In this document: piece after piece, positions 1 through 61,486 of the stretch
How the letters are laid out: each line of letters starts with the position of its first letter
Position numbering within the stretch: position 1 is the stretch's first letter
From: an uncultured Candidatus Saccharibacteria bacterium
GTDB taxonomy: Bacteria; Patescibacteriota; SICC01; CAYSOT01
NCBI GenBank assembly: GCA_964432765.1
Contig: CAYSOT010000003.1
Span: forward strand, 1-61,486
Length of the DNA: 61,486 nt
Reading direction: 5' to 3'
Notes under the pieces: model-generated
What the model was told of the DNA's origin: nothing
What the model saw: only the letters and a program-made list of their open reading frames with translations
The model's database searches: none
Made by a program: the position numbers and the translations under genes

Positions 1-380
1 TCTTCATCAATTAATTCGTCTCGAACCCGTTGATCGATCCCCTCGTAATGACCAGCGAGCAGTATGATGTGCTGATGCTTCGCCAATCCTTCGGCTACTG
101 GCTGTGAGAATGTCGTACCATGCGGTGTTAGGAAGATTCGATGTGAGTCGGTCTGCGAAAGATCTGCAAACGCAGCAAAAAGCGGCTCAGGCCTCAGAAC
201 CATCCCAGCACCTCCTCCGTATGGAGTGTCATCAACTTGCTTACGTGGTCCAAGTCCCCAAGTGCGTAAGTCGTGCACGTGAAAATTAGCGTAGTTGTGC
301 TCACTCGCCTTTCGCATCATTGATTGCGCAAGTGGACCTTCAAAGTACGCCGGGAAAAGTGTGATTACATCAATCCGCAT
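1..380 (-). CDS. trmD: tRNA (guanine-N1)-methyltransferase TrmD, 3'-truncated by the window edge
   Basis: Not in the ORF track. Manual translation from ATG at 380: MRIDVITLFPAYFEGPL...KQVDDTPYGGGAGMVLRPEPL...LLAGHYEGIDQRV, containing the hallmark TrmD motifs. Confidence 0.96.
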   Translation of the reverse strand, partial: MRIDVITLFPAYFEGPLAQSMMRKASEHNYANFHVHDLRTWGLGPRKQVDDTPYGGGAGMVLRPEPLFAAFADLSQTDSHRIFLTPHGTTFSQPVAEGLAKHQHIILLAGHYEGIDQRVRDELIDE

Positions 381-410
381 GGGTTCAGTGTAGTGGTGTT
401 ATTCATATAG

Positions 411-500
411 AAAAAGAAACGGGACCGAGGTCAGTGCGTGGGAGAGCATGTTGATGGCGTTTGAGCCAATGCTTCCGAGCTTTGAACCTGGTCCCGTCTC
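411..500 (-). terminator. Intrinsic terminator or 3' closing helix of the non-coding unit
   Basis: Minus strand GAGACGGGACC-AGG (500-487) pairs with CCT-C-GGTCCCGTTTC (430-416), followed by TTTTT. Confidence 0.6.
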
Positions 501-831
501 ATCTTTCGGAGCGCACTGTTTGATCCCTTCACGGAGGTGCGCGATCAACGAAAGATGAAGTGGTTGGGAGCCGATGAGTAACTCGGATCATCGGCTCCCG
601 GTCCCGGGCGGCGGGAGGTTCACGCATGCCGCGAGGTGCGGGCGGCGGCGGCGTGGGCGCCATCAGACGAGGTACCGAGCATTTCTCCTCATCTGTTGTC
701 GGGGACCGAGCCTCGGTCAGCGGCTGGTCCTGGTTTTCCGCGAGGCGGTGCTCAGCGAGCAAATCGCCTCAGTCTCCTCGCCATGGTCGGCTAGCGAGAA
801 GGGCAGCGCCGTCGTCTCTGACGACAGCATA

Positions 832-913
832 TGAGGGTGGCAGGGATTGAACCTACCCGTCGCATTTTGTTCCCCGAACCGCGCGACGTCGTCCACCGAG
901 TGGACACACCCTC
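832..913 (-). ncRNA. tRNA-like cloverleaf lacking a canonical anticodon loop
   Basis: Acceptor GAGGGTG/CACCCTC+A; D-like arm GTCCA-CTCGG-TGGAC; central arm CGTCGC...GCGACG; T arm GTAGG-TTCAATC-CCTGC. Confidence 0.65.
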
Positions 914-1007
914 CGTGACGGCTACCCGAGCTCCGTGCCCCCCTGGCGAGGAGTGGTGGGTAACCATCGGGTTCCGCTTTTCCCGTGAACCGTCATGGGC
1001 GGAACCA

Positions 1008-1096
1008 AGGCACTGATAGGATTCGAACCTACGACCTTCTCCTTAACATGGAGACGCTCTGCCGCGTGGGATGAACCACATCTGAGCTACAGTGCC
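1008..1096 (-). tRNA. Atypical tRNA with GTT (Asn) anticodon and an expanded D-loop
   Basis: GGCACTG/CAGTGCC acceptor; GCTC/GAGC D-stem with a 24-nt loop; TCTCC-ATGTTAA-GGAGA; AGGTC; GTAGG-TTCGAAT-CCTAT; discriminator T; no CCA. Confidence 0.75.
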
Positions 1097-1153
1097 GCGT
1101 ACTGCAGGCTGGTCTCTGTATGCAAAGGCCAAGCTGCAGTACGCTTATTACGA

Positions 1154-1166
1154 TTTTCAAAGAGCG
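1154..1166 (-). promoter_or_regulatory. boxA-like antitermination element
   Basis: CGCTCTTTGAAAA immediately after the predicted TSS; resembles rrn boxA (GCTCTTTAACA). Confidence 0.55.
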
Positions 1167-1174
1167 ACTAATCC

Positions 1175-1203
1175 ACAGTACAGATGTCCCAGAAGGCTGT
1201 CAA
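1175..1203 (-). promoter_or_regulatory. Sigma70-type promoter for the non-coding unit
   Basis: TTGACA (1203-1198), 17 bp, TACTGT (1180-1175). Confidence 0.7.
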
Positions 1204-1248
1204 GACAAGCTTAACCACAGTAAATTTCCAGCCCTCAGGGATCTGTAA

Positions 1249-1767
1249 CTAGAGGTCGTCGAGCGGCGACTTTTCGTCTAGATCGCTTCGGCGCTTGGCG
1301 GACTCTTCTGCTTCTGCTTCTTCTTCGTCAGCCGGGGTTGCTGGATCATCATCTACGTTTTCGCCCGTCGACTCATCAATTTCTTCATCGAGATCGTCAG
1401 GATTATCCCGTAGTGCATCACTTTCATGCTGTGCTTCGCGCAACTCGGTTTCTGCATGGCTTGCTTCTTGACGTGGTGTTTCAAGCTCAACTGCGGCGGT
1501 TCCTGTCGGTTCCTTGGTGCTGCCTTCCGGCTCAATTATCTTCATATTGACTCGTGCGTCGTTCTTGGCACCAACCACCTTGAGAAGGGTTCGAACTGCC
1601 TTCGCTGTCTGACCTGCTTTACCAATGATCTTCCCCATATCGTCAGGGTGAACGGTTACAGAAATTAGCACTCCCATTTCATCAACGGTGCGGTCTACCT
1701 GAACAGAGTCGGGGTTATCTACGATCGCCTTCAGAACATATTCTACAAACTGCTGATCTTGCTCCAT
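1249..1767 (-). CDS. khpA: KH-domain RNA-binding protein (KhpA/YlqC family) with an acidic tail
   Basis: YVLKAIVDNPDSV...VHPDDMGKIIGKAGQTAKAVRTLL (GxxG loop), located after rpsP. Confidence 0.9.
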   Translation of the reverse strand: MEQDQQFVEYVLKAIVDNPDSVQVDRTVDEMGVLISVTVHPDDMGKIIGKAGQTAKAVRTLLKVVGAKNDARVNMKIIEPEGSTKEPTGTAAVELETPRQEASHAETELREAQHESDALRDNPDDLDEEIDESTGENVDDDPATPADEEEAEAEESAKRRSDLDEKSPLDDL

Positions 1768-1779
1768 TGCAACCTCCAG

Positions 1780-2304
1780 TTATTCTTTCTTTTCGGCGGA
1801 TTCATCATCCGAAGAAGCCTCGCCTGATTCAGACGGCGTTTCTTCAGGTGATGCAGCTTCTGCCTCAGGTACCTTCTCTGTAGCGGGCGCTTCTTCAGCT
1901 GTGTCTTTTGTTATTTCGGCTTCAACGACCTGCTCTGCTTCTGCGTTCTCGGCCTCGGTAGCACTTGGGTCACCTGCTGAAGCGGGCGACGATGCGGCGT
2001 TTTCTTCTTCGGGCTGTTCCTTGCGTGGTGATCGCGCGGGACGTCGATTCTTATCAGTGATCTTCTCTCGCTTCATAGCACCGCTCTTTTCAAGCAGCAT
2101 TGCTGCGGTTTCAGATGGCTGAGCGCCCTCGGCCAAGCGAACTTTTGCGCGCTCTACATCAATCACGACCTCCTTTGTACGAGGATTGTAGTGACCAAGC
2201 ACTTCGATAGCACCGCTGTCGGCAGCTGATCTTCGATCAGCAACGACGACTCGATAATAGGGTTGTTTCGTACGTCCGGTACGGGAAAGTCTGATTACCA
2301 GCAC
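1780..2304 (-). CDS. rpsP: 30S ribosomal protein S16 with a long acidic C-terminal extension
   Basis: MLVIRLSRTGRTKQPYYRVVVADRR...IEVLGHYNP; AAGGAG SD before GTG. Confidence 0.97.
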   Translation of the reverse strand: MLVIRLSRTGRTKQPYYRVVVADRRSAADSGAIEVLGHYNPRTKEVVIDVERAKVRLAEGAQPSETAAMLLEKSGAMKREKITDKNRRPARSPRKEQPEEENAASSPASAGDPSATEAENAEAEQVVEAEITKDTAEEAPATEKVPEAEAASPEETPSESGEASSDDESAEKKE

Positions 2305-2325
2305 ATTAGCTCCTTACGAATTCAT

Positions 2326-2354
2326 AGCTTACGGGGTTCATCGTGCCCGGTCAA
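2326..2354 (-). promoter_or_regulatory. Sigma70-type promoter for rpsP-khpA
   Basis: TTGACC, 17 bp, TAAGCT. Confidence 0.55.
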
Positions 2355-4819
2355 GCAGCAACACGTTCTGCCTCAGGAAGTTTTATTGATAAGAGCGTAG
2401 AAATCCCCGTTTCATCCATGGTCACACCGTAGAGACGTTGGGCTGAGCGCATAGTATCGCGATTATGTGTGACGACTATGAATTGAGTTTGTTCTGAAAG
2501 CTGACCGAGAAGATCGGCGAAACGACTCGTGTTGGCCTCGTCGAGCGCTGCGTCTACTTCGTCGAGCATCACAAAGGGACTTGGGTTAACTGTAAGGATT
2601 GCAAATAGCAGAGCAACTGATGTGAGGGCTCTCTCGCCTCCCGATAGCATGGCCAGGCTCTGCACTCGTTTTCCAGGCGGTTGTGCCTTGATATCAATGC
2701 CGTACTCTGCGGCCCGCTCTTCTTCACCATCGTCCTGGATTAGCTCAAGATTGGCTGCTCCACCGCCAAAGAGAACTGTGAAGTACTTAGAAAACTCGGT
2801 AGCAATTTTTTCAAACGATTCCTTGAAGACACTTCGACTTTGTACCTCCAATTTTGCAATAATCTTTTCTAAATCCTCCTTGGCTTTGAGAAGATCGTTT
2901 GATTGACCTGACAAAAAGGTAAAGCGCTGCTCGACGGCGTCATGTTCTGCAGCTACGTCAGGATCTATCCCGCCAAGTTCCATAAGCCGTTTTTCAAGCT
3001 TCGAAATCTTCTCTTCGGAACCCAAAGAGATGTCGGGCAACTCCGTACCTTCGGGTGCAGGGAATTTACTACCAAGTTTCGACTTCGCTTCCGAAACTAA
3101 ATCTTCTAGGCGGGTTTCAAGCTTCGCGATGGCAACGTTGTTGTCGCCAAGCGCCGTTCGGTATGACTCAAGGTTTTGCTGCTTTGCGGCGCGCTTTCCT
3201 TCTGCTTCATTGACAGCCTCGAGATCTCCCATGCTGGCTTGCTGTTCGAGAGCAATTTGAGCTTCAATATCTCGAAGTTTTGGATCTAGAATTTCCTTTG
3301 CTGCAACTGCTTTCTTGAGCTCTGAATTGCAGTCTTTCCAAACTTTCTCGTCGTTCGATATTTTCTTACCAAGTTCCTCAATATGATTACCAAGTGCCTG
3401 CTCTTCCTGACGGCGTCGTTCTGCTGCGGCCTCATGAAGTCTCTGTGCTTCATCGCGACGCGCAAGTATGACTTTCAATTCAGATCGTTCGAGCTGCAGC
3501 TCATCGCGTTCTGTAAGCAGCTGTTGGGCTCGCTCAATGAGTGTATCGTCGGTTTCCCCACGAAGAGGCAGTGTCAATTTCTTGAGTTCAGCAGTAATTT
3601 TCGCAAGTTCAGAATGCGTGGCCTTCTTAGCAATGGCATTTTCTAAGCGCTCTATGACGTCCATGATCGCATCAACGTTTGGCCCCTGCGCAGCACCTGC
3701 TAACTGAGCCTGGAGCTGGCGGTGCTGACTTTCCAGCTCAGAAAGCTTGGTTTCAACTGTAGAGAGCTTCTTTTTTGTGGAGGTATCCTCTGGAAGCGCG
3801 TTCGATTGCGTATCACGAACCTCCGTCAGTCGGTTCTTTGCTTCGGTAATCTGCTCCTGTGATCGCTCTAGAGCAAGTTTTGAAACCTCTATCTTCATCT
3901 TCATTTCCGCAGCGGTTCTATCCATGCTTTCGTGTTCGTCTCGCAAAGCAGTTCGCTGCTCAAGCAAGGCGTGAAGACGCAGACCTTGCTGACGTTCTCG
4001 GAGCGACTTAACTTCCTCGTCAATTACTACAAGCTCTTTCTGGATCGAGTCGAATTCCTTCTTAAGCTCTTCGCGGCGCGCGGCTTCTTCTCGTAATTGC
4101 TGCTGCAGGCCACGGAAGCGATGGCCATAGAGTGAGAGATAGGCATCACCAAGCTCAGCTTCGATGCTCTCGCGTGCTGCAAGCCCCGCTGCTTGTTTGC
4201 GGAGAGTTTTCAGGCGAGGTTCAAGTTCGCGAAGTATGTCGGCAATCCGACCAAGATTAGTCGTTGTTTCGCTAAGCTTCCTTCTCGACTCATCGCGCTT
4301 CAGTTGAAACTGTTTGATCCCAGCTGCCTCTTCAAACAACCCTCGTCTCTGACTGGGTGTCTGTGATAAGACCTGATCAACGAGACCCTGGCCTATAACG
4401 GTATAATTTTCTGCTCCGATGCCTGCTACAGCAAAGGCATGCTGTAAATCTCCCAAGCGAACCTTGGCGCCGTTCACGAGATACTCCGAATCGCCGCTTC
4501 GGTAGAGACGCCGCGTCACAACGACTTCTTCGTAATCATAGGGCAAACGCTTAGATGAATTATCAAACGTCAGCGATACCTCAGCTAGGCTCATGGGGGC
4601 CTTCTTCGAAGTTCCAGAGAAAATCATATCTACGGAGGCCTTGCCGCGAACAGCCTTTTTCGACTGTTCTCCCAGCACCCAGCGAATCGCGTCGGCAATA
4701 TTCGATTTACCAGAACCATTCGGTCCAACCACTCCGGTTATACCTGGCTCAAACGTCAGGGTGGTGTTCTTCGCAAAGGACTTGAATCCGGAAAGCTCAA
4801 GTGAACGTAGAAAGCTCAT
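2351..4819 (-). CDS. smc: Short SMC-family chromosome segregation ATPase (822 aa)
   Basis: Walker A GPNGSGKSN, signature LSGGE, Walker B/D-loop MLDEVDAALD, long coiled coils, follows rnc. Confidence 0.9.
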   Translation of the reverse strand: MSFLRSLELSGFKSFAKNTTLTFEPGITGVVGPNGSGKSNIADAIRWVLGEQSKKAVRGKASVDMIFSGTSKKAPMSLAEVSLTFDNSSKRLPYDYEEVVVTRRLYRSGDSEYLVNGAKVRLGDLQHAFAVAGIGAENYTVIGQGLVDQVLSQTPSQRRGLFEEAAGIKQFQLKRDESRRKLSETTTNLGRIADILRELEPRLKTLRKQAAGLAARESIEAELGDAYLSLYGHRFRGLQQQLREEAARREELKKEFDSIQKELVVIDEEVKSLRERQQGLRLHALLEQRTALRDEHESMDRTAAEMKMKIEVSKLALERSQEQITEAKNRLTEVRDTQSNALPEDTSTKKKLSTVETKLSELESQHRQLQAQLAGAAQGPNVDAIMDVIERLENAIAKKATHSELAKITAELKKLTLPLRGETDDTLIERAQQLLTERDELQLERSELKVILARRDEAQRLHEAAAERRRQEEQALGNHIEELGKKISNDEKVWKDCNSELKKAVAAKEILDPKLRDIEAQIALEQQASMGDLEAVNEAEGKRAAKQQNLESYRTALGDNNVAIAKLETRLEDLVSEAKSKLGSKFPAPEGTELPDISLGSEEKISKLEKRLMELGGIDPDVAAEHDAVEQRFTFLSGQSNDLLKAKEDLEKIIAKLEVQSRSVFKESFEKIATEFSKYFTVLFGGGAANLELIQDDGEEERAAEYGIDIKAQPPGKRVQSLAMLSGGERALTSVALLFAILTVNPSPFVMLDEVDAALDEANTSRFADLLGQLSEQTQFIVVTHNRDTMRSAQRLYGVTMDETGISTLLSIKLPEAERVAA

Positions 4820-5511
4820 TTCGCCTCCAATTTAGAAGCGAGGGCAGCAGCGGCGGCGGCCTGCTCGGCTTGCTGCTTTGAGCCACCGCTACCTTGGCCG
4901 ACTTGGCGATCGCGAATATAAACCCCGACAGTGAACTCCTTAGCATGGTCTGGACCACTTGAGCTTAGGATCTCGTAGCGCGGTGTGATACTGAACTTAT
5001 CTTGCGCCTCTTCTTGAAGCGCGCTTTTTGGATCGCGGTCTTTTTTGCTTTCGATGATTTCTGGCAGAAGAACCACGACATGTCGATGAATAACCTCTTT
5101 GGCCACATCGTATCCTTGATCAAGATATAAAGCCCCAAGCAGCGCCTCAAAGGCGTTAGCTAGGAGAGCTTGGCGAGTCCGGCCACCACTCTTTTCCTCA
5201 CCGTGGGACATTAAGAGAGCCTCTCCCACACCAAGTGGGCCTGCGATCTTCGCGAGCATCTCTCCTCGAACAACCGCGGAACGCCAGCTGGTAAGCTCAC
5301 CTTCCGGATTTGGATATGTGGCATAGAGATGCTCAGTAATCACCAGTTCAAGGACGGCGTCACCTAGGAACTCCAGGCGCTCATTGTGTGGAAGATTGTG
5401 CGAGCGGTGCTCGTTCAAGTAGGAGCGATGTGTCAGTGCCGTCGACAACAAATCACGGTCTTTGAAACTCACCCCGAGGGCATTCTCGAGTTTGGCGATT
5501 CGATCAGGCAT
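4816..5511 (-). CDS. rnc: Ribonuclease III
   Basis: HNERLEFLGDAVLEL signature and C-terminal dsRBD (GPDHAKEF). Confidence 0.98.
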   Translation of the reverse strand: MPDRIAKLENALGVSFKDRDLLSTALTHRSYLNEHRSHNLPHNERLEFLGDAVLELVITEHLYATYPNPEGELTSWRSAVVRGEMLAKIAGPLGVGEALLMSHGEEKSGGRTRQALLANAFEALLGALYLDQGYDVAKEVIHRHVVVLLPEIIESKKDRDPKSALQEEAQDKFSITPRYEILSSSGPDHAKEFTVGVYIRDRQVGQGSGGSKQQAEQAAAAAALASKLEAK

Positions 5512-5977
5512 AGAGCTCCTTAGCTCTGGTGACGGCGAGCTGACTCAATTCTCGTAGGTTCTTATAGCCGATTGCCGTAGTGGTCGTAGATGCGTCAAAC
5601 CAGCGCGCATCCTTAACAAGGTGGTCAACCGGATCAAATTTCTCTGGATCAAGACGAGCACTTCCCACAAGCTCAAGCAAGTAGACATCAACTTGCTTAT
5701 GGACCATCCGACCACGGTAGCGAAAACTGTATTTGTTCTTGCCGAGATGTTCGATTACCTTGCTTGTCACTCCCGCTTCTTCAGATATTTCACGAACGGC
5801 AGCCTGCTCTGCTGATTCACCAGGATCGAGATGGCCTTTTGGTATCGTCCAGCGGTCGTCGAATGAATTCTTGATGAGCAGAAATTCGAGTTCTTTTTTC
5901 TCTGGGTTGACCACAAATCCCCCAGCCGAGTGAACCGACAGCGCGGAGTTTCGTATGCCGAGTTTCTTAAGCATCAT
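5504..5977 (-). CDS. Nudix hydrolase (Ap4A-hydrolase-like)
   Basis: PKGHLDPGESAEQAAVREISEEAGV Nudix box; start moved to ATG 5977, overlapping the nusB stop. Confidence 0.88.
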   Translation of the reverse strand: MMLKKLGIRNSALSVHSAGGFVVNPEKKELEFLLIKNSFDDRWTIPKGHLDPGESAEQAAVREISEEAGVTSKVIEHLGKNKYSFRYRGRMVHKQVDVYLLELVGSARLDPEKFDPVDHLVKDARWFDASTTTTAIGYKNLRELSQLAVTRAKELYA

Positions 5978-6410
5978 CTTCCTTTGCCGCCTCTTCTGAA
6001 TATCGATCGCTACCACGGTAAATGGTCCCGAGCACTCCATTAACGAAGGAACCTGAATTCTCGCCGCCGTAGGTCTTTGCCAACTCAACAGCCTCATTAA
6101 TTGCCACCTTAGGTGGTATGTCGTGAGAATAGAGCACTTCGTATACCCCAACCCGGAGCACGGCACGATCGATCGATGCAATTTGATCGAGTGGCCATTC
6201 TGGTGCATTCTTCGCAATTAGTTCATTGAGTTGATCAAAACGCTTCGCGACACCTTCCGCCGAGTCAACGACGTAGGCAGCATCCTCAACGTCCTTGCCG
6301 GCTAGTCGAACGTTTCGTTTCACAATTTCAGACAGCTCCACTTCAGGATGGAACTCCCACTCATAGAGCGACTGCATCAGGATTGTTCGGAGGAGGTGCC
6401 GGTTTGCCAT
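5967..6410 (-). CDS. nusB: Transcription antitermination factor NusB
   Basis: IDRAVLRVGVYE...PPKVAINEAVELAKTYGGENSGSFVNGVLG. Confidence 0.97.
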   Translation of the reverse strand: MANRHLLRTILMQSLYEWEFHPEVELSEIVKRNVRLAGKDVEDAAYVVDSAEGVAKRFDQLNELIAKNAPEWPLDQIASIDRAVLRVGVYEVLYSHDIPPKVAINEAVELAKTYGGENSGSFVNGVLGTIYRGSDRYSEEAAKEDDA

Positions 6411-6443
6411 ATCTGTTTTACTCGTAAGTACCGGCGCGTCGTG

Positions 6444-6611
6444 CTACTTCGCATCTACTGCGCGCGACCGATACTCCCCCGTATCGGGATCGGCGTGGTG
6501 CGACAAGCGAAAGCCTGTGGCGGTCTTGACCGCGGCAACCGGCTTGAGCGCATCATGTGAGCGACGCATATTGCGTTTAGTGCGTGACGTGCGTTTCTTT
6601 GGTACTGCCAT
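6444..6611 (-). CDS. rpmF: 50S ribosomal protein L32 (55 aa, cysteine-free)
   Basis: Not in the ORF track. Manual translation MAVPKKRTSRTKRNMRRSHDALKPVAAVKTATGFRLSHHADPDTGEYRSRAVDAK*, in yceD-rpmF synteny. Confidence 0.95.
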   Translation of the reverse strand: MAVPKKRTSRTKRNMRRSHDALKPVAAVKTATGFRLSHHADPDTGEYRSRAVDAK

Positions 6612-6616
6612 ATCCC

Positions 6617-7069
6617 TTAGTCTACCGTTTTTTCAGGGTCAGCACTAGCGTGATCATGTGGTTCTTTGTTGAGATCCTTACCGCACACGGCACATAAGCC
6701 GAGACAGTCTGGCTCATGTATCGGGGCAAGCGGGATAGCAAGTAGTAATGCCTCTCGAAGGGGTTCTGCGAGGTCTAGGTTCGCTCCATCCGTCTGAAAG
6801 GCGTCTTCTTGCGTCCTTGAAACAAATACCGCCTCAAATGACGTAGCGATCTGCTCAGGGTATGAAACAAGACACCGGCTGCAGTCGAGCAAGACGGTTC
6901 CGGTGACAGAGCCTTTTACCAGCCAGGAATCTTCCAGCGCAACTATGTCACCTTGCACAGCAAGGTTTTGTACATTCAGATCCCCGAGCGACTCTTTTTC
7001 GGCAACTTCAGCTAGCTCCAGAGTGGCGCCGACTTCTTTGCCACGTAGCGGTGTGATATCAATTTTCAC
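6617..7069 (-). CDS. YceD/DUF177 family protein
   Basis: CSRCL and CEPDCLGLCAVCG-like cysteine motifs (HEPDCLGLCAVCGKDLN); directly upstream of rpmF. Confidence 0.9.
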   Translation of the reverse strand: MKIDITPLRGKEVGATLELAEVAEKESLGDLNVQNLAVQGDIVALEDSWLVKGSVTGTVLLDCSRCLVSYPEQIATSFEAVFVSRTQEDAFQTDGANLDLAEPLREALLLAIPLAPIHEPDCLGLCAVCGKDLNKEPHDHASADPEKTVD

Positions 7070-9948
7070 TTCAGCACGAAATTTATCAGCTTGCCAGGGA
7101 CATAGATCGTCGAGCTTGGCTCGCTTCCCGCTAAGTGCGATTGTACGTTTGGATCAGCCAGCGCAGCAGCGGTCACGCTTTCTTTGCCCTGCTCACCGCT
7201 TGGCATTTCTACAGTGGCACGCACTTTCCCATTAACCTGTACGACAATTTTCACGGTCTCATCAGCAAGCAAACTAGCTGTGAATTCTGGCCACTGGGAG
7301 CCAAAGATAGATGATTCATTTCCGAGACTACTCCAGAGCTCTTCGGCAATATGTGGCGCCAGCGGAGAGAGCAAGATAAGATACGTCTCAAACGCTGCCC
7401 GCCACTCAGCTGCCGGTAGCGCGGCGTCGCTACCTTTTAATTGATACAGTTCATTGAGCGCCTCCATCAGGGCACTGACTGCCGTGTTGAAGCGGAATTG
7501 TTCGATAGATCTCGTTACATCACGAATAGCCTTTTGCGTTGCACGAGCGAGAGACGTTGCCTGGACGCCGACGGGTGTGTTGTTCGAAGAAGACAAGGGT
7601 TCATCGCCAATTGACTGCGAAAGCTCTTGTCCGAGTACCCAGACGCGCTTCAGAAAACGATAGACACCTTCAATCCCTTGAGTGCTCCAGTTGGCGGCCT
7701 GATCATAGGGGCCGATAAACATTTCGTAGACGCGCAGTGTATCGGCACCATATGCCTCAACTATCTCGTCCGGATTAACAACGTTTCCTTTTGACTTACT
7801 CATTTTCTGGCCATCCGCGGCCTGAATCATCCCGTGGTGCCTAAGCGACAAGAACGGCTCTCGGAATGAGAGGTGTCCGAGGTCAGAGAGTGCCATTGTC
7901 CAAAATCGTGCGTAGATTAAGTGGAGCACGGCGTGGTCAGCACCTCCAACATACACATCAACTGGTGCCCATTTTTGCAATGAGGCAGCATCCCAAGCGT
8001 GCTGCGAAACATGGGGACTGGGGTAGCGCAAGAAATACCAGCTTGAATCAGCAAACGTATCCATCGTGTCCGTTTCACGCTGTGCTGGCTTGCCGCAGCT
8101 AGGGCACTCAACAGAAACCCAGTCCGAAACCTTTGCGAGCGGGCTACGTCCATCACCCGTTGGCAGATAATCATCGAGCGAGGGCAAGGTTACCGGCAGG
8201 TCCTTCTCCGGAACCGGCACCTCGCCACAATCATCGCAATGCACGATTGGAATCGGCGCGCCCCAGTATCGTTGGCGCGAAATCAACCAATCGCGGAGCT
8301 TAAAGCGTTTTGTGGGTTTAGCGCGATCCAGAAGTCCAAGATCAGCCGTGATCTGATCACGAGCGACGCTACTTGCGAGCCCATCGTAGTCACCCGAGTT
8401 AATCAGTACCCCTTCACCGGTGTAAGCAACGCCTTCAATGAGCCAGGCAAAAGCGAGAGAATGCATCGGGTCATCTACTTTTTCCTTGGCTTCGCCGGGT
8501 GAAAGCCACTGATGCGTAAACATACCCTTTTCATGATCCTCTAGCTCGACTGCAACTTGCTCGCTACTACGAAGCTTGAAGTGGACAAAAACAGCCTCGG
8601 TAACTCGTGCCTTATTGTGCGCGATTGTACGGTAATGATTCTTGGCAACTCCGCCGCTTGTGAGATATTCGAGATCGGTGTAGCCAGTTTCCTCGGCGAC
8701 CTCTCGCCTTGCTGCATCAACAGGATCTTCGCCATCATCCCTTCCACCACCAACGAAAAGATGCTGTCCATCCTTCCATCGAAGTGAAAGAACATTTCCC
8801 TGGCGGTCCTCGACAATGGCGACGATACTCTGTCGCTGCTCCTCCCCTTCAATCGGCGCGCCCGTCTCCGGCATAATCACCTGCTTGATCGGCAGGTCGA
8901 ACTTTTTGGCAAATTGCATGTCGCGATCATCGTGTGCAGGTACGGCCATAATGGCGCCGGTCCCGTAGCTTGCCAGCACATAATCCGCAATCCAAATCGG
9001 CAACCGCTCGCCATTCGCAGGATTTTCTGCATAGGATCCGGTAAAGACGCCGCTCTTTTCGCGATCCAGAGCAGTGCGCTCAATTTCCGATTGCGTTTTT
9101 GTATCAGCGACATATTTCTTCACCGCATCCAGCTGCTCGGGAGTGGTGAGTTTTTCAACGAGTGAATGTTCCGGGGCAAGCACCAGATAGGAAGCACCAA
9201 AAAGAGTATCTGGCCTCGTGCTGTACACGACGATCTCACCCGCTGGTGAGTTAAAGCTCAGATCGGTGCCGACGCTACGACCAATCCAGTTGCGCTGCAA
9301 TGCCTTGATTGATTCTGGCCAATCGAGCTCTTCCAGATTATTAAGTAACTCATCTGCGTACTGGGTGACTTTGAAGTACCACTGGGTTAGCTCCTTTTTG
9401 GTAACGGTCGTACCGCAGCGCTCACATGCGCCGTCGATAACTTGTTCATTCGCCAGCACTGTCTTGTCGCTTGGACACCACCACTGCCACCCACCTGCCC
9501 GATACGCTAAGCCGGCTTTGTGTAATTGCAGGAAAATCCACTGCGTCCAGCGGTAGTATTCTGGAGACGAAGTATCTACTTCCCGATTCCAGTCGTAGGA
9601 AAATCCGAGACGTTTCAGCTGCCGTCGGAAATTGGCAATATTGGTCGCGGTGTTTTCTGCGGGATGAACATGTTTCTTAATCGCCGCATTTTCTGCGGGA
9701 AGGCCAAACGCGTCCCAGCCAGTTGCATGCAAAACATCCTCGCCACGGTAGCGGTGATAATGGGCCGTGATATCCGCCGCCGTGTATGGCCTGGGGTGCC
9801 CAACATGCAAGCCATCTCCCGAGGGATAGGGAAACATCGGAATGATGTACTTTTTATTCTTTGGGCTTTCGGGTGCGGCAAAAAGCCGTGTTTCTTCCCA
9901 AACACTTTGCCATTTTGGCTCGATATCCTGCGGTTCGTAACGTTTCAC
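7066..9948 (-). CDS. leuS: Leucine--tRNA ligase with an inserted Nudix domain
   Basis: PYPSGDGLHVGH, GTGAIMAVPAHD editing motif, RDWLISRQRYWG, KMSKSKGNV. Confidence 0.98.
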   Translation of the reverse strand: MKRYEPQDIEPKWQSVWEETRLFAAPESPKNKKYIIPMFPYPSGDGLHVGHPRPYTAADITAHYHRYRGEDVLHATGWDAFGLPAENAAIKKHVHPAENTATNIANFRRQLKRLGFSYDWNREVDTSSPEYYRWTQWIFLQLHKAGLAYRAGGWQWWCPSDKTVLANEQVIDGACERCGTTVTKKELTQWYFKVTQYADELLNNLEELDWPESIKALQRNWIGRSVGTDLSFNSPAGEIVVYSTRPDTLFGASYLVLAPEHSLVEKLTTPEQLDAVKKYVADTKTQSEIERTALDREKSGVFTGSYAENPANGERLPIWIADYVLASYGTGAIMAVPAHDDRDMQFAKKFDLPIKQVIMPETGAPIEGEEQRQSIVAIVEDRQGNVLSLRWKDGQHLFVGGGRDDGEDPVDAARREVAEETGYTDLEYLTSGGVAKNHYRTIAHNKARVTEAVFVHFKLRSSEQVAVELEDHEKGMFTHQWLSPGEAKEKVDDPMHSLAFAWLIEGVAYTGEGVLINSGDYDGLASSVARDQITADLGLLDRAKPTKRFKLRDWLISRQRYWGAPIPIVHCDDCGEVPVPEKDLPVTLPSLDDYLPTGDGRSPLAKVSDWVSVECPSCGKPAQRETDTMDTFADSSWYFLRYPSPHVSQHAWDAASLQKWAPVDVYVGGADHAVLHLIYARFWTMALSDLGHLSFREPFLSLRHHGMIQAADGQKMSKSKGNVVNPDEIVEAYGADTLRVYEMFIGPYDQAANWSTQGIEGVYRFLKRVWVLGQELSQSIGDEPLSSSNNTPVGVQATSLARATQKAIRDVTRSIEQFRFNTAVSALMEALNELYQLKGSDAALPAAEWRAAFETYLILLSPLAPHIAEELWSSLGNESSIFGSQWPEFTASLLADETVKIVVQVNGKVRATVEMPSGEQGKESVTAAALADPNVQSHLAGSEPSSTIYVPGKLINFVLK

Positions 9949-9966
9949 GCCTTCTATTGTAGCGCG

Positions 9967-10530
9967 CTATGAGTGTCTTCGGCGTAGAGAGACTTCTTGC
10001 CCTGGCCGCAGCTCAACGACATTAAGATCGAGCGCCTCAGGTAGAGGCTTTCGAATCGGCCGCTTTGGTTTTATACGAACGGTGTCCGGTGCCTTTCTTC
10101 CATTTGGCGCATCGACCTCGACCTCGATGACTTCCCCCGCCGGTATTTCGAATCCGCGCTCCTGCAAGGCTTCTACATCCTCTATCGATGGATCAACAAG
10201 TGGAACCTCAGCTGCTGGCACACCCGTGATCTCCTCTATTTGCTCCACGCCTTGTGCCAAGCCATCAAACACGCCGTCTCGATCGGCAAGCTCTGCTGGA
10301 ACAACCGGTGTAACTCGCAGGGCAATGTCTCCATGCAAAATTCTCTGGTGGTATCCCGCCTGCAGTATTTCGGTCCCCTCGGGGCCTTGCACTTTTATTG
10401 TCATCTCGGCGGTTTGGGGATCCGTTTCAACATCGACGCGACGGTTATCCGGCAACGCTGCCTGACCTCCCGACATTCCGTCTGGTCGCTCTACAAATCC
10501 GTCAACTGAATGAATGCTCCGCTCTGCCAT
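9967..10530 (-). CDS. Hypothetical protein
   Basis: 187-aa ORF filling the gap, AGGA SD; no family recognised. Confidence 0.65.
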   Translation of the reverse strand: MAERSIHSVDGFVERPDGMSGGQAALPDNRRVDVETDPQTAEMTIKVQGPEGTEILQAGYHQRILHGDIALRVTPVVPAELADRDGVFDGLAQGVEQIEEITGVPAAEVPLVDPSIEDVEALQERGFEIPAGEVIEVEVDAPNGRKAPDTVRIKPKRPIRKPLPEALDLNVVELRPGQEVSLRRRHS

Positions 10531-10587
10531 ACATTTCCTTTTTGTTTCTTGTCTGTGTGTCTATTGTAGTAACCGAGCAGCAGGCAC

Positions 10588-11025
10588 TCAAGCGTTTTGT
10601 GCAGGTGGTTCGGCCTGCTGAACACGAAGCTCCAGTTCGCCGAGTTCTTCGCCTTCCGACTCTATCGTAATCTTCAACGTCCCCGGCTGCTGGATCTGGA
10701 ATCCATCGAAGTTCAGGTTGAGATTAACGTTCGCCGACTCTTCTTTCGGCACAGCGGCACGATCGATTTCAAACGTTCCACTGAAAGGCGAAACGACGTC
10801 GCTTCCTTCTTCAGTACGAAAGGTAATTTGAATCGGCAGTTTCGTCTCCGTCGTCGCAAGGCCAAGCGCCAGAGCTAGGCGAGGGTAGATCGCCGGGAAT
10901 TGCTGCTGAGCGACAATGCCCGGAGAGCCGAGGCCCGCAAATACGCCGATCATGTTCATTTTGCCGCCATCTGACTGAAAGACATTGTCTCCGAGATGGG
11001 CATAGGTGATACGTGTTTTTGCCAT
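10588..11025 (-). CDS. Hypothetical beta-rich protein (resembles DUF6941)
   Basis: N-terminus ...DNVFQSDGGKMNMIGVF; family assignment from memory and uncertain. Confidence 0.65.
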   Translation of the reverse strand: MAKTRITYAHLGDNVFQSDGGKMNMIGVFAGLGSPGIVAQQQFPAIYPRLALALGLATTETKLPIQITFRTEEGSDVVSPFSGTFEIDRAAVPKEESANVNLNLNFDGFQIQQPGTLKITIESEGEELGELELRVQQAEPPAQNA

Positions 11026-11060
11026 ACTTCTACGCTATCACATGCCTATTCAAACAGAAA

Positions 11061-11093
11061 AAGAAAAGACCCGCCTAAGCGGGTCTTTTCAAA
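11061..11093. terminator. Bidirectional intrinsic terminator after the RRM gene
   Basis: AAAAGACCCGC-CTAA-GCGGGTCTTTT with flanking A/T tracts. Confidence 0.85.
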
Positions 11094-11101
11094 ACGTGTC
11101 C

Positions 11102-11350
11102 TTACTGCTTCGGTCGCGCTTCGCGAACGATCAGCGGACGGCCGTCGAGCTCTTTTTCGTTGAGCTCGGCAGCGGCCTTGTCGGCATCGGCATCGTCATC
11201 GAATTTGACGAAACCGAAACCGCGACTGCGGCCGGAATCACGATCTTTAATCACGGTCGCTGAGACCGGATTGAAGGCAGCGAAATGCGCCGACAGACCG
11301 TCGTCCTCTGTGCTATAGGCAAGGTTGCCTACGTAGAGTTCTTTAGCCAA
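11102..11350 (-). CDS. RRM-domain RNA-binding protein
   Basis: RNP2 LYVGNL and RNP1 RGFGFVKF; AGGAG SD before TTG at 11350. Confidence 0.93.
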   Translation of the reverse strand: MAKELYVGNLAYSTEDDGLSAHFAAFNPVSATVIKDRDSGRSRGFGFVKFDDDADADKAAAELNEKELDGRPLIVREARPKQ

Positions 11351-11515
11351 GATGGCTCCTCTCATTAATCAGAGGAGCCTTGGAAGATTTCTGTACTGCA
11401 CTCTGAGACTTATACAACACGCTCAGCGTAGCTTGAACAGCCCTTTATTACAACAAACCGGACGACTCTTGCTTGTCAGCTTGCGATGAATTTGCGCCCA
11501 TTGCACCATAGCTGT

Positions 11516-12190
11516 ATGTGTGGTGGTTTCGTCGTCACGTACAACAATGTAAGCGTCTACGCCAAGGAGTTCATGGCGGAGGTACCCGTTTTTAATAAAC
11601 TTCCACTTCCAAATTACAACGTTAGGCCTTCACAAGAATGCCTTGTCGTAGTCGGTCGTGAGAGAAGAATCGAGCGTATGCGCTGGGGGCTCATACCATC
11701 GTGGTCAAAAGAACCACAGACTTCATACAGTACATTCAACGCAAGAGTCGAGAACATCGCTAATAAACCAACCTATCGAACACCGTTTCGTCGAACGCGG
11801 TGCTTGATTCCCGCAAGTGGTTATTACGAATGGCGAAAGATAAATGGATACAAGCAACCTTACTACCTTTATCCTGAAGACCAGAAACTTCTTGGGCTAG
11901 GTGGTGTTTATGACACATGGACGGACGAGAATGGCACAGAACTTAAATCGTTTTCAATAATCACGCTTCCTGCCAGCGGAACTGCTGCCGAAGTGCATTC
12001 TCGCATGCCGGCAATAATTGACCCGCAGGACTACACTAGCTGGCTTGATCCATCGCTAGTTGAACCAGATGAAATTCTGGCGCTTCTTACTAAAGCAGAA
12101 AGAGAGCTAGCTATTTACCCCGTATCAACGGCTGTCAATAAACCGGGCATCAACAACGCTGATCTAATCAAACGAGTTAGCTTGCCCTAA
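11516..12190 (+). CDS. SOS response-associated peptidase (SRAP/YedK/HMCES family)
   Basis: MCGGF start, FNARVE, RCLIPASGYYEW, HSRMPAII. Confidence 0.93.
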   Translation: MCGGFVVTYNNVSVYAKEFMAEVPVFNKLPLPNYNVRPSQECLVVVGRERRIERMRWGLIPSWSKEPQTSYSTFNARVENIANKPTYRTPFRRTRCLIPASGYYEWRKINGYKQPYYLYPEDQKLLGLGGVYDTWTDENGTELKSFSIITLPASGTAAEVHSRMPAIIDPQDYTSWLDPSLVEPDEILALLTKAERELAIYPVSTAVNKPGINNADLIKRVSLP

Positions 12191-12192
12191 TG

Positions 12193-12266
12193 TGGAGATA
12201 GGCGGACTCGAACCGCCGACCTCCTGCATGCCATGCAGGCGCTCTAGCCAACTGAGCTATATCCCC
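12193..12266 (-). tRNA. tRNA-Ala(GGC), no encoded CCA
   Basis: GGGGATA/TATCTCC with G3.U70; CCTGC-ATGGCAT-GCAGG; GTTCGAGTC T-loop. Confidence 0.97.
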
Positions 12267-12333
12267 GTGTTCTGTATCAGTATACCGACGCTACTGCGGT
12301 GAAGGAATAATCAGGGAAACGAGACTGCGAGGT

Positions 12334-12372
12334 GGGGTGCCCGTCGAGGCGTATTGCTACGACGGGCACCCC
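12334..12372. repeat. Perfect 13-bp GC-rich inverted repeat without a U-tract
   Basis: GGGGTGCCCGTCG ... CGACGGGCACCCC. Confidence 0.8.
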
Positions 12373-12377
12373 GACCT

Positions 12378-12875
12378 TCAGGCGTTCAGCTTGCGCAACT
12401 TCCGGCTCGCTCGCCACAGGTGAAACCGACGGCGAATCATTGCGCTCTTCTTCTGCCTGGTTACTGATTCGAGTGCACGATGGACATCGCGGACTCGGTA
12501 GCCATGGCGGCGAAGCTGGCGCAGTGACGCGGTGGCGTGCCGTAGTTGACGATCCATGGCTGCCGCGAAGACGACGTATTCGACCTCGCCACTTTCCGCC
12601 AGGGCCTCACTGATGAATGCGAAAGCGGTCTCGATATCCGCCGCAACGTCCTTCAGCAGGCCAGAGCAGACGCGCGCTTCGAGGACCGAAAGTTGCCCCA
12701 GATCCTCGTCCAGTTGCGTCAGGTAGTGGTAGATCTCATCGAAATCCCGCTGCCTGACAAGCTCCTCGACCGTACGAATGACTTCATCCCGGTAACCCGG
12801 ATCACCGTCGAGCTTCATGATGCACAGCTCGTCGATGTCGGGAATCGGAGGTCCGGTTTGTGTTTCTTCCTCCAT
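12378..12875 (-). CDS. Hypothetical helical protein (GC-rich)
   Basis: ORF with AAGGGG before ATG 12875; no family recognised. Confidence 0.6.
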   Translation of the reverse strand: MEEETQTGPPIPDIDELCIMKLDGDPGYRDEVIRTVEELVRQRDFDEIYHYLTQLDEDLGQLSVLEARVCSGLLKDVAADIETAFAFISEALAESGEVEYVVFAAAMDRQLRHATASLRQLRRHGYRVRDVHRALESVTRQKKSAMIRRRFHLWRASRKLRKLNA

Positions 12876-12974
12876 GCCGCCCCTTCGGTCGTTTCCCTGA
12901 TTTGTAAGGTGTCGGCAAAATGCCAACTAGCAGATGCTACGTGCCCTGCTTCATCGAGTCAACTGATTTTGTGT

Positions 12975-13943
12975 CTACTCGGTAACTATGGCACCCTTGG
13001 CGTGCCAATCCTTGCGAGCATCATTCTTGTATTCGTAGATGTCGCCAGCTGCGATTGAACCCTCTGATGCCGCTGTGCCAATCTGCCGGAAATATGCCGA
13101 TGCGGTAGTGTTGTCGCCGGCCGCCCAGACGTTTTCAACGGAAGTTCGCTGGTGATCATTAACGAGAATAAAGTTACCGTCATCAACGGCTGCACCAACT
13201 AGGTCTGCCAGCGTGCGATCCGGCGTAGAGCCAATCTCGATAAAAACACCGTCGACGGCTATTTCCGTGCTACCATCGTGCGGTTCGGCCAAGGTGACGC
13301 CGGTCACCTTCTGTTCACCATTGATAGAAACAACTTGGTTTGGCTTCACCATAGTCACATTGGGCAGCTCTTCGACGCGCTCGACCCAGATCGGTTCAGC
13401 TCGGAAATCTTCGCGACGATGAACAAGATACACTTGGCTCGCGAATTCAGAAAGATGGAGCACGCCTTTGAGCGCTGAGTCACCGCCACCAACCAAAACC
13501 ACGGGCTTATCTTTAAAGAAGGCTGCATCACAGGTGACACAATACGATACTCCTCTACCTTCAAATTCATCTTCACCCGGTACTCCAAGTTTGTTGTGTT
13601 TCGTGCCCGTTGCCAGCAATAAGTGATGACCACGTACTTCTTGTCCACTCCACGTATGCAGAATGAATTCGCCATTTTCTTTTGTAATCTGGTCAACTTT
13701 ATCGAGCAATGTCTCCGCGCCAAATCCAGTAGCGTGGTCGACGAATTTCTTTGCTAGATCCATGCCACTAATAGAAGCGTAGCCAAGGTAATCCTCGACA
13801 AGATGAGTTGTCGAAACATATCCGCCCAACTCGGGCCCGACAACGACGTTTTCGAGCTTATATCGCGATGCATAGACCGACGCAGCCAGCCCGGCAGGGC
13901 CTGCTCCGATTATTACGAGATCATGCGTTTTTGTGTCTGCCAT
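12975..13943 (-). CDS. trxB: Thioredoxin reductase
   Basis: IIGAGPAG, CVTCD redox motif, VGGGDSA, AAGD; next to trxA. Confidence 0.93.
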   Translation of the reverse strand: MADTKTHDLVIIGAGPAGLAASVYASRYKLENVVVGPELGGYVSTTHLVEDYLGYASISGMDLAKKFVDHATGFGAETLLDKVDQITKENGEFILHTWSGQEVRGHHLLLATGTKHNKLGVPGEDEFEGRGVSYCVTCDAAFFKDKPVVLVGGGDSALKGVLHLSEFASQVYLVHRREDFRAEPIWVERVEELPNVTMVKPNQVVSINGEQKVTGVTLAEPHDGSTEIAVDGVFIEIGSTPDRTLADLVGAAVDDGNFILVNDHQRTSVENVWAAGDNTTASAYFRQIGTAASEGSIAAGDIYEYKNDARKDWHAKGAIVTE

Positions 13944-13946
13944 GGA

Positions 13947-14267
13947 CTAGAGATGCGCGTTGATTTTCTCTTCGATGGCCGGCTTTGGCTGAACGCCAAT
14001 CAACGTTTCAACGGGTTGGCCAGCCTTGAATACCATCAGCGTAGGAATGCTCATAACTCCAAACTGCTGAGACAGTGCTTGCTGTTCGTCTACGTTCACC
14101 TTACCGACCTTTGCTTTGCCGGCATACTCAGTGGCAAGCTGCTCAACGATCGGTTCGACCATCTTACATGGACCACACCAAACTGCCCAGAAATCGAGCA
14201 GGACCGGAACATCACTTTTCAGAACTTCGGACTCAAAATTATCGGCGGTAATTTCCACGTAAGACAT
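13947..14267 (-). CDS. trxA: Thioredoxin
   Basis: WCGPCK. Confidence 0.98.
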   Translation of the reverse strand: MSYVEITADNFESEVLKSDVPVLLDFWAVWCGPCKMVEPIVEQLATEYAGKAKVGKVNVDEQQALSQQFGVMSIPTLMVFKAGQPVETLIGVQPKPAIEEKINAHL

Positions 14268-14275
14268 GAAGACCT

Positions 14276-14533
14276 CTAAAATTTAATGACGTTTCCGAAT
14301 CGAACAATCAGCGCAATAGCAATTCCGGCGATTGTATAAAACAGCAGCATGGCAAGAATAAATCCGACACCAAAGCGGAACCCATCACGTACAGTCATGT
14401 TCAATTCAGGTGGGAGCACATACGGATCATGCTGCTCTCGGAAAAACTCGTCATCCTTCACATCTTCCTTGATGTGAATCTCGTTCGGCTTCGCTTGTTT
14501 CTTGGCTGCGTCTTTGGCGGTAGTTTTCTTCAC
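14276..14533 (-). CDS. Small membrane protein
   Basis: C-terminal hydrophobic helix (DGFRFGVGFILAMLLF...). Confidence 0.7.
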   Translation of the reverse strand: MKKTTAKDAAKKQAKPNEIHIKEDVKDDEFFREQHDPYVLPPELNMTVRDGFRFGVGFILAMLLFYTIAGIAIALIVRFGNVIKF

Positions 14534-14565
14534 CTCTCCACTCTACCAGCGCACGCTAAGCCCCT

Positions 14566-15894
14566 TCAAGCCACATTCTCCCCAAGCTCCTTTATGCGGC
14601 GCTTGAGATACTCGCTTGTGTTCCTGCCTGGGTCATCGAGGACCTCTTCGAGTAATTGCTGCATGATTTCACCAATCCGTGGCCCAGGAGCAATATCCAA
14701 GATCTTCATAACGTCGGTACCATTAACGACTAACATTCGTGTGTCAATCGGATCTTTCTGAACCTCTACAACGCGTTCCTGAAAATTTTGAAGCTTCTTC
14801 GTATAACCAATCTTGCAACCAGAGCCGAGCCTGTCGCCTACTCGTAAATCGACCAGATCCTGGATATTTTCTGGTCCAACCCGACGGATAATCCTGCGAA
14901 TGGCTTTGTCTGTGGACTCAAATTGAAACAGAAACATGTGATGTCTAACAAGATTCGTGACACGCTCAGTATCCGCTTTGGAAAATGCGAGCCGTTTCAT
15001 AATCTGGCGGGTCATGCGGGCACCGATTACTTCATGCCCGTGGAATGTTCGTTCTGCTTCCGGACCGTGCGCCGAGCGTGGCTTCCCAACATCGTGCAGG
15101 AGTGCCGCTAGGCGAACTAGCGGGTCTGTCGACGGCGTCGTCTGAAGCGAACGTATGGAGTGCTCCAGGACATCATATTTATGGTGTTTCGGCTGACTCA
15201 TGCTTTCACCCTCAAGCAGCTCCGGAATGATTTCTTTCAAAAGACCTACTTCATACAGCAAGCGAATTCCTCCGGCTGGGTCGCTTGATGCCAGAATTTT
15301 CATAAGTTCGTCTCGCACTCTCTCGCCAGATACATTTCGAATGTTTTGGGAGCCAACTACTATCGCATTACGCGTTTCTTTCTCGAGCTTAAATCCGAGC
15401 TGGACAGTGAAACGAACCGCGCGCATGAGACGAAGTGCGTCTTCCGTGAATCGCTGATCAGGATTTCCAACGGTGCGAACAAGATGTTTTTGCAAATCGA
15501 GTAAGCCACCGAAAGGATCAACAAGAGCGTCATCTCGCCATGCCATCGCGTTGATCGTGAAATCACGACGTGCGAGGTCTTCCTCGAGCGTCTTTAGAAA
15601 CGTCACTTTGCCTGGGTGCCTTGAATCTTCGTAGGCGCTCTCGCTGCGGTAGGTTGTGACCTCGTAAACATTTCGACCCACAATAACACCGACTGTACCA
15701 AAACTGTTTTCGTAGACCGTTTTCGAGAATACACGCCGTATTTCCTCGGGTGTGGCGTTCGTAGCGATATCCCAATCCTTGGGCACAACTTCGCGAACCA
15801 TATCCCGGACGCAACCGCCGACTAATACGGCCTCAAAGCCAGCCGCCTCCAGCTCGGCCAGAATACCTTGCACCTGTTTTGGCACATTTGTCAT
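14566..15894 (-). CDS. cca: CCA tRNA nucleotidyltransferase with HD domain
   Basis: VGGCVRD...KDWDIAT, RRDFTINA, EDALRLMRAVRF, LLHDVGK. A poly(A)-polymerase or partial CC/A-adding activity cannot be excluded. Confidence 0.85.
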   Translation of the reverse strand: MTNVPKQVQGILAELEAAGFEAVLVGGCVRDMVREVVPKDWDIATNATPEEIRRVFSKTVYENSFGTVGVIVGRNVYEVTTYRSESAYEDSRHPGKVTFLKTLEEDLARRDFTINAMAWRDDALVDPFGGLLDLQKHLVRTVGNPDQRFTEDALRLMRAVRFTVQLGFKLEKETRNAIVVGSQNIRNVSGERVRDELMKILASSDPAGGIRLLYEVGLLKEIIPELLEGESMSQPKHHKYDVLEHSIRSLQTTPSTDPLVRLAALLHDVGKPRSAHGPEAERTFHGHEVIGARMTRQIMKRLAFSKADTERVTNLVRHHMFLFQFESTDKAIRRIIRRVGPENIQDLVDLRVGDRLGSGCKIGYTKKLQNFQERVVEVQKDPIDTRMLVVNGTDVMKILDIAPGPRIGEIMQQLLEEVLDDPGRNTSEYLKRRIKELGENVA

Positions 15895-15908
15895 GTTGCT
15901 TAGTATAC

Positions 15909-17999
15909 CTAGACGTCGAAGAGAATCCGCGTATCAAGTGTTTTTGAACCTCGTCTGGTGACCCTGAAGGGATTGAGGTCGAGTTCGCGAATTTGGGGCA
16001 CATCGTCCATCACTCGTGCTATACCAACGATGGCTGCGAGCAGGAGCTTCGTGTCATAGGCTTTTTCGCCGCGTACACCATGCAAGACTTTCGAGATAGC
16101 AGTACGAGAAAGTAGCTGTTCCGCCCGAGCTTCATCGAGCGGGGTCAAACCAAGCGCAACGTCATGCATAACCTCTACGTACACTCCACCGGTTCCAACG
16201 GCAATGACCGGTCCAAAAACAGGGTCTCGCTTCGCCCCGACGAGCACATCAATGCCTTCGCCAATTTCTTCTGAGATCGTTACGCCCCGCAAGCGCGCCT
16301 TAGGCACCAAGCGTTTCACTGATCGGTGGATTCGCTCATAGGCCTCAGAAAGTTCTTGTTCGGAAGCGATTCCAGTAATCACTCCACCGACGTCGGACTT
16401 GTGTAGTATGTCTGGAGAATCAATTTTCATAACGACCGGATATTGGCCTTTAGCTACTTTTTTGGCCCCAGCAAGGTCACTTACTAATTCCGATTTTGGA
16501 CTTGTGATGCCATATGGTTCCAGCAGAGCTACTGCCTCTGCGCCCCATATCGCCTGATTGCCGGATCTTTTCAGAGCCTCGACACGCTCGGTCGTCTCTC
16601 TTGGTATACGTTGCTGTTTTGGCACTGGACTAGGCTTGCTTCGTTGCCGCTCAGCAAGAGCAAGCGCAGAAGCAATGGTGTTCACAGCGCGTACTGGATC
16701 TGGGTAGCACGGGATCCCTGCCATGCCTAACCGCTCGGCACCCGAACGAACTGCTTGACCACCCATGAAACTGGCAATGACCGGTTTCCCACTTCCCGCA
16801 TTTGCAATGATCACATCTGCCGTCGCTTCAATTTCTGTCATGGCTTGAGGTGTCAGCAGAACAACGGCACCGTCGACATTCTTGTCTCGAAGTACCGTCG
16901 AGAGAGCAGTACTGTATCTCGAGGCTCTGGCGTCACCAATGCAGTCAACTGGATTATGGACATTTGCTTCATCTGGCAAAGCAGTCGCCAGTGTTTTGAT
17001 GGTCTTTTCAGAGAAAGTAGCAATCTGCAGACCTGCGTTTGCGATTGCATCAGTGGTCATCACGCCCGGGCCACCTGCGTTTGTGATTATCGCTATGCGA
17101 TCGCCTTTTGGAAGCGAACTTGAGGAAAAATAGGTAGTTAGATCAAACATTTCCTCAAGCGATCCGGCGCGGATAATCCCACACTCACGGATAACCTCTT
17201 GCAAGACGTCATCGGATCCGGTCAATGTGCCAGTATGGGAAGAAACCGCAGCACTGCCCTCATCTGAGACACCTGCCTTGAGTAAAATCAGGGGCTTGCG
17301 ACGAGCCAGCGCAGATGCAGCGCTGCGGAAGGCTTGGCCGTCGTCAATGCCCTCAAGATAGGCTAATACGACTTTTGTTTCCGGGTCATCTGCCAGGTAT
17401 TCAAATAATTCTGCCTCACTAATGTCTGGCTTGTTACCAACGGAGATGAAGCGCGAAAAACCCACTCCCGAGACCTTTGCCCAGTCAAGAATTGCTGTAC
17501 ATATTGCACCGCTTTGGGAAACGACGGCTACGTTTCCGCGAGGTGGCAGAGAACCAGCAAAGGAGGCATTGAGCGGAGTGGTGGTATCCATCACACCAAG
17601 GCAATTCGGCCCAAGGAGCCTCATTCCAAATTCTTCCACGATCTCTAGCAGACTCTGTTCACGCAGGAGTCCTTCTTCGCCGACCTCTCTGAAGCCCGCC
17701 GCAATTACTATAATCGTCTTCACGCCCGCCTCTCCACACGCCCTGGCAACCTCAATAACGACGGAAGCGGGCACTACCAAGACGGCTAAATCCGGAGCCT
17801 TCGGTATAGCGGCTATATCGGTGTAGGTATCAACATCAAGAATCTTGCCGGGTTTGGGATTGATAGCATAAATCTTCCCCGTATACCCACTGTCACGGAT
17901 ATTACGCAAGACAATGTGGCCAAGCTTAGCGCGATTAGAGGACGCGCCGATAACGGCAACCGAGGACGGATTAAAGAGTGTGTCGAGTGAGTGTTTCAT
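15909..17999 (-). CDS. ADP-forming acetate--CoA ligase, fused alpha/beta
   Basis: CoA-binding domain, GPNCLG, SQSGA, SHTG phospho-His, C-terminal ATP-grasp (HKSDVGGV, ELDLNP). Confidence 0.92.
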   Translation of the reverse strand: MKHSLDTLFNPSSVAVIGASSNRAKLGHIVLRNIRDSGYTGKIYAINPKPGKILDVDTYTDIAAIPKAPDLAVLVVPASVVIEVARACGEAGVKTIIVIAAGFREVGEEGLLREQSLLEIVEEFGMRLLGPNCLGVMDTTTPLNASFAGSLPPRGNVAVVSQSGAICTAILDWAKVSGVGFSRFISVGNKPDISEAELFEYLADDPETKVVLAYLEGIDDGQAFRSAASALARRKPLILLKAGVSDEGSAAVSSHTGTLTGSDDVLQEVIRECGIIRAGSLEEMFDLTTYFSSSSLPKGDRIAIITNAGGPGVMTTDAIANAGLQIATFSEKTIKTLATALPDEANVHNPVDCIGDARASRYSTALSTVLRDKNVDGAVVLLTPQAMTEIEATADVIIANAGSGKPVIASFMGGQAVRSGAERLGMAGIPCYPDPVRAVNTIASALALAERQRSKPSPVPKQQRIPRETTERVEALKRSGNQAIWGAEAVALLEPYGITSPKSELVSDLAGAKKVAKGQYPVVMKIDSPDILHKSDVGGVITGIASEQELSEAYERIHRSVKRLVPKARLRGVTISEEIGEGIDVLVGAKRDPVFGPVIAVGTGGVYVEVMHDVALGLTPLDEARAEQLLSRTAISKVLHGVRGEKAYDTKLLLAAIVGIARVMDDVPQIRELDLNPFRVTRRGSKTLDTRILFDV

Positions 18000-19573
18000 G
18001 TTAGTAATCCATATCCGCGCATGGCTTCAGGAGGCTCAATATCGTAGAGCATTAGTACTGTGGGCGCGACGTCCCCCAGCAGGCCGCTCGGCTCCGGAGA
18101 AATGTCGTGATTGAGTTTACCATCCCGATACGTAAACGAGTCCTTCTCAGAATCTGGCGGAATGATAATGAATGGCACCGGGTTGGTGGTGTGTTCAGTG
18201 TCGATTTCTCCGGTTGTGAAGTTGATCATCTCTTCTGCGTTTCCGTGATCTGCAGTGATAACCAGAAAATAGTTATTGCGATTCATGGCTTCAACGACAC
18301 GGCCCAAACATTGATCAACTTCTTCAACGGCCTTCCTGGTTGCATCAAAATCACCTGAATGACCAACCATGTCCGCATTCGCATAATTGACCATGATAAA
18401 AGGATAATCGCCTGTCTCTATCCGCCGGATAAGTTCATCAGTGATGGAGCCCGCGCTCATCGCCGGCGCTTGGTTATAGGTTGCTACCTGCGGCGAAGGA
18501 ATAAGAATGCGCTCTTCAAGTGGGTACGGCTCTTCGTACCCACCGTTAAAGAAGAAGGTTGCATGCGGATACTTCTCGGTTTCGGCGACATGGAATTGCC
18601 GCATCCCATGGTCCGACACTACTTTCGCCAACGAATCAGAAACATTATCTGGATGGAACGCGACGTGCACGGGAAGGCTTTTTTCGTATTGAGTCATCGT
18701 GACAAAATAAAGACTTGTTGGGGCTTGGGCACGGTCGAATGCCGTGAAGTCTGACTGAGAAAACGTCTGCACTAATTGACGTGTGCGATCGGGGCGAAAA
18801 TTAAAGAAGATTGCCGCGTCAGTGTCGGAGAAGGAAGCGACCGGCGCTCCATTCTCAACAATCACCGTCGGCTCAATGAATTCATCCGTTAGACCTTTAC
18901 CATAGGCTGCGTTGACTGCTTCTTCAGCAGAGAGAGCAGTCTGGCCTTTTCCATTTGCGATTGCATCAAAGGCAAGCTTTACGCGATCCCAGTGTTTATC
19001 ACGATCCATTGCATAATAACGACCGGAAACGCTTGCTATCCGACCGACGCCGGCAGACTTTATCTCACCCTCAAGTTTCGCGATTTGGTTAAGAGCGTCT
19101 TTTGTTGGCGCATCGCGGCCGTCAGTAAATATATGGATGTAAACACGCTCAACATGCTCCTGAGCAGCGAGCTTTATGAGCGCAAAAAGGTGCCTGATAT
19201 GGCTGTGAACACCGCCGGTACTGGCTAACCCAACAAGGTGGAGTGCTCCGCCGGTAGCCTTGACGTGCTCACACGCAGCCAGCAGCGCCTTGTTTCGAAA
19301 GAAACTTCCATCGCTGATTGATGATGAGATTCTCGGTAGATCTTGGGGCACTACTCGGCCAGCGCCGATATTGAGATGCCCGACTTCGGAATTTCCCATT
19401 TCACCCCAAGGTAGCCCAACCGCTTCCCCGGATGCCTGCAGCAGTGCGTGGGGATACTCTTTCCAGATTCTTCCATAAACCGGCGTATTTGCCTGGGCGA
19501 TTGCGTTACCTTCAAAGACAGATGAGTATCCCCATCCATCCAAGACGATTAAGGCAACCTTCCGATCATTCAC
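17996..19573 (-). CDS. gpmI: 2,3-BPG-independent phosphoglycerate mutase
   Basis: LDGWG, MGNSEVGH, GRYYAMDRD, ETEKYPH, NADMVGH, TADHGN. Confidence 0.98.
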   Translation of the reverse strand: MNDRKVALIVLDGWGYSSVFEGNAIAQANTPVYGRIWKEYPHALLQASGEAVGLPWGEMGNSEVGHLNIGAGRVVPQDLPRISSSISDGSFFRNKALLAACEHVKATGGALHLVGLASTGGVHSHIRHLFALIKLAAQEHVERVYIHIFTDGRDAPTKDALNQIAKLEGEIKSAGVGRIASVSGRYYAMDRDKHWDRVKLAFDAIANGKGQTALSAEEAVNAAYGKGLTDEFIEPTVIVENGAPVASFSDTDAAIFFNFRPDRTRQLVQTFSQSDFTAFDRAQAPTSLYFVTMTQYEKSLPVHVAFHPDNVSDSLAKVVSDHGMRQFHVAETEKYPHATFFFNGGYEEPYPLEERILIPSPQVATYNQAPAMSAGSITDELIRRIETGDYPFIMVNYANADMVGHSGDFDATRKAVEEVDQCLGRVVEAMNRNNYFLVITADHGNAEEMINFTTGEIDTEHTTNPVPFIIIPPDSEKDSFTYRDGKLNHDISPEPSGLLGDVAPTVLMLYDIEPPEAMRGYGLLT

Positions 19574-19588
19574 AATGCCGCACTTTCC

Positions 19589-20875
19589 CTAACGACCACT
19601 GCCCGCTCCGAATGCCAGATATTTCCCGGCATAGACGGCGCTGCTACCGAAGGTGGACTCAATTTCTAGGAGACGGTTGTATTTGGCGATTCTCTCGCCG
19701 CGCGATACGGAACCGATCTTTACCTGGTGTAGTCCCCAACCAACCGCCATATCGATAATCGAAGTGTCATTTGTTTCACCTGAACGGTGGCTTATGATTC
19801 CATGAAGCTTGTGATCGGAGAGCAGCTTCCAGGCGTCATGAGTTTCACTATAGGTACCGATCTGGTTTGGCTTCAAGATGACTGCCGAAATCGTGTCGGC
19901 GGCAATTGCTTCACGAATTCGGGTGATATTGGTCACGGTCAGGTCGTCTCCAACAACCTGAATCTTGTCGCCGAGTCGCCGGTAGAATAGTTTCCAACCG
20001 TCCCAATCGTCCTCTGCTAGCGGGTCTTCTATTGAGACAATCGGAAATTCACCAACCAGCGCATCAAAGAGAGCTGTTAGCTGTTCGGCAGTCAGCGGTT
20101 GTCCTTCAAAAATGTAGCTGCCATCACGGTAGAATTCCGAAGCAGCAACATCGAGCGCGAGGGAGATATGTTTTCCTGGTTCATAGCCTGCTTTTTTGAT
20201 AGCCTCGACCATCATGTCGAGTGCGGTATGGTGATTATCAATATCAGGAGCATATCCACCTTCGTCACCTACGGCTTTCGAATACCCTCTTCCTTGTAGA
20301 ACTTTTCCGAGTGCCTGGAAGGTTTCCGAAAGAGCGCGCAGTGCCTCGTGGTATGAATCGAAACCGTGAGGCACATACATGAATTCCTGAATACTTAGGC
20401 TATTGTCTGCATGCGCACCACCGTTGATAACATTGCAGAGCGGAACCGGGACAATGGTGTGCTTGACCCCTGCATGATGGCTAATATGTTCGAACAGTTG
20501 TTGATGATGCCCAGCTGAACGTGCTCGGAGTGCCGCAAGACTTACAGCCAAAACTGCGTTTGCACCAAGGCGAGACTTATCGACGGTTCCGTCTGTCTGC
20601 CGCAAGATTGCATCTAGTTCATGTTGGGACTTTGTGGTTACCCCCTTCAACGCCGAGGCAAGCTCGACATTAACGTGGCTAACGGCTTTTGCAACGCCTT
20701 TCCCATTCCAACGCTCATTACCATCACGTAGCTCAAGTGCTTCGTGGCTTCCCGTCGATGCGCCCGAGGGAACTGCTGCAACACCTGTTCCCTTCTCGCT
20801 CACAACCGTGGCCTCCACGGTCGGATAACCTCGAGAGTCAAGAATCATGCGACCGCTGATTTTGGTGATTTTCAT
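19589..20875 (-). CDS. eno: Enolase
   Basis: VPSGASTG, GDEGG, SIEDP, KPNQIGT, SHRSGET. Confidence 0.98.
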   Translation of the reverse strand: MKITKISGRMILDSRGYPTVEATVVSEKGTGVAAVPSGASTGSHEALELRDGNERWNGKGVAKAVSHVNVELASALKGVTTKSQHELDAILRQTDGTVDKSRLGANAVLAVSLAALRARSAGHHQQLFEHISHHAGVKHTIVPVPLCNVINGGAHADNSLSIQEFMYVPHGFDSYHEALRALSETFQALGKVLQGRGYSKAVGDEGGYAPDIDNHHTALDMMVEAIKKAGYEPGKHISLALDVAASEFYRDGSYIFEGQPLTAEQLTALFDALVGEFPIVSIEDPLAEDDWDGWKLFYRRLGDKIQVVGDDLTVTNITRIREAIAADTISAVILKPNQIGTYSETHDAWKLLSDHKLHGIISHRSGETNDTSIIDMAVGWGLHQVKIGSVSRGERIAKYNRLLEIESTFGSSAVYAGKYLAFGAGSGR

Positions 20876-21873
20876 TATGCCTCCGCTAGTTTTCGCTTCA
20901 GGGTAGTAATAATGTCAACGGGTGTCGGATCTACACCATTGAGATACGCGAGCTCAACGCTTGCCAGATCGCCCAGGAAAGATACGGTCGAAACATGAGC
21001 CAGTGGGTCCTTGCCGCTTCCCCATAACTCCACAAATGGCAATTTATGCTCCTTAAGCATCTCCTTCATGATCGTGAACCTCACTGCGTGACGCGGATGC
21101 TCAAGCTGGCTTCGCAGAAGCACAAACACTCCGTTCTCCGGTAGCGAGGATGGAAATTGGAATCCGACGAGTGCGTTATGATTTTGTTCGGGAACCACCT
21201 CAAAGGCGGCTGTTTGTTTTGCGTTCTCTGATATCTGGCCCTTCAATCGACGAGATGCTTCAGCAAGGAAACCTGCCCCATATACAACGGGCAGTCTATC
21301 TTTGAGCGCCCCGGCAACCTCAGTAGCTTCAGCTGGCTGATCACCGAGCGCCTCGACAGCCTGAGCGGCTGACTCGACTGTGGCCCTTTGTTCAGCTATA
21401 TATCCTGTGATCTCGAGGAGCTTCAAGATTTTTCCAATCCCATAAGGAAGCGTTGCGCGAGGCTGACTCTCGAGGGTAATCTCGACAACGGGCACCCCAT
21501 CTGTCTGGGCCTTCTCTGCCAGGATGCCTCCACTGGTTACAACGATAATCGAAGCCCCAGCAGCACGTGCCTGATCATACGCGGCAAGTGTTTCCTCGGT
21601 TGAACCAGAGTAGCTCGAGGCAATTACTAGGCTATCTTTACCGACATAGCCGGGCAGTTGATAATCTCTAATAACCTCAAACGGGTGCTTGAGCGAGCTT
21701 CGCAGCAAGTCACCAACGATACCAAGCGCTATGGCTGAACCACCCATACCAGCACCTACAATTTCTCTCTTTTCGCGGACTGACTCTGGCAGGTCTAAGT
21801 CTTCGCTATATCCGCGGCGCAGCAAGTCGGGCCATTGCAGGACTGTTTGACGCATGTTTTCTGGATCGATCAT
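20875..21873 (-). CDS. Bifunctional phosphoglucose/phosphomannose isomerase (archaeal-type, SIS domains)
   Basis: GMGGS, SSYSGSTEET, ISENAK, PEQNHN. Confidence 0.93.
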   Translation of the reverse strand: MIDPENMRQTVLQWPDLLRRGYSEDLDLPESVREKREIVGAGMGGSAIALGIVGDLLRSSLKHPFEVIRDYQLPGYVGKDSLVIASSYSGSTEETLAAYDQARAAGASIIVVTSGGILAEKAQTDGVPVVEITLESQPRATLPYGIGKILKLLEITGYIAEQRATVESAAQAVEALGDQPAEATEVAGALKDRLPVVYGAGFLAEASRRLKGQISENAKQTAAFEVVPEQNHNALVGFQFPSSLPENGVFVLLRSQLEHPRHAVRFTIMKEMLKEHKLPFVELWGSGKDPLAHVSTVSFLGDLASVELAYLNGVDPTPVDIITTLKRKLAEA

Positions 21874-21937
21874 TTGTTGTTGATTTTAGGCACTCTAAAC
21901 CTACCCGTATCCTACCAAACTTCACGCCCGGCGACGA

Positions 21938-22075
21938 TTACAATTCAAGTGGACAATCTGAGTCGAAGGTTCGCTGGGGCCGCAATCTCAGGTGCAGCGC
22001 GGCAATGATATGATACCCGCCCGTCAAAAAGAGGGCGGCTATAAGCGGTGTAAGGAGTTGTAGAGTCAGCGACAT
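21938..22075 (-). CDS. Putative 45-aa hydrophobic small protein
   Basis: MSLTLQLLTPLIAALFLTGGYHIIAALHLRLRPQRTFDSDCPLEL*, downstream of a strong promoter; below the ORF-track cutoff. Confidence 0.5.
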   Translation of the reverse strand: MSLTLQLLTPLIAALFLTGGYHIIAALHLRLRPQRTFDSDCPLEL

Positions 22076-22114
22076 GTGTTTTTGACGTTTTTTCGTGTGA
22101 GCGAAATTGCGTCA

Positions 22115-22143
22115 ATATAGCACAAAAAAGCGCTTTTGTCAAG
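22115..22143 (-). promoter_or_regulatory. Sigma70 promoter upstream of the sORF and pgi/pmi operon
   Basis: TTGACA, 17 bp, TATATT. Confidence 0.75.
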
Positions 22144-22158
22144 ACTCGACGGCTGAAA

Positions 22159-23004
22159 TTATTTAATACGGAACGAGCTTACTATCTGGTCGTAGGCCGA
22201 TCTATCTGGAGAATCAAGTTTTTGCTGCAGGAGGATTGCCTTGTCTCCGTTCACGAATACAGTAATCACATAAGCCGTAAATCCGTATGGTGTTTCATAC
22301 TGATATGCCGTGCGGCCTCCTACGGTGATGGCTTTTTGTTTAATTTGCGACTGATCTTCGGCGGTATACTCTTCCCTAGCTTTGTACCACCCTTCCGCAT
22401 CAAGCCGCGACGGATTTGGTTGAATAATGATTGCCAGGCTCTCATATGCTTCCTTGTCGGTTTGAATTCCTTTGCTTTCTAGCTGCTTCGTAATCCCAGC
22501 ATTATAGAAATGCACAACACCCGAAGGACTTTCTTCAAAGCTCCAGTCAAACGGGTATGTCAGGCTGTATCCGTTGGTTCCATTGGTATATTCCTTTGTA
22601 GAGGATTGCCCAGCAGTCTGCTTGGGAAGAGGATTGCTCCCGTTTTTTGTGAAAACGTGGGCGAGATTAGCTGTTTGGTCGGCTACAATATCGACCACAA
22701 TCTCTTGAGAGTCGTAGTCGCTGAGCTCAAGTTTGATCGTGTGCTTTCCGACCGATTTTGTTATTGTCGTGTCCGTTTTCTCATCAAGCTTTTTTCCATC
22801 AAAACTAATTGTCGCGCCACTTGGCACCGAAACTATTTTCACCGATCCACGCTTTGCGAAAACGTCACCGGATAGGGAAAACTTGTGGGAAAAGAGTGCG
22901 CCTACCAAAATGAACGCTGCCGCTAGAAGAACAACGACGGCCGCCCAGAAAGCAGATTTTCGATAAACTGGCGTGACGCGGTTTTTAGATTTTGCTTTTG
23001 CCAT
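22159..23004 (-). CDS. Membrane-anchored PEGA-domain protein with a PsbP-like C-terminal domain
   Basis: N-terminal TM; SVPSGATISFDGK...GKHTIKLELSDY; GYSLTYPFDW. Confidence 0.75.
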   Translation of the reverse strand: MAKAKSKNRVTPVYRKSAFWAAVVVLLAAAFILVGALFSHKFSLSGDVFAKRGSVKIVSVPSGATISFDGKKLDEKTDTTITKSVGKHTIKLELSDYDSQEIVVDIVADQTANLAHVFTKNGSNPLPKQTAGQSSTKEYTNGTNGYSLTYPFDWSFEESPSGVVHFYNAGITKQLESKGIQTDKEAYESLAIIIQPNPSRLDAEGWYKAREEYTAEDQSQIKQKAITVGGRTAYQYETPYGFTAYVITVFVNGDKAILLQQKLDSPDRSAYDQIVSSFRIK

Positions 23005-23046
23005 CAGTGTCTATATTCGAACTTCTAGCCGACCCACCGCAAGCAG

Positions 23047-24423
23047 TTAACCATTTAATTCGTATCGGAAACCCTGCGGCGACTGACGGGTCAGATCGCG
23101 CACAAAGGAGGTGGCATCCTCTGCCATACGCCTGGTTAATTCTGCGAGCAAAGAAGAAAATCTGGCATCCCAGGGAATACCGTGGTCGCCACCAGCCACT
23201 TCGATATACACGACCTTGTCTGCACCATAGCGTTGACGCAGCTGACAATACGTCCTGTACGATGAAATACGGCTCACAAGCGCATCTTGGTCGCAGGTGA
23301 GTACTATTGTTGGTGGCATGCCTTCGGCCTCTTCGTTTGGCATAGCAAAGATTTCGTCGCCGTGCATAAGGATTCCTAGTTCGTTATGGACACTCTGCAA
23401 TCGATTACCCATTGCATCTACGACGGTCCGGCGATACGCAGCTCTATCGATATGCTCCGGACGTCCTAGTCGCCCAGAAACAATCGGGGCTGTAATCGCA
23501 GCGTTAATAACCCAATCAGCGCCTAGTGAGTGCAACGGTTTCTGAACCGTCTTCGGCAGATGGTCGGTAACAGTTTCGGCTAAGTCCTCGAGTCGATTTG
23601 TGAAATCTATAACTCCCCGAAGCGCAATCGGGGTTAGACCTGGAACAAGATCGAACGGCGATCGCTTAACGACGTTATCGAGTTCCGGTGGGTTTATCAA
23701 AACCATACCTTTTAGTCGCTCCGAGACATCGTCACCATCTCGCAAACCAACGAGCGGAGGAAGTTCATGGGCAGCTTCTGCGAGCATCCGCCAGTAGACC
23801 GTCCCAAATGAATGTCCTACCGCAACGACGTCCCTATCAAGATCCCTGACTCCTCCGGAGAGCTTCCATAAATCACGCGCAAATATGACCTCAAAATCTG
23901 CTGTTCGTTCGGGACGAGGCGCATCCTTTGATGGATATCGATTGCGCGCCGCGAAGGGTAATTCAGAAACAGTGTCTTTTAAGAGGTCAAATTCCCGACG
24001 CGTGCCACCAAGACCATGTTCGGCAAAGATTACCGGAGAATCACTAGCCCCTTCGCGCAGTACATATGCTCCCTCGAAACGCTTCCCATACTCCGCATAC
24101 ACTACGAAATCGCGCAGCTCCTCGTCTTGATCGAGACGGCCATGCGCGTCGCGCGCCTTTATTTGGCGGACTTTGCGCAGTCTTTCGCGAGACGTGCTAT
24201 CCACTACCAACTTCGCCATCTCACGGGCGGTAAGGGTAACATCTTCGGCGAGCTTACCGACGTGTGACGCATATTCTTTAGCCCACGGAAACGTCGGTTC
24301 TTCCCCGAGAGCCACAAGAGTTCCCGTCTCTTCTATGGCTACCGAAGCAACTCTTGGTCTCTCTGTAACTCTAGCTTCTTCAGTCCCCGGCTCGGCAAAT
24401 ATGGTTGTTTCGACAGCTTCCAC
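23047..24423 (-). CDS. Alpha/beta-fold hydrolase with a long N-terminal region
   Basis: VAVGHSFG nucleophile elbow, CDQD, GGDHG; start moved to GTG 24423 (GAGGA SD) to avoid the obg overlap. Confidence 0.7.
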   Translation of the reverse strand: MEAVETTIFAEPGTEEARVTERPRVASVAIEETGTLVALGEEPTFPWAKEYASHVGKLAEDVTLTAREMAKLVVDSTSRERLRKVRQIKARDAHGRLDQDEELRDFVVYAEYGKRFEGAYVLREGASDSPVIFAEHGLGGTRREFDLLKDTVSELPFAARNRYPSKDAPRPERTADFEVIFARDLWKLSGGVRDLDRDVVAVGHSFGTVYWRMLAEAAHELPPLVGLRDGDDVSERLKGMVLINPPELDNVVKRSPFDLVPGLTPIALRGVIDFTNRLEDLAETVTDHLPKTVQKPLHSLGADWVINAAITAPIVSGRLGRPEHIDRAAYRRTVVDAMGNRLQSVHNELGILMHGDEIFAMPNEEAEGMPPTIVLTCDQDALVSRISSYRTYCQLRQRYGADKVVYIEVAGGDHGIPWDARFSSLLAELTRRMAEDATSFVRDLTRQSPQGFRYELNG

Positions 24424-24463
24424 AGTCAGTTCCTCGAGATTGTGTAGTTGCCTGAATCGTACC

Positions 24464-25717
24464 CTACTCGCCGTCCCAACGTAAACGCTCTTCGCCCACA
24501 ATGATCTCAAGGGGGGCCTGTAGTCCCATTTTTTCAAGCTGCTTAGGGCCACCTAGTCGATCGAAAACCCACCAAAAACGAGCGGTGGCGCCTGGATTCG
24601 TAAAGTCAGTTTGCTTGGCAAGCCGCTCAATGCGTGAACCACTAACCCTTAGTCTCTCCCCCTCGGTAGCAATGGAGATGATGTCGGGAGCGAGATCCTG
24701 GACAGTAAAGGTGGGAACAGTGGTGGAACTTTCACGCGGTTTATTTTCGATGGAACCGGCGATCCTCTGGGTAAGTTCTTTCAGACCCGCACCACTTGCC
24801 CCAGACACAAGGTGGATGGTTGTGCCTAGCGCTTGTTCCACGTCGCGCTTCACGAGATTTGAGAGCTCCTCATCCAGCGTATCGACCTTGTTAATGACGA
24901 CTATCTCGGGTTTGTCTTTAATTAAGCTGCTGTACGATTCAAGCTCATGACGAAGTGCCTTGTAGTCTGCAATCATGTCTGGACGAGTTGGATCTAGAAT
25001 GTGAAGTAAGATGCTCGTCCTCTCAATGTGTCGCAAAAAAGCATCACCTAGACCCTTCCCCTGATGCGCTCCTTCAATCAATCCCGGGATATCCGCGAGT
25101 ACGATTTCTTGGTTACCATACCGAGCAATACCCAACTGGGGAATTACCGTGGTAAACGGGTACTCCGCTATCTTGGGCTTCGCAGCAGTCAAACGCGAGA
25201 GAAGAGTCGATTTACCCACACTCGGGAAGCCCACAAAGCCCGCGTCAGCCACCAGCTTTAACTCGAGCTGGATTTTCCGACTTACTCCGGGCTCTCCAAG
25301 TTCCGCATAGCGAGGTGTCTGCCTGGTTGAGCTGGTAAAGTGAGCGTTTCCAAACCCTCCTCGTCCACCACGGGCGATTTCTGCACTGGTGCCGTCTGTC
25401 ACAAGATCTGCCAAAGCGGTCTTACCCTCCCGGATTAACGTGCCAACAGGTACATGAAGCAGCAGGTCATCTCCATTCTTGCCATGCCGTCGCGACACAC
25501 TGCCGGACTGACCCGAGTCAGCGGTAAAGACCTTGCGCCTGGCAAATGAAGACAAAGTAGATAAGTTCCTGTCAGCAATCAGAATGACACTGCCGCCGTT
25601 TCCCCCGTCGCCCCCATCCGGACCGCCTTTCGCTTCACCACGCGCCGTCCGAAAAGAAACCCTACCGTCGCCGCCACGGCCGGCTGTTACCTCAATTTCA
25701 ACACTGTCCCAAAACAT
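24464..25717 (-). CDS. obg: GTPase Obg/CgtA
   Basis: Gly-rich Obg fold (GGPDGGDGGNGG), GFPSVGKST, YPFTT, DIPG, NKVD. Confidence 0.97.
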   Translation of the reverse strand: MFWDSVEIEVTAGRGGDGRVSFRTARGEAKGGPDGGDGGNGGSVILIADRNLSTLSSFARRKVFTADSGQSGSVSRRHGKNGDDLLLHVPVGTLIREGKTALADLVTDGTSAEIARGGRGGFGNAHFTSSTRQTPRYAELGEPGVSRKIQLELKLVADAGFVGFPSVGKSTLLSRLTAAKPKIAEYPFTTVIPQLGIARYGNQEIVLADIPGLIEGAHQGKGLGDAFLRHIERTSILLHILDPTRPDMIADYKALRHELESYSSLIKDKPEIVVINKVDTLDEELSNLVKRDVEQALGTTIHLVSGASGAGLKELTQRIAGSIENKPRESSTTVPTFTVQDLAPDIISIATEGERLRVSGSRIERLAKQTDFTNPGATARFWWVFDRLGGPKQLEKMGLQAPLEIIVGEERLRWDGE

Positions 25718-25757
25718 TCTTTCAGTCTACGTACTAACTGCGTGCTACGGTAGGGGT

Positions 25758-26024
25758 ATGACAGAAATCCTATCTGGCACCAGAGGAATCGATACAATTT
25801 GCTTTGCTACGTGCAACGACCCTGATGCACTGACTGCTCATTACGAGAGGATACGTACTTTAGAGCAGGTCTTTCTCGGAGACTCTCCACTATTACAAGA
25901 AAGATCTACCGTTGTAAGCGAGCTGCTTATAGGAGATACGCTCGTGCCGCTTGTGCCTACAGAGATGCCAGATATTCCTGAAAACCACGCTCTGCGAGAC
26001 GCAGACGCTCTTGCAGATCAATAA
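25758..26024 (+). CDS. Hypothetical protein divergent from obg
   Basis: TACGGT 6 nt before ATG 25758, matching the local promoter pattern; overlaps the convergent ORF by 68 nt. Confidence 0.4.
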   Translation: MTEILSGTRGIDTICFATCNDPDALTAHYERIRTLEQVFLGDSPLLQERSTVVSELLIGDTLVPLVPTEMPDIPENHALRDADALADQ

Positions 26025-26262
26025 GGCGTGACTCGTCCCTGACTTGCTCGACGAACGAAGCTGATATTAGGAAATCTCCCCGCCAACTCGCCGCGACAGC
26101 GGCCTCTTCGCAGAGCACATCACGATGCTCCTCGGGTGCATCGGTAATCATCTCTCTGACCAGCCCGTACTCGCCGCACGAAGCAGCGGCCTGGAGCGTG
26201 TGAACAAGGGGGTTTTCTTCAGGAGTCAGACTAAGAGACGGCTGCTCTTTAGTGCTTCTCAT
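25957..26262 (-). CDS. Hypothetical protein
   Basis: TAAATG junction with the mltG stop suggests translational coupling. Confidence 0.55.
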   Translation of the reverse strand: MRSTKEQPSLSLTPEENPLVHTLQAAASCGEYGLVREMITDAPEEHRDVLCEEAAVAASWRGDFLISASFVEQVRDESRLIDLQERLRLAERGFQEYLASL

Positions 26263-27270
26263 TTATTGCAGGTGCTTAGAAATGTTTTGCTCGTGCTCTT
26301 CGTTGGTTTTCGCGAAGTACGTCTTGCCATCACGCCCCGTTAGATAGAATAGGTAATCCGATTCTTTTGGATAAAGCGCGGCTTGTAGGGCAGTCAAACC
26401 AGGATTTGAAATTGGCCCCGGTGGAAGTCCTTTCACTTTCCGGGTGTTGTATGGATTGTTTGAATTTAGATCGTCGACTGTCAGCGAAGCGGTCGGCTTC
26501 CCAAGAGCATAGCGAGTTGTCGCATCTATATCCAAGCGAATTCCTTGATTGAGGCGGTTATAAATAATGCCGCCAACGAGCGCTCGATCTGTCTCTGAGC
26601 GAACCTCCTCCTCAATCATCGAGGCAACTATTACCGTTTCGTAAAAATTCTTCACTGGGCGATCCTTGGCACCCTCTCCTTCATTGAGTTTCGTCTCATA
26701 AATCCGCTTGAATTGGTCAAGCATAATTTTGGCAACATCAGCTTCTGTAGTTCCTGCCTTTGGTACGGCATAGGTTTCTGGGTACAAAAATCCCTCAAGT
26801 GTAGCGTCGCTCGGTGCGTCTTTTAGAAATGTATATTCTGGGAAGTCCTTCGCTTTCAGGCTCTTGAACTTCCCTTCGTCAACAATGCCTTTATCGGCCA
26901 GTGAAGAGGCAACCTGGTCGAGTGTCCATCCTTCCTTGATAGTGAAGAAGCGCTGTTCTGGTTGCCGCGTCAAGGCCTGGGCAACCACCGGAGCTCTTTG
27001 GGCACAAGAAACTGAATGCGCTCCAGACTGAAACTTCGGTGACAGTCCATTGATCCGCACATGCAGCCCAAATGCGAACGTCGACTTGATCACCCCTTGT
27101 GATTTCAGTGCCGAACCTATTTCTGTAAGCGTTTCGTTTTCTCGAATTTCAACGACTCTTTCCTGGCCATCGTTGCTTTTACAGGGTGCTCCCAAGGCGT
27201 TCGAATACCACAACAGTAGAAGCAGTAACGCCACAAATAAACTTCCGCCAACAATTAACCATCGCTTCAT
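26263..27270 (-). CDS. mltG: Endolytic transglycosylase MltG (YceG)
   Basis: TM anchor, LEGFLYPETY, ASMIEEE, YNRL, SNNPYNT, GLPPGPISNPG. Confidence 0.96.
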   Translation of the reverse strand: MKRWLIVGGSLFVALLLLLLWYSNALGAPCKSNDGQERVVEIRENETLTEIGSALKSQGVIKSTFAFGLHVRINGLSPKFQSGAHSVSCAQRAPVVAQALTRQPEQRFFTIKEGWTLDQVASSLADKGIVDEGKFKSLKAKDFPEYTFLKDAPSDATLEGFLYPETYAVPKAGTTEADVAKIMLDQFKRIYETKLNEGEGAKDRPVKNFYETVIVASMIEEEVRSETDRALVGGIIYNRLNQGIRLDIDATTRYALGKPTASLTVDDLNSNNPYNTRKVKGLPPGPISNPGLTALQAALYPKESDYLFYLTGRDGKTYFAKTNEEHEQNISKHLQ

Positions 27271-27623
27271 TGGTGCTCCGCAAGATACCCGCGTAGCATA
27301 CCACAGGCAGCAGCATCGTCTGTTCCGTTTTCCACCGTTGTTGCGGTCTCATCCTCGTACATAATTTCGATTGATTCTGGGAACTTGAGCGACTCGACTA
27401 TACGCTCAGTTGCAGCCACCTGCTCACCAAGCGAGCCATCAAGGCTGCGTGGCCTCCCAATTACAATTGTGCCTACTTCATAGGACTCAAGTACGTCCAA
27501 GATTGCCGCTTGAAGATTAGTTGTCTCAACAACCATCAGTGGCCTGGCTGTTAAGCGAAGCTCATCACTTATTGCAATGCCCGTCCGCACAGTTCCTATA
27601 TCAAGACCGAGTACGCGGGTCAT
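27267..27623 (-). CDS. ruvX: YqgF/RuvX family nuclease (short)
   Basis: VLGLDIGTVRTGIAISD, IVIGRP, DE..TT, DDAAA. Confidence 0.9.
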   Translation of the reverse strand: MTRVLGLDIGTVRTGIAISDELRLTARPLMVVETTNLQAAILDVLESYEVGTIVIGRPRSLDGSLGEQVAATERIVESLKFPESIEIMYEDETATTVENGTDDAAACGMLRGYLAEHQ

Positions 27624-27625
27624 AT

Positions 27626-29335
27626 TTATATGCCAATAGTCGGAGAGGGGCTTGGAGATGGTTCAGGAGCGACAAAGTTGATTGTCACATTGTTATTGCG
27701 CTTTGGAACGGTACGAACCCAGAAGGGCGAAAGGGTAATTTTGACATCCTTGATACCGATTGCCGCCAATGCCTCTCTGGCAGCTTCTGGGGTTTTGCCC
27801 TCGACTGTGCGTTTTATCTCTTCTTTAGAAACTTGTAGCGTAACGGCTGTCTGGATGATGAGGTTGCCCGTTAGCGTATCAGCCGAGACGTTAGTTGCTG
27901 CAAACGAAAGTTTCGTCGCAGAATCGACGATATCTGACCCGACAGGCACTTTCCCGTTCAAGGCGGCATCGCGTAGCTTTCGGTAATCATCTTCGCTATA
28001 GGTAAAGTATCGTATTTGCACACGGCCTGTTACGGTAACCGTTTTTCCGGCAGAGCCAACTTTTGGCGAAGCGGTGCTGGTCAGAATATTGGTCGCAACC
28101 ACCTGAGGGCTTATTGCATAACCAACGGCCAGTTTCTGTTTCGCTTCAGCAAGTCCGTCTTGAGCGGCCGAAGCAGCTAGCTCGGCTCGCGCTTTGTCAA
28201 CATCGGCTTTTGAGACTTCGCTTCCCGGGGTTGAGGTGCCCCCCGAAAAGGCTGTCTCGACTTGCCCATACACTGCGTCAGTTCCTCCAAGCCCAGGAAT
28301 AGTTAAACGCGTCCCAGCAGGCAGATTACCGTCTTCACCGCCATCGTCAGCCGTCACAGACACTTTCTGCTGCCCGCCTGCAGGGACAGTAACAGCTGCC
28401 TGAGTACGGAAAATGCGACCGCTAGATGTTTGGAACCTAGTCTTATTCACAAGTGGCTGCGTCTTCGAGAGTGTGTTTACAACGACAATTTCGCCAGAGG
28501 CTTTCTCTCCAGCATTGCTTGTACCAGTCGTGTCTACTGTTGCTGAAGCGTCTTTGGTCACTTCAATCACTTTCGCCGGTAACGTACTTGTTTTCTGGTC
28601 GAAGCTCGCCGCACGAGCAGAAAAAATCACCGGTTGTGAAACTTCCAATGGTTCTGTTCTTGGAACAACCGCAAGCGTTGCTTTTGGCAAGAAGACGTAA
28701 CCTGCGACGGCAGCAAACGCGAGTGATCCAGCAGCAACACTGACCAATACCCGACGTCGACGCAGGATCGCGCCAAGCGCCAAACTCTTCTTTGGGCTCT
28801 TACGTTGTTTCTTTGCGGTCTCATCGTGTCGAGGGGTTTCCGGGTGCTCTTGTGTCTTTCCTTTGGTTGGCTTACCCGCCTTGACCTTCTTTATCGGTAC
28901 AACTATCGCCCCGGGAACTTCTTTTTCATCTGCCGAATCTGCCTGGGCTGTTTCCTTAACGGTTTCTTTAATCTCGTGCTTCTCAAGTTTAGCTGGCTCG
29001 TCGGTGCGCGGCTTTTTCTTGAATGCAATTGCCACGGGAGTGCCCGGCTTTTCGCTGGTCGCTGTTTTTGTGACTTTCTCAACTTCTGGCAGTCGTTGAT
29101 GCACTGTAAGGCCAACGGCTGATGCGAGATTGCGACCAGTTTTATCGGTCGTGACTATTGAGAGGCGCTTTCCCATTGCCTCACTTTGGCGACGTAGCAA
29201 CTTTAGGTTGATGATGCTCTGGAGGATGCCGGCCCGCTTCGGTACGACAATCGCAATTTCCTGATCATCAATCGCCTTTAGCCGATCTACGACCGAAGTG
29301 ATTTCTTCATCTGGCTCGAGATAGAGTGCTTTCAT
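27626..29335 (-). CDS. Bitopic membrane protein with a baseplate-J-like extracellular region
   Basis: N-terminal LYLEPDEEITSVVDRL domain, K-rich linker, TM, then KTRFQTSSGRIFRT...VTADDGGEDGNL; baseplate-J likeness is from memory. Confidence 0.65.
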   Translation of the reverse strand: MKALYLEPDEEITSVVDRLKAIDDQEIAIVVPKRAGILQSIINLKLLRRQSEAMGKRLSIVTTDKTGRNLASAVGLTVHQRLPEVEKVTKTATSEKPGTPVAIAFKKKPRTDEPAKLEKHEIKETVKETAQADSADEKEVPGAIVVPIKKVKAGKPTKGKTQEHPETPRHDETAKKQRKSPKKSLALGAILRRRRVLVSVAAGSLAFAAVAGYVFLPKATLAVVPRTEPLEVSQPVIFSARAASFDQKTSTLPAKVIEVTKDASATVDTTGTSNAGEKASGEIVVVNTLSKTQPLVNKTRFQTSSGRIFRTQAAVTVPAGGQQKVSVTADDGGEDGNLPAGTRLTIPGLGGTDAVYGQVETAFSGGTSTPGSEVSKADVDKARAELAASAAQDGLAEAKQKLAVGYAISPQVVATNILTSTASPKVGSAGKTVTVTGRVQIRYFTYSEDDYRKLRDAALNGKVPVGSDIVDSATKLSFAATNVSADTLTGNLIIQTAVTLQVSKEEIKRTVEGKTPEAAREALAAIGIKDVKITLSPFWVRTVPKRNNNVTINFVAPEPSPSPSPTIGI

Positions 29336-29340
29336 AGACT

Positions 29341-30609
29341 TCAGTTTGCCATAGCGCGTACAGTGCGCCTCAATAATGATGGTAACAGCTCTTCATGTCC
29401 CGCAAGATCGAGAGCGAGGTTTGCTAGCGCCATCGGTGTCACATCTTGCTGAGACTTAAGTATGCCAGTCGAGTCTTTCACGTTAGAAACTTCGCTTGGA
29501 TTAATAAAATGGACCGACGGTTTCTTGGCGAACGGCAGCGACTTGTACCAACTAGCCCCTTGCAACTGTTTTCTGATCTCTGGAAGAGCAGAACCACCTC
29601 CACAAAGCAACACTCGCGATGGCAGGATATCGAGATTACCAAACTCAGCGAGCGTTAATTCAACGCCCGATAACCAGACCGCAGCATCTCCTTCCATGGC
29701 CTCTCGAACCACTTTCATCGACGGGGCATCAAGCCCTGAGGCAGCATACCCCAGCTTGATGCGCTCTGCTTCTTCGAACGGAACATTCAGGGTCGAGGCG
29801 AGGCGTTTGGTAAAGCTACGACCTCCAAGCGCAAACATCTTCGTGCCGACAAGGCCACCATTGTTTACGACGGCCACGTCTGTTGTACCGCCTCCGATAT
29901 CGACAAAGACTGCTGAAAATTCAGCTTGATCCTCAATCCCCATACAACGAGCTACTGCATACGGCTCTGCCGCAATGCTCAAGAGATCAAGTCCAAGCTC
30001 TTCGGGAATTGCTTGCAGAGCGGTCAGATGAACAAGCGGCGCGAAGGCGTTAAATATTCCGATAGTTACGTCCTTACCCTGGAATCCAACTGGGTTTGTT
30101 ACGCGATAGCCATCTATACGCACATCAACAATCGCCGCGTTAACGAGCTTTACATCGATTTCGTTATGGCCAGTCTCCCAGGCTAATTGCTGCCTAACCT
30201 GATCAAATGCTTTCCACTGAACCTTGTGCACAATGTTTTTCAATTCTGCCAGGTCTATCTTCGAGTCCGGACGAGCCCGTTCATAGTGCACCGTTGTCGT
30301 TGCTCCTTTGACAAGTTCACCGGCTATTCCCATAACCACCTGCTCCGGCATCACCCCGGCCATTTCTTCGGCTCTGGCAAGTGCAATCTCACAGTTTTCG
30401 ATAACACCGGTGATATCTGTTACCGCACCTGCCTGCATATCACCGAGTTTTTGACGTTGGCGTCCGACGCCTAAAACAACGGCCTTATCTTCGACAATTT
30501 CACAAATCAGTGCTTTTACGAATTCTGTCCCGATATCCAAGGAAATAAAGTAGTTCGCAAGCGGTGTTTCGCTGCGTACAATGCCCGATAATTTATCAAG
30601 AATACCCAT
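29341..30609 (-). CDS. ftsA: FtsA-like actin-family ATPase
   Basis: LDIGTEFVK, VRIDGY, AEPYAVA, VDIGGGTTD, AERIKL, LCGGGS. It may be a divergent paralog. Confidence 0.75.
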   Translation of the reverse strand: MGILDKLSGIVRSETPLANYFISLDIGTEFVKALICEIVEDKAVVLGVGRQRQKLGDMQAGAVTDITGVIENCEIALARAEEMAGVMPEQVVMGIAGELVKGATTTVHYERARPDSKIDLAELKNIVHKVQWKAFDQVRQQLAWETGHNEIDVKLVNAAIVDVRIDGYRVTNPVGFQGKDVTIGIFNAFAPLVHLTALQAIPEELGLDLLSIAAEPYAVARCMGIEDQAEFSAVFVDIGGGTTDVAVVNNGGLVGTKMFALGGRSFTKRLASTLNVPFEEAERIKLGYAASGLDAPSMKVVREAMEGDAAVWLSGVELTLAEFGNLDILPSRVLLCGGGSALPEIRKQLQGASWYKSLPFAKKPSVHFINPSEVSNVKDSTGILKSQQDVTPMALANLALDLAGHEELLPSLLRRTVRAMAN

Positions 30610-30665
30610 AGATTGTGTATGTTTTCACGTACGTCGTCATTGTACATCTGACGACAAAGGCTCGC

Positions 30666-32414
30666 TTACTCCACCACCGCCTTCACGCGCCGCACTCCGG
30701 CCCCAACAGACTCTTGTTTCGTAATTCTGAAGTTACCAATTAAACCAGTATGCGTAACATGAGGACCGCCGCAGAATTCTTTTGAGGTCGCACTTTCTGG
30801 ATCTCCGACAAAGTAGACTGAAACAGTCTCGGGATATTTGTGTCCGAATTCCATTTGGGCACCGATTCGCTCAGCCTCAGCTCTTGGCATCTCTCGACGC
30901 GTAACTTGGAGGTCTTCTTTAATCCACTCATTCACCTGTGCTTCAATTTGGTGTACTTGCTCGGGAGTTAGCTTTTCGGGATGTGAAAAGTCGAATCGTA
31001 GGCGCTCGGCTGTAATGTTCGAACCACGCTGCTTCACATGTTCACCAAGCACATTCTGCAGGGCAGCATTCAGAAGGTGGGTCGCGGTATGAAGCTTCAC
31101 TACTTCATCTGAGTGGTCGGCGAGACCGCCGGCAAACTTCTGTTCTGCCCCACTGCGTGACTTTGCCTGGTGCTCTGCAAACGCTGCCTTAAAATCACGG
31201 CGCAGGGCCACTTCATCAATATCGGCTTTATGCTGCTTCAGTTCTTCGATTCCCAGCTCAAAAGGAAAACCATAGGTCTCAAACAAGAAAAAGAGCTCTT
31301 TACCTGTAAGCGTTTTACGCTTTTCAAACTCCTTAATACCACGTTCTATGGTGCGAGCGAACTTCGCCTCTTCTCCTGTGAGCTCAGCGATAATCGCGCC
31401 CTCTTCTCTCGTTAACTCTGGGTAGGCCGCCGCATATTCACCGATAACCGCTCGCGCAATTGTCTCTACAAATGGCACTTCAATGCCGAGATGCCTTGCC
31501 TGCCGTATCGCCCGTCGAATGAGCCGCCGAAGAATGTAGCCGCGTTCTACGTTTGAGGGCTTCACGCCATCTGCCACCATAAATGTTGCGGCCTTTAAGT
31601 GATCAGCGACGATGCGTGCAGCGCGTAGGTCGTATTTTTTTGAAATTTTTGCAATGCTCCCAAGTAACGGTGCAAAGAGGTCCGTGTCGTAAATATTGTC
31701 TGCCTCTTGCATGATCGCGCTGATACGCTCGAGACCCATTCCAGTGTCTACGTTACGCTGCGCCAAAGCCTCAAATGTGCCTTCATGCGTTTTGTTGTAC
31801 TGCATGAAGACGTTATTCCAAACTTCAATCCAGCGATCATCCGTCGCCGGCTCTCCGCTTGGCTTTCCGTCACCTACCCAATAAAAGACCTCTGTATCTG
31901 GACCACACGGACCTGTCTCGCCGGCTGGTCCCCACCAGTTGTCTTCTTTGCCATAGTAGTAAACCCGATCGCCTGGGAAATTTGGTTGTTTCCGCCAGAT
32001 GGTAGCCGCTTCTTCATCGCGCGGCGCGTCATCATCCCCGGCAAAAACTGAAACCGCCATTTGGTCTGCCTTGAGCCCAAGCACTTTGGTAAGAAATTCC
32101 CACGTCCAAGCTATCGACTCTTCTTTAAAATAATCACCGAGCGACCAGTTCCCGAGCATTTCCAGGAATGTAGCATGCGTATCGTCGCCAACTTCATCAA
32201 TATCTGTGGTGCGGATACATTTCTGAACGCTCGCAAGTCGTTTGCCACCAGGGTGAGGCTCTCCAAGCAGATAAGGGACTAGTGGATGCATACCTGCCGT
32301 AATAAAAAGAACCGTTGGATCGTGTTGTGGAACTACCGGAGCACTGGGCAATATTGCATGCCCCCGATCAGCAAAGAAGGACAGAAAAGCCGATCTGATC
32401 TCGCCCGACTTCAT
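30666..32414 (-). CDS. alaS: Alanine--tRNA ligase, lacking the C-Ala domain (582 aa)
   Basis: QKCIRT, HATFLEMLGNWSLGDYFK, DTGMGLER, HTATHLL and CGGPH editing motifs. Confidence 0.97.
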   Translation of the reverse strand: MKSGEIRSAFLSFFADRGHAILPSAPVVPQHDPTVLFITAGMHPLVPYLLGEPHPGGKRLASVQKCIRTTDIDEVGDDTHATFLEMLGNWSLGDYFKEESIAWTWEFLTKVLGLKADQMAVSVFAGDDDAPRDEEAATIWRKQPNFPGDRVYYYGKEDNWWGPAGETGPCGPDTEVFYWVGDGKPSGEPATDDRWIEVWNNVFMQYNKTHEGTFEALAQRNVDTGMGLERISAIMQEADNIYDTDLFAPLLGSIAKISKKYDLRAARIVADHLKAATFMVADGVKPSNVERGYILRRLIRRAIRQARHLGIEVPFVETIARAVIGEYAAAYPELTREEGAIIAELTGEEAKFARTIERGIKEFEKRKTLTGKELFFLFETYGFPFELGIEELKQHKADIDEVALRRDFKAAFAEHQAKSRSGAEQKFAGGLADHSDEVVKLHTATHLLNAALQNVLGEHVKQRGSNITAERLRFDFSHPEKLTPEQVHQIEAQVNEWIKEDLQVTRREMPRAEAERIGAQMEFGHKYPETVSVYFVGDPESATSKEFCGGPHVTHTGLIGNFRITKQESVGAGVRRVKAVVE

Positions 32415-32753
32415 CTAGCGCTTTGGCCGCTTTGGCTTTGCCTGCTTAAGGATTTCTTCCTTGGTTCGTTCTGCTTCTGCCTTACCCTCGGCCGTCGCAC
32501 TTTGAAATGTCTCAATCGCTTCGGAGAGGCTTTCCCGGAATGATTCAATAATATCCTGGACCGCTTCTGTATCCCTTAGTTGCCGCGCTTGCTTAGCGAC
32601 GGTCGATTTTGCACGTTCTTTCTGCTCATCAGTTACAAGAGCGGCGATCGCGGTTCCAATTGCGACGCCAATTGCAAACCCTCCAAAACCATTTCCGTCT
32701 TGCTTGGATTCTGTGTGCTTGTGACACTTACAATCTGGGTGTTTACATGCCAT
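32415..32753 (-). CDS. YtxH-like small membrane protein
   Basis: GFGGFAIGVAIGTAIAAL followed by a charged coiled coil. Confidence 0.65.
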   Translation of the reverse strand: MACKHPDCKCHKHTESKQDGNGFGGFAIGVAIGTAIAALVTDEQKERAKSTVAKQARQLRDTEAVQDIIESFRESLSEAIETFQSATAEGKAEAERTKEEILKQAKPKRPKR

Positions 32754-32762
32754 GGTTCCACT

Positions 32763-33800
32763 TTACCCAATGACAGCGCTACCCACCAACTCTGTACCAC
32801 TGTAGAGTGCGGCGAATTGGCCTGGTGTTGGGCCTCGCTGCTCTTCGTCAAAGGTGATCTTGAGCCCCGAATTCGTCACTTCCACCGCTGCTGGCTGGGC
32901 TTGCATCCGATATCGTATCGCGACGTCGTATTTCCCAGAACGCGGTTCTCCCGAAAGCCAGTGAGCCTGATGCGTCCTCACGAATCGTGTATAAAGATCC
33001 CGGTCATATCCGACGGTTACCGTATTATTTACTAGATCAGTTTCCAATACATACAGTGGTACAGTTGCTGAAACACCAACGCCTCTTCGCTGGCCAACGG
33101 TATAGAGCGCTGCCCCTTCATGCTGGCCGACCACAGCACCGTCTTTTGTCACAACATTACCGGTAGCCGTTGGAATCGATTCTTTTAGAAATGCTGCAAT
33201 ATCGAGATCTCCGACGAAGCAGAGGCCTTGGCTATCTGGCTTATCTGCTACCGGCAGATTTAGTCGCTTAGCCTCTTCCCGGACAGTAGTTTTCTTCCAG
33301 GTACCCAGCGGAAATAGCGCATGCTGAAGCTGTCCCTGCGAAAGCTGAGATAGAAAATAGGATTGGTCTTTTGCTGGATCGGCACCTTTGTGGAGCTTAG
33401 CGGTCACACCTTCCATCTCGATGCGCGCATAGTGACCCGTCGCGACTGCATCAAATCCCCGGTCGCGGGCCCAGTCTAGGAGAATCCCAAATTTTATCTC
33501 GCGATTACATAAGACATCCGGATTAGGTGTCCGACCCGCAGCATACTCTTCGAAAAAGTAGTTCATGACACGCTCGCGGTATTCTTCTTCAAAATTGAGA
33601 ATTTCGAGCGGAATCCCCAAGTGAGCAGCGACTCCCACAGCATCCTTCCGATCAGCAGACCATCTTGAACACCCGCGGAGGTTTCGCTCATCTGACCAGT
33701 TCTGCATATGCACAGCCAGCAGGTCGTGACCAGCACGCTGCAAAAGGGACGCGGCGACTGCCGAATCAACCCCTCCGGATATTCCAACAACTACTTTCAT
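32763..33800 (-). CDS. mnmA: tRNA 2-thiouridylase MnmA
   Basis: SGGVDS, PNPDVLCNREIKF, ATGHYA, KDQSYFL, DSQGLCF. Confidence 0.98.
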   Translation of the reverse strand: MKVVVGISGGVDSAVAASLLQRAGHDLLAVHMQNWSDERNLRGCSRWSADRKDAVGVAAHLGIPLEILNFEEEYRERVMNYFFEEYAAGRTPNPDVLCNREIKFGILLDWARDRGFDAVATGHYARIEMEGVTAKLHKGADPAKDQSYFLSQLSQGQLQHALFPLGTWKKTTVREEAKRLNLPVADKPDSQGLCFVGDLDIAAFLKESIPTATGNVVTKDGAVVGQHEGAALYTVGQRRGVGVSATVPLYVLETDLVNNTVTVGYDRDLYTRFVRTHQAHWLSGEPRSGKYDVAIRYRMQAQPAAVEVTNSGLKITFDEEQRGPTPGQFAALYSGTELVGSAVIG

Positions 33801-33858
33801 CAGTACCCCATTCTAGGGCTAAGAGTTACTTCGGGGCAACGCCCAAGCCCCACATCTA

Positions 33859-35034
33859 TCAGCTACGACGAAATGTAATGTACTGATAGACTGCATTTCG
33901 ATCGTAATACGACTCAAATCGCAAGAATGGACCTTCGATTGGATCGTGCATTACGTAGCCGTCGGGGCGCTTGTCGATTAAGACGACATAGTGTGAGAGA
34001 GTCCCCGGTCGGTCGATGTAGACAATCACCGGATTGCCACTCGCAAGTTGGCGATCGATAAAACTCCAGTCGACGGTGTTTTGACCGAGAGGATATGGGG
34101 AGTTGGCTAGCTGGAGACGACCTTCCGAGGCACCGGCAACGTTTCTCCAGTCGAGTAAGTCATCAAAGAAGGCATGAACTGAGCGGAGTTTAGCGTTAAG
34201 CTGCGATGGATTTGTCTGGATGCCATATGATTTGAAAACCATCGCGAGCGATGTGACTCCGCAACCGTAATCACCAATAGTAGATGAAGACGAAAAGCCG
34301 AGCGTCTCGTCGATCCATCTGGAATCGAGTTGATTGAAGTAATAGCCCGAGTCATCCCAAACGCGCGATCCGATACGATCCCTGGCACTTTTAGCAAAGC
34401 GGCCGGTGCGCTCAAGTTGTTCACGCATTGTTTCAAACTGAGCCCTAAAGAGAGCCTCGTCTCCTTGGGAAGTGGCGAGTAATTGCTGTTTGTTTTGACG
34501 AATTGCCGCAAGCTCATTGCGGCTTGTTTCTACACCCTCTTTAAGACGATCAAGTTCAGCCACGGAAGCGAGCAGCTGCTCTCTGGCTTGGTCTACCTTC
34601 CGCCCTGTTTGCTGAAATACCGAAAGTGCCGTTGTTGCCCTAGATTGCAGCATTGTTAAATACTGCTCGAGAGTGAGGCTTGCAGAAACTGTGTTAGCCG
34701 CAACGAGAACCGTGTAGGCAGTTGGCTCATTTCGAACATAGTCTTCGTAGACAAGGCGTGCTAGTTGCGATCGTTGCGTTTTTTGCTGAGCAAGCAGTAA
34801 CGACAGATCTCTATTCGTGCTTTGTATCTTCTCTCGCAGCGATTCAATACGAGCGCTAGCTTCACGTACCTCTTGCTCCTTAGCAGAGACTGCTGCATCT
34901 AGCACAGCAACCTCATCCGATAACGTCGAAACTTCGGCAGCCGCCTTCGAAAGGTTGCGCTGCGCGTTACTGAGATCGTCTGCCAGTACGGAGGATGGGA
35001 ACAATAGCAGCGCTACTAGAAATAGATACTTCAT
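33859..35034 (-). CDS. Secreted coiled-coil protein with a C39-like peptidase domain
   Basis: Signal peptide MKYLFLVALLLFPSSVLA, coiled coil, YFNQLD..W, GCGVTSLAMV, HYVVL; ATGA overlap with the upstream gene. Confidence 0.8.
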   Translation of the reverse strand: MKYLFLVALLLFPSSVLADDLSNAQRNLSKAAAEVSTLSDEVAVLDAAVSAKEQEVREASARIESLREKIQSTNRDLSLLLAQQKTQRSQLARLVYEDYVRNEPTAYTVLVAANTVSASLTLEQYLTMLQSRATTALSVFQQTGRKVDQAREQLLASVAELDRLKEGVETSRNELAAIRQNKQQLLATSQGDEALFRAQFETMREQLERTGRFAKSARDRIGSRVWDDSGYYFNQLDSRWIDETLGFSSSSTIGDYGCGVTSLAMVFKSYGIQTNPSQLNAKLRSVHAFFDDLLDWRNVAGASEGRLQLANSPYPLGQNTVDWSFIDRQLASGNPVIVYIDRPGTLSHYVVLIDKRPDGYVMHDPIEGPFLRFESYYDRNAVYQYITFRRS

Positions 35035-36248
35035 ACAACGAACGCAGAAATCGCAATAGTTGCCATCAAGAGTACGGTAATAATTCCAAATAGATTGAAG
35101 AACCAACCGTTAATATGCTTGCCCATGATTTTTCGGTTGTTACAAATGAGAAGCAAAATTACAAGCAAGACCGGAGCAATTACCCCTGCCAATACCTGAG
35201 ATAGCACGAGCGCCTTGATGACATCTACGCCAGAGAGCGCTATTACTACACCAAGAATCATCGACGCAGTAAGTGTCAGATAAAACCCGGGGGCTTTTCT
35301 CACTTTCTTCTCAAACCCATCTTTCCACCCAAACGTCTCAGCCATGACAAATGCCGTCGATCCCGTAAGCACTGGTACTGCGAGTGCTCCCGCCCCAATG
35401 AGTCCTATGGCGAAAAGGAGTGTGCTTGCGCTCCCAGCTAGTGGCTCCAGCGCCCGAGCCGCGTCAGCAGCGGTTCGAATTTCTATACCGCTTGAATAGA
35501 GCGTCGCAGCAGTCGTCAGAATGATAAAGAAAACAATTGCATGAAGGTAAATCATTCCCGCGTTTACGTCCACTAACGCGTCTTTAAGGGAAGCCTTGGT
35601 GTGTTTAGTGTGGAGCTCCTCGACCTCCTCGGCGCTCTGCCAGAAGAATAGGTACGGTGTAATCGTGGTTCCAAGTACGGCGACTGCAATAGTTAGAAAG
35701 GTCGCGTTCCATTCAAGATGCGGGATCAGCGTGTTGTGCAGGGCATACAGCCAGTCAGGCTTAGCCAGAATGGCTGCAAAAATATAGGCGAAGAAAACAA
35801 GTGTGAGCCATTTGAGCACCGATTCAATAGTGTCGTAGCTTTCGTACAATTCTACCAAGAGGATTATTAAGGCCACTGGTGCGATAAAGAGTGTTATATC
35901 AACGTTTGGGAAAAGCAGATTTAATCCAGCGGCAATACCAAGTAAATCGGCCGCAATGATGGGTATATTCGAAATTATTAGAAGTGCCGCTGCTAGGTAC
36001 AGAACCCATTTTGGATAGTTCTTCCTAATAACTGCTGCCAAACCCTGGCGCGTGATCAAGCCGACTTTGGCACACATACCCTGAACAGCGATCGTCATGG
36101 GTAGTGTTGCGACCGATAACCATAAAAGCGAGTAGCCAGTGGACGCTCCTGCAACTGAATAGGTCGAAATACCCGATGGATCGTTATCAGCCGCACCAGT
36201 GACAAGCCCTGGTCCTAACTTTCTAAAAAATCGGCGGATAGATTTCAT
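35031..36248 (-). CDS. Nramp-family divalent metal transporter
   Basis: GPGLVTGAADNDPSGISTYS and GTTITPY motifs, multiple TMs. Confidence 0.92.
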   Translation of the reverse strand: MKSIRRFFRKLGPGLVTGAADNDPSGISTYSVAGASTGYSLLWLSVATLPMTIAVQGMCAKVGLITRQGLAAVIRKNYPKWVLYLAAALLIISNIPIIAADLLGIAAGLNLLFPNVDITLFIAPVALIILLVELYESYDTIESVLKWLTLVFFAYIFAAILAKPDWLYALHNTLIPHLEWNATFLTIAVAVLGTTITPYLFFWQSAEEVEELHTKHTKASLKDALVDVNAGMIYLHAIVFFIILTTAATLYSSGIEIRTAADAARALEPLAGSASTLLFAIGLIGAGALAVPVLTGSTAFVMAETFGWKDGFEKKVRKAPGFYLTLTASMILGVVIALSGVDVIKALVLSQVLAGVIAPVLLVILLLICNNRKIMGKHINGWFFNLFGIITVLLMATIAISAFVV

Positions 36249-36284
36249 GTTGGTCTCTGTCTGCCCGCAGTATAGACGTTAGGT

Positions 36285-37070
36285 CTACTTGGGGCTATCG
36301 AGCTTAAAGAAAGATCTGGCATTACTAGAAGTAACTTTATCTAGTTCTTTATAAGAGATGTTTCTTAGCTCGGCTAGGCACTGCGCGCTTTCCGTGACGT
36401 AAGCCGGCTCATTACGCTGCCCTCGCTTCGACTGAGGCGGCAAGAAAGGCGCATCAGTCTCCAACATTATTCGTTCAAGCGGTATGTTTGCCGCAACCGC
36501 ACGGAGTTCGTCGTTCTTTGGATAGGTTAGCGTCGCGGTAAATGAGATCATCAAGCCTAGCCCCACGATTTCGTCTGCAAATTCCTGCGATCCTTCAAAA
36601 CAGTGAACTACGGCGCCGGCGGGCTGTGCGGCGCCAGAAAAAATTTCGCGGAGCGTCTCAAGTGTTTCTGCTTGGGCAGCTCGCGTGTGAACTATCAACG
36701 GAAGCTTCAGGTCCGCAGCGATCCTTGATTGAGCCAGGAAAGCTCGGCGCTGCAGTTTTAGGTCAGGATTTTCATCATGAAACAGATCAATGCCTGTTTC
36801 GCCAATTGCTACCGCACCTTCTGTTTCTGCCAGGCTTTGCAGTTGTGAAAGTGCTGTTTGGTCGACAGTGTCGGAGGCGTCGGGATGAATGCCAACGGCT
36901 GGATATACATACGGATAGCGAGCCGCAATAGACGCCGTTTTTCGACTTGCCTCGAGTGATGTTCCAACAGTAATTATCTGGCCTACTCCTCTCTGCTTGG
37001 CACGTGCAATGACTTCTTCAACTTCGCCGTGGTATCGATCAAAGTCGAGATGAGCATGAGTATCAATCAT
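36285..37070 (-). CDS. tatD: TatD family nuclease
   Basis: DTHAHL, IGETG, VHTR, VHCF, ETDAPF. Confidence 0.96.
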   Translation of the reverse strand: MIDTHAHLDFDRYHGEVEEVIARAKQRGVGQIITVGTSLEASRKTASIAARYPYVYPAVGIHPDASDTVDQTALSQLQSLAETEGAVAIGETGIDLFHDENPDLKLQRRAFLAQSRIAADLKLPLIVHTRAAQAETLETLREIFSGAAQPAGAVVHCFEGSQEFADEIVGLGLMISFTATLTYPKNDELRAVAANIPLERIMLETDAPFLPPQSKRGQRNEPAYVTESAQCLAELRNISYKELDKVTSSNARSFFKLDSPK

Positions 37071-38215
37071 CTAACTTTCCTCATCGCGTAAATTCCGGGA
37101 AGTGCTAGCAAAAATCCAATGAGAAGCGTCAGCTTGTCGCTCGCGATAAGACTTACGAAGGCCAGAAGAGTAAATAGTATGAAGTACCCCATGCCATTCG
37201 CCATCTGAATCACCGTAAGATACTCAAGCCGCGGCTCTTCGTCTGCGTGTTTGTAATAACGACTGAAATAGGGGGTATAGACATACGCACTCCCGATACC
37301 AGTCAGTGTGTTGATTCCGGCGACGTGACCAGCTGTCGAGGCGGCAAGTCTCAACGTACTGCCAGTCAACATTAACCTTGATCCTCGGATGATGTAGGGA
37401 CGTTCACCCTTTGTATCTTCACGCCTGCCAACGTAAAGCGAGACGAGTATACTCGCAAAGACAATTAGTGACGAAACAAGACCAATCCCGGCGTATCCGA
37501 CTATGATCAGCGATATAAAAAGGGGCCAAATCACTGCATCTACCGCGGCATTGACGGTAAAACCGAATGCGGCAAGTAAGTCCCGCCGGATCTTGCCAAG
37601 ATCGAGAAGCCTGAAGTTCAGCGGGCGACGAGTAACAATTTCTGGTCCTGATAGAAGTGGGAAAATAGCAACAATACCAAGCGCGATAGTAATCGCGTAC
37701 ACAACTGACATGCCATAGATTTGAGCTATCAATCCCCCAATAACCGGGGCTGCGCCATGACTAAACATGATTAAGGCATTCATCAGACCGACTTGCTGAC
37801 CTGCTTTCTTGGGCGACTTGGCTTTAGAGAAATTGATTCGAAATGACGTCATGTAAAATGCGCTTTCCATCCCGTTAACCGCTGCCGTGGCGTAAAAGAG
37901 CCAGGAGTGTTCTTTCAAAAGCACAAGCAGAATGAAGAACGATACGTTAATCAGGTTGGCAATTGCTAGGACCCTATTTGCACCGATCCGCCCAATTAGT
38001 CTTCCGGCAAGAGGTGAGCAAAGTGACCAAAACAGGCCACTGAGCGCGAAAAATATAAACACCTGCAGCAGCGTAAAATCAATGCGCAACAAATAGATAG
38101 GAATGAAAATTACTGCCAGGTAGGAACCAAAGGCAGCAATCGTATGCGACCAGTAGAGACGTTTTACTTCTGAGAGACGGTGCAAATGGTGCTGCTCGTG
38201 ATGTGGTAGGTGCAT
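37067..38215 (-). CDS. MFS transporter (paralog 1)
   Basis: About 11-12 hydrophobic segments; GRIGANR loop motif. Confidence 0.85.
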   Translation of the reverse strand: MHLPHHEQHHLHRLSEVKRLYWSHTIAAFGSYLAVIFIPIYLLRIDFTLLQVFIFFALSGLFWSLCSPLAGRLIGRIGANRVLAIANLINVSFFILLVLLKEHSWLFYATAAVNGMESAFYMTSFRINFSKAKSPKKAGQQVGLMNALIMFSHGAAPVIGGLIAQIYGMSVVYAITIALGIVAIFPLLSGPEIVTRRPLNFRLLDLGKIRRDLLAAFGFTVNAAVDAVIWPLFISLIIVGYAGIGLVSSLIVFASILVSLYVGRREDTKGERPYIIRGSRLMLTGSTLRLAASTAGHVAGINTLTGIGSAYVYTPYFSRYYKHADEEPRLEYLTVIQMANGMGYFILFTLLAFVSLIASDKLTLLIGFLLALPGIYAMRKVR

Positions 38216-39375
38216 TATCGAATGTACCGAACAGCAAAACTGGCCGGTCCTCCAATAAGCAAGGCAATCAGTAATACCGATTTATCATCGAAGAAATACG
38301 TCAGCGCGAGTAAAAGCAGCAACAGTAAGACACAGGCGCTGGATGCTGCAAAATTCATCCAATAAACATACTCGACTGACGGTCGTTCGCGAATATGTCT
38401 GTAATACTCCGTAACATAGGGAGTCTCAGTGAGGGCATGTCCGAGACCTGCCAGGATATTAACTCCCGCTACCCCACTCGCCCCCTGAGCGCCGATGCGA
38501 ACCGTATTGACGGCCGTCATCAGGACCGATCCTTCACGTAGATAATGTTTAGAGCCTCGCTTATCCTCTCTCCAGCCTACGTAGAGAGATACTATGATCG
38601 AGCTTGTGATGATAACCGAGCTCAACGCGCCAACACCCGCATATGTAGGCACGTAAATGAAGATAAATAATGTCCAAAACCAACCCGATATGTCTGCTTC
38701 AATTTCCGATGACCCATTCGCAATAAGGTAACGACGAATAGTCTTCGGCGAAACAATCTCGGGACGGAAATCTTGCTTCTTCCAACGCCCACGTAGCTCC
38801 CAGAGTGCGAGCGATGCCAGAAGTATGATTACCCCGCTCGCTCCATACAACACAACAATCCCAGCCTCCTGGGCAATAATTCCTCCAACTAAAGGCGCGG
38901 CGGCACTGCTTGCCAGCACAATCCCCGAGACGATCGCGATGTCTTTTCCAGCTTGCTTTGGCGGAAGCGACGTAGCAAAGGCTACGCGCATTCCCTGCCA
39001 ATACTGGGCAACAAAGATTCCCCACAACGCCGCACTTGGTAGAAACCAACAGCTCGATGGCGGAATGAAAGCGATAGCCAAAACCCAGAGTATCGTCAGC
39101 GGAAGACTTGCCGCCATGGACGCAACCGGACCAAAGCGAGCATTGAAACGGGCGGCTGGCCGCAGGACCAGTACCCAAGTCGCAGCCATGATCAGAAAGT
39201 AAAGTATTATTTCACGCAGACTGTAGCCAGAGATCCCTAAATAGAGTGGCAAAATAAGCCCGGCCATGGAAATGCCTGTCATGCGCAATGTATGTGCAAG
39301 TGTCAGCTCAAGCACCACGTTTTTCGTCATCGTGGAGTGATGAACTTGGTGCCGATGAATATGAGCGTCGCTCAT
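38215..39375 (-). CDS. MFS transporter (paralog 2)
   Basis: Multi-TM; ARFG loop; shares the YYRH motif with its neighbours. Confidence 0.85.
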   Translation of the reverse strand: MSDAHIHRHQVHHSTMTKNVVLELTLAHTLRMTGISMAGLILPLYLGISGYSLREIILYFLIMAATWVLVLRPAARFNARFGPVASMAASLPLTILWVLAIAFIPPSSCWFLPSAALWGIFVAQYWQGMRVAFATSLPPKQAGKDIAIVSGIVLASSAAAPLVGGIIAQEAGIVVLYGASGVIILLASLALWELRGRWKKQDFRPEIVSPKTIRRYLIANGSSEIEADISGWFWTLFIFIYVPTYAGVGALSSVIITSSIIVSLYVGWREDKRGSKHYLREGSVLMTAVNTVRIGAQGASGVAGVNILAGLGHALTETPYVTEYYRHIRERPSVEYVYWMNFAASSACVLLLLLLLALTYFFDDKSVLLIALLIGGPASFAVRYIR

Positions 39376-40520
39376 CTAATCCTCGTCATTAAGTATCCGG
39401 CTGGAATTGCACAGGCGATCCCAAGGATGTAAATCGCATGCGCGGGTATGAAGAGCGAAAGCAGTACAAGCAATAGTAGAAATATTAGGGCTGTCGCCTC
39501 GTGTGCCATCTCAATAGCTGCGATGTATTCATAACGTGGTGATTCGTCGGCGTGCCGATAATAGCGATCCATGAACGGAGTAACATAGAGCGATTTCCCG
39601 ACACCTGTGAAAAGATTCGCTCCAAAGACGTGAAGGCCGTTTTGTGCCAAAAGGCGAATTAAACTTGCCACATTGATAAATCCGTATCCTTCCCACAAGA
39701 AGTGTCTAACTCCCTTGCGCTGCTGCCTCCAACCTACATACAGAGAAGCCGCCGTTGCCCCAATTGTCACTACCGATGAAAGAATTCCTACCCCTGCGTA
39801 GCTTGAGATAAACGCGTACACAGCAATTGGCCAAATAATCGAGTCAGCAACATAGAGCATCCCATTTCCACCATTACCAATCATGTCGTCGCGATACTTT
39901 TTCCATTTAAACTGAGACATATCGATGCTGCGACGCTTTACGATTTCGTGATTACCAAGGAGCGGCAGGCTGGCAATTAGCATTACTGCTGCGGCCACAG
40001 CGTACGTCACGGTGATCCCGGTTGTAGTTGCGATTATTCCACCGATTGCGGGGGCTAGCCCAGTTACTATCGCCATAACCGCATAAAGCATTCCGATTTG
40101 TTTGCTTGATTTCTCGTGGGCGCGAGCCTTGGAGAAGTTGGCGTGAAAAGCTGCCCAATAAATTGCTCGTGAGAAGCCGCCCGGCAGTGCCGCGAACAAC
40201 CACCACGACCCGAGCTGACTAATGAATGGGAGGAGCGCAAACTGCATCACCATGAGGATGTTCCCTATGACCATGCCATGATTTGCCCCGATTTTGCCGA
40301 TAATCCGCAGCGAGAGTGTTTGAGTCACAAGTGAAGCCAGCTGTCCCCACGCCATGAAAAGCAGGACTTGGGTAAGACTATATCCTTTCGTAAGAAGAAA
40401 GATGGGGATAAATAGTCCAACAATCCCGAAGCTCATCGTCGTGAGCGAATGCACCCAAAACATTCGCCTTAGTTCCGTCAGACGAGGGAGATGGTAATGA
40501 ATGTGGTAGTGGTCAGCCAT
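39372..40520 (-). CDS. MFS transporter (paralog 3)
   Basis: Multi-TM; GKIGANH loop; YYRHADESPR. Confidence 0.85.
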   Translation of the reverse strand: MADHYHIHYHLPRLTELRRMFWVHSLTTMSFGIVGLFIPIFLLTKGYSLTQVLLFMAWGQLASLVTQTLSLRIIGKIGANHGMVIGNILMVMQFALLPFISQLGSWWLFAALPGGFSRAIYWAAFHANFSKARAHEKSSKQIGMLYAVMAIVTGLAPAIGGIIATTTGITVTYAVAAAVMLIASLPLLGNHEIVKRRSIDMSQFKWKKYRDDMIGNGGNGMLYVADSIIWPIAVYAFISSYAGVGILSSVVTIGATAASLYVGWRQQRKGVRHFLWEGYGFINVASLIRLLAQNGLHVFGANLFTGVGKSLYVTPFMDRYYRHADESPRYEYIAAIEMAHEATALIFLLLLVLLSLFIPAHAIYILGIACAIPAGYLMTRIR

Positions 40521-41127
40521 GATTCTTTGGGAAGAGCGGATTACCGCGGACTACCTTTACCCCTGCTGGCAGCTTCTCCCAAGCAGTAATGTCGCCCAAA
40601 TTTTGAACGGTTTCCGATATTCCGATCCGACGTTGTAATTCCTCGGCTGTATTTGGCAAAATCGGTGCATAGAGCACAGCCAAGTTTCCAACCACCTGGG
40701 CCAAAGTGAAAAGAGTATTAGCTTTTTCTTGCCCCTCTTGTCTGAATGGCTGCTTCTGCTCGATATACTTATTAGCTCGCGATGTAAGTGCGTGTATTGC
40801 TTCAATCCCCTCGGCCAAACGACATTCATCGAAGAGAAGTTTGACTCGTTGCCACGTTTGGCCAATTTCCTCTCGCACTTCGGGGTCTATTTCCCCTTTT
40901 GGCACAAACCCCTCGTAGCCGGAATCAATCATCGCGATGACACGGGAGGCAAGATTCCCGAAATCGTTGGCGAGCTCGGAATCATATACTTCATTAAAGT
41001 GATTTTCCGAGTAATCACCGTCGCCCGCGAAAGGAAGCGCTCTGGTTAGGTAATACCTCACAGGATCGACTCCTTTTTCTTCAAACAGCTTGAAGGGATC
41101 AATCACATTACCTTTTGATTTACTCAT
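40513..41127 (-). CDS. metG: Methionine--tRNA ligase, C-terminal (anticodon-binding) part
   Basis: MSKSKGNVIDP...VRYYL...LANDFGNLASR...NKYIEQKQPF. Confidence 0.85.
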   Translation of the reverse strand: MSKSKGNVIDPFKLFEEKGVDPVRYYLTRALPFAGDGDYSENHFNEVYDSELANDFGNLASRVIAMIDSGYEGFVPKGEIDPEVREEIGQTWQRVKLLFDECRLAEGIEAIHALTSRANKYIEQKQPFRQEGQEKANTLFTLAQVVGNLAVLYAPILPNTAEELQRRIGISETVQNLGDITAWEKLPAGVKVVRGNPLFPKNHG

Positions 41128-41159
41128 TTTTTGACCTTTTGCATCGACTTACTCATTTT
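41110..41159 (-). repeat. Diverged tandem duplication encoding KMSKS twice (29-nt period)
   Basis: AAAATGAGTAAGTC-GATGC-AAAAGGT-CAA, then AAAATGAGTAAATC-AAAAGGT. Confidence 0.9.
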
Positions 41160-42056
41160 TGCGCCATCAATGGTGATGTGACCGTGCACATAGAGAAGTT
41201 TAGGCAGCGGTATTCCTGCACCCATGAGCATTGCGGGCCAGATAGCAGCATGAAAACGTATGATATCTTTCCCGATGATGTGTACGTTTGCTGGCCAGAA
41301 ACGCGAGAAGAGCGCTTCATCCCAACCATAACCGATGCCAGTTAGATAGTTTGTTAACGCATCGCACCACACATACATTCGCTGCGACTCGTCACCCGGA
41401 ACAGGTACCCCCATCGTCAGCTTGTCGGCGGGCCTTGAGAAACTAACATCCTGGAGCCCCTCTTTAAGGAGTCCTAGAATTTCATTGCGCCTTGTTTCTG
41501 GTTGAATCTGAAATTCACCGGAGTGGATAGCATCGGCAATTTTATCGGTGAAGGCGGAGAGTTTGAATAAGTAATTCTCCTCGCTTCTATGCTCGAGGGG
41601 CGTTTGATGTACCGGACAAAGGTTATCGACAATTTCTTTCTCCGTGTAAAACTGCTCACAGTCGACGCAATAACTTCCTGAATATTCCCCTTTGTAGATA
41701 TAGCCCGCTTGATCAAGCGCTTGCCAGACCTTTGTTGCCCCTGGATGATGGTGCCCTTCGTCTGTTGTGCGAATAAAAGCATCGTTGGTCACTTCGGCAA
41801 CTTCTGTCAGACGCTTAAACTCGCTGGCATATTTATTCGCGAGTTCCTTTGGCTCAATATTTTCTTTTTGAGCGACCTTAATCAACTTGAGTGTGTTTTC
41901 GTCCGTACCGGTCAAAAAGAACGTGTCGTCACCAAGCAAACGATGCCACCTGGCTAAAACGTCCACTTGTAGAAGCTCGATCGCGAAACCAATGTGCGGC
42001 GCACCATTCACATACGGGATAGACGTCGTTATGTAATATTTATTGGTTTTTGTCAT
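41124..42056 (-). CDS. metG: Methionine--tRNA ligase, N-terminal catalytic part
   Basis: YYITTSIPYVNGAPHIGF, GTDE, YCVDCE..CPVH knuckle, YVWCDAL, GKDIIRFH, KMSKS then stop. Confidence 0.9.
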   Translation of the reverse strand: MTKTNKYYITTSIPYVNGAPHIGFAIELLQVDVLARWHRLLGDDTFFLTGTDENTLKLIKVAQKENIEPKELANKYASEFKRLTEVAEVTNDAFIRTTDEGHHHPGATKVWQALDQAGYIYKGEYSGSYCVDCEQFYTEKEIVDNLCPVHQTPLEHRSEENYLFKLSAFTDKIADAIHSGEFQIQPETRRNEILGLLKEGLQDVSFSRPADKLTMGVPVPGDESQRMYVWCDALTNYLTGIGYGWDEALFSRFWPANVHIIGKDIIRFHAAIWPAMLMGAGIPLPKLLYVHGHITIDGAKMSKSMQKVKK

Positions 42057-42095
42057 CAGCTTCTATTGTAGAGAAGCAATGAGCAATCGGAAACG

Positions 42096-42764
42096 CTAGA
42101 CTGTCACAATCACAACAACTTCGCCGCGTGGTTGGTTGAGCCTATAGTGCTCAGCAAGCTCTGAAGGAGTGGCTGATTTAAACTCTTCGTGGATTTTGGT
42201 TAGCTCTCTGGCCACCACTACTGAAGCAGTGGGGTGGCGTTCTTCCAAACTATCGAGCAGCTTCACGAGACGATGCGGTGATTCAAAGAGTACCACTGGC
42301 TGAACGCACCCAGCTAATGCGTCCAGTTTCGTCTGTCTTCCTTTCTTGTGTGGCAGGAATCCAAGAAATGTAAATGAATCTGCATTAATGCCGGCGGCAG
42401 ATAATGCGGTCACTACCGCCGATGCCCCAGGGATAGGAACGACTGGATGCCCAGCCTCACGGACCCTTTTTACGAGCTCGCCACCAGGATCGCTGATCGA
42501 TGGCGTCCCGGCATCACTCACCTGCGCAACTGGTCCATCCTGCAGTGCAGCAATTACGTCTGAAAACCTTCGCTCCGAACTATGAGCATGAAACGAGCGC
42601 AGCGGCGTAGCCAGTCCGTGGATTGCAAATAGCTTGCGCGTTGTTCTCGTATCTTCCGCAAAGACAATCGTCACTTCACGGAGCACCCTTAGAGCGCGCA
42701 GGGTTATATCCTCGGCGTTGCCTATCGGCGTCGCTACCACATAGAGCGGGTGCTTTTCAGCCAT
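42096..42764 (-). CDS. rsmI: 16S rRNA C1402 2'-O-methyltransferase RsmI
   Basis: LYVVATPIGN, AEDTR, VSDAGTPSISDPG, FESPHR, RELTKIHEE. Confidence 0.97.
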   Translation of the reverse strand: MAEKHPLYVVATPIGNAEDITLRALRVLREVTIVFAEDTRTTRKLFAIHGLATPLRSFHAHSSERRFSDVIAALQDGPVAQVSDAGTPSISDPGGELVKRVREAGHPVVPIPGASAVVTALSAAGINADSFTFLGFLPHKKGRQTKLDALAGCVQPVVLFESPHRLVKLLDSLEERHPTASVVVARELTKIHEEFKSATPSELAEHYRLNQPRGEVVVIVTV

Positions 42765-43422
42765 GCAGAGCCTCGCGAATGGGAGCTAGTTGTCGACGCG
42801 GCGCTAGGGCGCAGTCATTGTGTGTGCCGGGTATCTCGGTAACTTTCACGTTTTGGTATCGGGTGTGAATGCGCTCGAAATGCTCTGATGGAATAATTTC
42901 TTCATCCTGTGGCTGTAGTATAACCGCGCTTCGCAGCCTTCCTAGCTGGCGCGAAAGATCAATTCGACCGGCCCAGCTATAGAGAGCCCGAGCTCTCTGT
43001 GGGTTAAGTATTTCTATCCGATACAACAATGCGCGTAGCAAATGAAGCGGATGTCCACCGAGAAGTGAATTACGAATTGCACGCAGGCGCGCGTAGCGCC
43101 GCCGCTTTCGTATGAATGGAAACATCACGGGCGCAATCGCGACAACGCGCTTGACGCGATCAGGATTTGAAGCCGCGTAGTGGAGCGCGGTTGCCCCACC
43201 CATTGAATGTCCGAGCAAGGTAAATGATTCATTGGGCGCAACTGCTTCGACGGCGCACTCAAAGAAATGCCAATCGAGTTTGCGCGGCAGCTGCAGGGGA
43301 TGGTCTGCCCATCGGATATCAAATTCACGAGACAATTTTTTAAGAAGCGGTCGGTACGTACGCCCGCGAGCCCCAAGACCTGGGAGAAAGATCACAACCG
43401 GCTTAGACTGCTTACTTTGCAT
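42757..43422 (-). CDS. Alpha/beta hydrolase
   Basis: FLPGLG, LLGHSMGG, DEII, GTHN. Confidence 0.88.
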   Translation of the reverse strand: MQSKQSKPVVIFLPGLGARGRTYRPLLKKLSREFDIRWADHPLQLPRKLDWHFFECAVEAVAPNESFTLLGHSMGGATALHYAASNPDRVKRVVAIAPVMFPFIRKRRRYARLRAIRNSLLGGHPLHLLRALLYRIEILNPQRARALYSWAGRIDLSRQLGRLRSAVILQPQDEEIIPSEHFERIHTRYQNVKVTEIPGTHNDCALAPRRQLAPIREALHG

Positions 43423-44212
43423 AGGCTTGGCCTAATGCTACCCATTCAGAAATAGTTAAGGTTTCAGCTCGACGTCTCGGATCAATTTTTATATCCTCTA
43501 GAATCTTTAGGGCATCCTCGTGGCTTAATTCGAGGTTACGCGCAAGTGTATTGTGGAGCTGCTTTCGCTTCTCAGAGAAACCAGCGCGTACAACCGTAAA
43601 GAAATCTTTTTCAGAAAGGCCGTCAAGCTGCGCTTTTGTCTCTTTGCCAATGTTTTTTATGGTCAATATCGCCGAATCAACCTCTGGCGGGGGCACAAAA
43701 CTAGTACGAGGTATGATACTTGCTATCTGGGGAACTCCGTAAAGCTGAACCGATAACGCTAAAACGCTCATTTTGGGCGGCTTCGCGGTAATGCGTTGCG
43801 CTACTTCCCGCTGCACGGTGAGCGTCATTCGAGTAGGCTTGTTCGAGCACTCCAGAAAATGTCTCAGAATCGCAGATGTAATGTAGTAGGGCACGTTGCT
43901 CACGATACTGTAATGGCTAGGATAACTTGCTGGGTCAATTGCCAATACGTCATTTTCTATAATCTCCACGTTGGAGTGGGTAATGGTAGCACGTTTAAGA
44001 TGTGGGATCATCGCTGGATCCAGCTCAACTGCAATAACTTTTCGCGCCCTATCGGCAATAAGTGGTGTAAGCACTCCTGGGCCAGGTCCGATTTCGATGA
44101 CCGTATCTGAGGATTTAATCTCCGCTGCTTCGATTATTTGCTCAACCGCCTCTTCGTCTGCCAGAAAGTGCTGACCTAGATCTTTTCGCGCCTTGAGTCC
44201 TTGAAACTTCAT
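43412..44212 (-). CDS. rsmA: 16S rRNA dimethyladenosine transferase RsmA/KsgA
   Basis: LGQHFL, EIGPGPG, SNVPYYIT, PPPEVDSA. Confidence 0.97.
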   Translation of the reverse strand: MKFQGLKARKDLGQHFLADEEAVEQIIEAAEIKSSDTVIEIGPGPGVLTPLIADRARKVIAVELDPAMIPHLKRATITHSNVEIIENDVLAIDPASYPSHYSIVSNVPYYITSAILRHFLECSNKPTRMTLTVQREVAQRITAKPPKMSVLALSVQLYGVPQIASIIPRTSFVPPPEVDSAILTIKNIGKETKAQLDGLSEKDFFTVVRAGFSEKRKQLHNTLARNLELSHEDALKILEDIKIDPRRRAETLTISEWVALGQAYAK

Positions 44213-46383
44213 GTGACCTTACGCATTAAAGAACTGAATGAGCTTGATAATTTCTTGGTACCAACGGACGCAAATTGTACTGTCAGGACTGTTTCTGAAA
44301 GTTCAGTCACTGTGCCCGGGCCAAACTTCGGGTGCTCTACTTTATCGCCAATTTCTAAGTACTGTGGCTCCTGTGTCTCGTCCGGGTATTCAAATGGTTC
44401 CTGTGAAACCGTGGCTTGTGAGCGGAGGCTCGGTGCCCGGTACCGACCCGCAGGTGCATGAACAAGATGATCCGGTATATCGGATAGAAACCGTGACGGA
44501 AGATTTGCCTGCGGTGTCCCATAAAGCACACGGGATGAAGCATACGTCATGAGCAGCCGCTGCATCGCCCGAGTCATGCCGACGTATGCTAGTCTACGCT
44601 CCTCTTCCATTTCCGATGGGTCAATCAATGATCTCGAGTGCGGAAAGATGCCCTCCTCCATGCCGACCATAATCACGAAGGGAAACTCGAGGCCTTTCGC
44701 AGCATGCAGTGTCATCAGGGTTACAGCCTGGTCTTCATCGTTCATTTCATCGATATCGGTAATAAGTGCGACGTCCTCCAGAAATACGCCGAGAGCCTCA
44801 TACCCTGAGAGATGATCATACCGAGTGGCACCATTTTGTAGCTCGGCGATATTTTCCAAACGCGCGGCCGCCTCGACGCTTTTGTCGTCGATCCATTCTT
44901 CGTATCGAGTTTCCGAAAGAATTGCCGAGATAAGCTCTGCTACTGTTGCGTTTTCAGCCTTGCTTCGAAGATTCCTATACAGCGCATCAAAACGAAGAAC
45001 GGCCCGTCTGCTCGCCGGCGCTAAGGCTGGTATGTCTTCAGCTGCTGAGGTTGCATGGGCCAATGAAATACCACGCTTATCGGCTGCCTCGGTCAATGCG
45101 GCAATGGCCTTATCCCCAATACCTCTTGTGGGCACATTGAGTATTCTTCGGAACGCAACTGTATCGTTCGGATTATTCAGCACGGTGAGATAAGCAAGAA
45201 TATCCTTCACTTCTTTACGCTCATAGAATCGTACTCCTCCGACAATCCGGTACGGAATATGCGATGTTCTTAGAGCTTCTTCAATGGCTCTCGATTGGGC
45301 ATTTGTTCGATAGAGCACGACGACATCACCGTATTTACCGCCGCTTGCCCGATGTCGACGCGCTTCGAGTACTACCACATCGGCCTCATCACGCTCGTTC
45401 AGCGCTTCAAGGACTGTCACCAGTTCGCCGGGTCCAACATCTGTCCAGAGTTTCTTTTCTTTGCGTTGCCTATTTTGCTCAATCACCGCCTGTGCTGCAT
45501 CGAGTATGGTCTGCGTCGAGCGATAGTTACGTTCTAGCTTTATAACGACGGCATCGGGATAGTCTTCTTCAAACTGCAAGATGTTGCGAATGTCAGCACC
45601 GCGCCAGGAATAAATTCCCTGATCGGGGTCACCGACAACGCAGATATTACGATGCTTCTGGACCAACATACGTGTCAGGGTGTATTGCACCTTGTTGGTA
45701 TCTTGGTATTCATCGACCATGACATATTTCCAAAGCCGCTGGTACTTGGCAAGCACGTTTGGGTGGTCGCGGAATAACCGCACGACGTGGACAAGCAAGT
45801 CATCAAAATCTAGTGCGTCATTACGGCGAAGCATCTTTTCATATTCCATAAAAATTCTGGCAATCGTTTCTTGGCTGTAGTTGGCTGCAAGCTCTGTATA
45901 ACGGTCAGCTGAAACGAGCTCATTCTTCGCGGCTGAGATTTCATGTCTGACATAACTTGGGTTGAATTGTTTTTGAGATATCTCAAGCCTGTCCATTGCA
46001 TTCTTAACGGCAACGAGACTGTCGTGAGCATCATAGATTGTAAATCCTGAAGCTAAACCCGCGATCTGTCCGTCGCGACGGAGAATTCGCACGCATATGG
46101 AATGAAACGTCCCAAGAGTCGGTGCTTCATAGGCTCTGCTGCCGCGAGCTGCCTGCTTCAATAGCGCAGCAACGCGCTCTTTCATCTCTCCTGCAGCCTT
46201 GTTTGTAAATGTCACGGCAAGAATATGCATCGGCGACACGTCCTTATCGGTAATAAGGTGTGCGATGCGGTGCGTAAGTGCCTTGGTTTTACCTGAGCCG
46301 GCGCCGGCCAAGATAAGCACAGGACCATCAACCGTTTCGGCAGCACGGCGTTGTTGCTCATTAAGTTGCTTTAGTAAATCCAT
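44209..46383 (-). CDS. pcrA: UvrD/PcrA helicase
   Basis: AGAGSGKT, VDEYQD, GDPDQGIYSWRG, NYRST, TLHAAKGLEF, EEERRLAYVGMTRA. Confidence 0.96.
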   Translation of the reverse strand: MDLLKQLNEQQRRAAETVDGPVLILAGAGSGKTKALTHRIAHLITDKDVSPMHILAVTFTNKAAGEMKERVAALLKQAARGSRAYEAPTLGTFHSICVRILRRDGQIAGLASGFTIYDAHDSLVAVKNAMDRLEISQKQFNPSYVRHEISAAKNELVSADRYTELAANYSQETIARIFMEYEKMLRRNDALDFDDLLVHVVRLFRDHPNVLAKYQRLWKYVMVDEYQDTNKVQYTLTRMLVQKHRNICVVGDPDQGIYSWRGADIRNILQFEEDYPDAVVIKLERNYRSTQTILDAAQAVIEQNRQRKEKKLWTDVGPGELVTVLEALNERDEADVVVLEARRHRASGGKYGDVVVLYRTNAQSRAIEEALRTSHIPYRIVGGVRFYERKEVKDILAYLTVLNNPNDTVAFRRILNVPTRGIGDKAIAALTEAADKRGISLAHATSAAEDIPALAPASRRAVLRFDALYRNLRSKAENATVAELISAILSETRYEEWIDDKSVEAAARLENIAELQNGATRYDHLSGYEALGVFLEDVALITDIDEMNDEDQAVTLMTLHAAKGLEFPFVIMVGMEEGIFPHSRSLIDPSEMEEERRLAYVGMTRAMQRLLMTYASSRVLYGTPQANLPSRFLSDIPDHLVHAPAGRYRAPSLRSQATVSQEPFEYPDETQEPQYLEIGDKVEHPKFGPGTVTELSETVLTVQFASVGTKKLSSSFSSLMRKVT

Positions 46384-46416
46384 ACTTTCTTATTGTAGTT
46401 GGCCTAGGGGAAACCA

Positions 46417-46443
46417 AAAGGGAACGCACTGCGCTCCCTTTTG
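46417..46443. terminator. Probable intrinsic terminator
   Basis: AAAAGGGA-A-CGCA-C-TGCG-C-TCCCTTTT. Confidence 0.6.
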
Positions 46444-46458
46444 TGATGTTGATATGAT

Positions 46459-47172
46459 TTATTTCTTCTTTGGGAGTTTGCTGTGTTTACGTCGATATCT
46501 GATCGCTGTCCACTCAGCAAGACCTAGCAGGATGGCCCCGGCAAACCCGCCGATAAGGACCCACCAGCCCGGGCTGAGCGTTTTTGATTCAGCTTGAACC
46601 TCAGCATTCGGGTTACTGGTCACAGAAGCGAGTGGCGAGACGCTAGGTGAAGGTGTCGGAGAAGCCTTGGCCGATATCTCTGGAGGAACGGTGGCAGCAG
46701 GCTTTGGTGCATTCTGGTTCTTTTCGGTGGAAGATGGCTTGAAGTTTAGCGTTATCGACCAGGGTTCACTTTGGTCGTTCCAGTCATGCATACAGTCTGG
46801 ATACTTGGTATAGACGTAGAGTTTAATCGGTCCTGCGACCGGCACTTGTTGCACTAGCTGACCACCACCAGTCCAGCGATACGCATTTTTCAGGTCAAGA
46901 TTGTAGGTAAACGTACCATTGCGGTAGTTCTGATTTGGAAGGGCAGCAATTCGGTAGAAGTCTTCGTTTTTGTCGCTCAGCGAGACTTCGCTTTCCATGG
47001 CGCACTGGTTGCTAACGCTTCCCGCCAGCGCAAAGACCGTGTCAACGGTTGCGTTGGCTGATGGAGAGGTAATTCTCACATTATCAAGCGCCGCCTGATC
47101 CTCGGGAGCCGCGAGTGTCGCTGTCGGGACAAGCGAGACAGCAAGTGCAATGACGACTAAGTGTTTTTTCAT
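46459..47172 (-). CDS. Secreted, C-terminally membrane-anchored hypothetical protein
   Basis: Signal peptide MKKHLVVIALAVSLVPTATLA, P/S/T-rich stalk, TM followed by RYRRKH. Confidence 0.75.
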   Translation of the reverse strand: MKKHLVVIALAVSLVPTATLAAPEDQAALDNVRITSPSANATVDTVFALAGSVSNQCAMESEVSLSDKNEDFYRIAALPNQNYRNGTFTYNLDLKNAYRWTGGGQLVQQVPVAGPIKLYVYTKYPDCMHDWNDQSEPWSITLNFKPSSTEKNQNAPKPAATVPPEISAKASPTPSPSVSPLASVTSNPNAEVQAESKTLSPGWWVLIGGFAGAILLGLAEWTAIRYRRKHSKLPKKK

Positions 47173-47233
47173 GTGTTGTCTTTGCTTTTTAATTTCTGAC
47201 TCGATACTACGCGCCATGGGGCAGTCCCGCAAC

Positions 47234-48469
47234 TCAGTAAGGTAAGGGGTGCGCGTCGGTCAGGGCGCGGACTTCTGAACGCACTTCCTCGTAGACGTCT
47301 TCATTGCCAATGTGGTGCAGGGTTTTGGAGATTAGCGAAGCAACAGTCTGCATGTCTGTTTCCTTTAACCCGCGAGTCGTCACTGCAGGAGTGCCGATGC
47401 GCACCCCGGAAGTTACAAACGGTTTCTCGGGATCGTTGGGGATGGCGTTCTTATTCAAGGTAATGCCAACCTTGTCGAGTTCCTCTTCGGCCGTTTTGCC
47501 TGTTACCTCAGCTGGGCGAAGATCGACGAGCATCAGGTGGTTATCTGTACCTCCCGAGATAATTCTGAATCCTTCTGCTGTGAGGGCTTTAGATAGTGCA
47601 GCGGCGTTACTGACAACCTGCTTCGAATAGTCGGTGAAGTCAGGTCGCAGGGCCTCGCCGAAGGCAACGGCTTTGGCGGCAATAATATGCATCAGCGGAC
47701 CTCCTTGCATTCCCGGGAAAAGCGCCTTATCGATTTTGTTTGCAAGGTCTTCATTGTTCGTCATGATCATGCCGCCTCTCGGCCCGCGCAGCGTCTTGTG
47801 TGTCGTCGTCGTGACCACATCGGCAATTCCAACTGGTGATGGATGCAGGCCAGTGGCAACAAGTCCGGCAATATGAGCGATATCAGTTACAAGATATGCT
47901 CCGACACTATCTGCAATCTGGCGCATTCGCTGCCAATCAATGACGCGGGAATAAGCCGAATAGCCTGCCATCAGCAGTTTTGGCTTATGCTCGAGTGCCA
48001 GGCTTTCAATCTGATCATAGTCCAGGCGCTCGGTTTCCGGATCGAGACCGTAGGTTACTGCTTTATAGAGTTGACCGGAAAAATTAACGGGTGAGCCGTG
48101 GGTGAGGTGTCCACCATCAGCCAATGCCTGACCCATGATTGTGTCGCCAGGCTCAACAAGTGCAAAATAGACGGCCATGTTCGCCTGCGCTCCCGAATGT
48201 GGTTGAACATTGACGTATTCAGTACCAAAAAGTTTTTTCGCCCGTTCACGAGCAAGGTCTTCTGCTTCGTCGACATAAAGACACCCACCATAATAGCGCC
48301 GGTGTGGGTAGCCTTCAGCATACTTATTCGTTAAAACAGAGCCGGCTGCCCTCAGAACCGCAGGGGAAACGTAGTTTTCAGAAGCAATTAGCTCGAGACC
48401 GTGGCGCTGTCTGCCAAGTTCTCGCTCGATTGCATCAAATAATGCTGAATCTGTAGAGTCGCTTTTCAC
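47234..48469 (-). CDS. glyA: Serine hydroxymethyltransferase
   Basis: [34 protein letters not shown]. Confidence 0.99.
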
Positions 48470-48502
48470 ATATCCAGCTTAGCAGGCTGGGACCTATCGA
48501 GA

Positions 48503-49132
48503 CTAGCGAATAGCTTGATTGATCTGCGCTTCGCTGATGGGACCTTCGCGGAGGATCGTTAAAGAATCGCCGACTTCAACAACAGTTGAAACCGGTGTAA
48601 TCGGCAATTGGCCAGCATCGAGTGTGGCGTGGGGCAGAAAATCTTTTTCCACATACTGCAAGAACTCATCCGGAGAAAATGCTGGGGGCTCGCCACTTCG
48701 GTTGGCGCTTGTTGCGGTAAAGGGACGCCCGAAGCGCTCTGCCACCAGTACCGGCAAAGGGTGCGCCGGCATGCGAATACCGATTTTACCAAGCCCCGAG
48801 GTGACGCGGCTAGAAACAACGCCCTTGTCAGGAACCACAATGGTCAATGGTCCTGGCATAAACGCTTCCCATAGCTTGACCGCCAAGGGAGAAAATTCAG
48901 CTATTTCCTGCGCCTGTCCCCGATCGGCTGCAATTACCGATAACGGTCGCCCATCATGCCTACCCTTGAGAGAAAAAACTTGCTCTACTGCCTCTTCGTT
49001 TGTTGCATCAGCAGCTAGACAGTATGCGGTGTCGGTAGGAATAATCACTACGCCTCCGTCTTGCAAGAACTCCACCGCAGACGCGGCGGCCGCTGCATAA
49101 TCGCCCGGGTGATGTGCAGAAATTGTTTTCAT
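48503..49132 (-). CDS. tsaC: Threonylcarbamoyl-AMP synthase (TsaC/Sua5)
   Basis: IPTDTAY, LKGR, PGPLT, GIRMP, ATSANRSG; start moved to ATG 49132. Confidence 0.92.
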   Translation of the reverse strand: MKTISAHHPGDYAAAAASAVEFLQDGGVVIIPTDTAYCLAADATNEEAVEQVFSLKGRHDGRPLSVIAADRGQAQEIAEFSPLAVKLWEAFMPGPLTIVVPDKGVVSSRVTSGLGKIGIRMPAHPLPVLVAERFGRPFTATSANRSGEPPAFSPDEFLQYVEKDFLPHATLDAGQLPITPVSTVVEVGDSLTILREGPISEAQINQAIR

Positions 49133-49169
49133 GGCAGTAAAAGTAAAAACTGTCCGTATACTAACAGAG

Positions 49170-50351
49170 ATGCAGTACGCCGCAATTTTCGGTCGCAATC
49201 CGGCACTTTCCGTCGCCGAACTAGAAGCGCTTGGAGAGTTCTATGGTTTTAGCGTTAGTCCGCTTGGGAACTATGCAGCGCTACTGGAAGGGTTTGATCC
49301 TACAATTGCTGAGAAGTTTGGCTCAATCACGAAGTTGATTGAGCTTGATAAGACAGAGTTTCCGACCGCCGAAGCGTGCATAGCAGCATTTGCAGGGCAA
49401 CCTTTCTCAAAGAAAGTGCTTTTCGGGGTAAGTTCCTACGGGCGCACACCAGCTACTCCACTCACCGCCCTGGCTCGAAAATACCTGTCGAAGCGCGATC
49501 TTCCCCACCGGTATCTTGCCAAGCACGATGGAAAATCTGGGCGATGGCCGGACGGAGAGTTATCCGCTGTTCAAGTAAAACATCAAAAACTCCTGACCAA
49601 AGGCTACGACTGGTGCGTAATCGAAGCCGACAGCTCTTTCCGCGCTGGTAGGACTGTCTGGGTATATGATTTTGCAGGTTTTTCCTCACGCGACTATGAC
49701 AAACCGGTGAGCGACCAGGTACGAGGCATGCTTCCACCCCAGCTTGCACGAACAATGGTTAATCTTGCCACGCAAGGAAAGCAGCAAGTGGTGGTTGATC
49801 CATTTTGCGGCGTTGGAAATTTACTGCTTGAAGCAAATTCGCTTGGCCTTGCCTGTGTGGGGTCCGATCTTGATGCAAAAGCAATCCGTGACGCGGAGCG
49901 CAATCTTGCTTGGTTAAACAGCAAAAAGGAGAATTCACCTTCAGCGGAGTTGCACGTCACAGACGCAACGAAGCTTTCATCGCTTCCCAAAAACTCAGCG
50001 ATAGCAACTGAGGGGTACTTAGGGCCACTGCTGAGGCAAACCGATTCGGAAGAAAAAACCATCGCTGTGGCAAAGGAGGTTGAAGATCTGCTGAAATCAT
50101 TCCTAAATCGCTGTGAGAAGCTGCAGAATCCGGGTGACAGAATAGTTATAACGGTGCCCGCTTGGCGACTCCGTGATTCAAGGATTCATCGCCTAGCTTT
50201 CGTTGACCAACTGAGTGAATTTGGCTACACTAAGGTTCGTCCCGTACCAACAGGATGGTCGTTTTCCGACCTCACCAAGCGAGACACTATCGATGTCGCG
50301 CGAGCAAAGCAGCGGGTCATCCACGAACTACTCATAATCAAGAAGCACTAG
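49170..50351 (+). CDS. Trm11-like RNA methyltransferase
   Basis: MLPPQLARTMVN, DPFCGVG SAM motif, GSDLD; TATACT 7 nt before ATG 49170. Confidence 0.75.
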   Translation: MQYAAIFGRNPALSVAELEALGEFYGFSVSPLGNYAALLEGFDPTIAEKFGSITKLIELDKTEFPTAEACIAAFAGQPFSKKVLFGVSSYGRTPATPLTALARKYLSKRDLPHRYLAKHDGKSGRWPDGELSAVQVKHQKLLTKGYDWCVIEADSSFRAGRTVWVYDFAGFSSRDYDKPVSDQVRGMLPPQLARTMVNLATQGKQQVVVDPFCGVGNLLLEANSLGLACVGSDLDAKAIRDAERNLAWLNSKKENSPSAELHVTDATKLSSLPKNSAIATEGYLGPLLRQTDSEEKTIAVAKEVEDLLKSFLNRCEKLQNPGDRIVITVPAWRLRDSRIHRLAFVDQLSEFGYTKVRPVPTGWSFSDLTKRDTIDVARAKQRVIHELLIIKKH

Positions 50352-50624
50352 ATGGCACATACTAAAGCAGGCGGAACTACTAAACTTGGTCGCGACTCTG
50401 CAGGGCAGCGGCTCGGCACCAAGGTTTCGGACGGCCAGAAAATCCTCGCTGGAGGTATTATTGTGCGCCAGCGTGGTACTAAGTACGCAGTGGGCGAAAA
50501 TGTCATGCGCGCAGGTGATGACACCCTCTTTGCTACAGCCGATGGAGTAGTGAAATATACCAAGAAGCGCATCACTCGCTTTTCAGGCTCAAAAAGCCGC
50601 CGCACGGTTGTTTCTGTAGTCTAG
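50352..50624 (+). CDS. rpmA: 50S ribosomal protein L27
   Basis: MAHTKAGG...[10 protein letters not shown]...IIVRQRGT...DDTLFA. Confidence 0.98.
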
Positions 50625-50630
50625 TTCGAT

Positions 50631-51647
50631 TCAGCGCTGCTGACACAAGTCGATCAGAAGATCGGCTAGTTTTTTGCTGTCGTGTCGAATGTAATTTCTC
50701 TGTAGCAAGGTGTCGCCCTTTACAGGTTTTGGCGCTTGCCTGGCGATGAGATCGGCACCGGTTGCGCGATATGATCTACCCACAAAAATTGACTCGTCAT
50801 ATTCTACCCATTTTTCACCAGCAGCCCGGTACTTCGCCAGAAGTCTGTCGCTTGGTCTAGTCGTGTCATAGACCACATCATCAATAATTCCCTCGCCTGC
50901 ATAGCGTTCAAGCACCTCAACAAAATCATGAACCTTGAAACCTTCTGTCTGCCCTGGCTTCGTTACCAGATTGCAAACGTAAATTACGCGCGCTGGTGTT
51001 TGCTTTAAGGCTTCCGCCATGCCATCGACAAGCAATGTCGGCACCAGTGAAGTGTAAAAAGAGCCAGGCCCAACAACGATGGCATCTGCCTCATGAATCG
51101 CCCGCTGTGCCTCGGGATTGATTTTGGCTGGTGGATCTAAAAAGACATCTGGTGACGCTCCCTCACCGAAAAAAGAGTCTTCGATGCTCTGCTGACTCTT
51201 TAGGATCGATCCGTCCGGATTACGCAGACAAAGGTGCGTATCTTCGGTCGTAACCGGAAGCACGGCACCTTCTATGGCAAGAATCCGACTGGCAGCCTTC
51301 ACGGCTTCAGCGAAACCGCCAGTTGTCTTTTCCAGCGCTGAGAGCAGCAGGTTGCCAAAGGGATGACCTTCAAACCGGCCACTTTCAAATCGGTAATTCA
51401 TGAGCTCGCGTAACAAATGTGATTCAGGTGACAGGGCAACGAGACTTTGCCTGACATCTCCCGGAGGAAGTGCCCCGAGCTCATCACGAAGTACGCCGGT
51501 GGAGCCTCCATCGTCGACCATGTTGATGATTGCAGTTAATTTCTTCGCTCGGCCCTTGAGACCAACCAGGACTGTATACGTCCCAGTTCCGCCCCCGATA
51601 ACAACAACGTTACCAGCACGTGGTGGCACTGCTTGTACTGATTTCAT
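50631..51647 (-). CDS. YvcK/GlmR (UPF0052) family protein
   Basis: VVIGGGTG, DDGGSTG, GHPFGNL, GPGSFYTS. Confidence 0.93.
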   Translation of the reverse strand: MKSVQAVPPRAGNVVVIGGGTGTYTVLVGLKGRAKKLTAIINMVDDGGSTGVLRDELGALPPGDVRQSLVALSPESHLLRELMNYRFESGRFEGHPFGNLLLSALEKTTGGFAEAVKAASRILAIEGAVLPVTTEDTHLCLRNPDGSILKSQQSIEDSFFGEGASPDVFLDPPAKINPEAQRAIHEADAIVVGPGSFYTSLVPTLLVDGMAEALKQTPARVIYVCNLVTKPGQTEGFKVHDFVEVLERYAGEGIIDDVVYDTTRPSDRLLAKYRAAGEKWVEYDESIFVGRSYRATGADLIARQAPKPVKGDTLLQRNYIRHDSKKLADLLIDLCQQR

Positions 51648-53284
51648 GCTGTGGACGTAGAAGACTTTTCCGGAGCATGCTCTCGGACAGCGGCCTCAAC
51701 GAATGCCAGAAAGAGTGGATGTGGCCGATCTGGTCGCGATTTGAATTCAGGATGGAACTGGCTGCCAACCATGAATGGATGGTCAGCAATTTCGACTATT
51801 TCGACCAAGACATCATCCGGCGTCGTTCCAGCGACCCGTAAACCAGCAGCTGTGAGTTGCTCGCGGTAATCATTATTAAACTCGTACCGATGGCGATGGC
51901 GCTCTACTATTTCCTCTACCCCGTAAGCTGTTCGGGCTTGGCTGCCGGGAATTAACTTGCAGGTGTAGTTTCCGAGGCGCATCGTGCCACCCTTGGTATA
52001 GATAGACTTCTGGTGTTCCATGAGGTCTATAACGCGATGCTTTGCTTCTGGATCAAATTCAGCTGAATTAGCAGAGTTGTCACCAAGCAGATTGCGAGCA
52101 AACTCAATCACGATAACTTGCATTCCGAGACAGAGACCTAGATACGGGACCTTGTGTTCGCGAGCCCAGCGAGCTGTCTGTATCTTTCCTTCTACACCTC
52201 GGTCCCCGAATCCACCAGGCACAACTACACCATCTACACCCTCAAGTAACTTGGTCCCTTCCTGTTCAATCTGTTCTGAGTTTACCCAGCGGAGTTTAAT
52301 TCCTTGTTTGTGCTTAAGCCCGGCGGCTTTGATCGCTTGCGAGACAGAGATATAAGCATCATTCAATTCCACATACTTACCGACAATCGCGATTTCGAGA
52401 TCTTCGCGATCGCGCAGCATATCGAGCGCGGAAACCATCTTGTGCCATTGAGCGAGATCCGACCGCGTTCCGCCGAGTTTTAACTTCTGATCGATAAAGT
52501 CGCCGAGACCGCCTTCTTCAAGCTTGATCGGAACCTCATAGATGTTGCGGGTAGTAACCATTGGAATAACCGCTTCTTCATCGAGATCACAGGTCGTGGC
52601 AAGTTTTCGAAGTAGTTCAGGTGAAATAGGCGCATCGGCACGACAGACGAGCACATCTGGTGGAATGCCAAGACCCATCAACTCGCGGACACCATACTGG
52701 GTTGGACGAGTCTTAAGCTCGTTAGTAGTCGGCATAAACGGCAGCAATGTTACGTGCACAAAAAGGGTGTGGTCGTGTCCGGCACGCCTGCGTAGCTGTC
52801 TAAAAGCTTCGATGAATGCCATGCCCTTGATGTCACCGACCGTGGAGCCAAGCTCCACCAGCAGCACTTCGGCCTTGGTTTTTTCGCCCGCTAGCTGAAT
52901 TCTGCGGATAATCTCATCTGTAACGTGAGGCACTTCCTCAACGGTTTTGCCTAAAAAGTCACCTCGGCGCTCTGCCTCGATTAATGACAGGTAGACTTGC
53001 CCGGTGGTGAAGTTTGATTCTCGGATCAGCTCCTCGTCGATAAATCTCTCATAGTGGCCAAGATCCTGGTCTGTCTCTGCGCCGTCGGCGGTCACAAAAA
53101 CCTCTCCGTGTTCGTAGGGATTCATGGTTCCTGGATCCACGTTTATGTACGGATCGATTTTTACAATGCTAACACGAATACCCCGTGCCTTAAGCAACCG
53201 TCCGAGCGAAGCGGTTGTAACGCCTTTGCCAAGCGACGACACTACGCCCCCAGTAACAAAGATATATTTCGTTTGTTTAGGCAT
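51644..53284 (-). CDS. pyrG: CTP synthase
   Basis: GGVVSSLGKG, DPYINVDPGTM, PGGFGDRG, LCLGMQ, HRHRYE, QFHPEF. Confidence 0.98.
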   Translation of the reverse strand: MPKQTKYIFVTGGVVSSLGKGVTTASLGRLLKARGIRVSIVKIDPYINVDPGTMNPYEHGEVFVTADGAETDQDLGHYERFIDEELIRESNFTTGQVYLSLIEAERRGDFLGKTVEEVPHVTDEIIRRIQLAGEKTKAEVLLVELGSTVGDIKGMAFIEAFRQLRRRAGHDHTLFVHVTLLPFMPTTNELKTRPTQYGVRELMGLGIPPDVLVCRADAPISPELLRKLATTCDLDEEAVIPMVTTRNIYEVPIKLEEGGLGDFIDQKLKLGGTRSDLAQWHKMVSALDMLRDREDLEIAIVGKYVELNDAYISVSQAIKAAGLKHKQGIKLRWVNSEQIEQEGTKLLEGVDGVVVPGGFGDRGVEGKIQTARWAREHKVPYLGLCLGMQVIVIEFARNLLGDNSANSAEFDPEAKHRVIDLMEHQKSIYTKGGTMRLGNYTCKLIPGSQARTAYGVEEIVERHRHRYEFNNDYREQLTAAGLRVAGTTPDDVLVEIVEIADHPFMVGSQFHPEFKSRPDRPHPLFLAFVEAAVREHAPEKSSTSTA

Positions 53285-53347
53285 TTTTTAGTACCAAAAT
53301 AGAGCGAAGGAGACCCCTTGGCCTTCGTGCGCGGAGAGTGGAATAGT

Positions 53348-53842
53348 TCATTCTTGAGCGGATTCTTCTTTGGCGGCCTGCTGGCCAGTAACGACAACGT
53401 TGAGGATAGCTGTCACACCTAGTCCTAGTTTAACAGAGACTTGGCTTGTTCCTAGCTGCTTAATCGGCAGTCCATGGAGGTGATTCTTATCAATCTCGAG
53501 TCCGTGGTCTGATTTCAGCTTCTTCGCTACATCTACGACAGTTATTGAACCGAAGACTCGATTGTTTTGTCCCGTTTTCAGCGTGGCTTCCATGGGCGAA
53601 GCCGCGATCTTTTCGGCAAGCGTATTTCGATTGGTTACTTCCTCTTCTCGGCGTTGTTTGGCCTTAGCAAGCTCGGCTTCGCGCTGCTTGATTCGTGCCG
53701 GTGTTGCAACCTCGGCCCTGCCGTCATTGAGCAAGAAGTTACGCGCAAATCCAGCACGTGCAGACAACAGTTCGCCAGCAAACCCGATCCCGTCGAGGTC
53801 TTTGTTCAAAATTACGCTAACGTGGCGGTGGCTCCGTTTCAT
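53348..53842 (-). CDS. rplI: 50S ribosomal protein L9
   Basis: GFARNFLL, RVFGSIT, PIKQLG. Confidence 0.92.
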   Translation of the reverse strand: MKRSHRHVSVILNKDLDGIGFAGELLSARAGFARNFLLNDGRAEVATPARIKQREAELAKAKQRREEEVTNRNTLAEKIAASPMEATLKTGQNNRVFGSITVVDVAKKLKSDHGLEIDKNHLHGLPIKQLGTSQVSVKLGLGVTAILNVVVTGQQAAKEESAQE

Positions 53843-53883
53843 ACCAATCCATTGTACGAACTGAGCAGGCCAGCGTCCAGACG

Positions 53884-54363
53884 TTAATCGTCACGTTGTG
53901 ATTTGGTCTGAAAATCAGCAATCTTGCCAGTTGCCGCCGCAAGGAACGCTTCTGCCTGCCTGATCTCTTCTGCTATCCCTACGTGGTTGAGGTCGCCTAG
54001 CTCTTCGGCGGTAACCCAGCGGTAGTCGGAGAAGTCACGAGTATCAAGCTGAACGTCATCGCTTTCGACCTCTACCAAGAAAGACAGGACCTTAACTGTC
54101 TGGCCATCGGGGCGGGTGAATGCGGCATCTTTCAGCAGTACTTTACCGGGCAAGGCCTTCAACCCAACCTCCTCTTGCACCTCTTTACGGAGGGCTTCTT
54201 CTATACTTTCTCGTCCTTCAACTTTGCCACCTGGGAATGCCCACATGCCCGGGTGTGCAATCTCATGGTCGGCTCGTTTAACGATAAGGTAGCGCCCGTC
54301 ACTGCGACGAATGGTTGCGGTGACGGCAACAATATGGAGTTTATCTGACTTTGTGTAGCTCAT
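53884..54363 (-). CDS. Nudix hydrolase
   Basis: WAFPGGKVEGRESIEEALRKEVQEEVGL. Confidence 0.9.
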   Translation of the reverse strand: MSYTKSDKLHIVAVTATIRRSDGRYLIVKRADHEIAHPGMWAFPGGKVEGRESIEEALRKEVQEEVGLKALPGKVLLKDAAFTRPDGQTVKVLSFLVEVESDDVQLDTRDFSDYRWVTAEELGDLNHVGIAEEIRQAEAFLAAATGKIADFQTKSQRDD

Positions 54364-55487
54364 TTCAGTCGATCAATAGCTGCCTGCAATTGAGCGTCCC
54401 GATTATCTGAAGAAACTGTTACCTGCGGCGTGATTCCTTGCTTCGAAATGCTCGTTCCATTTGGAGTCAACCATTCTGCGATTGTCAGTTTCAATGTGCC
54501 GCCACCGACGGTAATGAGATCTTGAACTGAACCTTTGCCAAAGGTTTTCTCACCAACCAGCGTCGCGCGCTTCGAATCCAGTAGAGCCCCGGCCGTAATC
54601 TCAGAGGCTGATGCACTCCCCTTATCAACAAGCACGACGAGAGGAATGTCTGGGAGTTGGGCATTACCACTGACTCGCTGCTCTTCGGTTTTGCCCTTCG
54701 CAAACTGCTCTTTAACGACCACGCCATCCTTAAGGAATACACTCGTCACATCTACGGCTCCCTGTAAGTAGCCACCTGGATTCCCGCGCAAATCAAGCAC
54801 TACACCTCGAGGCTTCTTGGCCGCAATATCAGCTGCCGCCTTCACGACCCCTTCTTTAGTGTCGTCGCCGAACCTGCTTATCGTCAGAATGGCTACGTTA
54901 TCACGATATGAAAGTTCCACTGAGGGGACTTTGATCTTCTCTCTAGTGACGACAACTTCTCTGGCGTTCTGACCGGGCGATTTAATGTCGAGCTTAACGG
55001 TTGTACCTGCAGCACCACGAATCTTTTTAACGATTGCGTCCAAGTTTTGCCCGGCAGTCGCTGCACCATCGACTCCGATCACGATGTCACCCGATTTAAG
55101 GCCGGCACGATCTGCCGGCGTGCCAGCGATAGGAGCAATAATCGTAATCGCACCATCGCGCTCACCAACCTCTACCCCGATACCTTCAACTTCCCCGGCG
55201 AGGGCCTTGTTCAGGTCAGAAGCCTCGTCCTTGGTAAGAAATACGCTGTAAGGATCACCGGTTCCAGAGACCAGGCCTTTTGTTGCCCCAAGCTCCAGAT
55301 CCTCATTTGAGACTGGCCTGGGGTACCGTTCACGTATCAGCTCTTCGACCCGATTAAACGTTCGTAAATCTAAGCTCTGGTTGGTGGTTTCTGGACGTGT
55401 CTGACCAGTAAAAAATCCGGCGCCAAAAACTAAGGCGGCCAACAGAATCGTCCCAGTGATTTTCATAGCTTTTCCAGGGCGTCGCAT
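54360..55487 (-). CDS. ctpA: S41 C-terminal processing protease with PDZ domain
   Basis: GIGVE PDZ, DLRGNPGG, SASASE, FGKGSVQ. Confidence 0.93.
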   Translation of the reverse strand: MRRPGKAMKITGTILLAALVFGAGFFTGQTRPETTNQSLDLRTFNRVEELIRERYPRPVSNEDLELGATKGLVSGTGDPYSVFLTKDEASDLNKALAGEVEGIGVEVGERDGAITIIAPIAGTPADRAGLKSGDIVIGVDGAATAGQNLDAIVKKIRGAAGTTVKLDIKSPGQNAREVVVTREKIKVPSVELSYRDNVAILTISRFGDDTKEGVVKAAADIAAKKPRGVVLDLRGNPGGYLQGAVDVTSVFLKDGVVVKEQFAKGKTEEQRVSGNAQLPDIPLVVLVDKGSASASEITAGALLDSKRATLVGEKTFGKGSVQDLITVGGGTLKLTIAEWLTPNGTSISKQGITPQVTVSSDNRDAQLQAAIDRLK

Positions 55488-55632
55488 ACTTGCCTATTGT
55501 ACTGGGGTGCCAGCTAAACGGAAACAAACGATCTAATTTTATGCTTCCTCCTCAAGCCACCAAGTGATGAACTGAGGGGGAAGGGAGTCGCAAATGCAGG
55601 TGCAATGCGGGTCTCCCCCAAGGTTGATGTGA

Positions 55633-55959
55633 TCAGATGCTGAAGACGCCGATGATGAAGGTGAGTATGACCACGAGGAAGACAACGGCAGACAACCCGC
55701 GGATGTACTGCACGTAGACCTCGCTGTCCATGTAGCGCTCCGTATCGAACCAGACGGTACCGATGAGGATGATCGTCGGGAGAAGCGCTACCAGACCTCC
55801 GACTACGCCGCCAAGCACCAGGCCGCGCTGGAACGCCTGCGGGTAGACGGTCGCCGAGACGATGAACAAGACCGCCGGGCCGGCCGTCACCGCCAGGAAG
55901 ACGGCCAAGGCCAACAACTGCAGCGGGAACCGCTTGAAATACAGGGACCACGGAATCAT
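55633..55959 (-). CDS. Small membrane protein (3 TM)
   Basis: AAGGAGG SD; hydrophobic segments. Confidence 0.7.
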   Translation of the reverse strand: MIPWSLYFKRFPLQLLALAVFLAVTAGPAVLFIVSATVYPQAFQRGLVLGGVVGGLVALLPTIILIGTVWFDTERYMDSEVYVQYIRGLSAVVFLVVILTFIIGVFSI

Positions 55960-55976
55960 GGCTCCTCCTTCTGCGC

Positions 55977-56258
55977 CTAAAGCGCCGTCGTTCGTTGGTT
56001 GATGTCAGCCCGGCGCAGCTCGTAGAGCAAGCCGAGAGCTGATCGAAGATTGTCGTAACGAGGCTCTGCACCGTCAGCGATGCGCTGCTCGAGCTCGTGG
56101 ATTGCACCGTTTAGGCCAGAGTCTCCCGGATGACAGGAGAGAAACCAGCCGGCCAGCGCCATCTTTGGAGTCGCAATGTCAGGCTTGGTCGTATCAGCCG
56201 CGCGATACTCCTCCCAAGCCCGCAGGAGTGCCTCGCGCGAGCAAGACGGTCCGGACAT
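55977..56258 (-). CDS. Hypothetical protein
   Basis: AAGGTGA SD; divergent from the dinB cassette. Confidence 0.55.
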   Translation of the reverse strand: MSGPSCSREALLRAWEEYRAADTTKPDIATPKMALAGWFLSCHPGDSGLNGAIHELEQRIADGAEPRYDNLRSALGLLYELRRADINQRTTAL

Positions 56259-56359
56259 ATATTCACCTTTCTGCCAAGGAACAAGTCTGTCAGCTCACGC
56301 CAACGACCCAGTGTACCACCGAATACCGGGCTTGCTGAAGTACATACTTTCTCGCTTGC

Positions 56360-56389
56360 TTGAGTAGTATACATATGTATACTACTCAA
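56360..56389. promoter_or_regulatory. Perfect 30-bp palindrome containing TATACT on both strands
   Basis: TTGAGTAGTATACATATGTATACTACTCAA, checked base by base. Confidence 0.85.
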
Positions 56390-56390
56390 T

Positions 56391-56642
56391 ATGGGTACGA
56401 CCGAGTTGAACGAGCCGATAGACGTGCTCGCAAAATTTCATCACGGCACAGTCGAGCCGACTCTGCTGCGTTGGCAGGGGCGACGGTACTGGATACAAAA
56501 GCTCAACCTTCATCATGCCGCCAAGCAGGGTACCGATAATCTGCACTATTTTTCCGTAACCACTGAAGTTGGAGACTGTACGCTCTGCTATTCTCAGAAC
56601 AACCTGACGTGGCGTCTTATGGAAACCTCTTTCTACGGCTAA
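56391..56642 (+). CDS. Small protein coupled to dinB (DUF6504/ImuB-C-like)
   Basis: WQGRRYWI...HYFSV...W pattern; TAATG overlap with dinB; family assignment from memory. Confidence 0.75.
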   Translation: MGTTELNEPIDVLAKFHHGTVEPTLLRWQGRRYWIQKLNLHHAAKQGTDNLHYFSVTTEVGDCTLCYSQNNLTWRLMETSFYG

Positions 56643-57871
56643 TGCGGCGGGTACTCCACCTTGATATGGACTCCTTCTTTGCAACGGTGGAGCAACAAGC
56701 TAGGCCTCACCTGCGCGGCAAGCCTGTTGGAGTAGCTCCGGCGTTCTCAAGGGGCGGAACGATTGTCGCAGCTTCGATTGAGGCAAAGCTCCTCGGTATT
56801 AAAACCGGAACGAGGGTTGGTGAGGCCCGGCGGTTAGCGCCAGACATTGCTCTGTTTAAACCAGACCCACCTAAATACCGGGCCGTTCATCGGGCATTCC
56901 GAAAAATTATTGCCCAGTACTCCCCTGTCGTAAAACCTCGCTCGATTGATGAAGTCGCGATCTGGCTAGACGGTTCGCTCCCCGACAGGCGCAATCCTCT
57001 GGAAGTTGGAATGGAGATCAAGCAGAGAATTCGGGATGAGGTTGGCGATTACTTAAGTAGCTCAGTCGGGATAGGCACTAATTGGCTGCTCGCCAAAACA
57101 GCGTGTGAATTCAAAAAACCTAATGGCCTCTTTGAGATTACATCTGACAACATCGAAAGTGTCTTAAGCGCCTTGTCGCTACGTGACCTCTGTGGCATTG
57201 CCTACCGCATGGAGGCGCGTTTCCAGCTCCAGGGTATTACGACCCCTCTCCAGCTCTACCATGCCGACCCTGTGGACTTAAAGCGACGACTCGGCTTCGT
57301 CGGCTACTACTGGCACCGGAGGCTTCATGGGTTCGATATCGATGAGACCGACTGGGGCACTAAGACGCTTGGGCATTCGTCTGTCTTACCGCGACCAACT
57401 CGCGAAATTAAGCAGCTCGCTCCGCTTTTGCAAAAACTCTGCGAACGAATGGCTAGGCGACTCCGACAAGATAACTGGCAGGCCGGTGGTCTGGTACTTA
57501 GTGGTCACTCGGTTGAAGGTGCGCGTTTTGGATCCGTTGCTTCATTTACCCCTACAAACGATTCCTTCTTTCTCTTCCGACAGGCCAAGCGCCTTCTAGA
57601 AACAGGCCCTCCTGAATCTCCCCTACGTAAGCTGGCTCTCACGAGCATCCATCTGCGAGAAGATCGTCCCCATCAACCATCGCTTTTTCAAGTCGACGAG
57701 AATCGACAACGTGCAACGTATTCGGTCGATCAAATCAACAATCGCTGGGGTGATCTTACCGTCCATCCAGCAACAATGCTTGGGCTTTCTGATGTTGCTG
57801 GCGATGCTATCGCCTTTGGACAAGACATGAAAACACAGCGGGAGCTTCAGCCCTTGCAAGAATCAGAATAA
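56642..57871 (+). CDS. dinB: Y-family DNA polymerase (DinB/Pol IV-like)
   Basis: LHLDMDSFFA, RSIDE, SVGIGTNWLLAK, KPNG. Confidence 0.93.
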   Translation: MRRVLHLDMDSFFATVEQQARPHLRGKPVGVAPAFSRGGTIVAASIEAKLLGIKTGTRVGEARRLAPDIALFKPDPPKYRAVHRAFRKIIAQYSPVVKPRSIDEVAIWLDGSLPDRRNPLEVGMEIKQRIRDEVGDYLSSSVGIGTNWLLAKTACEFKKPNGLFEITSDNIESVLSALSLRDLCGIAYRMEARFQLQGITTPLQLYHADPVDLKRRLGFVGYYWHRRLHGFDIDETDWGTKTLGHSSVLPRPTREIKQLAPLLQKLCERMARRLRQDNWQAGGLVLSGHSVEGARFGSVASFTPTNDSFFLFRQAKRLLETGPPESPLRKLALTSIHLREDRPHQPSLFQVDENRQRATYSVDQINNRWGDLTVHPATMLGLSDVAGDAIAFGQDMKTQRELQPLQESE

Positions 57872-57897
57872 AACTGCCCCGAGTAAACGGGGCAGTT
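57872..57897. terminator. Terminator between the convergent genes
   Basis: AACTGCCCCG-AGTAAA-CGGGGCAGTT. Confidence 0.85.
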
Positions 57898-57920
57898 AAG
57901 GATTCAGTAGAAGTGGGGGT

Positions 57921-58901
57921 TTAGCGGAAGCCGCGGAAGGCGCTGCGCGGGAAACGGTGCTGGCCACCCCAGTAGTTCTGGTGTCGCACTTCAATGTCGC
58001 CGTTGCTCCAGATACCAGTCACAACACCAGTGTGGTTGTAGGTCCACAGAGCGGTTGCACCGATGTACGGTGACTGAGTCAGTACCGGCCAGTCGATTGG
58101 GTTACCGTAGCCTGGGTTCTTCACCCCGGGCTCGTTAACACAGTTACCACCAGCACGTGCATAGCCAATTGAACCAGTCAGACCGGCTGCACTTCCACCA
58201 CCACCACTCGTTGGCGCTGGAGAATTCACAACAAACGAAGCTGGTCGGGTTGAGCTATTACCGACAACCCCGTCGATTTCCTGGGCGCCTTGGGTAGCAA
58301 GAATTTTCTGATATTCTTCTTCGCGGTTGAGTGTTGCTTCGGCGAGTGCTTGCTTTGCCTGCTCTTGAGCCTCAGCAGTAGCAATCTTATCGCCAAGTTG
58401 TCCCTGCAAGGCTACGAGACCCTCTTTCTTAGAATTCGCTTCCGCAAGTTTCGTATTGAGCTCACTCTTTACGGCCTGCAGTTCGCTTGCGGCCTTTTCG
58501 GTCTTAGCGCTGATTTCGTCTTGGTACTGTTGCTGACCAAGCATGCCCGAAAGGTTTTCATTACCAGCAATGACGTCGAACGAGGACGTATCGCCATGAA
58601 TGTAGGCCTCTTTGATGCTCTGCAGAAGAATTTGCTGCTTTTGCTCAAGCAGTGGAGCGAGCGCAGCTAGATCGGCCTCTATTTTCGCGATTTGGCCATT
58701 TACTTCAGCAACTTGCCCAGAGAGGTCACTAGCCTGCTGACGCAGATTTGCTAAGTTGCCGTCCATGGCTGCGTTAGCCTCAGCCAGCGTAGCTGGGCCG
58801 GAAGTGGCACTGACACTGTCAGCAAGCGGTAGGGCGGTCGTAGCGGTAAGTAGTGAGGCCGCTCCGAGTAAGGTCATCAATCGTGTCATCTTGGTCTGCA
58901 T
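57921..58901 (-). CDS. Secreted coiled-coil plus CHAP-like protein (PcsB/CwlO-like)
   Basis: Signal peptide, coiled coil, GNCV ... NHTGVV ... QNY; downstream of ftsEX. Confidence 0.8.
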   Translation of the reverse strand: MQTKMTRLMTLLGAASLLTATTALPLADSVSATSGPATLAEANAAMDGNLANLRQQASDLSGQVAEVNGQIAKIEADLAALAPLLEQKQQILLQSIKEAYIHGDTSSFDVIAGNENLSGMLGQQQYQDEISAKTEKAASELQAVKSELNTKLAEANSKKEGLVALQGQLGDKIATAEAQEQAKQALAEATLNREEEYQKILATQGAQEIDGVVGNSSTRPASFVVNSPAPTSGGGGSAAGLTGSIGYARAGGNCVNEPGVKNPGYGNPIDWPVLTQSPYIGATALWTYNHTGVVTGIWSNGDIEVRHQNYWGGQHRFPRSAFRGFR

Positions 58902-58954
58902 GGGATGTACTTGTATCTCCTAATTAATATGAGTGCCGTAAGGCAACGATGGCC

Positions 58955-58982
58955 ATTATAGGTAGTGGGAATAGGCTGTCAA
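58955..58982 (-). promoter_or_regulatory. Consensus sigma70 promoter
   Basis: TTGACA, 16 bp, TATAAT. Confidence 0.75.
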
Positions 58983-59145
58983 AACTTTTTTTGGTCCCCG
59001 TCCTAAGTAGACCTATTATAGCAAGTAACCATTATAAATGCTATTGTTGACAATATTTCTCTGCTGGATGCGTTTGTAGAAATTTGTCAAATCTTTTAGT
59101 ATTTAGCTCTTTTTTGTCCTAACAGAGAGATTATTTAGCCTTGTC

Positions 59146-60063
59146 CTAGTTCCGTAAATGACGCCTGATAGCAATCATTGAACTTAGGACGCCTACGCCT
59201 ATACCAGTTACGAGCTGGACGACGAGCAATGTCAGGAAGTGCTGCTTGAAATAAGTCTGTACGTTGACGGTATTCTCAAAGAAATTCGTCAGACTTGGCC
59301 CGACCAGGCTGACGATAAGGTAAACCACAAGCATGGCCACGACGAGGCCAATCAGCCCATAGAAAACACCTTCAACAATGAATGGACCACGCACGTACCA
59401 GTTTGATGCACCAACCAGCTTCATAATTTCAATCTCCCGCCGCCTGGAGAAAATTGTGATGCGAATCGTATTGAATACCACCAAGACCGAGAAGGTTAAT
59501 ACGACGAGCGATATGAATATTCCCAGTTTCTTTATAAAGTCGAAGATCTTTTGAAGTCGATCGTAGATCAGTTTATTGTCTGCATCCTTATCTGATCTGC
59601 TCTGGATTAAGCCTTTCGCAAAATCGCTACCAAGCACTGAATCAAAGTCAGATAGCTTTGAAGTATCATTCGCTTTAATCTCGAGGCTTGCTGGCAGCGG
59701 ATTTTCCTCTTCAGGAATACTCTCGACGAGTTTGCGGTTCGTTTCAGAGCGTCCTTTGTAAATCTCAAAGGCTTCCTTCTTCGAGATATATCGAACAGAT
59801 TTAGTGTTCGGTTGCTGCTCAATTTGCGTCTTCAGGGTCTGAATATCATCAACCTTAGCAGTGTCATTAAAGAACACGGCGATGTCGATTCGATCCTTAA
59901 TATTGCTAACAACGACACTTCCAAGCATCAAAAGAATGACAAATATGGAAATCAACACGAGTGTCAGCGAAACAATTCCGCTTGCCGCGACCGAAAGCCA
60001 GCCGTTTCGAACAAATGACTGTAATCCCGACTTGATGATTCGTGGAAGCGTAACGAAGTTCAT
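59146..60063 (-). CDS. ftsX: Cell division permease FtsX
   Basis: RNGWLS, ENPLPAS, NTIRITIFSRRREIEIMKLVGASNWYVRGPF. Confidence 0.96.
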   Translation of the reverse strand: MNFVTLPRIIKSGLQSFVRNGWLSVAASGIVSLTLVLISIFVILLMLGSVVVSNIKDRIDIAVFFNDTAKVDDIQTLKTQIEQQPNTKSVRYISKKEAFEIYKGRSETNRKLVESIPEEENPLPASLEIKANDTSKLSDFDSVLGSDFAKGLIQSRSDKDADNKLIYDRLQKIFDFIKKLGIFISLVVLTFSVLVVFNTIRITIFSRRREIEIMKLVGASNWYVRGPFIVEGVFYGLIGLVVAMLVVYLIVSLVGPSLTNFFENTVNVQTYFKQHFLTLLVVQLVTGIGVGVLSSMIAIRRHLRN

Positions 60064-60746
60064 TTCTTGAGCGTGTACTTCCCGACCTTCTGGTCTTTAA
60101 CGATGTGGCCCTCTTCGAGCGTAATGACCCGTTTTCTCAGGGCATCGACAATCTCTTTATTGTGCGTTGCCAAAATGACCGTGGTGCCAAATTGGTTAAT
60201 CTTCAAAAGCAGCTGAATAATTTCCCAGGCGTTAATCGGGTCAAGATTGCCTGTCGGCTCGTCTGCGATGAGGAGCTTAGGCTGATGGACAAGTGCGCGA
60301 GCAATGGCAGTGCGCTGAATCTCTCCTCCAGAAAGTTGCCTTGGGAAGTTTCGTGCTTTCTCAAGCAGGCCAACCATTTTCAATATTTTCGGGACACTCT
60401 TCTTAATTTCGCTTGTCTTCATACCCGAAGCTTCCATAGCGAAGGCAACGTTTTCTTCGACCGTCTTGTTGTCGAGTAGCTTAAAATCCTGAAATACTAC
60501 CCCGATCTTACGACGAAAATACGGGACCTGCTTTGAGGACAGGTGCGATATGTCGCGATCGTTGATGAAAATCTTTCCTTCCGTCGGGCGCTCATCAGCA
60601 ATAAGAAGCTTGATCAGAGAGCTTTTCCCAGCACCGGAGGATCCCACAATTGACACGAATTCGTTAGCACCGACGGTAAGGTTAACGTCCTCGAGTGCGA
60701 CGTGGTTCTTCGGATAAACTTTTTTGACGTTGACGAGCGTAATCAT
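60060..60746 (-). CDS. ftsE: Cell division ATP-binding protein FtsE
   Basis: GSSGAGKS, IGVVFQDFKLL, LSGGE, ADEPTGNLD. Confidence 0.96.
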   Translation of the reverse strand: MITLVNVKKVYPKNHVALEDVNLTVGANEFVSIVGSSGAGKSSLIKLLIADERPTEGKIFINDRDISHLSSKQVPYFRRKIGVVFQDFKLLDNKTVEENVAFAMEASGMKTSEIKKSVPKILKMVGLLEKARNFPRQLSGGEIQRTAIARALVHQPKLLIADEPTGNLDPINAWEIIQLLLKINQFGTTVILATHNKEIVDALRKRVITLEEGHIVKDQKVGKYTLKK

Positions 60747-61150
60747 AGACCGAGTACGCCGTTCAGGTTACCGGCTCAGGGGCGCTCGGTCAAACTTCTT
60801 GCTGCGCTACTTGGTCCAGGCGCTGTGCGGGGGAAATTTGCGCACACGACGTTCTGGTCGCATATCTTGCGCAGATTTCCGCGGACGGTGAATCTCGTGT
60901 TTTGCATCATGCTCTCGCAGACGATCATTACCACCGTCCTGCCAACGCATTACGCGCGAAAGCTCATCATAGTGACTGGTGCGATGTCTCATGCTGGACA
61001 CACTAATAAGATAAATAACGGCTGGCCTTGGAAACACGCCCAAAAGTGATGCCGGTTTTTAATAGAATTTTTGTAATCTTTTGATTTTGTGTTTGCCTTG
61101 GCACGAACAGCCTGGGCGCGCTACAATCGGAAAGCGCCTGGCGCACCTGA

Positions 61151-61223
61151 GGCCCCATCGTCTAGTGGACCAGGATATCAGGTTTTCATCCTGAAGACGG
61201 GGGTTCGATTCCCCCTGGGGCTA
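61151..61223 (+). tRNA. tRNA-Glu(TTC), no encoded CCA
   Basis: GGCCCCA/TGGGGCT; TCAGG-TTTTCAT-CCTGA; GTTCGATTC; TACAAT upstream. Confidence 0.97.
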
Positions 61224-61228
61224 CTAGG

Positions 61229-61251
61229 AACACCCGACCTTGTCGGGTGTT
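61229..61251 (+). terminator. Terminator after tRNA-Glu
   Basis: AACACCCGAC-CTT-GTCGGGTGTT followed by T-rich sequence. Confidence 0.8.
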
Positions 61252-61397
61252 TGCTGTTTGGATTAGGGTTTCATTGCCGCCGCAAAATAGACTACGCCCA
61301 CGCCCGCCCAGAGAAACGTCTGTCTGCTCATATGCCTATTCTAAACCAGCCGGTTGCTTCGGTTGTGAAAGGCTCATTCGACGCGTACGCTCTAAGC

Positions 61398-61486
61398 ATG
61401 ACTCATTCGCAGAAGGAAGAATTAGCGCGTGTCACACGAAACCTACAGGGCGTCGCTATATTAGCTGGCAGCGTACTTGGAATAGG
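61398..61486 (+). CDS. 5' fragment of a probable membrane protein (possibly an amino-acid permease)
   Basis: MTHSQKEELARVTRNLQGVAILAGSVLGIG, cut by the window end. Confidence 0.4.
   Translation, partial: MTHSQKEELARVTRNLQGVAILAGSVLGI

Follow-up and report, generated by a model that had tools for sequence, protein, structure and literature searches.

A candidate non-coding unit with a tRNA-Asn and a tRNA-like cloverleaf between khpA and trmD in an uncultured patescibacterium

Position, coding potential and conservation of the gap

What occupies the ~800-nt gap between a khpA-like gene and trmD in an uncultured member of Patescibacteria (candidate phyla radiation)? In the window, i.e., the whole stretch of 61,486 nt that was analyzed, the gap is read on the minus strand, and the flanking products are a KhpA-type KH protein (PF13083) and TrmD (PF01746). 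In the standard rpsP operon, the usual occupant between these genes is rimM. Here, a promoter and a near-consensus boxA come first in minus-strand order. A leader hairpin precedes a tRNA and a tRNA-like cloverleaf, and several hairpins in a row lead to a long one followed by a U-tract. All these features had been listed in the original prediction, which was made from the sequence alone, and were found at the positions given there on the minus strand. Taken together with the comparisons below, they point to a conserved non-coding unit that is presumably transcribed.

The composition of the gap is unusual. The segment 601–660, described earlier as very GC-rich, has G or C at 50 of 60 bases, and the GC content over 551–1000 is 0.61–0.70 versus about 0.5 in the flanks. 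The folding z-score was −6.0 for the minus strand and −5.4 for the plus strand, i.e., both strands are more structured than expected by chance. The ten helices listed previously are all fully paired in the window sequence. The use of G.U pairs as evidence for the strand had no statistical support, since one-sided changes gave 14–15 G.U versus 10 A.C pairs (p = 0.2–0.3). It is the U-tract, the tRNA and the promoter–boxA pair that assign the unit to the minus strand.

The gap lacks coding potential. The window and a related lineage, L084, share no ORF in a conserved frame; the similarity jumps frame at 1-nt indels spread throughout the region, and none of the ORFs survives them, in agreement with the claim that a credible ORF is absent. 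Rfam covariance models were run over positions 300–1350 on both strands and gave nothing except the tRNA at E ≤ 10. The unit as a whole matches no Rfam family, and the reported lack of RNase P, SRP and tmRNA was confirmed. Based on the Rfam and ARAGORN results and the anatomy of the region, RNase P RNA, tmRNA (including the permuted form), SRP, 6S RNA and T-box were rejected as candidates, as were a group I intron, YrlA, retron RNA and riboswitches. A phage or plasmid origin of the unit was also rejected.

Searches of all loci with the whole gap (blastn and nhmmer) did reveal a homolog, in the L084 lineage only, tRNA segments aside. Two lineages, those of the window and L084, can therefore be aligned, while L103 and L108 share just loops and a motif with the window. 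The TrmD proteins of the window and L084 are 82% identical, and 840 nt could be aligned at 80% identity. The identity reaches 82–91% in the 3′ 300 nt and 88% in the segment 381–404, in comparison with 33–58% at the third codon positions of rpsP, khpA and trmD. Judging by this comparison, the unit is under purifying selection. A search of metagenomes using a 20-mer from the most conserved stretch gave one true match, with the sequence of the L084 type, while the other three matches were due to chance. Among the matches listed in a TrmD profile search of genome contigs, relatives were all at 57% identity or less.

The substitutions between the two lineages tend to preserve the structure. In thirteen pairs, both bases had changed and still paired, versus 0–1 in slid controls. 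With the structure predicted from the window alone, 10 double changes kept pairing versus 3.8 expected (p = 0.0025), and 30 pairs were broken versus 56 expected. A stricter null (RNAalifold with column-shuffled alignments) yields 8.7 ± 2.7 double changes by chance versus 13 observed. This covariation, drawn from two alignable lineages and two more that share loops and one motif, is suggestive and not robust. As for the helices listed previously, 921–927/958–964 is broken in L084 and 742–747/765–770 is partly broken.

Promoter, boxA and tRNA-Asn

The promoter (1175–1203, minus strand) consists of TTGACA (1203–1198), a 17-nt spacer and TACTGT (1180–1175). Both hexamers are present as predicted; the −10 hexamer has just 3 of the 6 consensus bases, and for this reason the promoter was missed by a generic promoter/terminator scanner, which called nothing on the minus strand. 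Nine lineages of this clade of Patescibacteria have a sequence of the form TTGAC[AG]-N16-17-TAYAnT at the corresponding place, and the promoter is 69% identical to that of L084 versus 44% immediately upstream.

The boxA-like motif GCTCTTTGAAAA was found at 1165–1154, as reported earlier, and this is its sole exact copy in the 61-kb window. The element GCUCUUUGAAAA (1154–1165, minus strand) is a putative NusB/NusE site. A comparison of GCTCTTTGAAA with the boxA consensus GYTCTTTAANA, which was derived for gamma-proteobacteria (Baniulyte et al. 2017, PMC5725501), gave agreement at 10 of 11 positions of this gamma-proteobacterial sequence. The element lies about 10–20 nt downstream of the likely transcription start, and the segment from the start to boxA is 88% identical to that of L084. 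In relatives, a G[CT]TC[CT]TTGAAAA-like sequence follows the promoter; nine lineages keep both elements, promoter and boxA. Upstream of the window's ordinary tRNA-Ala gene, neither a boxA nor a hairpin leader was found.

The leader hairpin (1097–1144, minus strand) comprises stems of 11 + 3 + 5 bp and abuts the 5′ end of the tRNA. Its 11-bp stem (1097–1107/1134–1144) had been noted before; the hairpin folds at −30.6 kcal/mol and contains one compensatory change in L084, G-C to A-U.

The tRNA (1008–1096, minus strand) has the anticodon GUU (Asn) and the discriminator U, and CCA is not encoded. It had been described as atypical, and it was recognized by the Rfam model RF00005 with 59.3 bits against a cut-off of 29, over model positions 1–71. 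All universal tertiary nucleotides are present, namely U8, A14, G18G19, U33, T54-psi55-C56, A58 and the R15:Y48 pair. The 3′ half is 85–90% identical to annotated phage tRNA-Asn genes, and the whole tRNA is 87% identical to that of L084. The peculiarity lies in the D-loop, where 16 nt (1064–1079, minus strand) are inserted between positions 17 and 18 and form a 5-bp hairpin UGUGG/CCACG. The D-loop thus comprises 24 nt with an internal hairpin, which is not the usual size of about 7–11 nt, and in the covariance alignment 21 nt are inserted at a place for which the model has 4. ARAGORN missed the unmodified tRNA and called tRNA-Asn(gtt) once the 16-nt insert was deleted. In L084, the insert is 19 nt long, with three one-sided changes that all keep pairing, and L108 likewise has a D-arm-like hairpin, GCUCAG-GUGGGC...GCCCAC. 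As read from these alignments, the molecule has the canonical body of a tRNA-Asn(GUU), and its D-loop carries the 16 nt as an inserted hairpin. A search of the literature on D-loop insertions or ncRNAs in CPR bacteria revealed nothing relevant. Aberrant tRNAs were also observed at this locus in relatives, including one with the anticodon CUA, one with the anticodon CGA on a class I body and one with a 6-nt anticodon loop.

The tRNA-like cloverleaf, the 3′ domain and their variation among lineages

The tRNA is followed by a spacer with two hairpins (917–1006, minus strand). The first of them (1006–969) has an 8-bp stem GGUUCCGC/GCGGAACC that is invariant relative to L084, and the second, branched one (968–917) shows one compensatory and two consistent changes. 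Next to the spacer is a degenerate tRNA-like cloverleaf (832–913, minus strand) with an acceptor stem of 7 bp, a D hairpin and an 'anticodon' stem of 6 bp each, a 19-nt loop (17 nt in L084) on the latter and a T arm GUAGG-UUCAAUC-CCUGC. The large loop carries a conserved 9-mer, UUCGGGGAA (878–870). The module does fold alone as a cloverleaf, as predicted, and scored 19.3 bits against the tRNA-Sec model, where the cut-off is 47 (E = 0.67). Thus, it is below the gathering threshold of the tRNA clan and its anticodon loop is not of 7 nt, although ARAGORN with relaxed thresholds reads it as Pro(cgg). Eight changes relative to L084, of which one is compensatory and seven are one-sided, leave the pairs intact; the acceptor stem has the single break, an A.C at its position 2 in L084. 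The tRNA and this module have T-arm regions that are direct repeats of each other. A covariance model of the module (R2) revealed no copy in other lineages, i.e., the module is confined to the window/L084 lineage.

The middle section (701–831, minus strand) contains small hairpins at 825–811, 800–775 and 718–704. It evolves fast, being 60% identical to L084, which is near the level of third codon positions and almost neutral. Nevertheless, the helix 800–775 keeps pairing despite two double and two single changes.

The following hairpins are better conserved. Hairpin a (664–695, minus strand) has a 9-bp stem and a 14-nt loop containing GCUCGGUA, and hairpin b (566–599, minus strand) has a perfect 12-bp stem and the loop UCCGAGUUAC. 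Compensatory changes in L084 were counted in both hairpins, two of them in hairpin b. In L103, a hairpin with a wholly different stem has the same CUCGGUA loop as hairpin a, and the counterpart of hairpin b has a 6+6-bp stem with the loop UCCGAG. The loops of hairpins a and b are complementary (CUCGG/CCGAG), and this allows us to assume that they may form a kissing-loop contact; by a rough estimate, the chance of such complementarity for one loop pair is about 0.06. Hairpin b is followed by a conserved single-stranded motif, CCCAACCACUUC (557–568, minus strand), shared across lineages. Its form CCCRACCACTTC is present in the intergenic unit of four lineages, those of the window, L084, L103 (with two copies) and L108, and absent from the roughly 100 other loci. 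No internal pairing partner for CCCAACCACUUC scored above shuffled controls. A covariance model from hairpin a to the motif (R1) gave no match better than E = 0.4 and did not recover L103, and the multi-lineage MAFFT alignments were unreliable, the CUCGGUA hairpin of L103 being misplaced. A search of viral contigs for the hairpin b loop with the motif gave 31 matches, all by chance and lacking the hairpin.

The 3′ end is formed by two long hairpins located in the most conserved segment (405–560, 91% identical to L084). HP-A (499–558, minus strand), in which UCAUCUUUCG...CGAAAGAUGA enclose GCGCAC/GUGCGC, folds at −22.9 kcal/mol and contains two adjacent compensatory changes in L084. HP-B with its U-tract (409–498, minus strand) is an 82-nt hairpin (498–419) followed by UUCUUUUUCU (418–409). 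The closing helix with a U-tract noted previously is indeed terminator-like (−37.5 kcal/mol): the stem GACGGGACCAGG...CCUCGGUCCCGU passes directly into the U-tract UUCUUUUUCU, as in an intrinsic terminator, and the generic scanner missed it, since a sub-structure of 56 nt takes the place of the 'loop'. From the end of the U-tract, it is 28 nt to the trmD ATG (380–378) downstream. All 27 pairs of HP-B are invariant relative to L084, so that a covariation signal is not possible there. HP-B also carries a T-arm-like sequence, CCAGGUUCAA, which is present in a T arm of L093 as well.

The nine lineages that keep the promoter and boxA differ in what follows, having from zero to three tRNAs (several aberrant) and 0.4–1 kb of unrelated-looking structured RNA. 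L103 and L108 share with the window only the two mutually complementary hairpin loops and the motif CCCRACCACUUC. In the sister lineages L088 and L105, the shared sequence is limited to 60 nt at the 5′ end and 136 nt at the 3′ end. L090 and L093 contain three tRNAs and no long RNA, and some of these tRNAs are defective (6-nt anticodon loop, G33, anticodon AUA), while L103 retains only an acceptor/T minihelix. A terminator closes the unit in every lineage, a hairpin with a U-tract also being its end in L088, L105, L103, L108, L090, L093 and L095. In L090, L093, L103 and L108, the terminator is followed by a separate ORF of ~100 aa before trmD; an origin of the 3′ domain from the ORF of L090/L093 was ruled out, as tblastn found no counterpart. 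In L091 and L107, the unit is absent and the gaps are of 53–62 nt. No Rfam match to GOLLD, ROOL, HEARO, OLE or raiA was found in the relatives. Across the lineages, the tRNA-shaped modules have the anticodons GUU, CGA, GGC, AUA and CUA and loops of 6 and 19 nt. The persistence of the modules together with freely varying anticodon loops is the pattern expected if shape, rather than decoding, is selected.

Interpretation of the unit and comparison with known systems

The explanation that we prefer, with confidence divided about equally for and against, is a non-coding unit derived from a tRNA operon, in which a boxA-protected precursor would be cut into several RNAs, one of them a clade-specific structured RNA. 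RNA polymerase would start at TTGACA-17-TACTGT, and the nascent boxA GCUCUUUGAAAA would recruit NusB/NusE, so that an untranslated RNA of roughly 770 nt could escape Rho-dependent termination, as in rRNA operons. Transcription would stop mostly at the long hairpin with the U-tract, 28 nt before trmD. RNase P and 3′-processing enzymes would recognize the tRNA-Asn(GUU) with the D-loop hairpin and the degenerate tRNA-Pro-like cloverleaf; the tRNA-shaped modules probably direct cutting by RNase P/Z. Besides the leader hairpin and the mature tRNA, cutting is predicted to yield separate RNAs from the spacer, from the tRNA-like module and from the 3′ part, the last of them about 420 nt long. This 3′ RNA (831–409), with two complementary-loop hairpins and CCCAACCACUUC, would be the clade-specific product and probably binds a protein or another RNA. 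It matches no described RNA family.

The occurrence of the loops and the motif in L103 and L108 despite different stems was counted in favor of this explanation. Counted against it were the fast payload turnover between lineages, which is unusual for an RNA of fixed function, the almost equal folding of the plus strand together with the non-significant G.U asymmetry, the weak −10 hexamer, the lack of R1/R2 copies elsewhere and the stricter covariation null. In addition, if this tRNA were the only tRNA-Asn of the genome, the conservation of the 5′ half would already be largely explained.

A part of the same evidence is consistent with a role of the 3′ domain (about 700–409) chiefly as a cis-acting leader or attenuator of trmD, and we regard this as possible though unlikely. 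In this case, trmD would be read from the promoter of the unit or the upstream rpsP promoter through HP-B and the tRNA would be cut off, and the Pro(CGG)-like module, which has the G36G37-type loop UUCGGGGAA, could act by titrating TrmD or as a reporter of it. Such a role may replace the tRNA-operon explanation or be added to it, and it is compatible with it for the 5′ half. In the E. coli tufB operon, a co-transcribed tRNA is simply cut off, and tRNAs of the tRNA-Pro(CGG) type are substrates of TrmD; the relaxed ARAGORN reading of the tRNA-like loop as Pro(cgg) fits the latter. The U-tract is only 28 nt from the trmD ATG with no promoter called in between, and a Shine–Dalgarno sequence is not visible upstream of trmD, whereas khpA has GGAGG and rpsP has AAGGAG. 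The segments nearest to trmD are the most conserved (0.91 for 405–560 and 0.88 for 381–404), a convincing terminator is lacking between khpA and the unit, and in L091 and L107 trmD directly follows khpA, which makes trmD a part of the rpsP operon. However, the adjacency to trmD is not conserved, because L090, L093, L103 and L108 have an ORF in between, and the strength of HP-B and its good U-tract also speak against this role. An alternative antiterminator pairing was not identified in the region, the riboswitch and T-box models scored nothing, and the tRNA-like module is limited to the window/L084 lineage. A combination of both ideas, in which the ~420-nt kissing-loop/CCCRACCACUUC RNA comes from the boxA-protected precursor and the Pro(CGG)-like module with the TrmD target context UUCGGGGAA serves as a TrmD decoy or sensor for trmD expression, is a long shot.

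It is improbable, somewhat more so than a leader role, that only the tRNA-Asn is functional and that the cloverleaf and downstream hairpins are functionless remnants of tRNAs and spacers. The partly defective tRNAs of L090/L093, the minihelix of L103, the T-arm-like CCAGGUUCAA of HP-B shared with the T arm of L093 and the T-arm direct repeats could be understood as traces of such decay, as could the different payloads of sister lineages and the nearly neutral section 701–832. Nevertheless, decay does not agree with an identity of 82–91% over the 3′ 300 nt against 33–58% at neighboring synonymous-type sites, nor with the compensatory changes in hairpins a, b and HP-A. The loops and CCCRACCACUUC are kept where the stems are replaced, and the arms of the tRNA-like module still pair after eight changes. 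Moreover, the genomes of the clade appear small (the largest TrmD-bearing contigs are about 0.6–0.8 Mb), and 0.5–1 kb of junk would be unusual in them.

The original prediction offered two readings, a precursor processed into several RNAs, which fits better as far as the conservation pattern goes, and a single ~760-nt 'ornate' RNA of the GOLLD/ROOL type, which found no support, given the modular unit, the near-neutral 701–832, the payloads differing between sisters and the lack of the unit in L091/L107. In the latter case, the whole ~770 nt would remain intact with the tRNA modules as structural domains. This is very improbable, in spite of the high GC content, the many stable hairpins, the folding z of −6 and the possible kissing loops. 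A boxA does suggest a long untranslated RNA that needs completion, and long-range complementary 12–13-mers were found at 953–941/786–774 and 921–910/537–526; by a rough estimate, about one such repeat is expected by chance, and they show no covariation in L084. Furthermore, GOLLD, ROOL and other large RNA families gave no match, the tRNA lacks none of the features of a processed, decoding tRNA, constraint on the middle third is slight and the domain content varies between lineages. Finally, a small protein-coding gene hidden in the region has a negligible probability: ORFs of 49–86 aa occur on both strands and gene callers put a 67-aa ORF here on the L086 contig, but the frame is not conserved between the window and L084 and the ~100-aa ORF of L090/L093 has no counterpart.

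Returning to the tRNA-operon explanation, CPR genomes are small, yet 0.5–1.3 kb of structured, non-coding, promoter-driven sequence is kept in the rpsP-khpA-trmD cluster, which suggests that it is used. The evidence is comparative and thin, with two alignable lineages, and makes the locus a good lead rather than a result. If the explanation is correct, this would be a case of bacterial boxA-type antitermination used for a tRNA/ncRNA unit, of a tRNA tolerating an entire extra D-loop hairpin and of tRNA genes decayed to modules that act in processing or regulation by shape only. The aberrant tRNAs of related lineages would also provide a natural series for studying the change of tRNA identity and the loss of decoding.

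A comparison with known systems indicated several partial similarities. GOLLD (RF01998) and ROOL (RF03087) are large structured RNAs that often adjoin tRNA genes, and the window RNA is likewise large, GC-rich, non-coding and rich in hairpins, and lies beside a tRNA sequence. In contrast to them, the unit has no model match at E ≤ 10, no phage context, a far narrower distribution and a modular content that varies between lineages. Like the boxA/Nus antitermination leaders of rRNA operons and others (PMC5725501), the unit has a boxA shortly after the likely start of a long untranslated RNA, with a stable hairpin behind it. The difference is that the boxA was scored against the gamma-proteobacterial consensus and the NusB/E site is putative here. 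We know of no report of a boxA ahead of such a tRNA/ncRNA unit.

The tRNA itself resembles canonical tRNA-Asn in the anticodon GUU, the universal tertiary nucleotides and the 3′ half. It differs in the 16–19-nt hairpin between D-loop positions 17 and 18 in the window and L084, in being invisible to ARAGORN and in the discriminator U in the window, bacterial tRNA-Asn usually having G73. MALAT1-mascRNA and mitochondrial 'tRNA punctuation' are eukaryotic and organellar examples of tRNA-like processing signals. The modules of the present clade are similar in that the anticodon region is variable while the acceptor and T arms are kept, and a guiding role in RNase P/Z cleavage is proposed for them; unlike those systems, the case is bacterial and is drawn from the conservation pattern.

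The closest parallel is provided by bacterial tRNA operons with other genes or functional spacers, such as the E. coli thrU-tyrU-glyT-thrT-tufB operon and the 3′ETS-leuZ RNA from the glyW-cysT-leuZ precursor. In both these operons and the proposed unit, a promoter would give one transcript with tRNA and non-tRNA RNA, the remaining parts would be set free by cuts at the borders of the tRNA and a freed spacer can be functional. Unlike these operons, the unit, whose processing is predicted, has a leader with boxA, a structured, GC-rich non-tRNA part of about 600 nt and one tRNA-shaped module that is not a usable tRNA.

Locus and conserved elements of the unit

The unit occupies an 868-nt gap (381–1248, minus strand) between a gene for a KhpA-type KH-domain protein upstream (1249–1767; PF13083) and trmD downstream (PF01746; ATG at 380–378, continuing beyond the window edge), with rpsP and smc further upstream and uvrB further downstream. 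TrmD homologues place the source organism in an uncultured clade of the Patescibacteria group (CPR), and three public contigs contain the gap, identical across the stretch covered by each. The rimM gene, usually located between the KH gene and trmD, is missing from the rpsP-khpA-trmD cluster of the window. The KhpA-like protein (172 aa) and ribosomal protein S16 (1780–2304; 174 aa) both have long acidic Ala/Glu-rich C-terminal tails; the usual lengths of these proteins are about half as great.

The promoter TTGACA-17-TACTGT (1203–1175), the boxA-like motif GCTCTTTGAAAA (1165–1154; the sole exact copy in 61 kb), the leader hairpin (1144–1097) and a terminator-like end composed of an 82-nt hairpin and UUCUUUUUCU (498–409) were all found on the minus strand, as in the original prediction. 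The pattern TTGAC[AG]-N16-17-TAYAnT is common to nine lineages and is followed within a few bases by a G[CT]TC[CT]TTGAAAA-like sequence, which fits the boxA consensus GYTCTTTAANA (PMC5725501). Every unit among the relatives closes with a hairpin and a U-tract. The window's ordinary tRNA-Ala gene is preceded by a short leader that lacks both boxA and hairpin. A copy of the -10 region and start site TACTGTGGATTAG (1168–1180) lies 42 nt upstream as TACTGTGGTTAAG (1210–1222), just past the khpA stop codon; it is only partly kept in the related lineage L084 and may be either a further start site or a repeat due to chance.

The only element of the unit confirmed by Rfam was the atypical tRNA (1096–1008, minus strand; 59.3 bits). 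The cmscan alignment revealed a regular cloverleaf with the anticodon GUU, all universal tertiary nucleotides and, at one place in the D-loop, 21 nt instead of the 4 nt of the model. ARAGORN called neither this tRNA, nor the tRNA-like cloverleaf, nor a tmRNA in the intact sequence; upon removal of 16 nt (1079–1064), the resulting 73-nt gene was called tRNA-Asn(gtt). The D-loop insert folds as a 5-bp hairpin; its L084 counterpart (19 nt) carries three one-sided substitutions, all of which keep the pairing. [quoted passage not shown] The tRNA-Asn itself appears to be fully functional. The second predicted cloverleaf is present (913–832, minus strand), but was not confirmed by Rfam (19.3 bits against tRNA-Sec, E = 0.67). 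Beyond these two matches, no Rfam family was found in the unit at E <= 10, and the RNA fits no known family.

Sequence constraint and structure

All ten helices proposed previously are fully paired in the window, and the GC-rich segment was confirmed (50 of 60 bases at 601–660 are G or C; GC 0.61–0.70 at the peak versus ~0.5 in the flanks). Folding is far better than for shuffled sequences, with z = -6.0 on the minus strand but also -5.4 on the plus strand. The proposed G.U argument for the minus strand was not significant; this strand is indicated by the tRNA, by the promoter and its boxA, by the U-tract and by the direction of the flanking genes.

Contigs encoding the closest TrmD proteins provided 11 further lineages, and a TrmD tree was made. 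A metagenome scan revealed nothing new among the relatives, and a profile search of the genome collection gave only distant TrmD genes among the matches listed. Only L084 (TrmD 82%) could be aligned to the window, with 80% identity over 840 nt and scattered 1-nt indels; the comparison rests on these two lineages. Identity was 0.44 upstream of the -35 element, 0.88 from the start site to boxA, 0.87 in the tRNA, 0.74 in the tRNA-like module, 0.60 at 701–832, 0.82 at 561–700 and 0.91 at 405–560. At third codon positions, it was 0.58 for rpsP, 0.51 for khpA and 0.33 for trmD. The higher identity of the segments and the absence of any ORF conserved between the window and L084, in line with the original reading, argue that most of the unit is non-coding and under purifying selection.

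In L084, two compensatory double changes were found in each of the hairpin 599–566 and the helix 557–549/508–500, two double and two single changes preserve the pairs of the helix 800–775, and three pairs of the helix 718–704 are changed to G.U. The proposed helix 921/964 is lost, as is part of 742/770. Among 211 local pairs of a curated consensus, 13 remain paired in spite of substitutions in both partners, versus 0–1 with slid partners. When the structure was predicted from the window sequence only, double changes that keep the pairing numbered 10 (3.8 expected, p = 0.0025) and broken pairs 30 (56 expected). A stricter null (RNAalifold, column-shuffled alignments) gave 8.7 ± 2.7 double changes; with this null and two sequences, the covariation is supportive of the structure but not conclusive.

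Two long-range complementary segments of 12–13 nt were also observed: 941–953/774–786 brackets the tRNA-like module and 910–921/526–537 joins the 5' boundary of this module with the loop of the 499–558 hairpin. By our estimate, chance would yield about one such pair, and neither covaries in L084.

The 3' domain of the window and the L103 locus contain, in the same order, a CUCGGUA-loop hairpin, a UCCGAG-loop hairpin and the motif CCCRACCACUUC, which is also present in L108 and absent from roughly 100 other loci. The loops are the same on wholly different stems, so that the loops are conserved and the stems covary. The complementarity of the two loops (CUCGG/CCGAG) points to a kissing contact. 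The covariance models, each made from two sequences, lacked the breadth to extend this pattern and found no further significant copies.

Content of the unit in related lineages

L090 and L093 carry arrays of three tRNAs (L090:3248–3514, L093:3258–3509), several of them defective or odd, followed by a terminator and a ~100-aa ORF. The first tRNA has G33 (37–40 bits); in L093 the second has the anticodon AUA and the third a 6-nt anticodon loop, and in L090 these two positions hold a proper tRNA-Ala(GGC), bearing G3:U70, and a tRNA-Phe(GAA). This conserved ORF lies immediately 5' of trmD in four lineages (L090:3660–3965, L093:3659–3955, L103:1719–2057, L108:1026–1319) and is missing from the window. 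Its products have no Pfam match, are 47% identical between L090 and L093, and in all four contain the motif G-[DN]-L-x-x-A...[ST]-G-D-x-x-L.

L095 has a single 96-nt class II tRNA (L095:3305–3400) plus 600 nt. ARAGORN labelled it 'Pyl', and its long variable arm and discriminator G make it serine-like. With the anticodon CUA it would be of amber-suppressor type; the neighbouring genes are of normal length and thus give no sign of stop-codon recoding. L105 contains a 72-nt class I tRNA (L105:809–880; 71.6 bits) plus 800 nt. Its anticodon is CGA (serine codon UCG), but the long variable arm required in bacterial tRNA-Ser is missing. Its body is clearly a homologue of the window's tRNA-Asn; the gene resembles a common scaffold on which the anticodon was switched. 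L088 has no tRNA, and its similarity to L105 is limited to 60 nt at the 5' end and 136 nt at the 3' end. Where relatives carry a full tRNA, L103 has only an acceptor/T minihelix (L103:845–881; GCCCCGG-A-GCGGG-UCAAAU-CCCGU-CCGGGGC) plus about 800 nt. L108 contains a D-arm-like sequence into which a hairpin is inserted. In L091 and L107, of the same clade, the unit is absent and the khpA-trmD gap is 53–62 nt (L091:3948–4000, L107:1269–1330); therefore, the unit was lost, or never gained, in some lineages.

Origin and possible role

These sequences are most simply explained by a non-coding, boxA-led unit that arose from a tRNA operon. In the tRNA-shaped modules, the acceptor, T and D arms are retained and the anticodon loops drift freely, a pattern expected if the modules were selected as RNase P/Z recognition shapes and not only as decoders. 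The unit would be transcribed with Nus dependence via boxA, and processing at these modules would release the 831–409 RNA, presumably functional. No other part of the unit is as well conserved as this RNA, or as poorly explained.

A serious rival, which may coexist with this account, is that the 3' domain acts in cis on trmD expression, because the terminator ends 28 nt before the trmD start with no visible promoter directly upstream and no recognisable Shine-Dalgarno sequence (378–408; compare GGAGG before khpA and AAGGAG before rpsP). However, a separate ORF lies between the unit and trmD in L090, L093, L103 and L108. A single intact large structured RNA, one of the two original alternatives, is contradicted by the modular content, variable among lineages, and by a nearly neutral middle third. 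A purely decaying tRNA array conflicts with the strong constraint at 409–700.

In kind, the proposed unit is already known, with precedents in tRNA operons that carry additional RNA, in boxA leaders and in tRNA-like processing signals; what is new is their combination, together with the hairpin in the D-loop and a 3' RNA specific to this clade.

Follow-up and report, generated by a model that had tools for sequence, protein, structure and literature searches.

A tRNA-shaped RNA gene lacking an anticodon loop in the gap between the KH and trmD genes of a Candidatus Saccharibacteria bacterium

Comparison with described tRNA-like RNAs

RNase P and RNase Z excise the mascRNA/MALAT1-type and MEN-beta tRNA-like elements and in doing so set the ends of the flanking RNA; the released element then receives CCA. 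The tRNA-like domain of tmRNA is also processed by tRNA enzymes. An acceptor/T helix with a T loop and a discriminator is the smallest substrate on which RNase P, RNase Z and the CCA-adding enzyme act. To our knowledge, bacteria rarely have tRNA mimics other than tmRNA and Y RNA, and as far as we know the RNA biology of Patescibacteria is almost unexplored; a literature search gave nothing relevant on tRNA-like elements in Patescibacteria or near trmD. The YrlA RNA of M. smegmatis contains a 7-bp stem resembling an acceptor; RNase P RNA cleaves it in vitro, it carries CCA in vivo, and a 7-bp acceptor stem has a role in RNase P cleavage of this bacterial tRNA mimic (Chen et al. 2014, PMC4201824).

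The element described here lies at positions 832..913 of a 61,486-nt stretch of DNA, the whole of which was analysed (hereafter the window). It encodes a tRNA-shaped RNA without an anticodon loop. Like mascRNA and MEN-beta, it is a cloverleaf without a functional anticodon loop inside a longer non-coding transcript, and the logic proposed for it below is the same. The prerequisites of a mascRNA-type element are present: an acceptor/T helix of 12 bp with its T loop and discriminator, a 3' end at which CCA is not encoded and, elsewhere in the window, a gene for the CCA-adding enzyme. Unlike this element, mascRNA and MEN-beta are eukaryotic and nuclear and have no sequence relationship to it, whereas the element belongs to a bacterial tRNA operon and its processing is predicted.

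The 82-nt RNA reads from the minus strand, with its 5' G at 913 and its 3' discriminator A at 832. The acceptor stem pairs GAGGGUG (907..913), a strand that is invariant in three lineages, with CACCCUC (833-839). Hairpin H1 (890..906), at the D-arm position, directly abuts the acceptor stem and differs from a canonical D arm, with 7 bp around a UCG triloop (UGUCCAC-UCG-GUGGACG). After a single A comes hairpin H2 (858..888), at the anticodon-arm position. Its 7-bp main stem, CGUCGCG with UGCGACG, encloses about 15-19 nt; in the window these form an internal loop (CG on one side, AAAA on the other) and the mini-hairpin GUUC-GGG-GAAC with the conserved apical UUCGGGGAA (870-878). A variable region of 1 nt (G) leads to the T arm (840..856), which has the canonical T-loop pattern: GUAGG and CCUGC around UUCAAUC (845-851). 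The gene does not encode CCA. This four-way junction, which is further supported by homologs and by the covariance model R1 (see below), is both the MFE and the centroid fold of the element (-39.5 kcal/mol; z = -3.5), and 0 of 200 dinucleotide shuffles equalled its stability.

An initial annotation made from the sequence had reported a perfect 7-bp acceptor stem with discriminator A, a canonical T arm, a third arm holding the mini-hairpin, an almost absent variable region and a missing anticodon loop, and all of these are present in the fold. It had also seen a GG-containing D-like hairpin and read the RNA as a mimic of the tRNA elbow. The GG is there in the window allele, but it is lost in the homologs, and the arm is a 7-bp/triloop hairpin, supported by covariation of pair 14:18; elbow mimicry is unsupported because the GG of the D-like loop is not conserved.

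Family membership was assessed with Rfam (gathering threshold over the window, E <= 10 over 380-1260) and with ARAGORN for tRNA and tmRNA. With tRNA genes and pseudogenes (RF00005) the element shares the four-helix cloverleaf, a top half of 7 + 5 bp, a 7-nt T loop of the UUCRANY pattern and the discriminator (A82); with this genome's real tRNAs it shares the lack of encoded CCA and an operon position beside a tRNA. Unlike a tRNA, it has no anticodon loop, as H2 provides neither a 5-bp stem nor a 7-nt loop with U33 and a purine at 37, and the interior of this arm varies in length and sequence among alleles. It also has no canonical D arm (a 3-4-bp stem with G18 G19; the GG occurs only in the window allele), and its variable region is a single nucleotide. 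RF00005 (gathering threshold 29 bits) gave no match to the element at E <= 10, and ARAGORN made no tRNA or tmRNA call for it. Its best tRNA-clan match is tRNA-Sec (RF01852) at 19.3 bits (E = 0.56), against a threshold of 47 bits; the 7+5 top half is neither the 8+5 nor the 9+4 of tRNA-Sec, and there is no UCA loop.

The element resembles tmRNA in that the acceptor/T-arm top half is kept and the D and anticodon parts are replaced. It differs from tmRNA in having G-C instead of G.U at 3:70, no tag reading frame and no pseudoknots, and in forming a contiguous cloverleaf within 82 nt; ARAGORN found no tmRNA in the window, in line with the earlier view that the RNA is not tmRNA-like.

YrlA (RF02553), another tRNA mimic from bacteria, also has a T arm (Chen et al. 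2014, PMC4201824). Its Ro60-binding end stem, its GNCGAAN0-1G motif, its D-loop/Levitt-pair conservation and an adjacent rsr gene are all absent here. RF02553 gave no match at E <= 10 in 380-1260, the motif does not occur in the 82 nt of the element, and the ends of the RNA form an acceptor stem, so that the analogy to Y RNAs that had been drawn is not supported. The neighbouring genes are a khpA-like KH gene, rpsP, smc, rnc, trmD and uvrB, and a search of ten ORFs of 415-582 aa from the window detected no TROVE/Ro60 domain. The searches with tRNA and YrlA models and for Ro60/rsr that the initial annotation had suggested were thus negative within these limits. The element belongs to none of the curated tRNA-type families.

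Organization of the KH-trmD gap

The element occupies part of an 868-nt gap (381-1248). The gap is bordered by a KH-domain (KhpA-like) gene (1249-1767) and by trmD, which has its start codon at 380, all on the minus strand. The gap is non-coding, because 1-2-nt indels are scattered between alleles; coding potential of the 381-830 segment was ruled out on this ground. Its G+C content is 58%, against about 51% for the genome, and as a whole it folds far more stably than shuffled sequences (z = -9.9). From 5' to 3' it contains a promoter-like site, a leader, hairpin A, a tRNA-Asn-type gene, hairpin B, a variable spacer and the element; hairpin C, a conserved structured RNA and a long hairpin with a U run follow, and then trmD.

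The putative promoter (1175..1203, minus strand) consists of TTGACA (1203-1198), a 17-nt spacer and TACTGT (1180-1175), and is followed by the leader GUCGCUCUUUGAAA. It is proposed from conservation in the window, L084, L205 and L086, and the leader motif is also found in L215; a consensus scan missed the site because the -10 is weak. Hairpin A (1097..1144, minus strand; inverted repeat I1) ends at position -1 of the tRNA-Asn gene and shows one compensatory change, G-C to A-U. The tRNA-Asn(GUU)-type gene (1008..1096, minus strand), with discriminator U, lies 94 nt upstream of the element in the same orientation. It scores 59.3 bits with the Rfam tRNA model, with 21 D-loop bases unaligned, and carries a 16-18-nt hairpin insert in its D loop. 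A BHB-type (archaeal) intron was rejected as the identity of this insert, whose 4-6-bp helix is directly flanked and has no 3-nt bulges. Hairpin B (970..1006, minus strand), recognized from its folding, begins 2 nt past the tRNA-Asn discriminator, and an equivalent also follows the tRNA of L215. Hairpin C (808..828, minus strand) begins 4 nt past the discriminator of the element and shows a compensatory G-C to A-U change at 822:811.

Downstream of the element lies a conserved structured non-coding RNA (409..807, minus strand), identified by its conservation and several compensatory pairs. Within 405-699, window and L084 differ by 6-14%, against 70% at fourfold sites. The long hairpin (498-419) and the U run (419-409) that close this RNA lie about 30 nt upstream of the trmD start codon, and the stretch between this terminator-like hairpin and trmD shows no promoter-like site. 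Rfam gave no family match for the rest of the gap (380-1260), and RNase P RNA, SRP RNA, 6S, T-box and GOLLD/ROOL were discarded as identities of the downstream RNA for want of Rfam support. A possible enclosing Y-RNA-like stem (774-786/941-953) was also discarded, as it is not maintained in L084 (alignment checked by eye).

The tRNA genes of the window all lack an encoded CCA, and a gene for the CCA-adding enzyme is present at 14566-15894. Therefore, 3' cleavage followed by CCA addition is the normal route of this organism.

Homologs, constraint and the same slot in related lineages

The element was found in the window and in two other species-level lineages, with three distinct alleles (homologs at L084:4368-4447 and L205:2126-2205). 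The KH protein of L084 is 93% identical, and its contig carries the whole gap with variation. L205 is a metagenome contig recovered in a scan for tRNA-Asn genes with long D loops; its version, the third allele, is identical in three more independent assemblies (L209-L211), giving four contigs. Three further loci with an identical KH protein (L081-L083) are uninformative because they are 100% identical in the gap. The covariance model R1, built from the window and L084 alleles, scores 104 bits on the window element and 81-100 bits on the homologs, and real tRNAs reach only 11-26 bits with it. Neither the window nor about 1.1 Mb of other fetched loci yielded a second copy with this model.

The nearest KH-protein loci in GTDB come from Saccharibacteria, Paceibacterota and Kaiserbacteria MAGs. 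Among 80 GTDB loci around KH homologs there was no homolog of the gap, and in most of these CPR relatives trmD directly follows the KH gene; the 770-nt gap of L025, considered as a candidate homolog, is unrelated. In a blastn search of the whole gap against phage and plasmid sequences, the sole matches were of the 3' half of tRNA-Asn to tRNA-Asn genes, and scans of viral_contigs and metagenome sequences for the acceptor/T-arm pattern of the element returned zero matches. The distribution of the element is narrow: it occurs in three species-level lineages, and sister lineages have analogous ones.

The fourfold-degenerate sites of KH, SMC and TrmD are essentially saturated with changes between window and L084, at 361 of 513 positions (70%). 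The element differs at 20 of its 82 positions (24%), and the binomial probability of 20 or fewer differences at a rate of 0.70 is about 1e-17. The whole non-coding transcript differs by 20% and the immediate flanks of the element by 35-42%; its 9-nt 5' flank, GCCGUCACG, is invariant. A difference of 24%, set against 70% at fourfold sites, shows that purifying selection acts on the element and excludes neutral decay as a pseudogene. Decay of the stems in homologs had been named beforehand as the mark of a pseudogene, and the homologs keep their helices.

Pairing is retained in 85 of the 87 pair cells across the three alleles, and with this conservation the element goes beyond chance. Two pairs, 14:18 and 29:53, have changed on both sides, each from C-G to U-A: pair 14:18 of H1 is C-G, U-A and U.G in the three homologs, and pair 29:53 of H2 is C-G or U-A. 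Seven more changed on one side by way of G.U, among them H1 pairs 8:24 and 10:22. The T stem shows changes of U.G to C-G and of G-C to G.U, and the T loop varies only at position 60. Both nonstandard cells are A.C mismatches of the L205-type allele, one at acceptor pair 2:80 and one at the top of H2. An apparent G-C to A-U compensatory change in the mini-hairpin was rejected, as that A belongs to the main H2 stem; the mini-hairpin is weakly kept in L084. Covariation among homologs had been proposed as a check on the fold. The pairs are indeed kept, but covariation alone proves nothing here, because there are three sequences and the shuffle control is not significant (190/500).

The variable columns are unevenly spread. 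Unpaired positions vary at 12 of 24 columns and paired positions at 12 of 58 (p = 0.015), and the acceptor/T-arm top half varies at 4 of 32 columns versus 20 of 50 in the bottom half (p = 0.012). Judged from these alignments, constraint is strongest on the acceptor/T-arm top half. Along the short branch between L084 and L205 the element differs by 12.5%, the whole transcript by 4.2% and fourfold sites by about 20%; the element is a local hot spot, and the bottom half is therefore only loosely constrained. The D-like loop reads CUCGG in the window versus UUCAA or UUUUG in the homologs. Within H2, the apex UUYGGGGAA is conserved in all three lineages while the flanking loop bases change. The strong constraint on the acceptor and T arm, as read from the alignments, would fit either of the two roles that the initial annotation had offered, a processing signal or a free tRNA-like small RNA.

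A TrmD-based search reached other lineages at 72-74% TrmD identity, several of which have GC-rich gaps of 700-1100 nt in the KH-trmD slot. In L213/L214 the slot holds a structured RNA and no tRNA, and in L215 a class-I tRNA with anticodon CGA and discriminator U precedes a structured RNA. The slot of L217/L218 starts with an aberrant tRNA (37 bits, odd C-rich anticodon region), followed by tRNA-Ala(GGC), tRNA-Phe(GAA), a terminator and a small ORF. L220 carries two unusual genes, a 98-nt anticodon-less tRNA-like gene (L220:1035-1132) with a 7-bp acceptor, A73 and a canonical T arm, whose first hairpin has UCCACUCGG in common with H1 of the window, and a 68-nt tRNA-like gene (L220:1145-1212) with a truncated D arm and a 10-nt 'anticodon' loop. 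The aberrant tRNA-like gene of L217 lies at L217:1249-1320. L219 and L087 have no gap, and in L086 a convergent ORF stands between the RNA and trmD. The leader motif (…TCGYTCTTTGAAA) is common to these lineages, the RNA bodies are not alignable, and Rfam gave no match in the gaps of L084, L086, L213-L215, L217 and L220.

The L220 and L217 tRNA-like genes share with the element the slot, the orientation, a 7-bp acceptor, a canonical T arm and an abnormal bottom half; they differ from it in lengths of 68-98 nt and in sequences that are otherwise not alignable. Specific homology to the window element (R1 14.8 bits) is at most suggestive. Across these lineages the slot behaves as a site for tRNA operons, where tRNA genes are gained, undergo remodelling and in part turn into non-decoding tRNA-like genes, and this behaviour supports an origin of the element from a tRNA gene.

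Possible roles of the element

As the best explanation we tentatively favour, at a level short of calling it probable, that the element is a tRNA-derived module kept as a substrate of RNase P, RNase Z and the CCA-adding enzyme, which would punctuate a polycistronic RNA. Its ancestor would be a tRNA gene that lost everything needed for decoding and retained the top half, with its 12-bp coaxial acceptor/T helix, canonical T loop and discriminator A. The minus strand would be transcribed from the promoter-like site to the terminator-like hairpin as a polycistronic non-coding RNA of about 760 nt, in which the enzymes of tRNA end maturation may treat the element as a pre-tRNA. RNase P would cut at the 5' G (913) and an RNase Z-type activity after the discriminator A (832), and the CCA-adding enzyme could extend the released element. 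The tRNA-containing 5' part would thereby be split from the conserved 3' RNA, with a tRNA-like by-product of 82-85 nt. By analogy, such punctuation would be most like that by mascRNA-type elements and by the tRNA module of M. smegmatis YrlA. We infer transcription, both cleavages, CCA addition and the punctuating role from the layout and conservation of the locus. Several observations weigh against a pure punctuation role. The conservation of the apex UUYGGGGAA and of the flank GCCGUCACG is left unexplained, and the stable hairpins that begin 2-4 nt past both discriminators might hinder RNase Z. The L205-type allele, seen in four independent contigs, has A.C mismatches at 2:80 and at the top of H2, and the element is a divergence hot spot on the L084-L205 branch.

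The released tRNA-like RNA could instead be functional itself, as a stable, probably CCA-tailed RNA that acts in trans as a decoy, a regulator or a partner of a tRNA-binding protein, with the conserved H2 apex and the free T loop as contacts. Processed, CCA-tailed tRNA mimics have a precedent (PMC4201824). In the apex only the Y varies, whereas the loop bases around it change; the T loop, for lack of a conserved partner in the D loop, is free for another contact; and purifying selection on the element is strong. However, there is one copy per genome window, in only three species-level lineages, and the bottom half, where specificity would lie, evolves fast, which leaves this role unlikely. It is also doubtful that the element stays in place as an arm of a larger RNA or of a long trmD leader, a tRNA mimic in cis for a tRNA-recognising factor. 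This factor might be TrmD, its occupancy being coupled to read-through of the terminator-like hairpin before trmD. Such an arrangement would suit a gap that folds and is conserved as a unit, with a terminator-like hairpin so close to the trmD start and no promoter-like site between them. GCCGUCA of the invariant 5' flank is able to pair with UGAUGGC (664-658), and the apex UCGGGGA (877-871) is complementary to UCCCCGA at 705-699. These long-range pairings are, however, invariant and so offer no covariation test, and the apex pairing has a C.A mismatch in L205. L213 and L215 have non-homologous RNAs in the slot, without the element, the convergent ORF of L086 separates RNA and trmD, and no riboswitch or leader family of Rfam matches. 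Apart from one additional G, the H2 apex resembles UUYGGGA, the anticodon loop of tRNA-Pro(YGG), and TrmD has tRNA-Pro among its key substrates. It is very unlikely, though, that the apex mimics the G36-G37 loop of tRNA-Pro(YGG) and that TrmD or m1G37 status is sensed in this way and coupled to trmD read-through; the likeness to tRNA-Pro was noticed post hoc. Were it true, the locus would be an autoregulatory tRNA-mimic leader for a tRNA-modification enzyme, inside a new structured RNA of about 760 nt.

That the element is a functionless, decaying tRNA pseudogene carried in a conserved transcript is quite improbable. The anticodon loop, the D-loop signature and the variable loop are indeed lost, the L205-type allele has its A.C mismatches, the L084-L205 comparison makes the element a local hot spot of divergence, and aberrant tRNA-like genes are common in the slot of related lineages. 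Against this, the element shows roughly a third of the divergence of saturated neutral sites and has kept all five of its helices over that much time; its stems are less variable than its loops, and its top half is less variable than its bottom half. This purifying selection sets the element apart from a tRNA pseudogene. A working decoder tRNA with an intron or an expanded anticodon-arm loop is barely credible. The neighbouring tRNA-Asn tolerates its D-loop hairpin insert and other metagenome tRNA genes carry inserts after position 37, but no contiguous deletion within H2 leaves a 5-bp stem and a 7-nt loop with U33 and R37. The H2 interior moreover differs in length and sequence among the three alleles, and neither Rfam nor ARAGORN recognizes a tRNA here. 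A YrlA-type Y RNA that tethers a Ro60/Rsr protein is highly improbable as well: the T arm and 7-bp acceptor-like stem are as in M. smegmatis YrlA, but the RF02553 match, the GNCGAAN0-1G motif and a TROVE-domain gene are missing within the searches described above, and an acceptor stem takes the place of the Ro-binding helix.

The element is clearly under selection though unable to decode, and the constraint falls on the half recognized by RNase P, RNase Z and the CCA-adding enzyme. If the element is indeed processed as a pre-tRNA, it would give Patescibacteria a bacterial counterpart of mascRNA/MALAT1, where RNA is punctuated by a tRNA shape. The strongly conserved structured RNA of about 760 nt in front of trmD raises a further question, as does a slot that repeatedly hosts tRNA operons with aberrant tRNA-like genes.

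A separate observation concerns the tRNA-Asn genes. D-loop hairpin inserts are widespread in them, and standard tRNA finders miss or mistype such genes: ARAGORN misses the tRNA-Asn gene of the window and mistypes its homologs. Genes missed or mistyped in this way affect automated annotation.

Structure and conservation of the KH-trmD gap

In the window, the whole non-coding gap between the KH-domain gene and trmD (409-1203, minus strand) forms a conserved, highly structured unit. Its folding z-score is -9.9, and comparison with L084, another lineage carrying a homologous gap, identified 15 compensatory pairs across it. Conservation is strong toward the 3' end, where the last 300 nt diverge by 6-14%, against 70% at fourfold sites for the same two sequences. 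A search of Rfam returned no family match for this unit, including its 3' ~400 nt.

A possible long-range pairing was found in the same minus-strand transcript. The apex of H2 (UCGGGGA, 871-877), the hairpin in the anticodon-arm position of the anticodon-less tRNA-like element (832-913), is perfectly complementary to a UCCCCGA segment ~170 nt downstream (699-705). In L084, 5-6 bp are retained between an apex UUUGGGG and a downstream UCCCAA, with U-A in place of C-G. In L205, another lineage with homologs of the element and gap, a C.A mismatch enters the pairing, and the complementarity could be a chance match, the RNA being GC-rich.

tRNA-Asn genes with D-loop inserts

A tRNA-Asn(GUU)-type gene lies beside the tRNA-like element (window 1008-1096, minus strand) and has homologs in both lineages (L084:4181-4272 and L205:1939-2030). 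In all three, a 16-18-nt hairpin is inserted into the D loop directly 3' of A14-G15; once this insert is set aside, the D arm is otherwise canonical, as in L084 (GCUCAG[GUGUGGUUCAUUCCGCAC]UUCGGUAGAGC). The discriminator of the window gene is U; the normal residue in bacterial tRNA-Asn is G73. ARAGORN missed the window gene and mistyped the homologs as Ser(ACT) or '???'.

Metagenome contigs were scanned with a pattern describing a tRNA-Asn(GUU) gene in which 14-30 nt separate GCUCAG from AGAGC, which yielded at least 120 loci (L089-L208). Among the matches listed, ~90 apparently contain true D-loop inserts, at least 72 of the inserts are distinct, and at least 61 carry at the same position a hairpin with a stem of 4 bp or longer. 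The listed matches also include 16 partial tandem duplications and some loci in which a further insert follows position 37 or lies in the T loop. Two long contigs with pattern matches look bacterial by gene content, one encoding a NiFe hydrogenase and GltE/PilW-like proteins and the other a bacterial-type MetRS. A literature search found no paper on hairpin inserts in tRNA-Asn(GUU) D loops.

The KH-trmD slot and tRNA-type genes in relatives

In sister lineages, the slot is occupied by non-homologous GC-rich structured RNAs or tRNA operons (L086:4017-5134, L213:1786-2500, L215:721-1684, L217:1122-2000 and L220:910-1993). These RNAs are preceded by a similar promoter and leader (…TCGYTCTTTGAAA), and each has a terminator of its own, placed immediately ahead of either trmD or a small ORF. 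In two more lineages the gap is entirely absent. The slot appears to be a hot spot of RNA-gene turnover.

Aberrant tRNA-type genes also occur in these relatives. L220 encodes an anticodon-less, 98-nt tRNA-like gene with A73 (1035-1132) and a shorter one of 68 nt, whose D arm is truncated and whose loop has 10 nt (1145-1212). In L217, the anticodon region of a tRNA at 1249-1320 (37 bits) is 12 nt long and rich in C. The L086 tRNA at 1827-1900 has a loop of 8 nt, UUCACACA, and the one at L215:809-880 is a class-I tRNA with anticodon CGA. These last two share with the window tRNA-Asn-type gene both discriminator U and the backbone …GAGCGUCUNC…AGGUCGUGGGUUC…, and the 68-nt gene of L220 resembles a degenerate member of this tRNA type.

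Other proteins in the window

Both the KH-domain protein (1249-1767, minus strand) and ribosomal protein S16 (1780-2304, minus strand) end in acidic, low-complexity C-terminal tails of ~90-100 residues; that of the KH protein is kept in the closest relatives. The alanyl-tRNA synthetase (30666-32414, minus strand) is just 582 aa long, comprising the catalytic and editing-associated SAD domains without a long C-terminal part. Near its gene, a 569-aa ORF (27626-29335, minus strand) has a weak Baseplate_J-like match.

What the first reader, a model, noticed from the sequence alone, without database searches (positions are those of the whole stretch)
1008..1096. GUU-anticodon tRNA with a hairpin inserted in the D-loop and non-Asn identity elements
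Seen: the D-loop is 24 nt (AGATGTGGTTCATCCCACGCGGCA) instead of about 8-9 and contains GTGG-TTCATC-CCAC. Position 32 is A, the discriminator is U, and pair 1 is G1-C72. Known: AsnRS and non-discriminating AspRS favour G73, and bacterial GatCAB reads U1-A72. From memory, CCAUGGUAAGG with U73 typifies Firmicute tRNA-Thr(GGU), one base from this CCAUGUUAAGG, but the Thr C2-G71 pair is absent here. Inference: this may be a non-canonical intron-like insert, an anticodon-shifted or re-identified tRNA, or a structural tRNA mimic.
Basis: partly seen in the sequence, partly recalled or inferred. Interest (0 to 1): 0.75.

Follow-up and report, generated by a model that had tools for sequence, protein, structure and literature searches.

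The report
Thr-bodied Asn-anticodon tRNA with D-loop hairpin
A strongly conserved transfer-RNA gene in an uncultured CPR (Patescibacteria) bacterium has the body of a threonine tRNA, the anticodon of an asparagine tRNA and an extra 16-base hairpin in its D-loop, so it is either a re-purposed decoder or a tRNA look-alike with another role.

Summary
On the minus strand at 1008-1096 lies an 89-nt tRNA (Rfam 59.3 bits) that ARAGORN misses. Its D-loop is 24 nt because a 16-nt hairpin sits between nucleotides 16 and 17.

It is not an assembly error. Three independent assemblies carry it unchanged. Three further sequence variants, from at least two related lineages, keep the hairpin paired.

The tRNA core is the most conserved element of the locus, at 95-100% identity. 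Neighbouring genes are 69-81% identical and neutral spacer about 40%.

The "non-Asn" features (A32, U73, G1-C72) are hallmarks of bacterial tRNA-Thr(GGU). Nucleotides 8-48 match a Streptomyces tRNA-Thr(GGU) at 39 of 41 positions; one of the two differences is G35 to U.

So this is an anticodon-shifted Thr-type tRNA that has also lost the Thr pair C2-G71. The insert is not a bulge-helix-bulge intron.

AAY codons still mean Asn in this genome.

My best reading (about 45%): a remoulded tRNA-Asn that keeps the hairpin, is charged through its anticodon, and is excluded from GatCAB. The main rival (about 30%): a non-decoding tRNA-like module of a stable-RNA operon, because relatives carry Thr-like tRNAs with disrupted anticodon loops at comparable sites.

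Charging and expression were not tested.

The parts
1008..1096 (-). 89-nt tRNA gene with anticodon GUU, a Thr(GGU)-type body and no encoded CCA
   Evidence: Rfam RF00005 scores 59.3 bits. The gene is identical in L034-L036. Variants occur in L037, L038 and L164. The core is 95-100% conserved.
1065..1080 (-). 16-nt hairpin UGUGG-UUCAUC-CCACG inserted between D-loop nt 16 and 17. G18 G19 C20 A21 follow it at 1063-1060.
   Evidence: Read directly. It is paired in all 4 variants, and 3 of 6 pairs vary on one side only. Hairpin energies are -4.7 to -9.4 kcal/mol. Without it the D-loop is AGACGGCA, against AGUCGGCA in Streptomyces tRNA-Thr.
1045..1047 (-). Anticodon GUU in the loop A32-U33-GUU-A37-A38
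   Evidence: The loop is invariant in all variants. It is one base (G35U) from the Thr(GGU) loop AUGGUAA.
1097..1144 (-). 48-nt hairpin that ends exactly at the tRNA 5' end; a candidate processing stem
   Evidence: Read directly. It is conserved in L037 and L164, with a G-C to A-U exchange.
1154..1166 (-). Leader CGCUCUUUGAAAA, which resembles a boxA antitermination element. The resemblance is from memory and was not tested.
   Evidence: 87% conserved. Similar leaders are present in L039, L042 and L166.
1175..1203 (-). Promoter-like TTGACA, 17 nt, TACTGT
   Evidence: The -35 hexamer is conserved in all variants. The strict consensus scan does not call it, because the -10 matches only 3 of 6. 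This is an inference.
832..913 (-). Second, aberrant tRNA-like element: a 7-bp acceptor, D and T arms, and a 6-bp 'anticodon' stem with a 17-19-nt loop
   Evidence: It gives only a weak tRNA-Sec hit of 19.3 bits. It shows compensatory changes in L037 and L164 and is 76-78% conserved.
405..831 (-). Roughly 430-nt structured RNA of unknown family that ends in a U-run just before trmD
   Evidence: RNAalifold predicts 131 pairs, 9 with compensatory changes. No Rfam family matches. The 3' half is 88-90% conserved.
1249..1767 (-). KH-domain (KhpA/B) gene that flanks the RNA cassette upstream
   Evidence: Pfam PF13083.
1..380 (-). 5' part of trmD, which flanks the cassette downstream and runs off the window
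   Evidence: Gene calls in L034 and L035 carry PF01746. Alignment A1.

Best explanation
This is an expressed, selected tRNA gene that arose from a tRNA-Thr(GGU)-type gene.

Three changes define it:
1. G35 became U, giving the Asn anticodon GUU.
2. The Thr identity pair C2-G71 became G2-C71.
3. A 16-nt hairpin was inserted between D-loop nucleotides 16 and 17.

Inferred mechanism:
- It is transcribed from its own promoter as the first RNA of a stable-RNA operon.
- RNase P and 3' trimming release it, and the genome's CCA-adding enzyme completes it.
- The hairpin stays in the mature tRNA. All nucleotides that build the L-shape are intact (U8, A14, G15-C48, G18G19, A21, the 9-12-23, 13-22-46 and 10-25-45 triples, and the T-loop). 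Positions 16/17 point to solvent, so the helix should project from the side of the elbow.
- It reads AAC/AAU after being charged with Asn by an AsnRS that relies mainly on G34-U35-U36.
- G1-C72 and the oversized D-loop keep it out of the AspRS/GatCAB route.

Shown: sequence, conservation, Thr-type ancestry and AAY = Asn.
Inferred: expression, retention of the hairpin, charging and decoding.
For: - Rfam scores it 59.3 bits despite the insert.
- All four variants pair at 107 of 107 stem cells. Pair 6-67 passes through U-A, U-G and C-G, and pair 49-65 through G-U and G-C.
- The core is 95-100% identical between lineages whose S16, KH and trmD genes are 69-81% identical and whose unconstrained spacer is about 40% identical. 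The neighbouring tRNA-like element, which appears constrained only in structure, is 76-78% identical.
- Nucleotides 8-48 are 39 of 41 identical to Streptomyces tRNA-Thr(GGU), including A32, A38 and U73.
- The changes away from Thr identity (G35, C2-G71) are what a remoulded tRNA needs. Identity sets are from PMC9976931.
- AAY codons sit at universally conserved Asn positions of enolase and make up 2.9% of codons. A GUU decoder is therefore required, and it must carry Asn.
- A CCA-adding enzyme is encoded at 14566-15894, and the window's other tRNAs also lack an encoded CCA.
- G1-C72 plus an enlarged D-loop abolished GatCAB amidation in vitro (PMC1635274).
- D-loop helices can be maintained by selection in bacteria. 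The Solirubrobacterales tRNA family shows 3 of 7 hairpin pairs with compensatory changes, and 0 of 500 shuffles reached its covariation score.
Against: - U73 replaces G73, a known determinant for E. coli AsnRS (PMC9976931).
- The rest of the genome is unseen, so a canonical tRNA-Asn may exist. Whether asnS is present is unknown; neither asnS nor gatCAB was found among 23 scanned proteins of the window.
- Relatives at 57-60% KH identity have no RNA genes in the KH-trmD gap.
- A homologous Thr-like tRNA in L039 has an 8-nt loop, UUCACACA. Those in L042 and L166 have 8- and 10-nt loops or broken arms. The wider family is therefore not held to a single anticodon.
- With only four distinct sequences, the hairpin statistics have no power: 370 of 500 shuffles did as well. 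Every hairpin change is a transition opposite G or U.
- There are no expression data.
- A helix next to G18/G19 could clash with RNase P or with ribosomal elbow contacts.
Confidence: 0.45

Rival explanations
1. It is a non-decoding tRNA-like module. A disabled tRNA-Thr copy is kept in a stable-RNA operon as a processing or punctuation signal for RNase P and 3' maturation, or as a decoy or binding platform for a tRNA-Thr-recognising factor. The anticodon GUU is then only one of several ways the Thr anticodon loop has been disrupted.
For: - It is embedded between a leader hairpin, a second aberrant tRNA-like element and a roughly 430-nt structured RNA, all conserved.
- Comparable cassettes in relatives carry Thr-like tRNAs (acceptor GCCG.../...CGGC plus U73), each with a different defect. 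L039 has an 8-nt loop. L042 has an 8-nt loop, a 6-nt loop and a 4-nt T-loop. L166 has a truncated D stem and a 10-nt loop.
- Its determinant set fits none of ThrRS, AsnRS or AspRS as known from model bacteria.
Against: - The core is conserved at sequence level (95-100%), including the 7-nt loop with U33 and A37. This is far more than the structure-only conservation of the adjacent tRNA-like element, at 76-78%.
- The loop is a perfect canonical anticodon loop, unlike those of the relatives.
- The 2-71 swap looks like identity tuning, which a processing signal would not need.
Confidence: 0.3
2. It is a mistranslating tRNA. It is charged with Thr through residual Thr features, or with Asp by a non-discriminating AspRS and then not amidated, so it inserts Thr or Asp at some Asn codons.
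For: - It has a Thr-type body with G1-C72 and U36.
- G1-C72 plus a large D-loop would block GatCAB amidation of Asp-tRNA.
- Deliberate mistranslation by anomalous tRNAs is known in other bacteria. This is from my own knowledge and was not checked here.
Against: - G35 and C2-G71, the main ThrRS determinants, are both lost.
- AspRS determinants G73 and C38 are absent.
- Conserved Asn positions are encoded by AAY as usual.
Confidence: 0.1
3. The 16-nt hairpin is an intervening sequence that is removed after transcription, leaving a normal 73-nt tRNA.
For: - Removing exactly the 16 nt restores the 8-nt D-loop AGACGGCA.
- Archaeal tRNAs carry short introns in the D-loop. All 11 GTDB hits to the long-D-loop GUU pattern are archaeal.
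Against: - No bulge-helix-bulge can be formed. The only partial motif (GCU/GGC helix with AGA bulge) would cut out G18G19.
- The genome is bacterial.
- The insert is too short for a group I or group II intron.
- In L037 and L164 the insert is flanked by 3 extra nt, so excision would not give a uniform product.
Confidence: 0.05
4. It is a decaying pseudogene or a sequencing or assembly artefact.
For: ARAGORN does not call it. Its determinant set is odd.
Against: Six independent contigs carry it, and it is the best-conserved element of the locus with compensatory stem changes.
Confidence: 0.03

Closest known systems
Bacterial tRNA-Thr(GGU), for example Streptomyces sp. BHT-5-2 (L168) and Brevibacillus laterosporus (L169)
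   Same: The D stem, the D-loop ends (AG..GGCA), nucleotide 26, the anticodon stem UCUCC/GGAGA, A32, U33, U36, A37, A38, the variable loop AGGUC, G1-C72 and U73 all match. Nucleotides 8-48 are 39 of 41 identical to L168.
   Different: Position 35 is U, not G. Pair 2-71 is G-C, not C-G. A 16-nt hairpin sits between nt 16 and 17. The acceptor stem differs otherwise.
Alloacceptor anticodon shifts, or tRNA remoulding (eukaryotic nuclear genomes PMC3923123; metazoan mitochondria PMC4783518; yeast mitochondrial tRNA-Thr derived from tRNA-His PMC3113583)
   Same: The tRNA body belongs to one acceptor family and the anticodon to another, by a single anticodon substitution.
   Different: Those cases are eukaryotic or organellar. 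Here the host is a free-standing bacterial genome, the shift comes with a D-loop helix, and the new identity has not been shown.
Archaeal tRNA introns at non-canonical positions (bulge-helix-bulge), including D-loop introns (L001-L011)
   Same: A short extra hairpin interrupts the D-loop of a GUU tRNA gene.
   Different: There is no BHB motif and the genome is bacterial. The insert behaves as a retained helix.
Canonical bacterial tRNA-Asn
   Same: Anticodon GUU with U33 and A37. The overall similarity to annotated phage tRNA-Asn is 81-84%.
   Different: It lacks G73, U1-A72 and C32. No A32-GUU tRNA of this body type exists in 185,579 GTDB species genomes.
Solirubrobacterales tRNA(UUC) with a 7-bp D-loop helix
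   Same: A bacterial class-I tRNA with a conserved helix inside the D-loop. Its body (Lys/Arg-like) also appears not to match its anticodon.
   Different: That helix lies after G18G19, in the beta region around 20a/b, not before them. It is in a different phylum, and I found no literature on it.

Membership tests
tRNA (Rfam RF00005) | Covariance-model score above the gathering score of 29 bits | tested here: met
   59.3 bits over model positions 1-71.
tRNA (Rfam RF00005) | Cloverleaf with conserved tertiary nucleotides (U8, A14, G18G19, A21, U33, GUUCRA T-loop, G15-C48) | tested here: met
   Read directly from the sequence. All stems pair in all variants.
tRNA (Rfam RF00005) | D-loop of about 7-11 nt | tested here: not met
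   24 nt in the window and 27 nt in L037, L038 and L164.
Bacterial tRNA-Asn | Anticodon G34 U35 U36 | tested here: met
   GUU at window 1047-1045.
Bacterial tRNA-Asn | Discriminator G73, an AsnRS determinant (PMC9976931) | tested here: not met
   U73 in all variants.
Bacterial tRNA-Asn | U1-A72 and a short D-loop, the GatCAB determinants (PMC1635274) | tested here: not met
   G1-C72 and a 24-nt D-loop.
Bacterial tRNA-Asn | Charged with Asn and decodes AAY | not testable with these tools
   This needs aminoacylation assays or tRNA sequencing.
Bacterial tRNA-Thr(GGU) | Body sequence of the family | tested here: met
   39 of 41 identical over nt 8-48 to L168. With G35 restored, BLAST identity to Streptomyces, Nonomuraea and Tsukamurella tRNA genes is 87-89%.
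Bacterial tRNA-Thr(GGU) | G35 and U36 anticodon determinants | tested here: not met
   U35; U36 is kept.
Bacterial tRNA-Thr(GGU) | G1-C72 and C2-G71 | tested here: not met
   G1-C72 is present, but 2-71 is G-C.
Archaeal-type BHB tRNA intron | Two 3-nt bulges separated by a 4-bp helix at the exon-intron junctions | tested here: not met
   Drawn by hand on the sequence. The only partial motif would remove G18G19.
Archaeal-type BHB tRNA intron | Splicing endonuclease (EndA) in the genome | not tested
   Only 23 window proteins were scanned and none was EndA. The rest of the genome is unseen.
Alloacceptor-shifted (remoulded) tRNA | [quoted passage not shown] | tested here: met
   The anticodon arm and variable loop are identical to Thr(GGU) apart from nt 35. 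They differ widely from an annotated tRNA-Asn, L170.
Alloacceptor-shifted (remoulded) tRNA | Functions with the new identity | not testable with these tools
   There are no expression or charging data.

The most novel reading that the evidence does not exclude
A helix inside the D-loop may mark a so far undescribed class of re-identified bacterial tRNAs, whose body and anticodon belong to different amino acids.

It appears independently in two places:
- A CPR lineage: Thr(GGU) body, Asn anticodon, helix before G18G19.
- Many Solirubrobacterales: Lys/Arg-like body, Glu anticodon UUC, helix after G18G19.

In this reading the helix acts as a handle or a shield. It could admit a dedicated partner, or exclude GatCAB, D-loop modification enzymes or tRNA-targeting nucleases. 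That would create a separate tRNA pool for regulated mistranslation, for non-ribosomal use, or as decoys.
Probability: 0.12. Interest if true: 0.85.

Novelty: new variant of a known kind. Interest (0 to 1): 0.62.

Why it matters
- Natural alloacceptor shifts are documented mostly in eukaryotic and organellar genomes. A conserved Thr-to-Asn shift in a bacterium would be a live example of how tRNA identity is rewired: anticodon first, then removal of the old determinant C2-G71, with the discriminator lagging behind.
- I found no report of a retained helix in the D-loop of a bacterial tRNA. It is absent from the passages I searched in a 2020 review of non-canonical tRNAs and from my six literature searches. 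It tests how much the tRNA elbow tolerates in RNase P, EF-Tu and the ribosome.
- There is a practical consequence. ARAGORN either misses such genes or reports them as class-II tRNAs with false anticodons such as Ser(ACU) or Pro(GGG). Genome bins would then be scored as lacking a tRNA or as having exotic ones.

Tried and rejected
1. **ARAGORN.** Default settings miss the gene. Relaxed settings give false class-II readings: Arg(ACG) here, Ser(ACU) in L037 and L038, and a 4-base anticodon in L164. I rejected these because the hairpin loop is 6 nt and the implied stems do not pair.
2. **Synteny with GTDB CPR genomes through S16.** The best hits are Berkelbacteria and Saccharibacteria at 44% identity, with no tRNA at the site.
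3. **GTDB pattern scans.** The long-D-loop GUU pattern hits only archaea. The exact anticodon arm gives 0 hits and the generic A32-GUU pattern gives 0 hits. The viral collection also gives 0 hits. The lineage is not among the GTDB representatives.
4. **Metagenome scan.** It produced one extra relative, L164.
5. **BHB intron.** Rejected by inspection of the sequence.
6. **tmRNA, RNase P RNA or any Rfam family for the downstream RNAs.** Nothing was found.
7. **Strict sigma-70 scan.** It does not call the conserved TTGACA/TACTGT site.
8. **Covariation statistics on four sequences.** They have no power.
9. **Classification by BLAST against annotated collections.** The result is ambiguous: phage hits are mostly tRNA-Asn, and E. 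coli hits are tRNA-Thr. It became clear only when G35 was restored in the query.
10. **asnS and gatCAB.** Not found among 23 scanned window proteins. This is uninformative for the whole genome.
11. **Literature searches for D-loop insertions in bacterial or CPR tRNAs.** They found no description.

Full report
**What is there.** The window is bacterial. Its gene order (LeuRS, YceD-like, NusB, Nudix, RNase III, SMC, S16, KH, then trmD) and its best protein matches place it in the Candidate Phyla Radiation, or Patescibacteria.

On the minus strand at 1008-1096 Rfam's tRNA model finds an 89-nt gene at 59.3 bits. It matches over the whole model, with a 21-nt insertion in the D-loop. ARAGORN reports only the window's tRNA-Ala(GGC) and tRNA-Glu(UUC).

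All nucleotides that build the L-shape are canonical. These are U8, A14, G15-C48, G18G19 followed by C20 A21, the triples A9-(U12-A23), G46-(G22-C13) and G45-(G10-C25), and the T-loop. The extra sequence is exactly a 16-nt hairpin, UGUGG-UUCAUC-CCACG, between positions 16 and 17.

The cloverleaf with the hairpin is within 1 kcal/mol of the MFE. The hairpin adds about 6 kcal/mol.

**Not an artefact, and under selection.** The KH protein next to the gene led to three Logan assemblies from different sequencing runs. They carry the identical 89-nt tRNA (L034-L036).

Two contigs of a relative with a 93% identical KH protein (L037, L038), and one metagenome contig (L164), carry 92-nt variants.

Across the four distinct sequences every stem position pairs, 107 of 107 cells:
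- Pair 6-67 runs through U-A, U-G and C-G.
- Pair 49-65 runs through G-U and G-C.
- In the hairpin, three of six pairs change on one side and stay paired.
- In the relatives a sixth G-C pair and a 3-nt linker are added.

With four sequences this has no statistical weight, since 370 of 500 shuffles do as well. All hairpin changes are transitions opposite G or U, which keep pairing automatically.

The stronger argument is the conservation profile between the window and the two other lineages:

| Segment | Identity |
|---|---|
| tRNA core | 95-100% |
| Hairpin insert | 67-78% |
| S16, KH and trmD genes | 69-81% |
| Neighbouring tRNA-like element | 76-78% |
| Unconstrained spacer | about 40% |

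The tRNA is the best-conserved element of the locus, at the sequence level. This is how working tRNAs behave.

**What kind of tRNA it is.** With the insert removed, annotated phage matches are mostly tRNA-Asn at 81-84% identity. The best E. coli match is tRNA-Thr.

Restoring G at position 35 raised identity to Streptomyces, Nonomuraea and Tsukamurella tRNA genes to 87-89%. Reading those genes settled the question.

Streptomyces tRNA-Thr(GGU) is GCCCCAA UA GCUC AGUCGGCA GAGC G UCUCC AUGGUAA GGAGA AGGUC ... U73. Over nucleotides 8-48 the window tRNA matches it at 39 of 41 positions. The differences are nucleotide 16 and G35/U35. Brevibacillus tRNA-Thr(GGU) also has A32 and A38.

An annotated tRNA-Asn (Bacillus phage BCP8-2) has C32, G73 and an unrelated anticodon stem.

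So A32, U73 and G1-C72 are not random oddities.

Relative to that family the gene has three changes: G35 to U, C2-G71 to G2-C71, and the D-loop hairpin. G35 and C2-G71 belong to the classes of elements (anticodon nucleotides and acceptor-stem pairs) that the identity review assigns to Thr. That these two specifically are ThrRS determinants is my own recollection. The same review says that Asn identity rests on the anticodon plus G73 (PMC9976931).

No tRNA with A32-U33-GUU-A37-A38 in this kind of body exists in 185,579 GTDB species genomes or in the viral collection. Relatives therefore do not routinely use this body as tRNA-Asn.

**What the genome needs.** Asn residues that are invariant in enolases (GANA, NVINGG, HADN, VTN, NQIG, KYN) are encoded as AAY here. 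AAY makes up 2.9% of codons and ACY 2.7%. The code is therefore standard at these codons, and a working GUU tRNA must carry Asn to be harmless.

The window encodes a CCA-adding enzyme, and its two ordinary tRNAs also lack an encoded CCA. The missing CCA is therefore normal.

No AsnRS, AspRS or GatCAB lies among the 23 scanned proteins of the window. That says nothing about the rest of the genome.

Bailly et al. showed that bacterial GatCAB needs U1-A72. They also showed that G1-C72 together with one extra D-loop nucleotide abolishes amidation (PMC1635274). This tRNA should therefore be invisible to the indirect pathway.

Both candidate synthetases, ThrRS and AsnRS, are class II enzymes. Class II enzymes approach tRNA from the variable-loop side, away from the D-loop. 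This is established knowledge and was not tested here.

**Is the insert an intron?** The only hits in GTDB to a GUU tRNA with a long D-loop are archaeal. Archaea have short D-loop introns flanked by a bulge-helix-bulge.

No such motif can be drawn here. The only partial one (GCU/GGC helix, AGA bulge, inner hairpin) would excise G18G19. The genome is bacterial. The insert is far too short for a self-splicing intron. The relatives carry three more nucleotides next to the hairpin. I give excision about 5%.

**Context, and the reason for caution.** The gene sits in an 870-bp RNA cassette between the KH gene and trmD. In order, the cassette contains:
- a conserved TTGACA-17-TACTGT site;
- a leader CGCUCUUUGAAAA that resembles a boxA antitermination element (from memory);
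- a 48-nt hairpin ending exactly at the tRNA 5' end;
- the tRNA;
- a spacer;
- a second, clearly aberrant tRNA-like element (832-913);
- a roughly 430-nt RNA with 131 predicted pairs, nine of them compensatory, ending in a U-run before trmD.

No Rfam family matches the two downstream RNAs.

Relatives with 57-60% KH identity have a KH-trmD gap of only about 20-100 nt. Others have different RNA cassettes with similar leaders, and these contain Thr-like tRNAs (acceptor GCCG.../...CGGC, U73) with damaged decoding parts:
- L039: an 8-nt loop, UUCACACA. This tRNA is homologous to the window tRNA through the 3' trailer (78.9% over 71 nt).
- L042: an 8-nt loop AUUUCAUG, a 6-nt loop, and a Thr(CGU)-like gene with a 4-nt T-loop, next to an IS1595 transposase.
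- L166: a missing D-stem strand and a 10-nt loop.

This pattern suggests a clade-specific family of tRNA-Thr derivatives that are not all decoders. It keeps open the reading that the window gene is a tRNA-like module (processing signal, decoy or binding platform) rather than a tRNA-Asn.

Three observations argue against that reading. The window gene has a perfect 7-nt loop with U33 and A37. It shows sequence-level conservation that its structure-only neighbour lacks. It has swapped the 2-71 pair.

**Comparison and novelty.** In function it most resembles a remoulded (alloacceptor-shifted) tRNA. That kind is well documented in eukaryotic nuclear and mitochondrial genomes (PMC3923123, PMC4783518, PMC3113583).

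It is not a member of tRNA-Asn as defined by G73 and U1-A72. It is no longer a member of tRNA-Thr as defined by G35 and C2-G71.

The retained D-loop helix does not appear in the passages I searched of a 2020 review of non-canonical tRNAs. My literature searches did not find it either.

It is not unique in nature, however. It was dominated by one Solirubrobacterales tRNA(UUC) with a 7-bp helix after G18G19. That helix has three pairs with compensatory changes, and 0 of 500 shuffles reach its covariation score. Its body looks Lys/Arg-like rather than Glu-like. That second body/anticodon mismatch is why I list a broader class as the novel case.

| Reading | Probability |
|---|---|
| Remoulded Thr-to-Asn tRNA that keeps the D-loop helix | about 0.45 |
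| Non-decoding tRNA-like module | about 0.30 |
| Mistranslator | about 0.10 |
| Excised insert | about 0.05 |
| Pseudogene or artefact | about 0.03 |

Expression, maturation, charging and decoding are all inferred, not shown.

Noticed in passing
window 832-913 (minus strand): A second tRNA-like element. It has a perfect 7-bp acceptor stem (GAGGGUG/CACCCUC), a D arm UCCA-CUCGG-UGGA, a T arm GUAGG-UUCAAUC-CCUGC, and a 6-bp 'anticodon' stem with a 17-19-nt loop holding the conserved UUYGGGGAA. Stem changes in L037 and L164 are compensatory. It gives only a 19-bit tRNA-Sec hit. L166 carries a longer homologue. Its function is unknown.
   Followed up: partly
window 405-831 (minus strand): A roughly 430-nt structured RNA between the tRNA-like element and trmD. 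RNAalifold predicts 131 pairs, 9 of them compensatory. The 3' half is 88-90% conserved and it ends in a stem plus U-run. It matches no Rfam family and is neither tmRNA nor RNase P RNA. L039, L042 and L166 hold long RNAs in similar positions.
   Followed up: partly
window 1097-1203 (minus strand): A conserved TTGACA/TACTGT site, a leader CGCUCUUUGAAAA that resembles an rRNA-operon boxA, and a 48-nt hairpin that abuts the tRNA 5' end. Similar leader-plus-hairpin arrangements precede the odd tRNAs in L039, L042 and L166. This suggests an antiterminated stable-RNA operon.
   Followed up: partly
L039 2327-2400; L042 4215-4445; L166 about 1139-1213: Related CPR genomes carry Thr-like tRNA genes (U73, acceptor GCCG.../...CGGC) with abnormal parts. 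These include 8-nt anticodon loops (UUCACACA, AUUUCAUG), a 6-nt loop, a 10-nt loop with a truncated D stem, and a Thr(CGU)-like gene with a 4-nt T-loop. Two of them still score 50-61 bits with Rfam. In L042 they sit next to an IS1595 transposase.
   Followed up: partly
L044-L163 (for example L047 4107-4185): About 65 of the 80 loci printed, mostly Solirubrobacterales or Thermoleophilia genomes, share one tRNA with anticodon UUC and a 7-bp helix (often with a UUCG loop) inserted after G18G19 in the D-loop. Covariation is strong. The body resembles Actinomycetota tRNA-Lys/Arg rather than tRNA-Glu. One member (L058) has the loop CUACCAC. ARAGORN annotates these genes as Pro(GGG), Val(GAC), Thr(GGU) or with a 4-base anticodon.
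   Followed up: partly
L086, L087, L114, L122: Single bacterial genome bins (Enterobacterales, Acidobacteriaceae, Xanthobacteraceae, Alphaproteobacteria) have tRNAs with hairpin-like D-loop expansions. Their anticodons are ACG, ACU, UGU and GGU. The ACU one is a class-I body with a Ser-codon anticodon.
   Followed up: no
window 7066-9948 (minus strand): The leucyl-tRNA synthetase (960 aa) carries a NUDIX domain (residues 372-494, Pfam E 7.5e-14) inserted right after a shortened editing domain. A separate NUDIX protein is encoded at 5504-6217.
   Followed up: no
window 30666-32414 (minus strand): The alanyl-tRNA synthetase is only 582 aa: the catalytic core plus the second additional domain, without the usual long C-terminal part.
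   Followed up: no
window 12192-12266 and 61151-61224: The two ordinary tRNAs, Ala(GGC) and Glu(UUC), also lack an encoded CCA. tRNA-Ala(GGC) has the A32-U38 pair. As ARAGORN delimits it, tRNA-Glu has a G1-U72 first pair.
   Followed up: no
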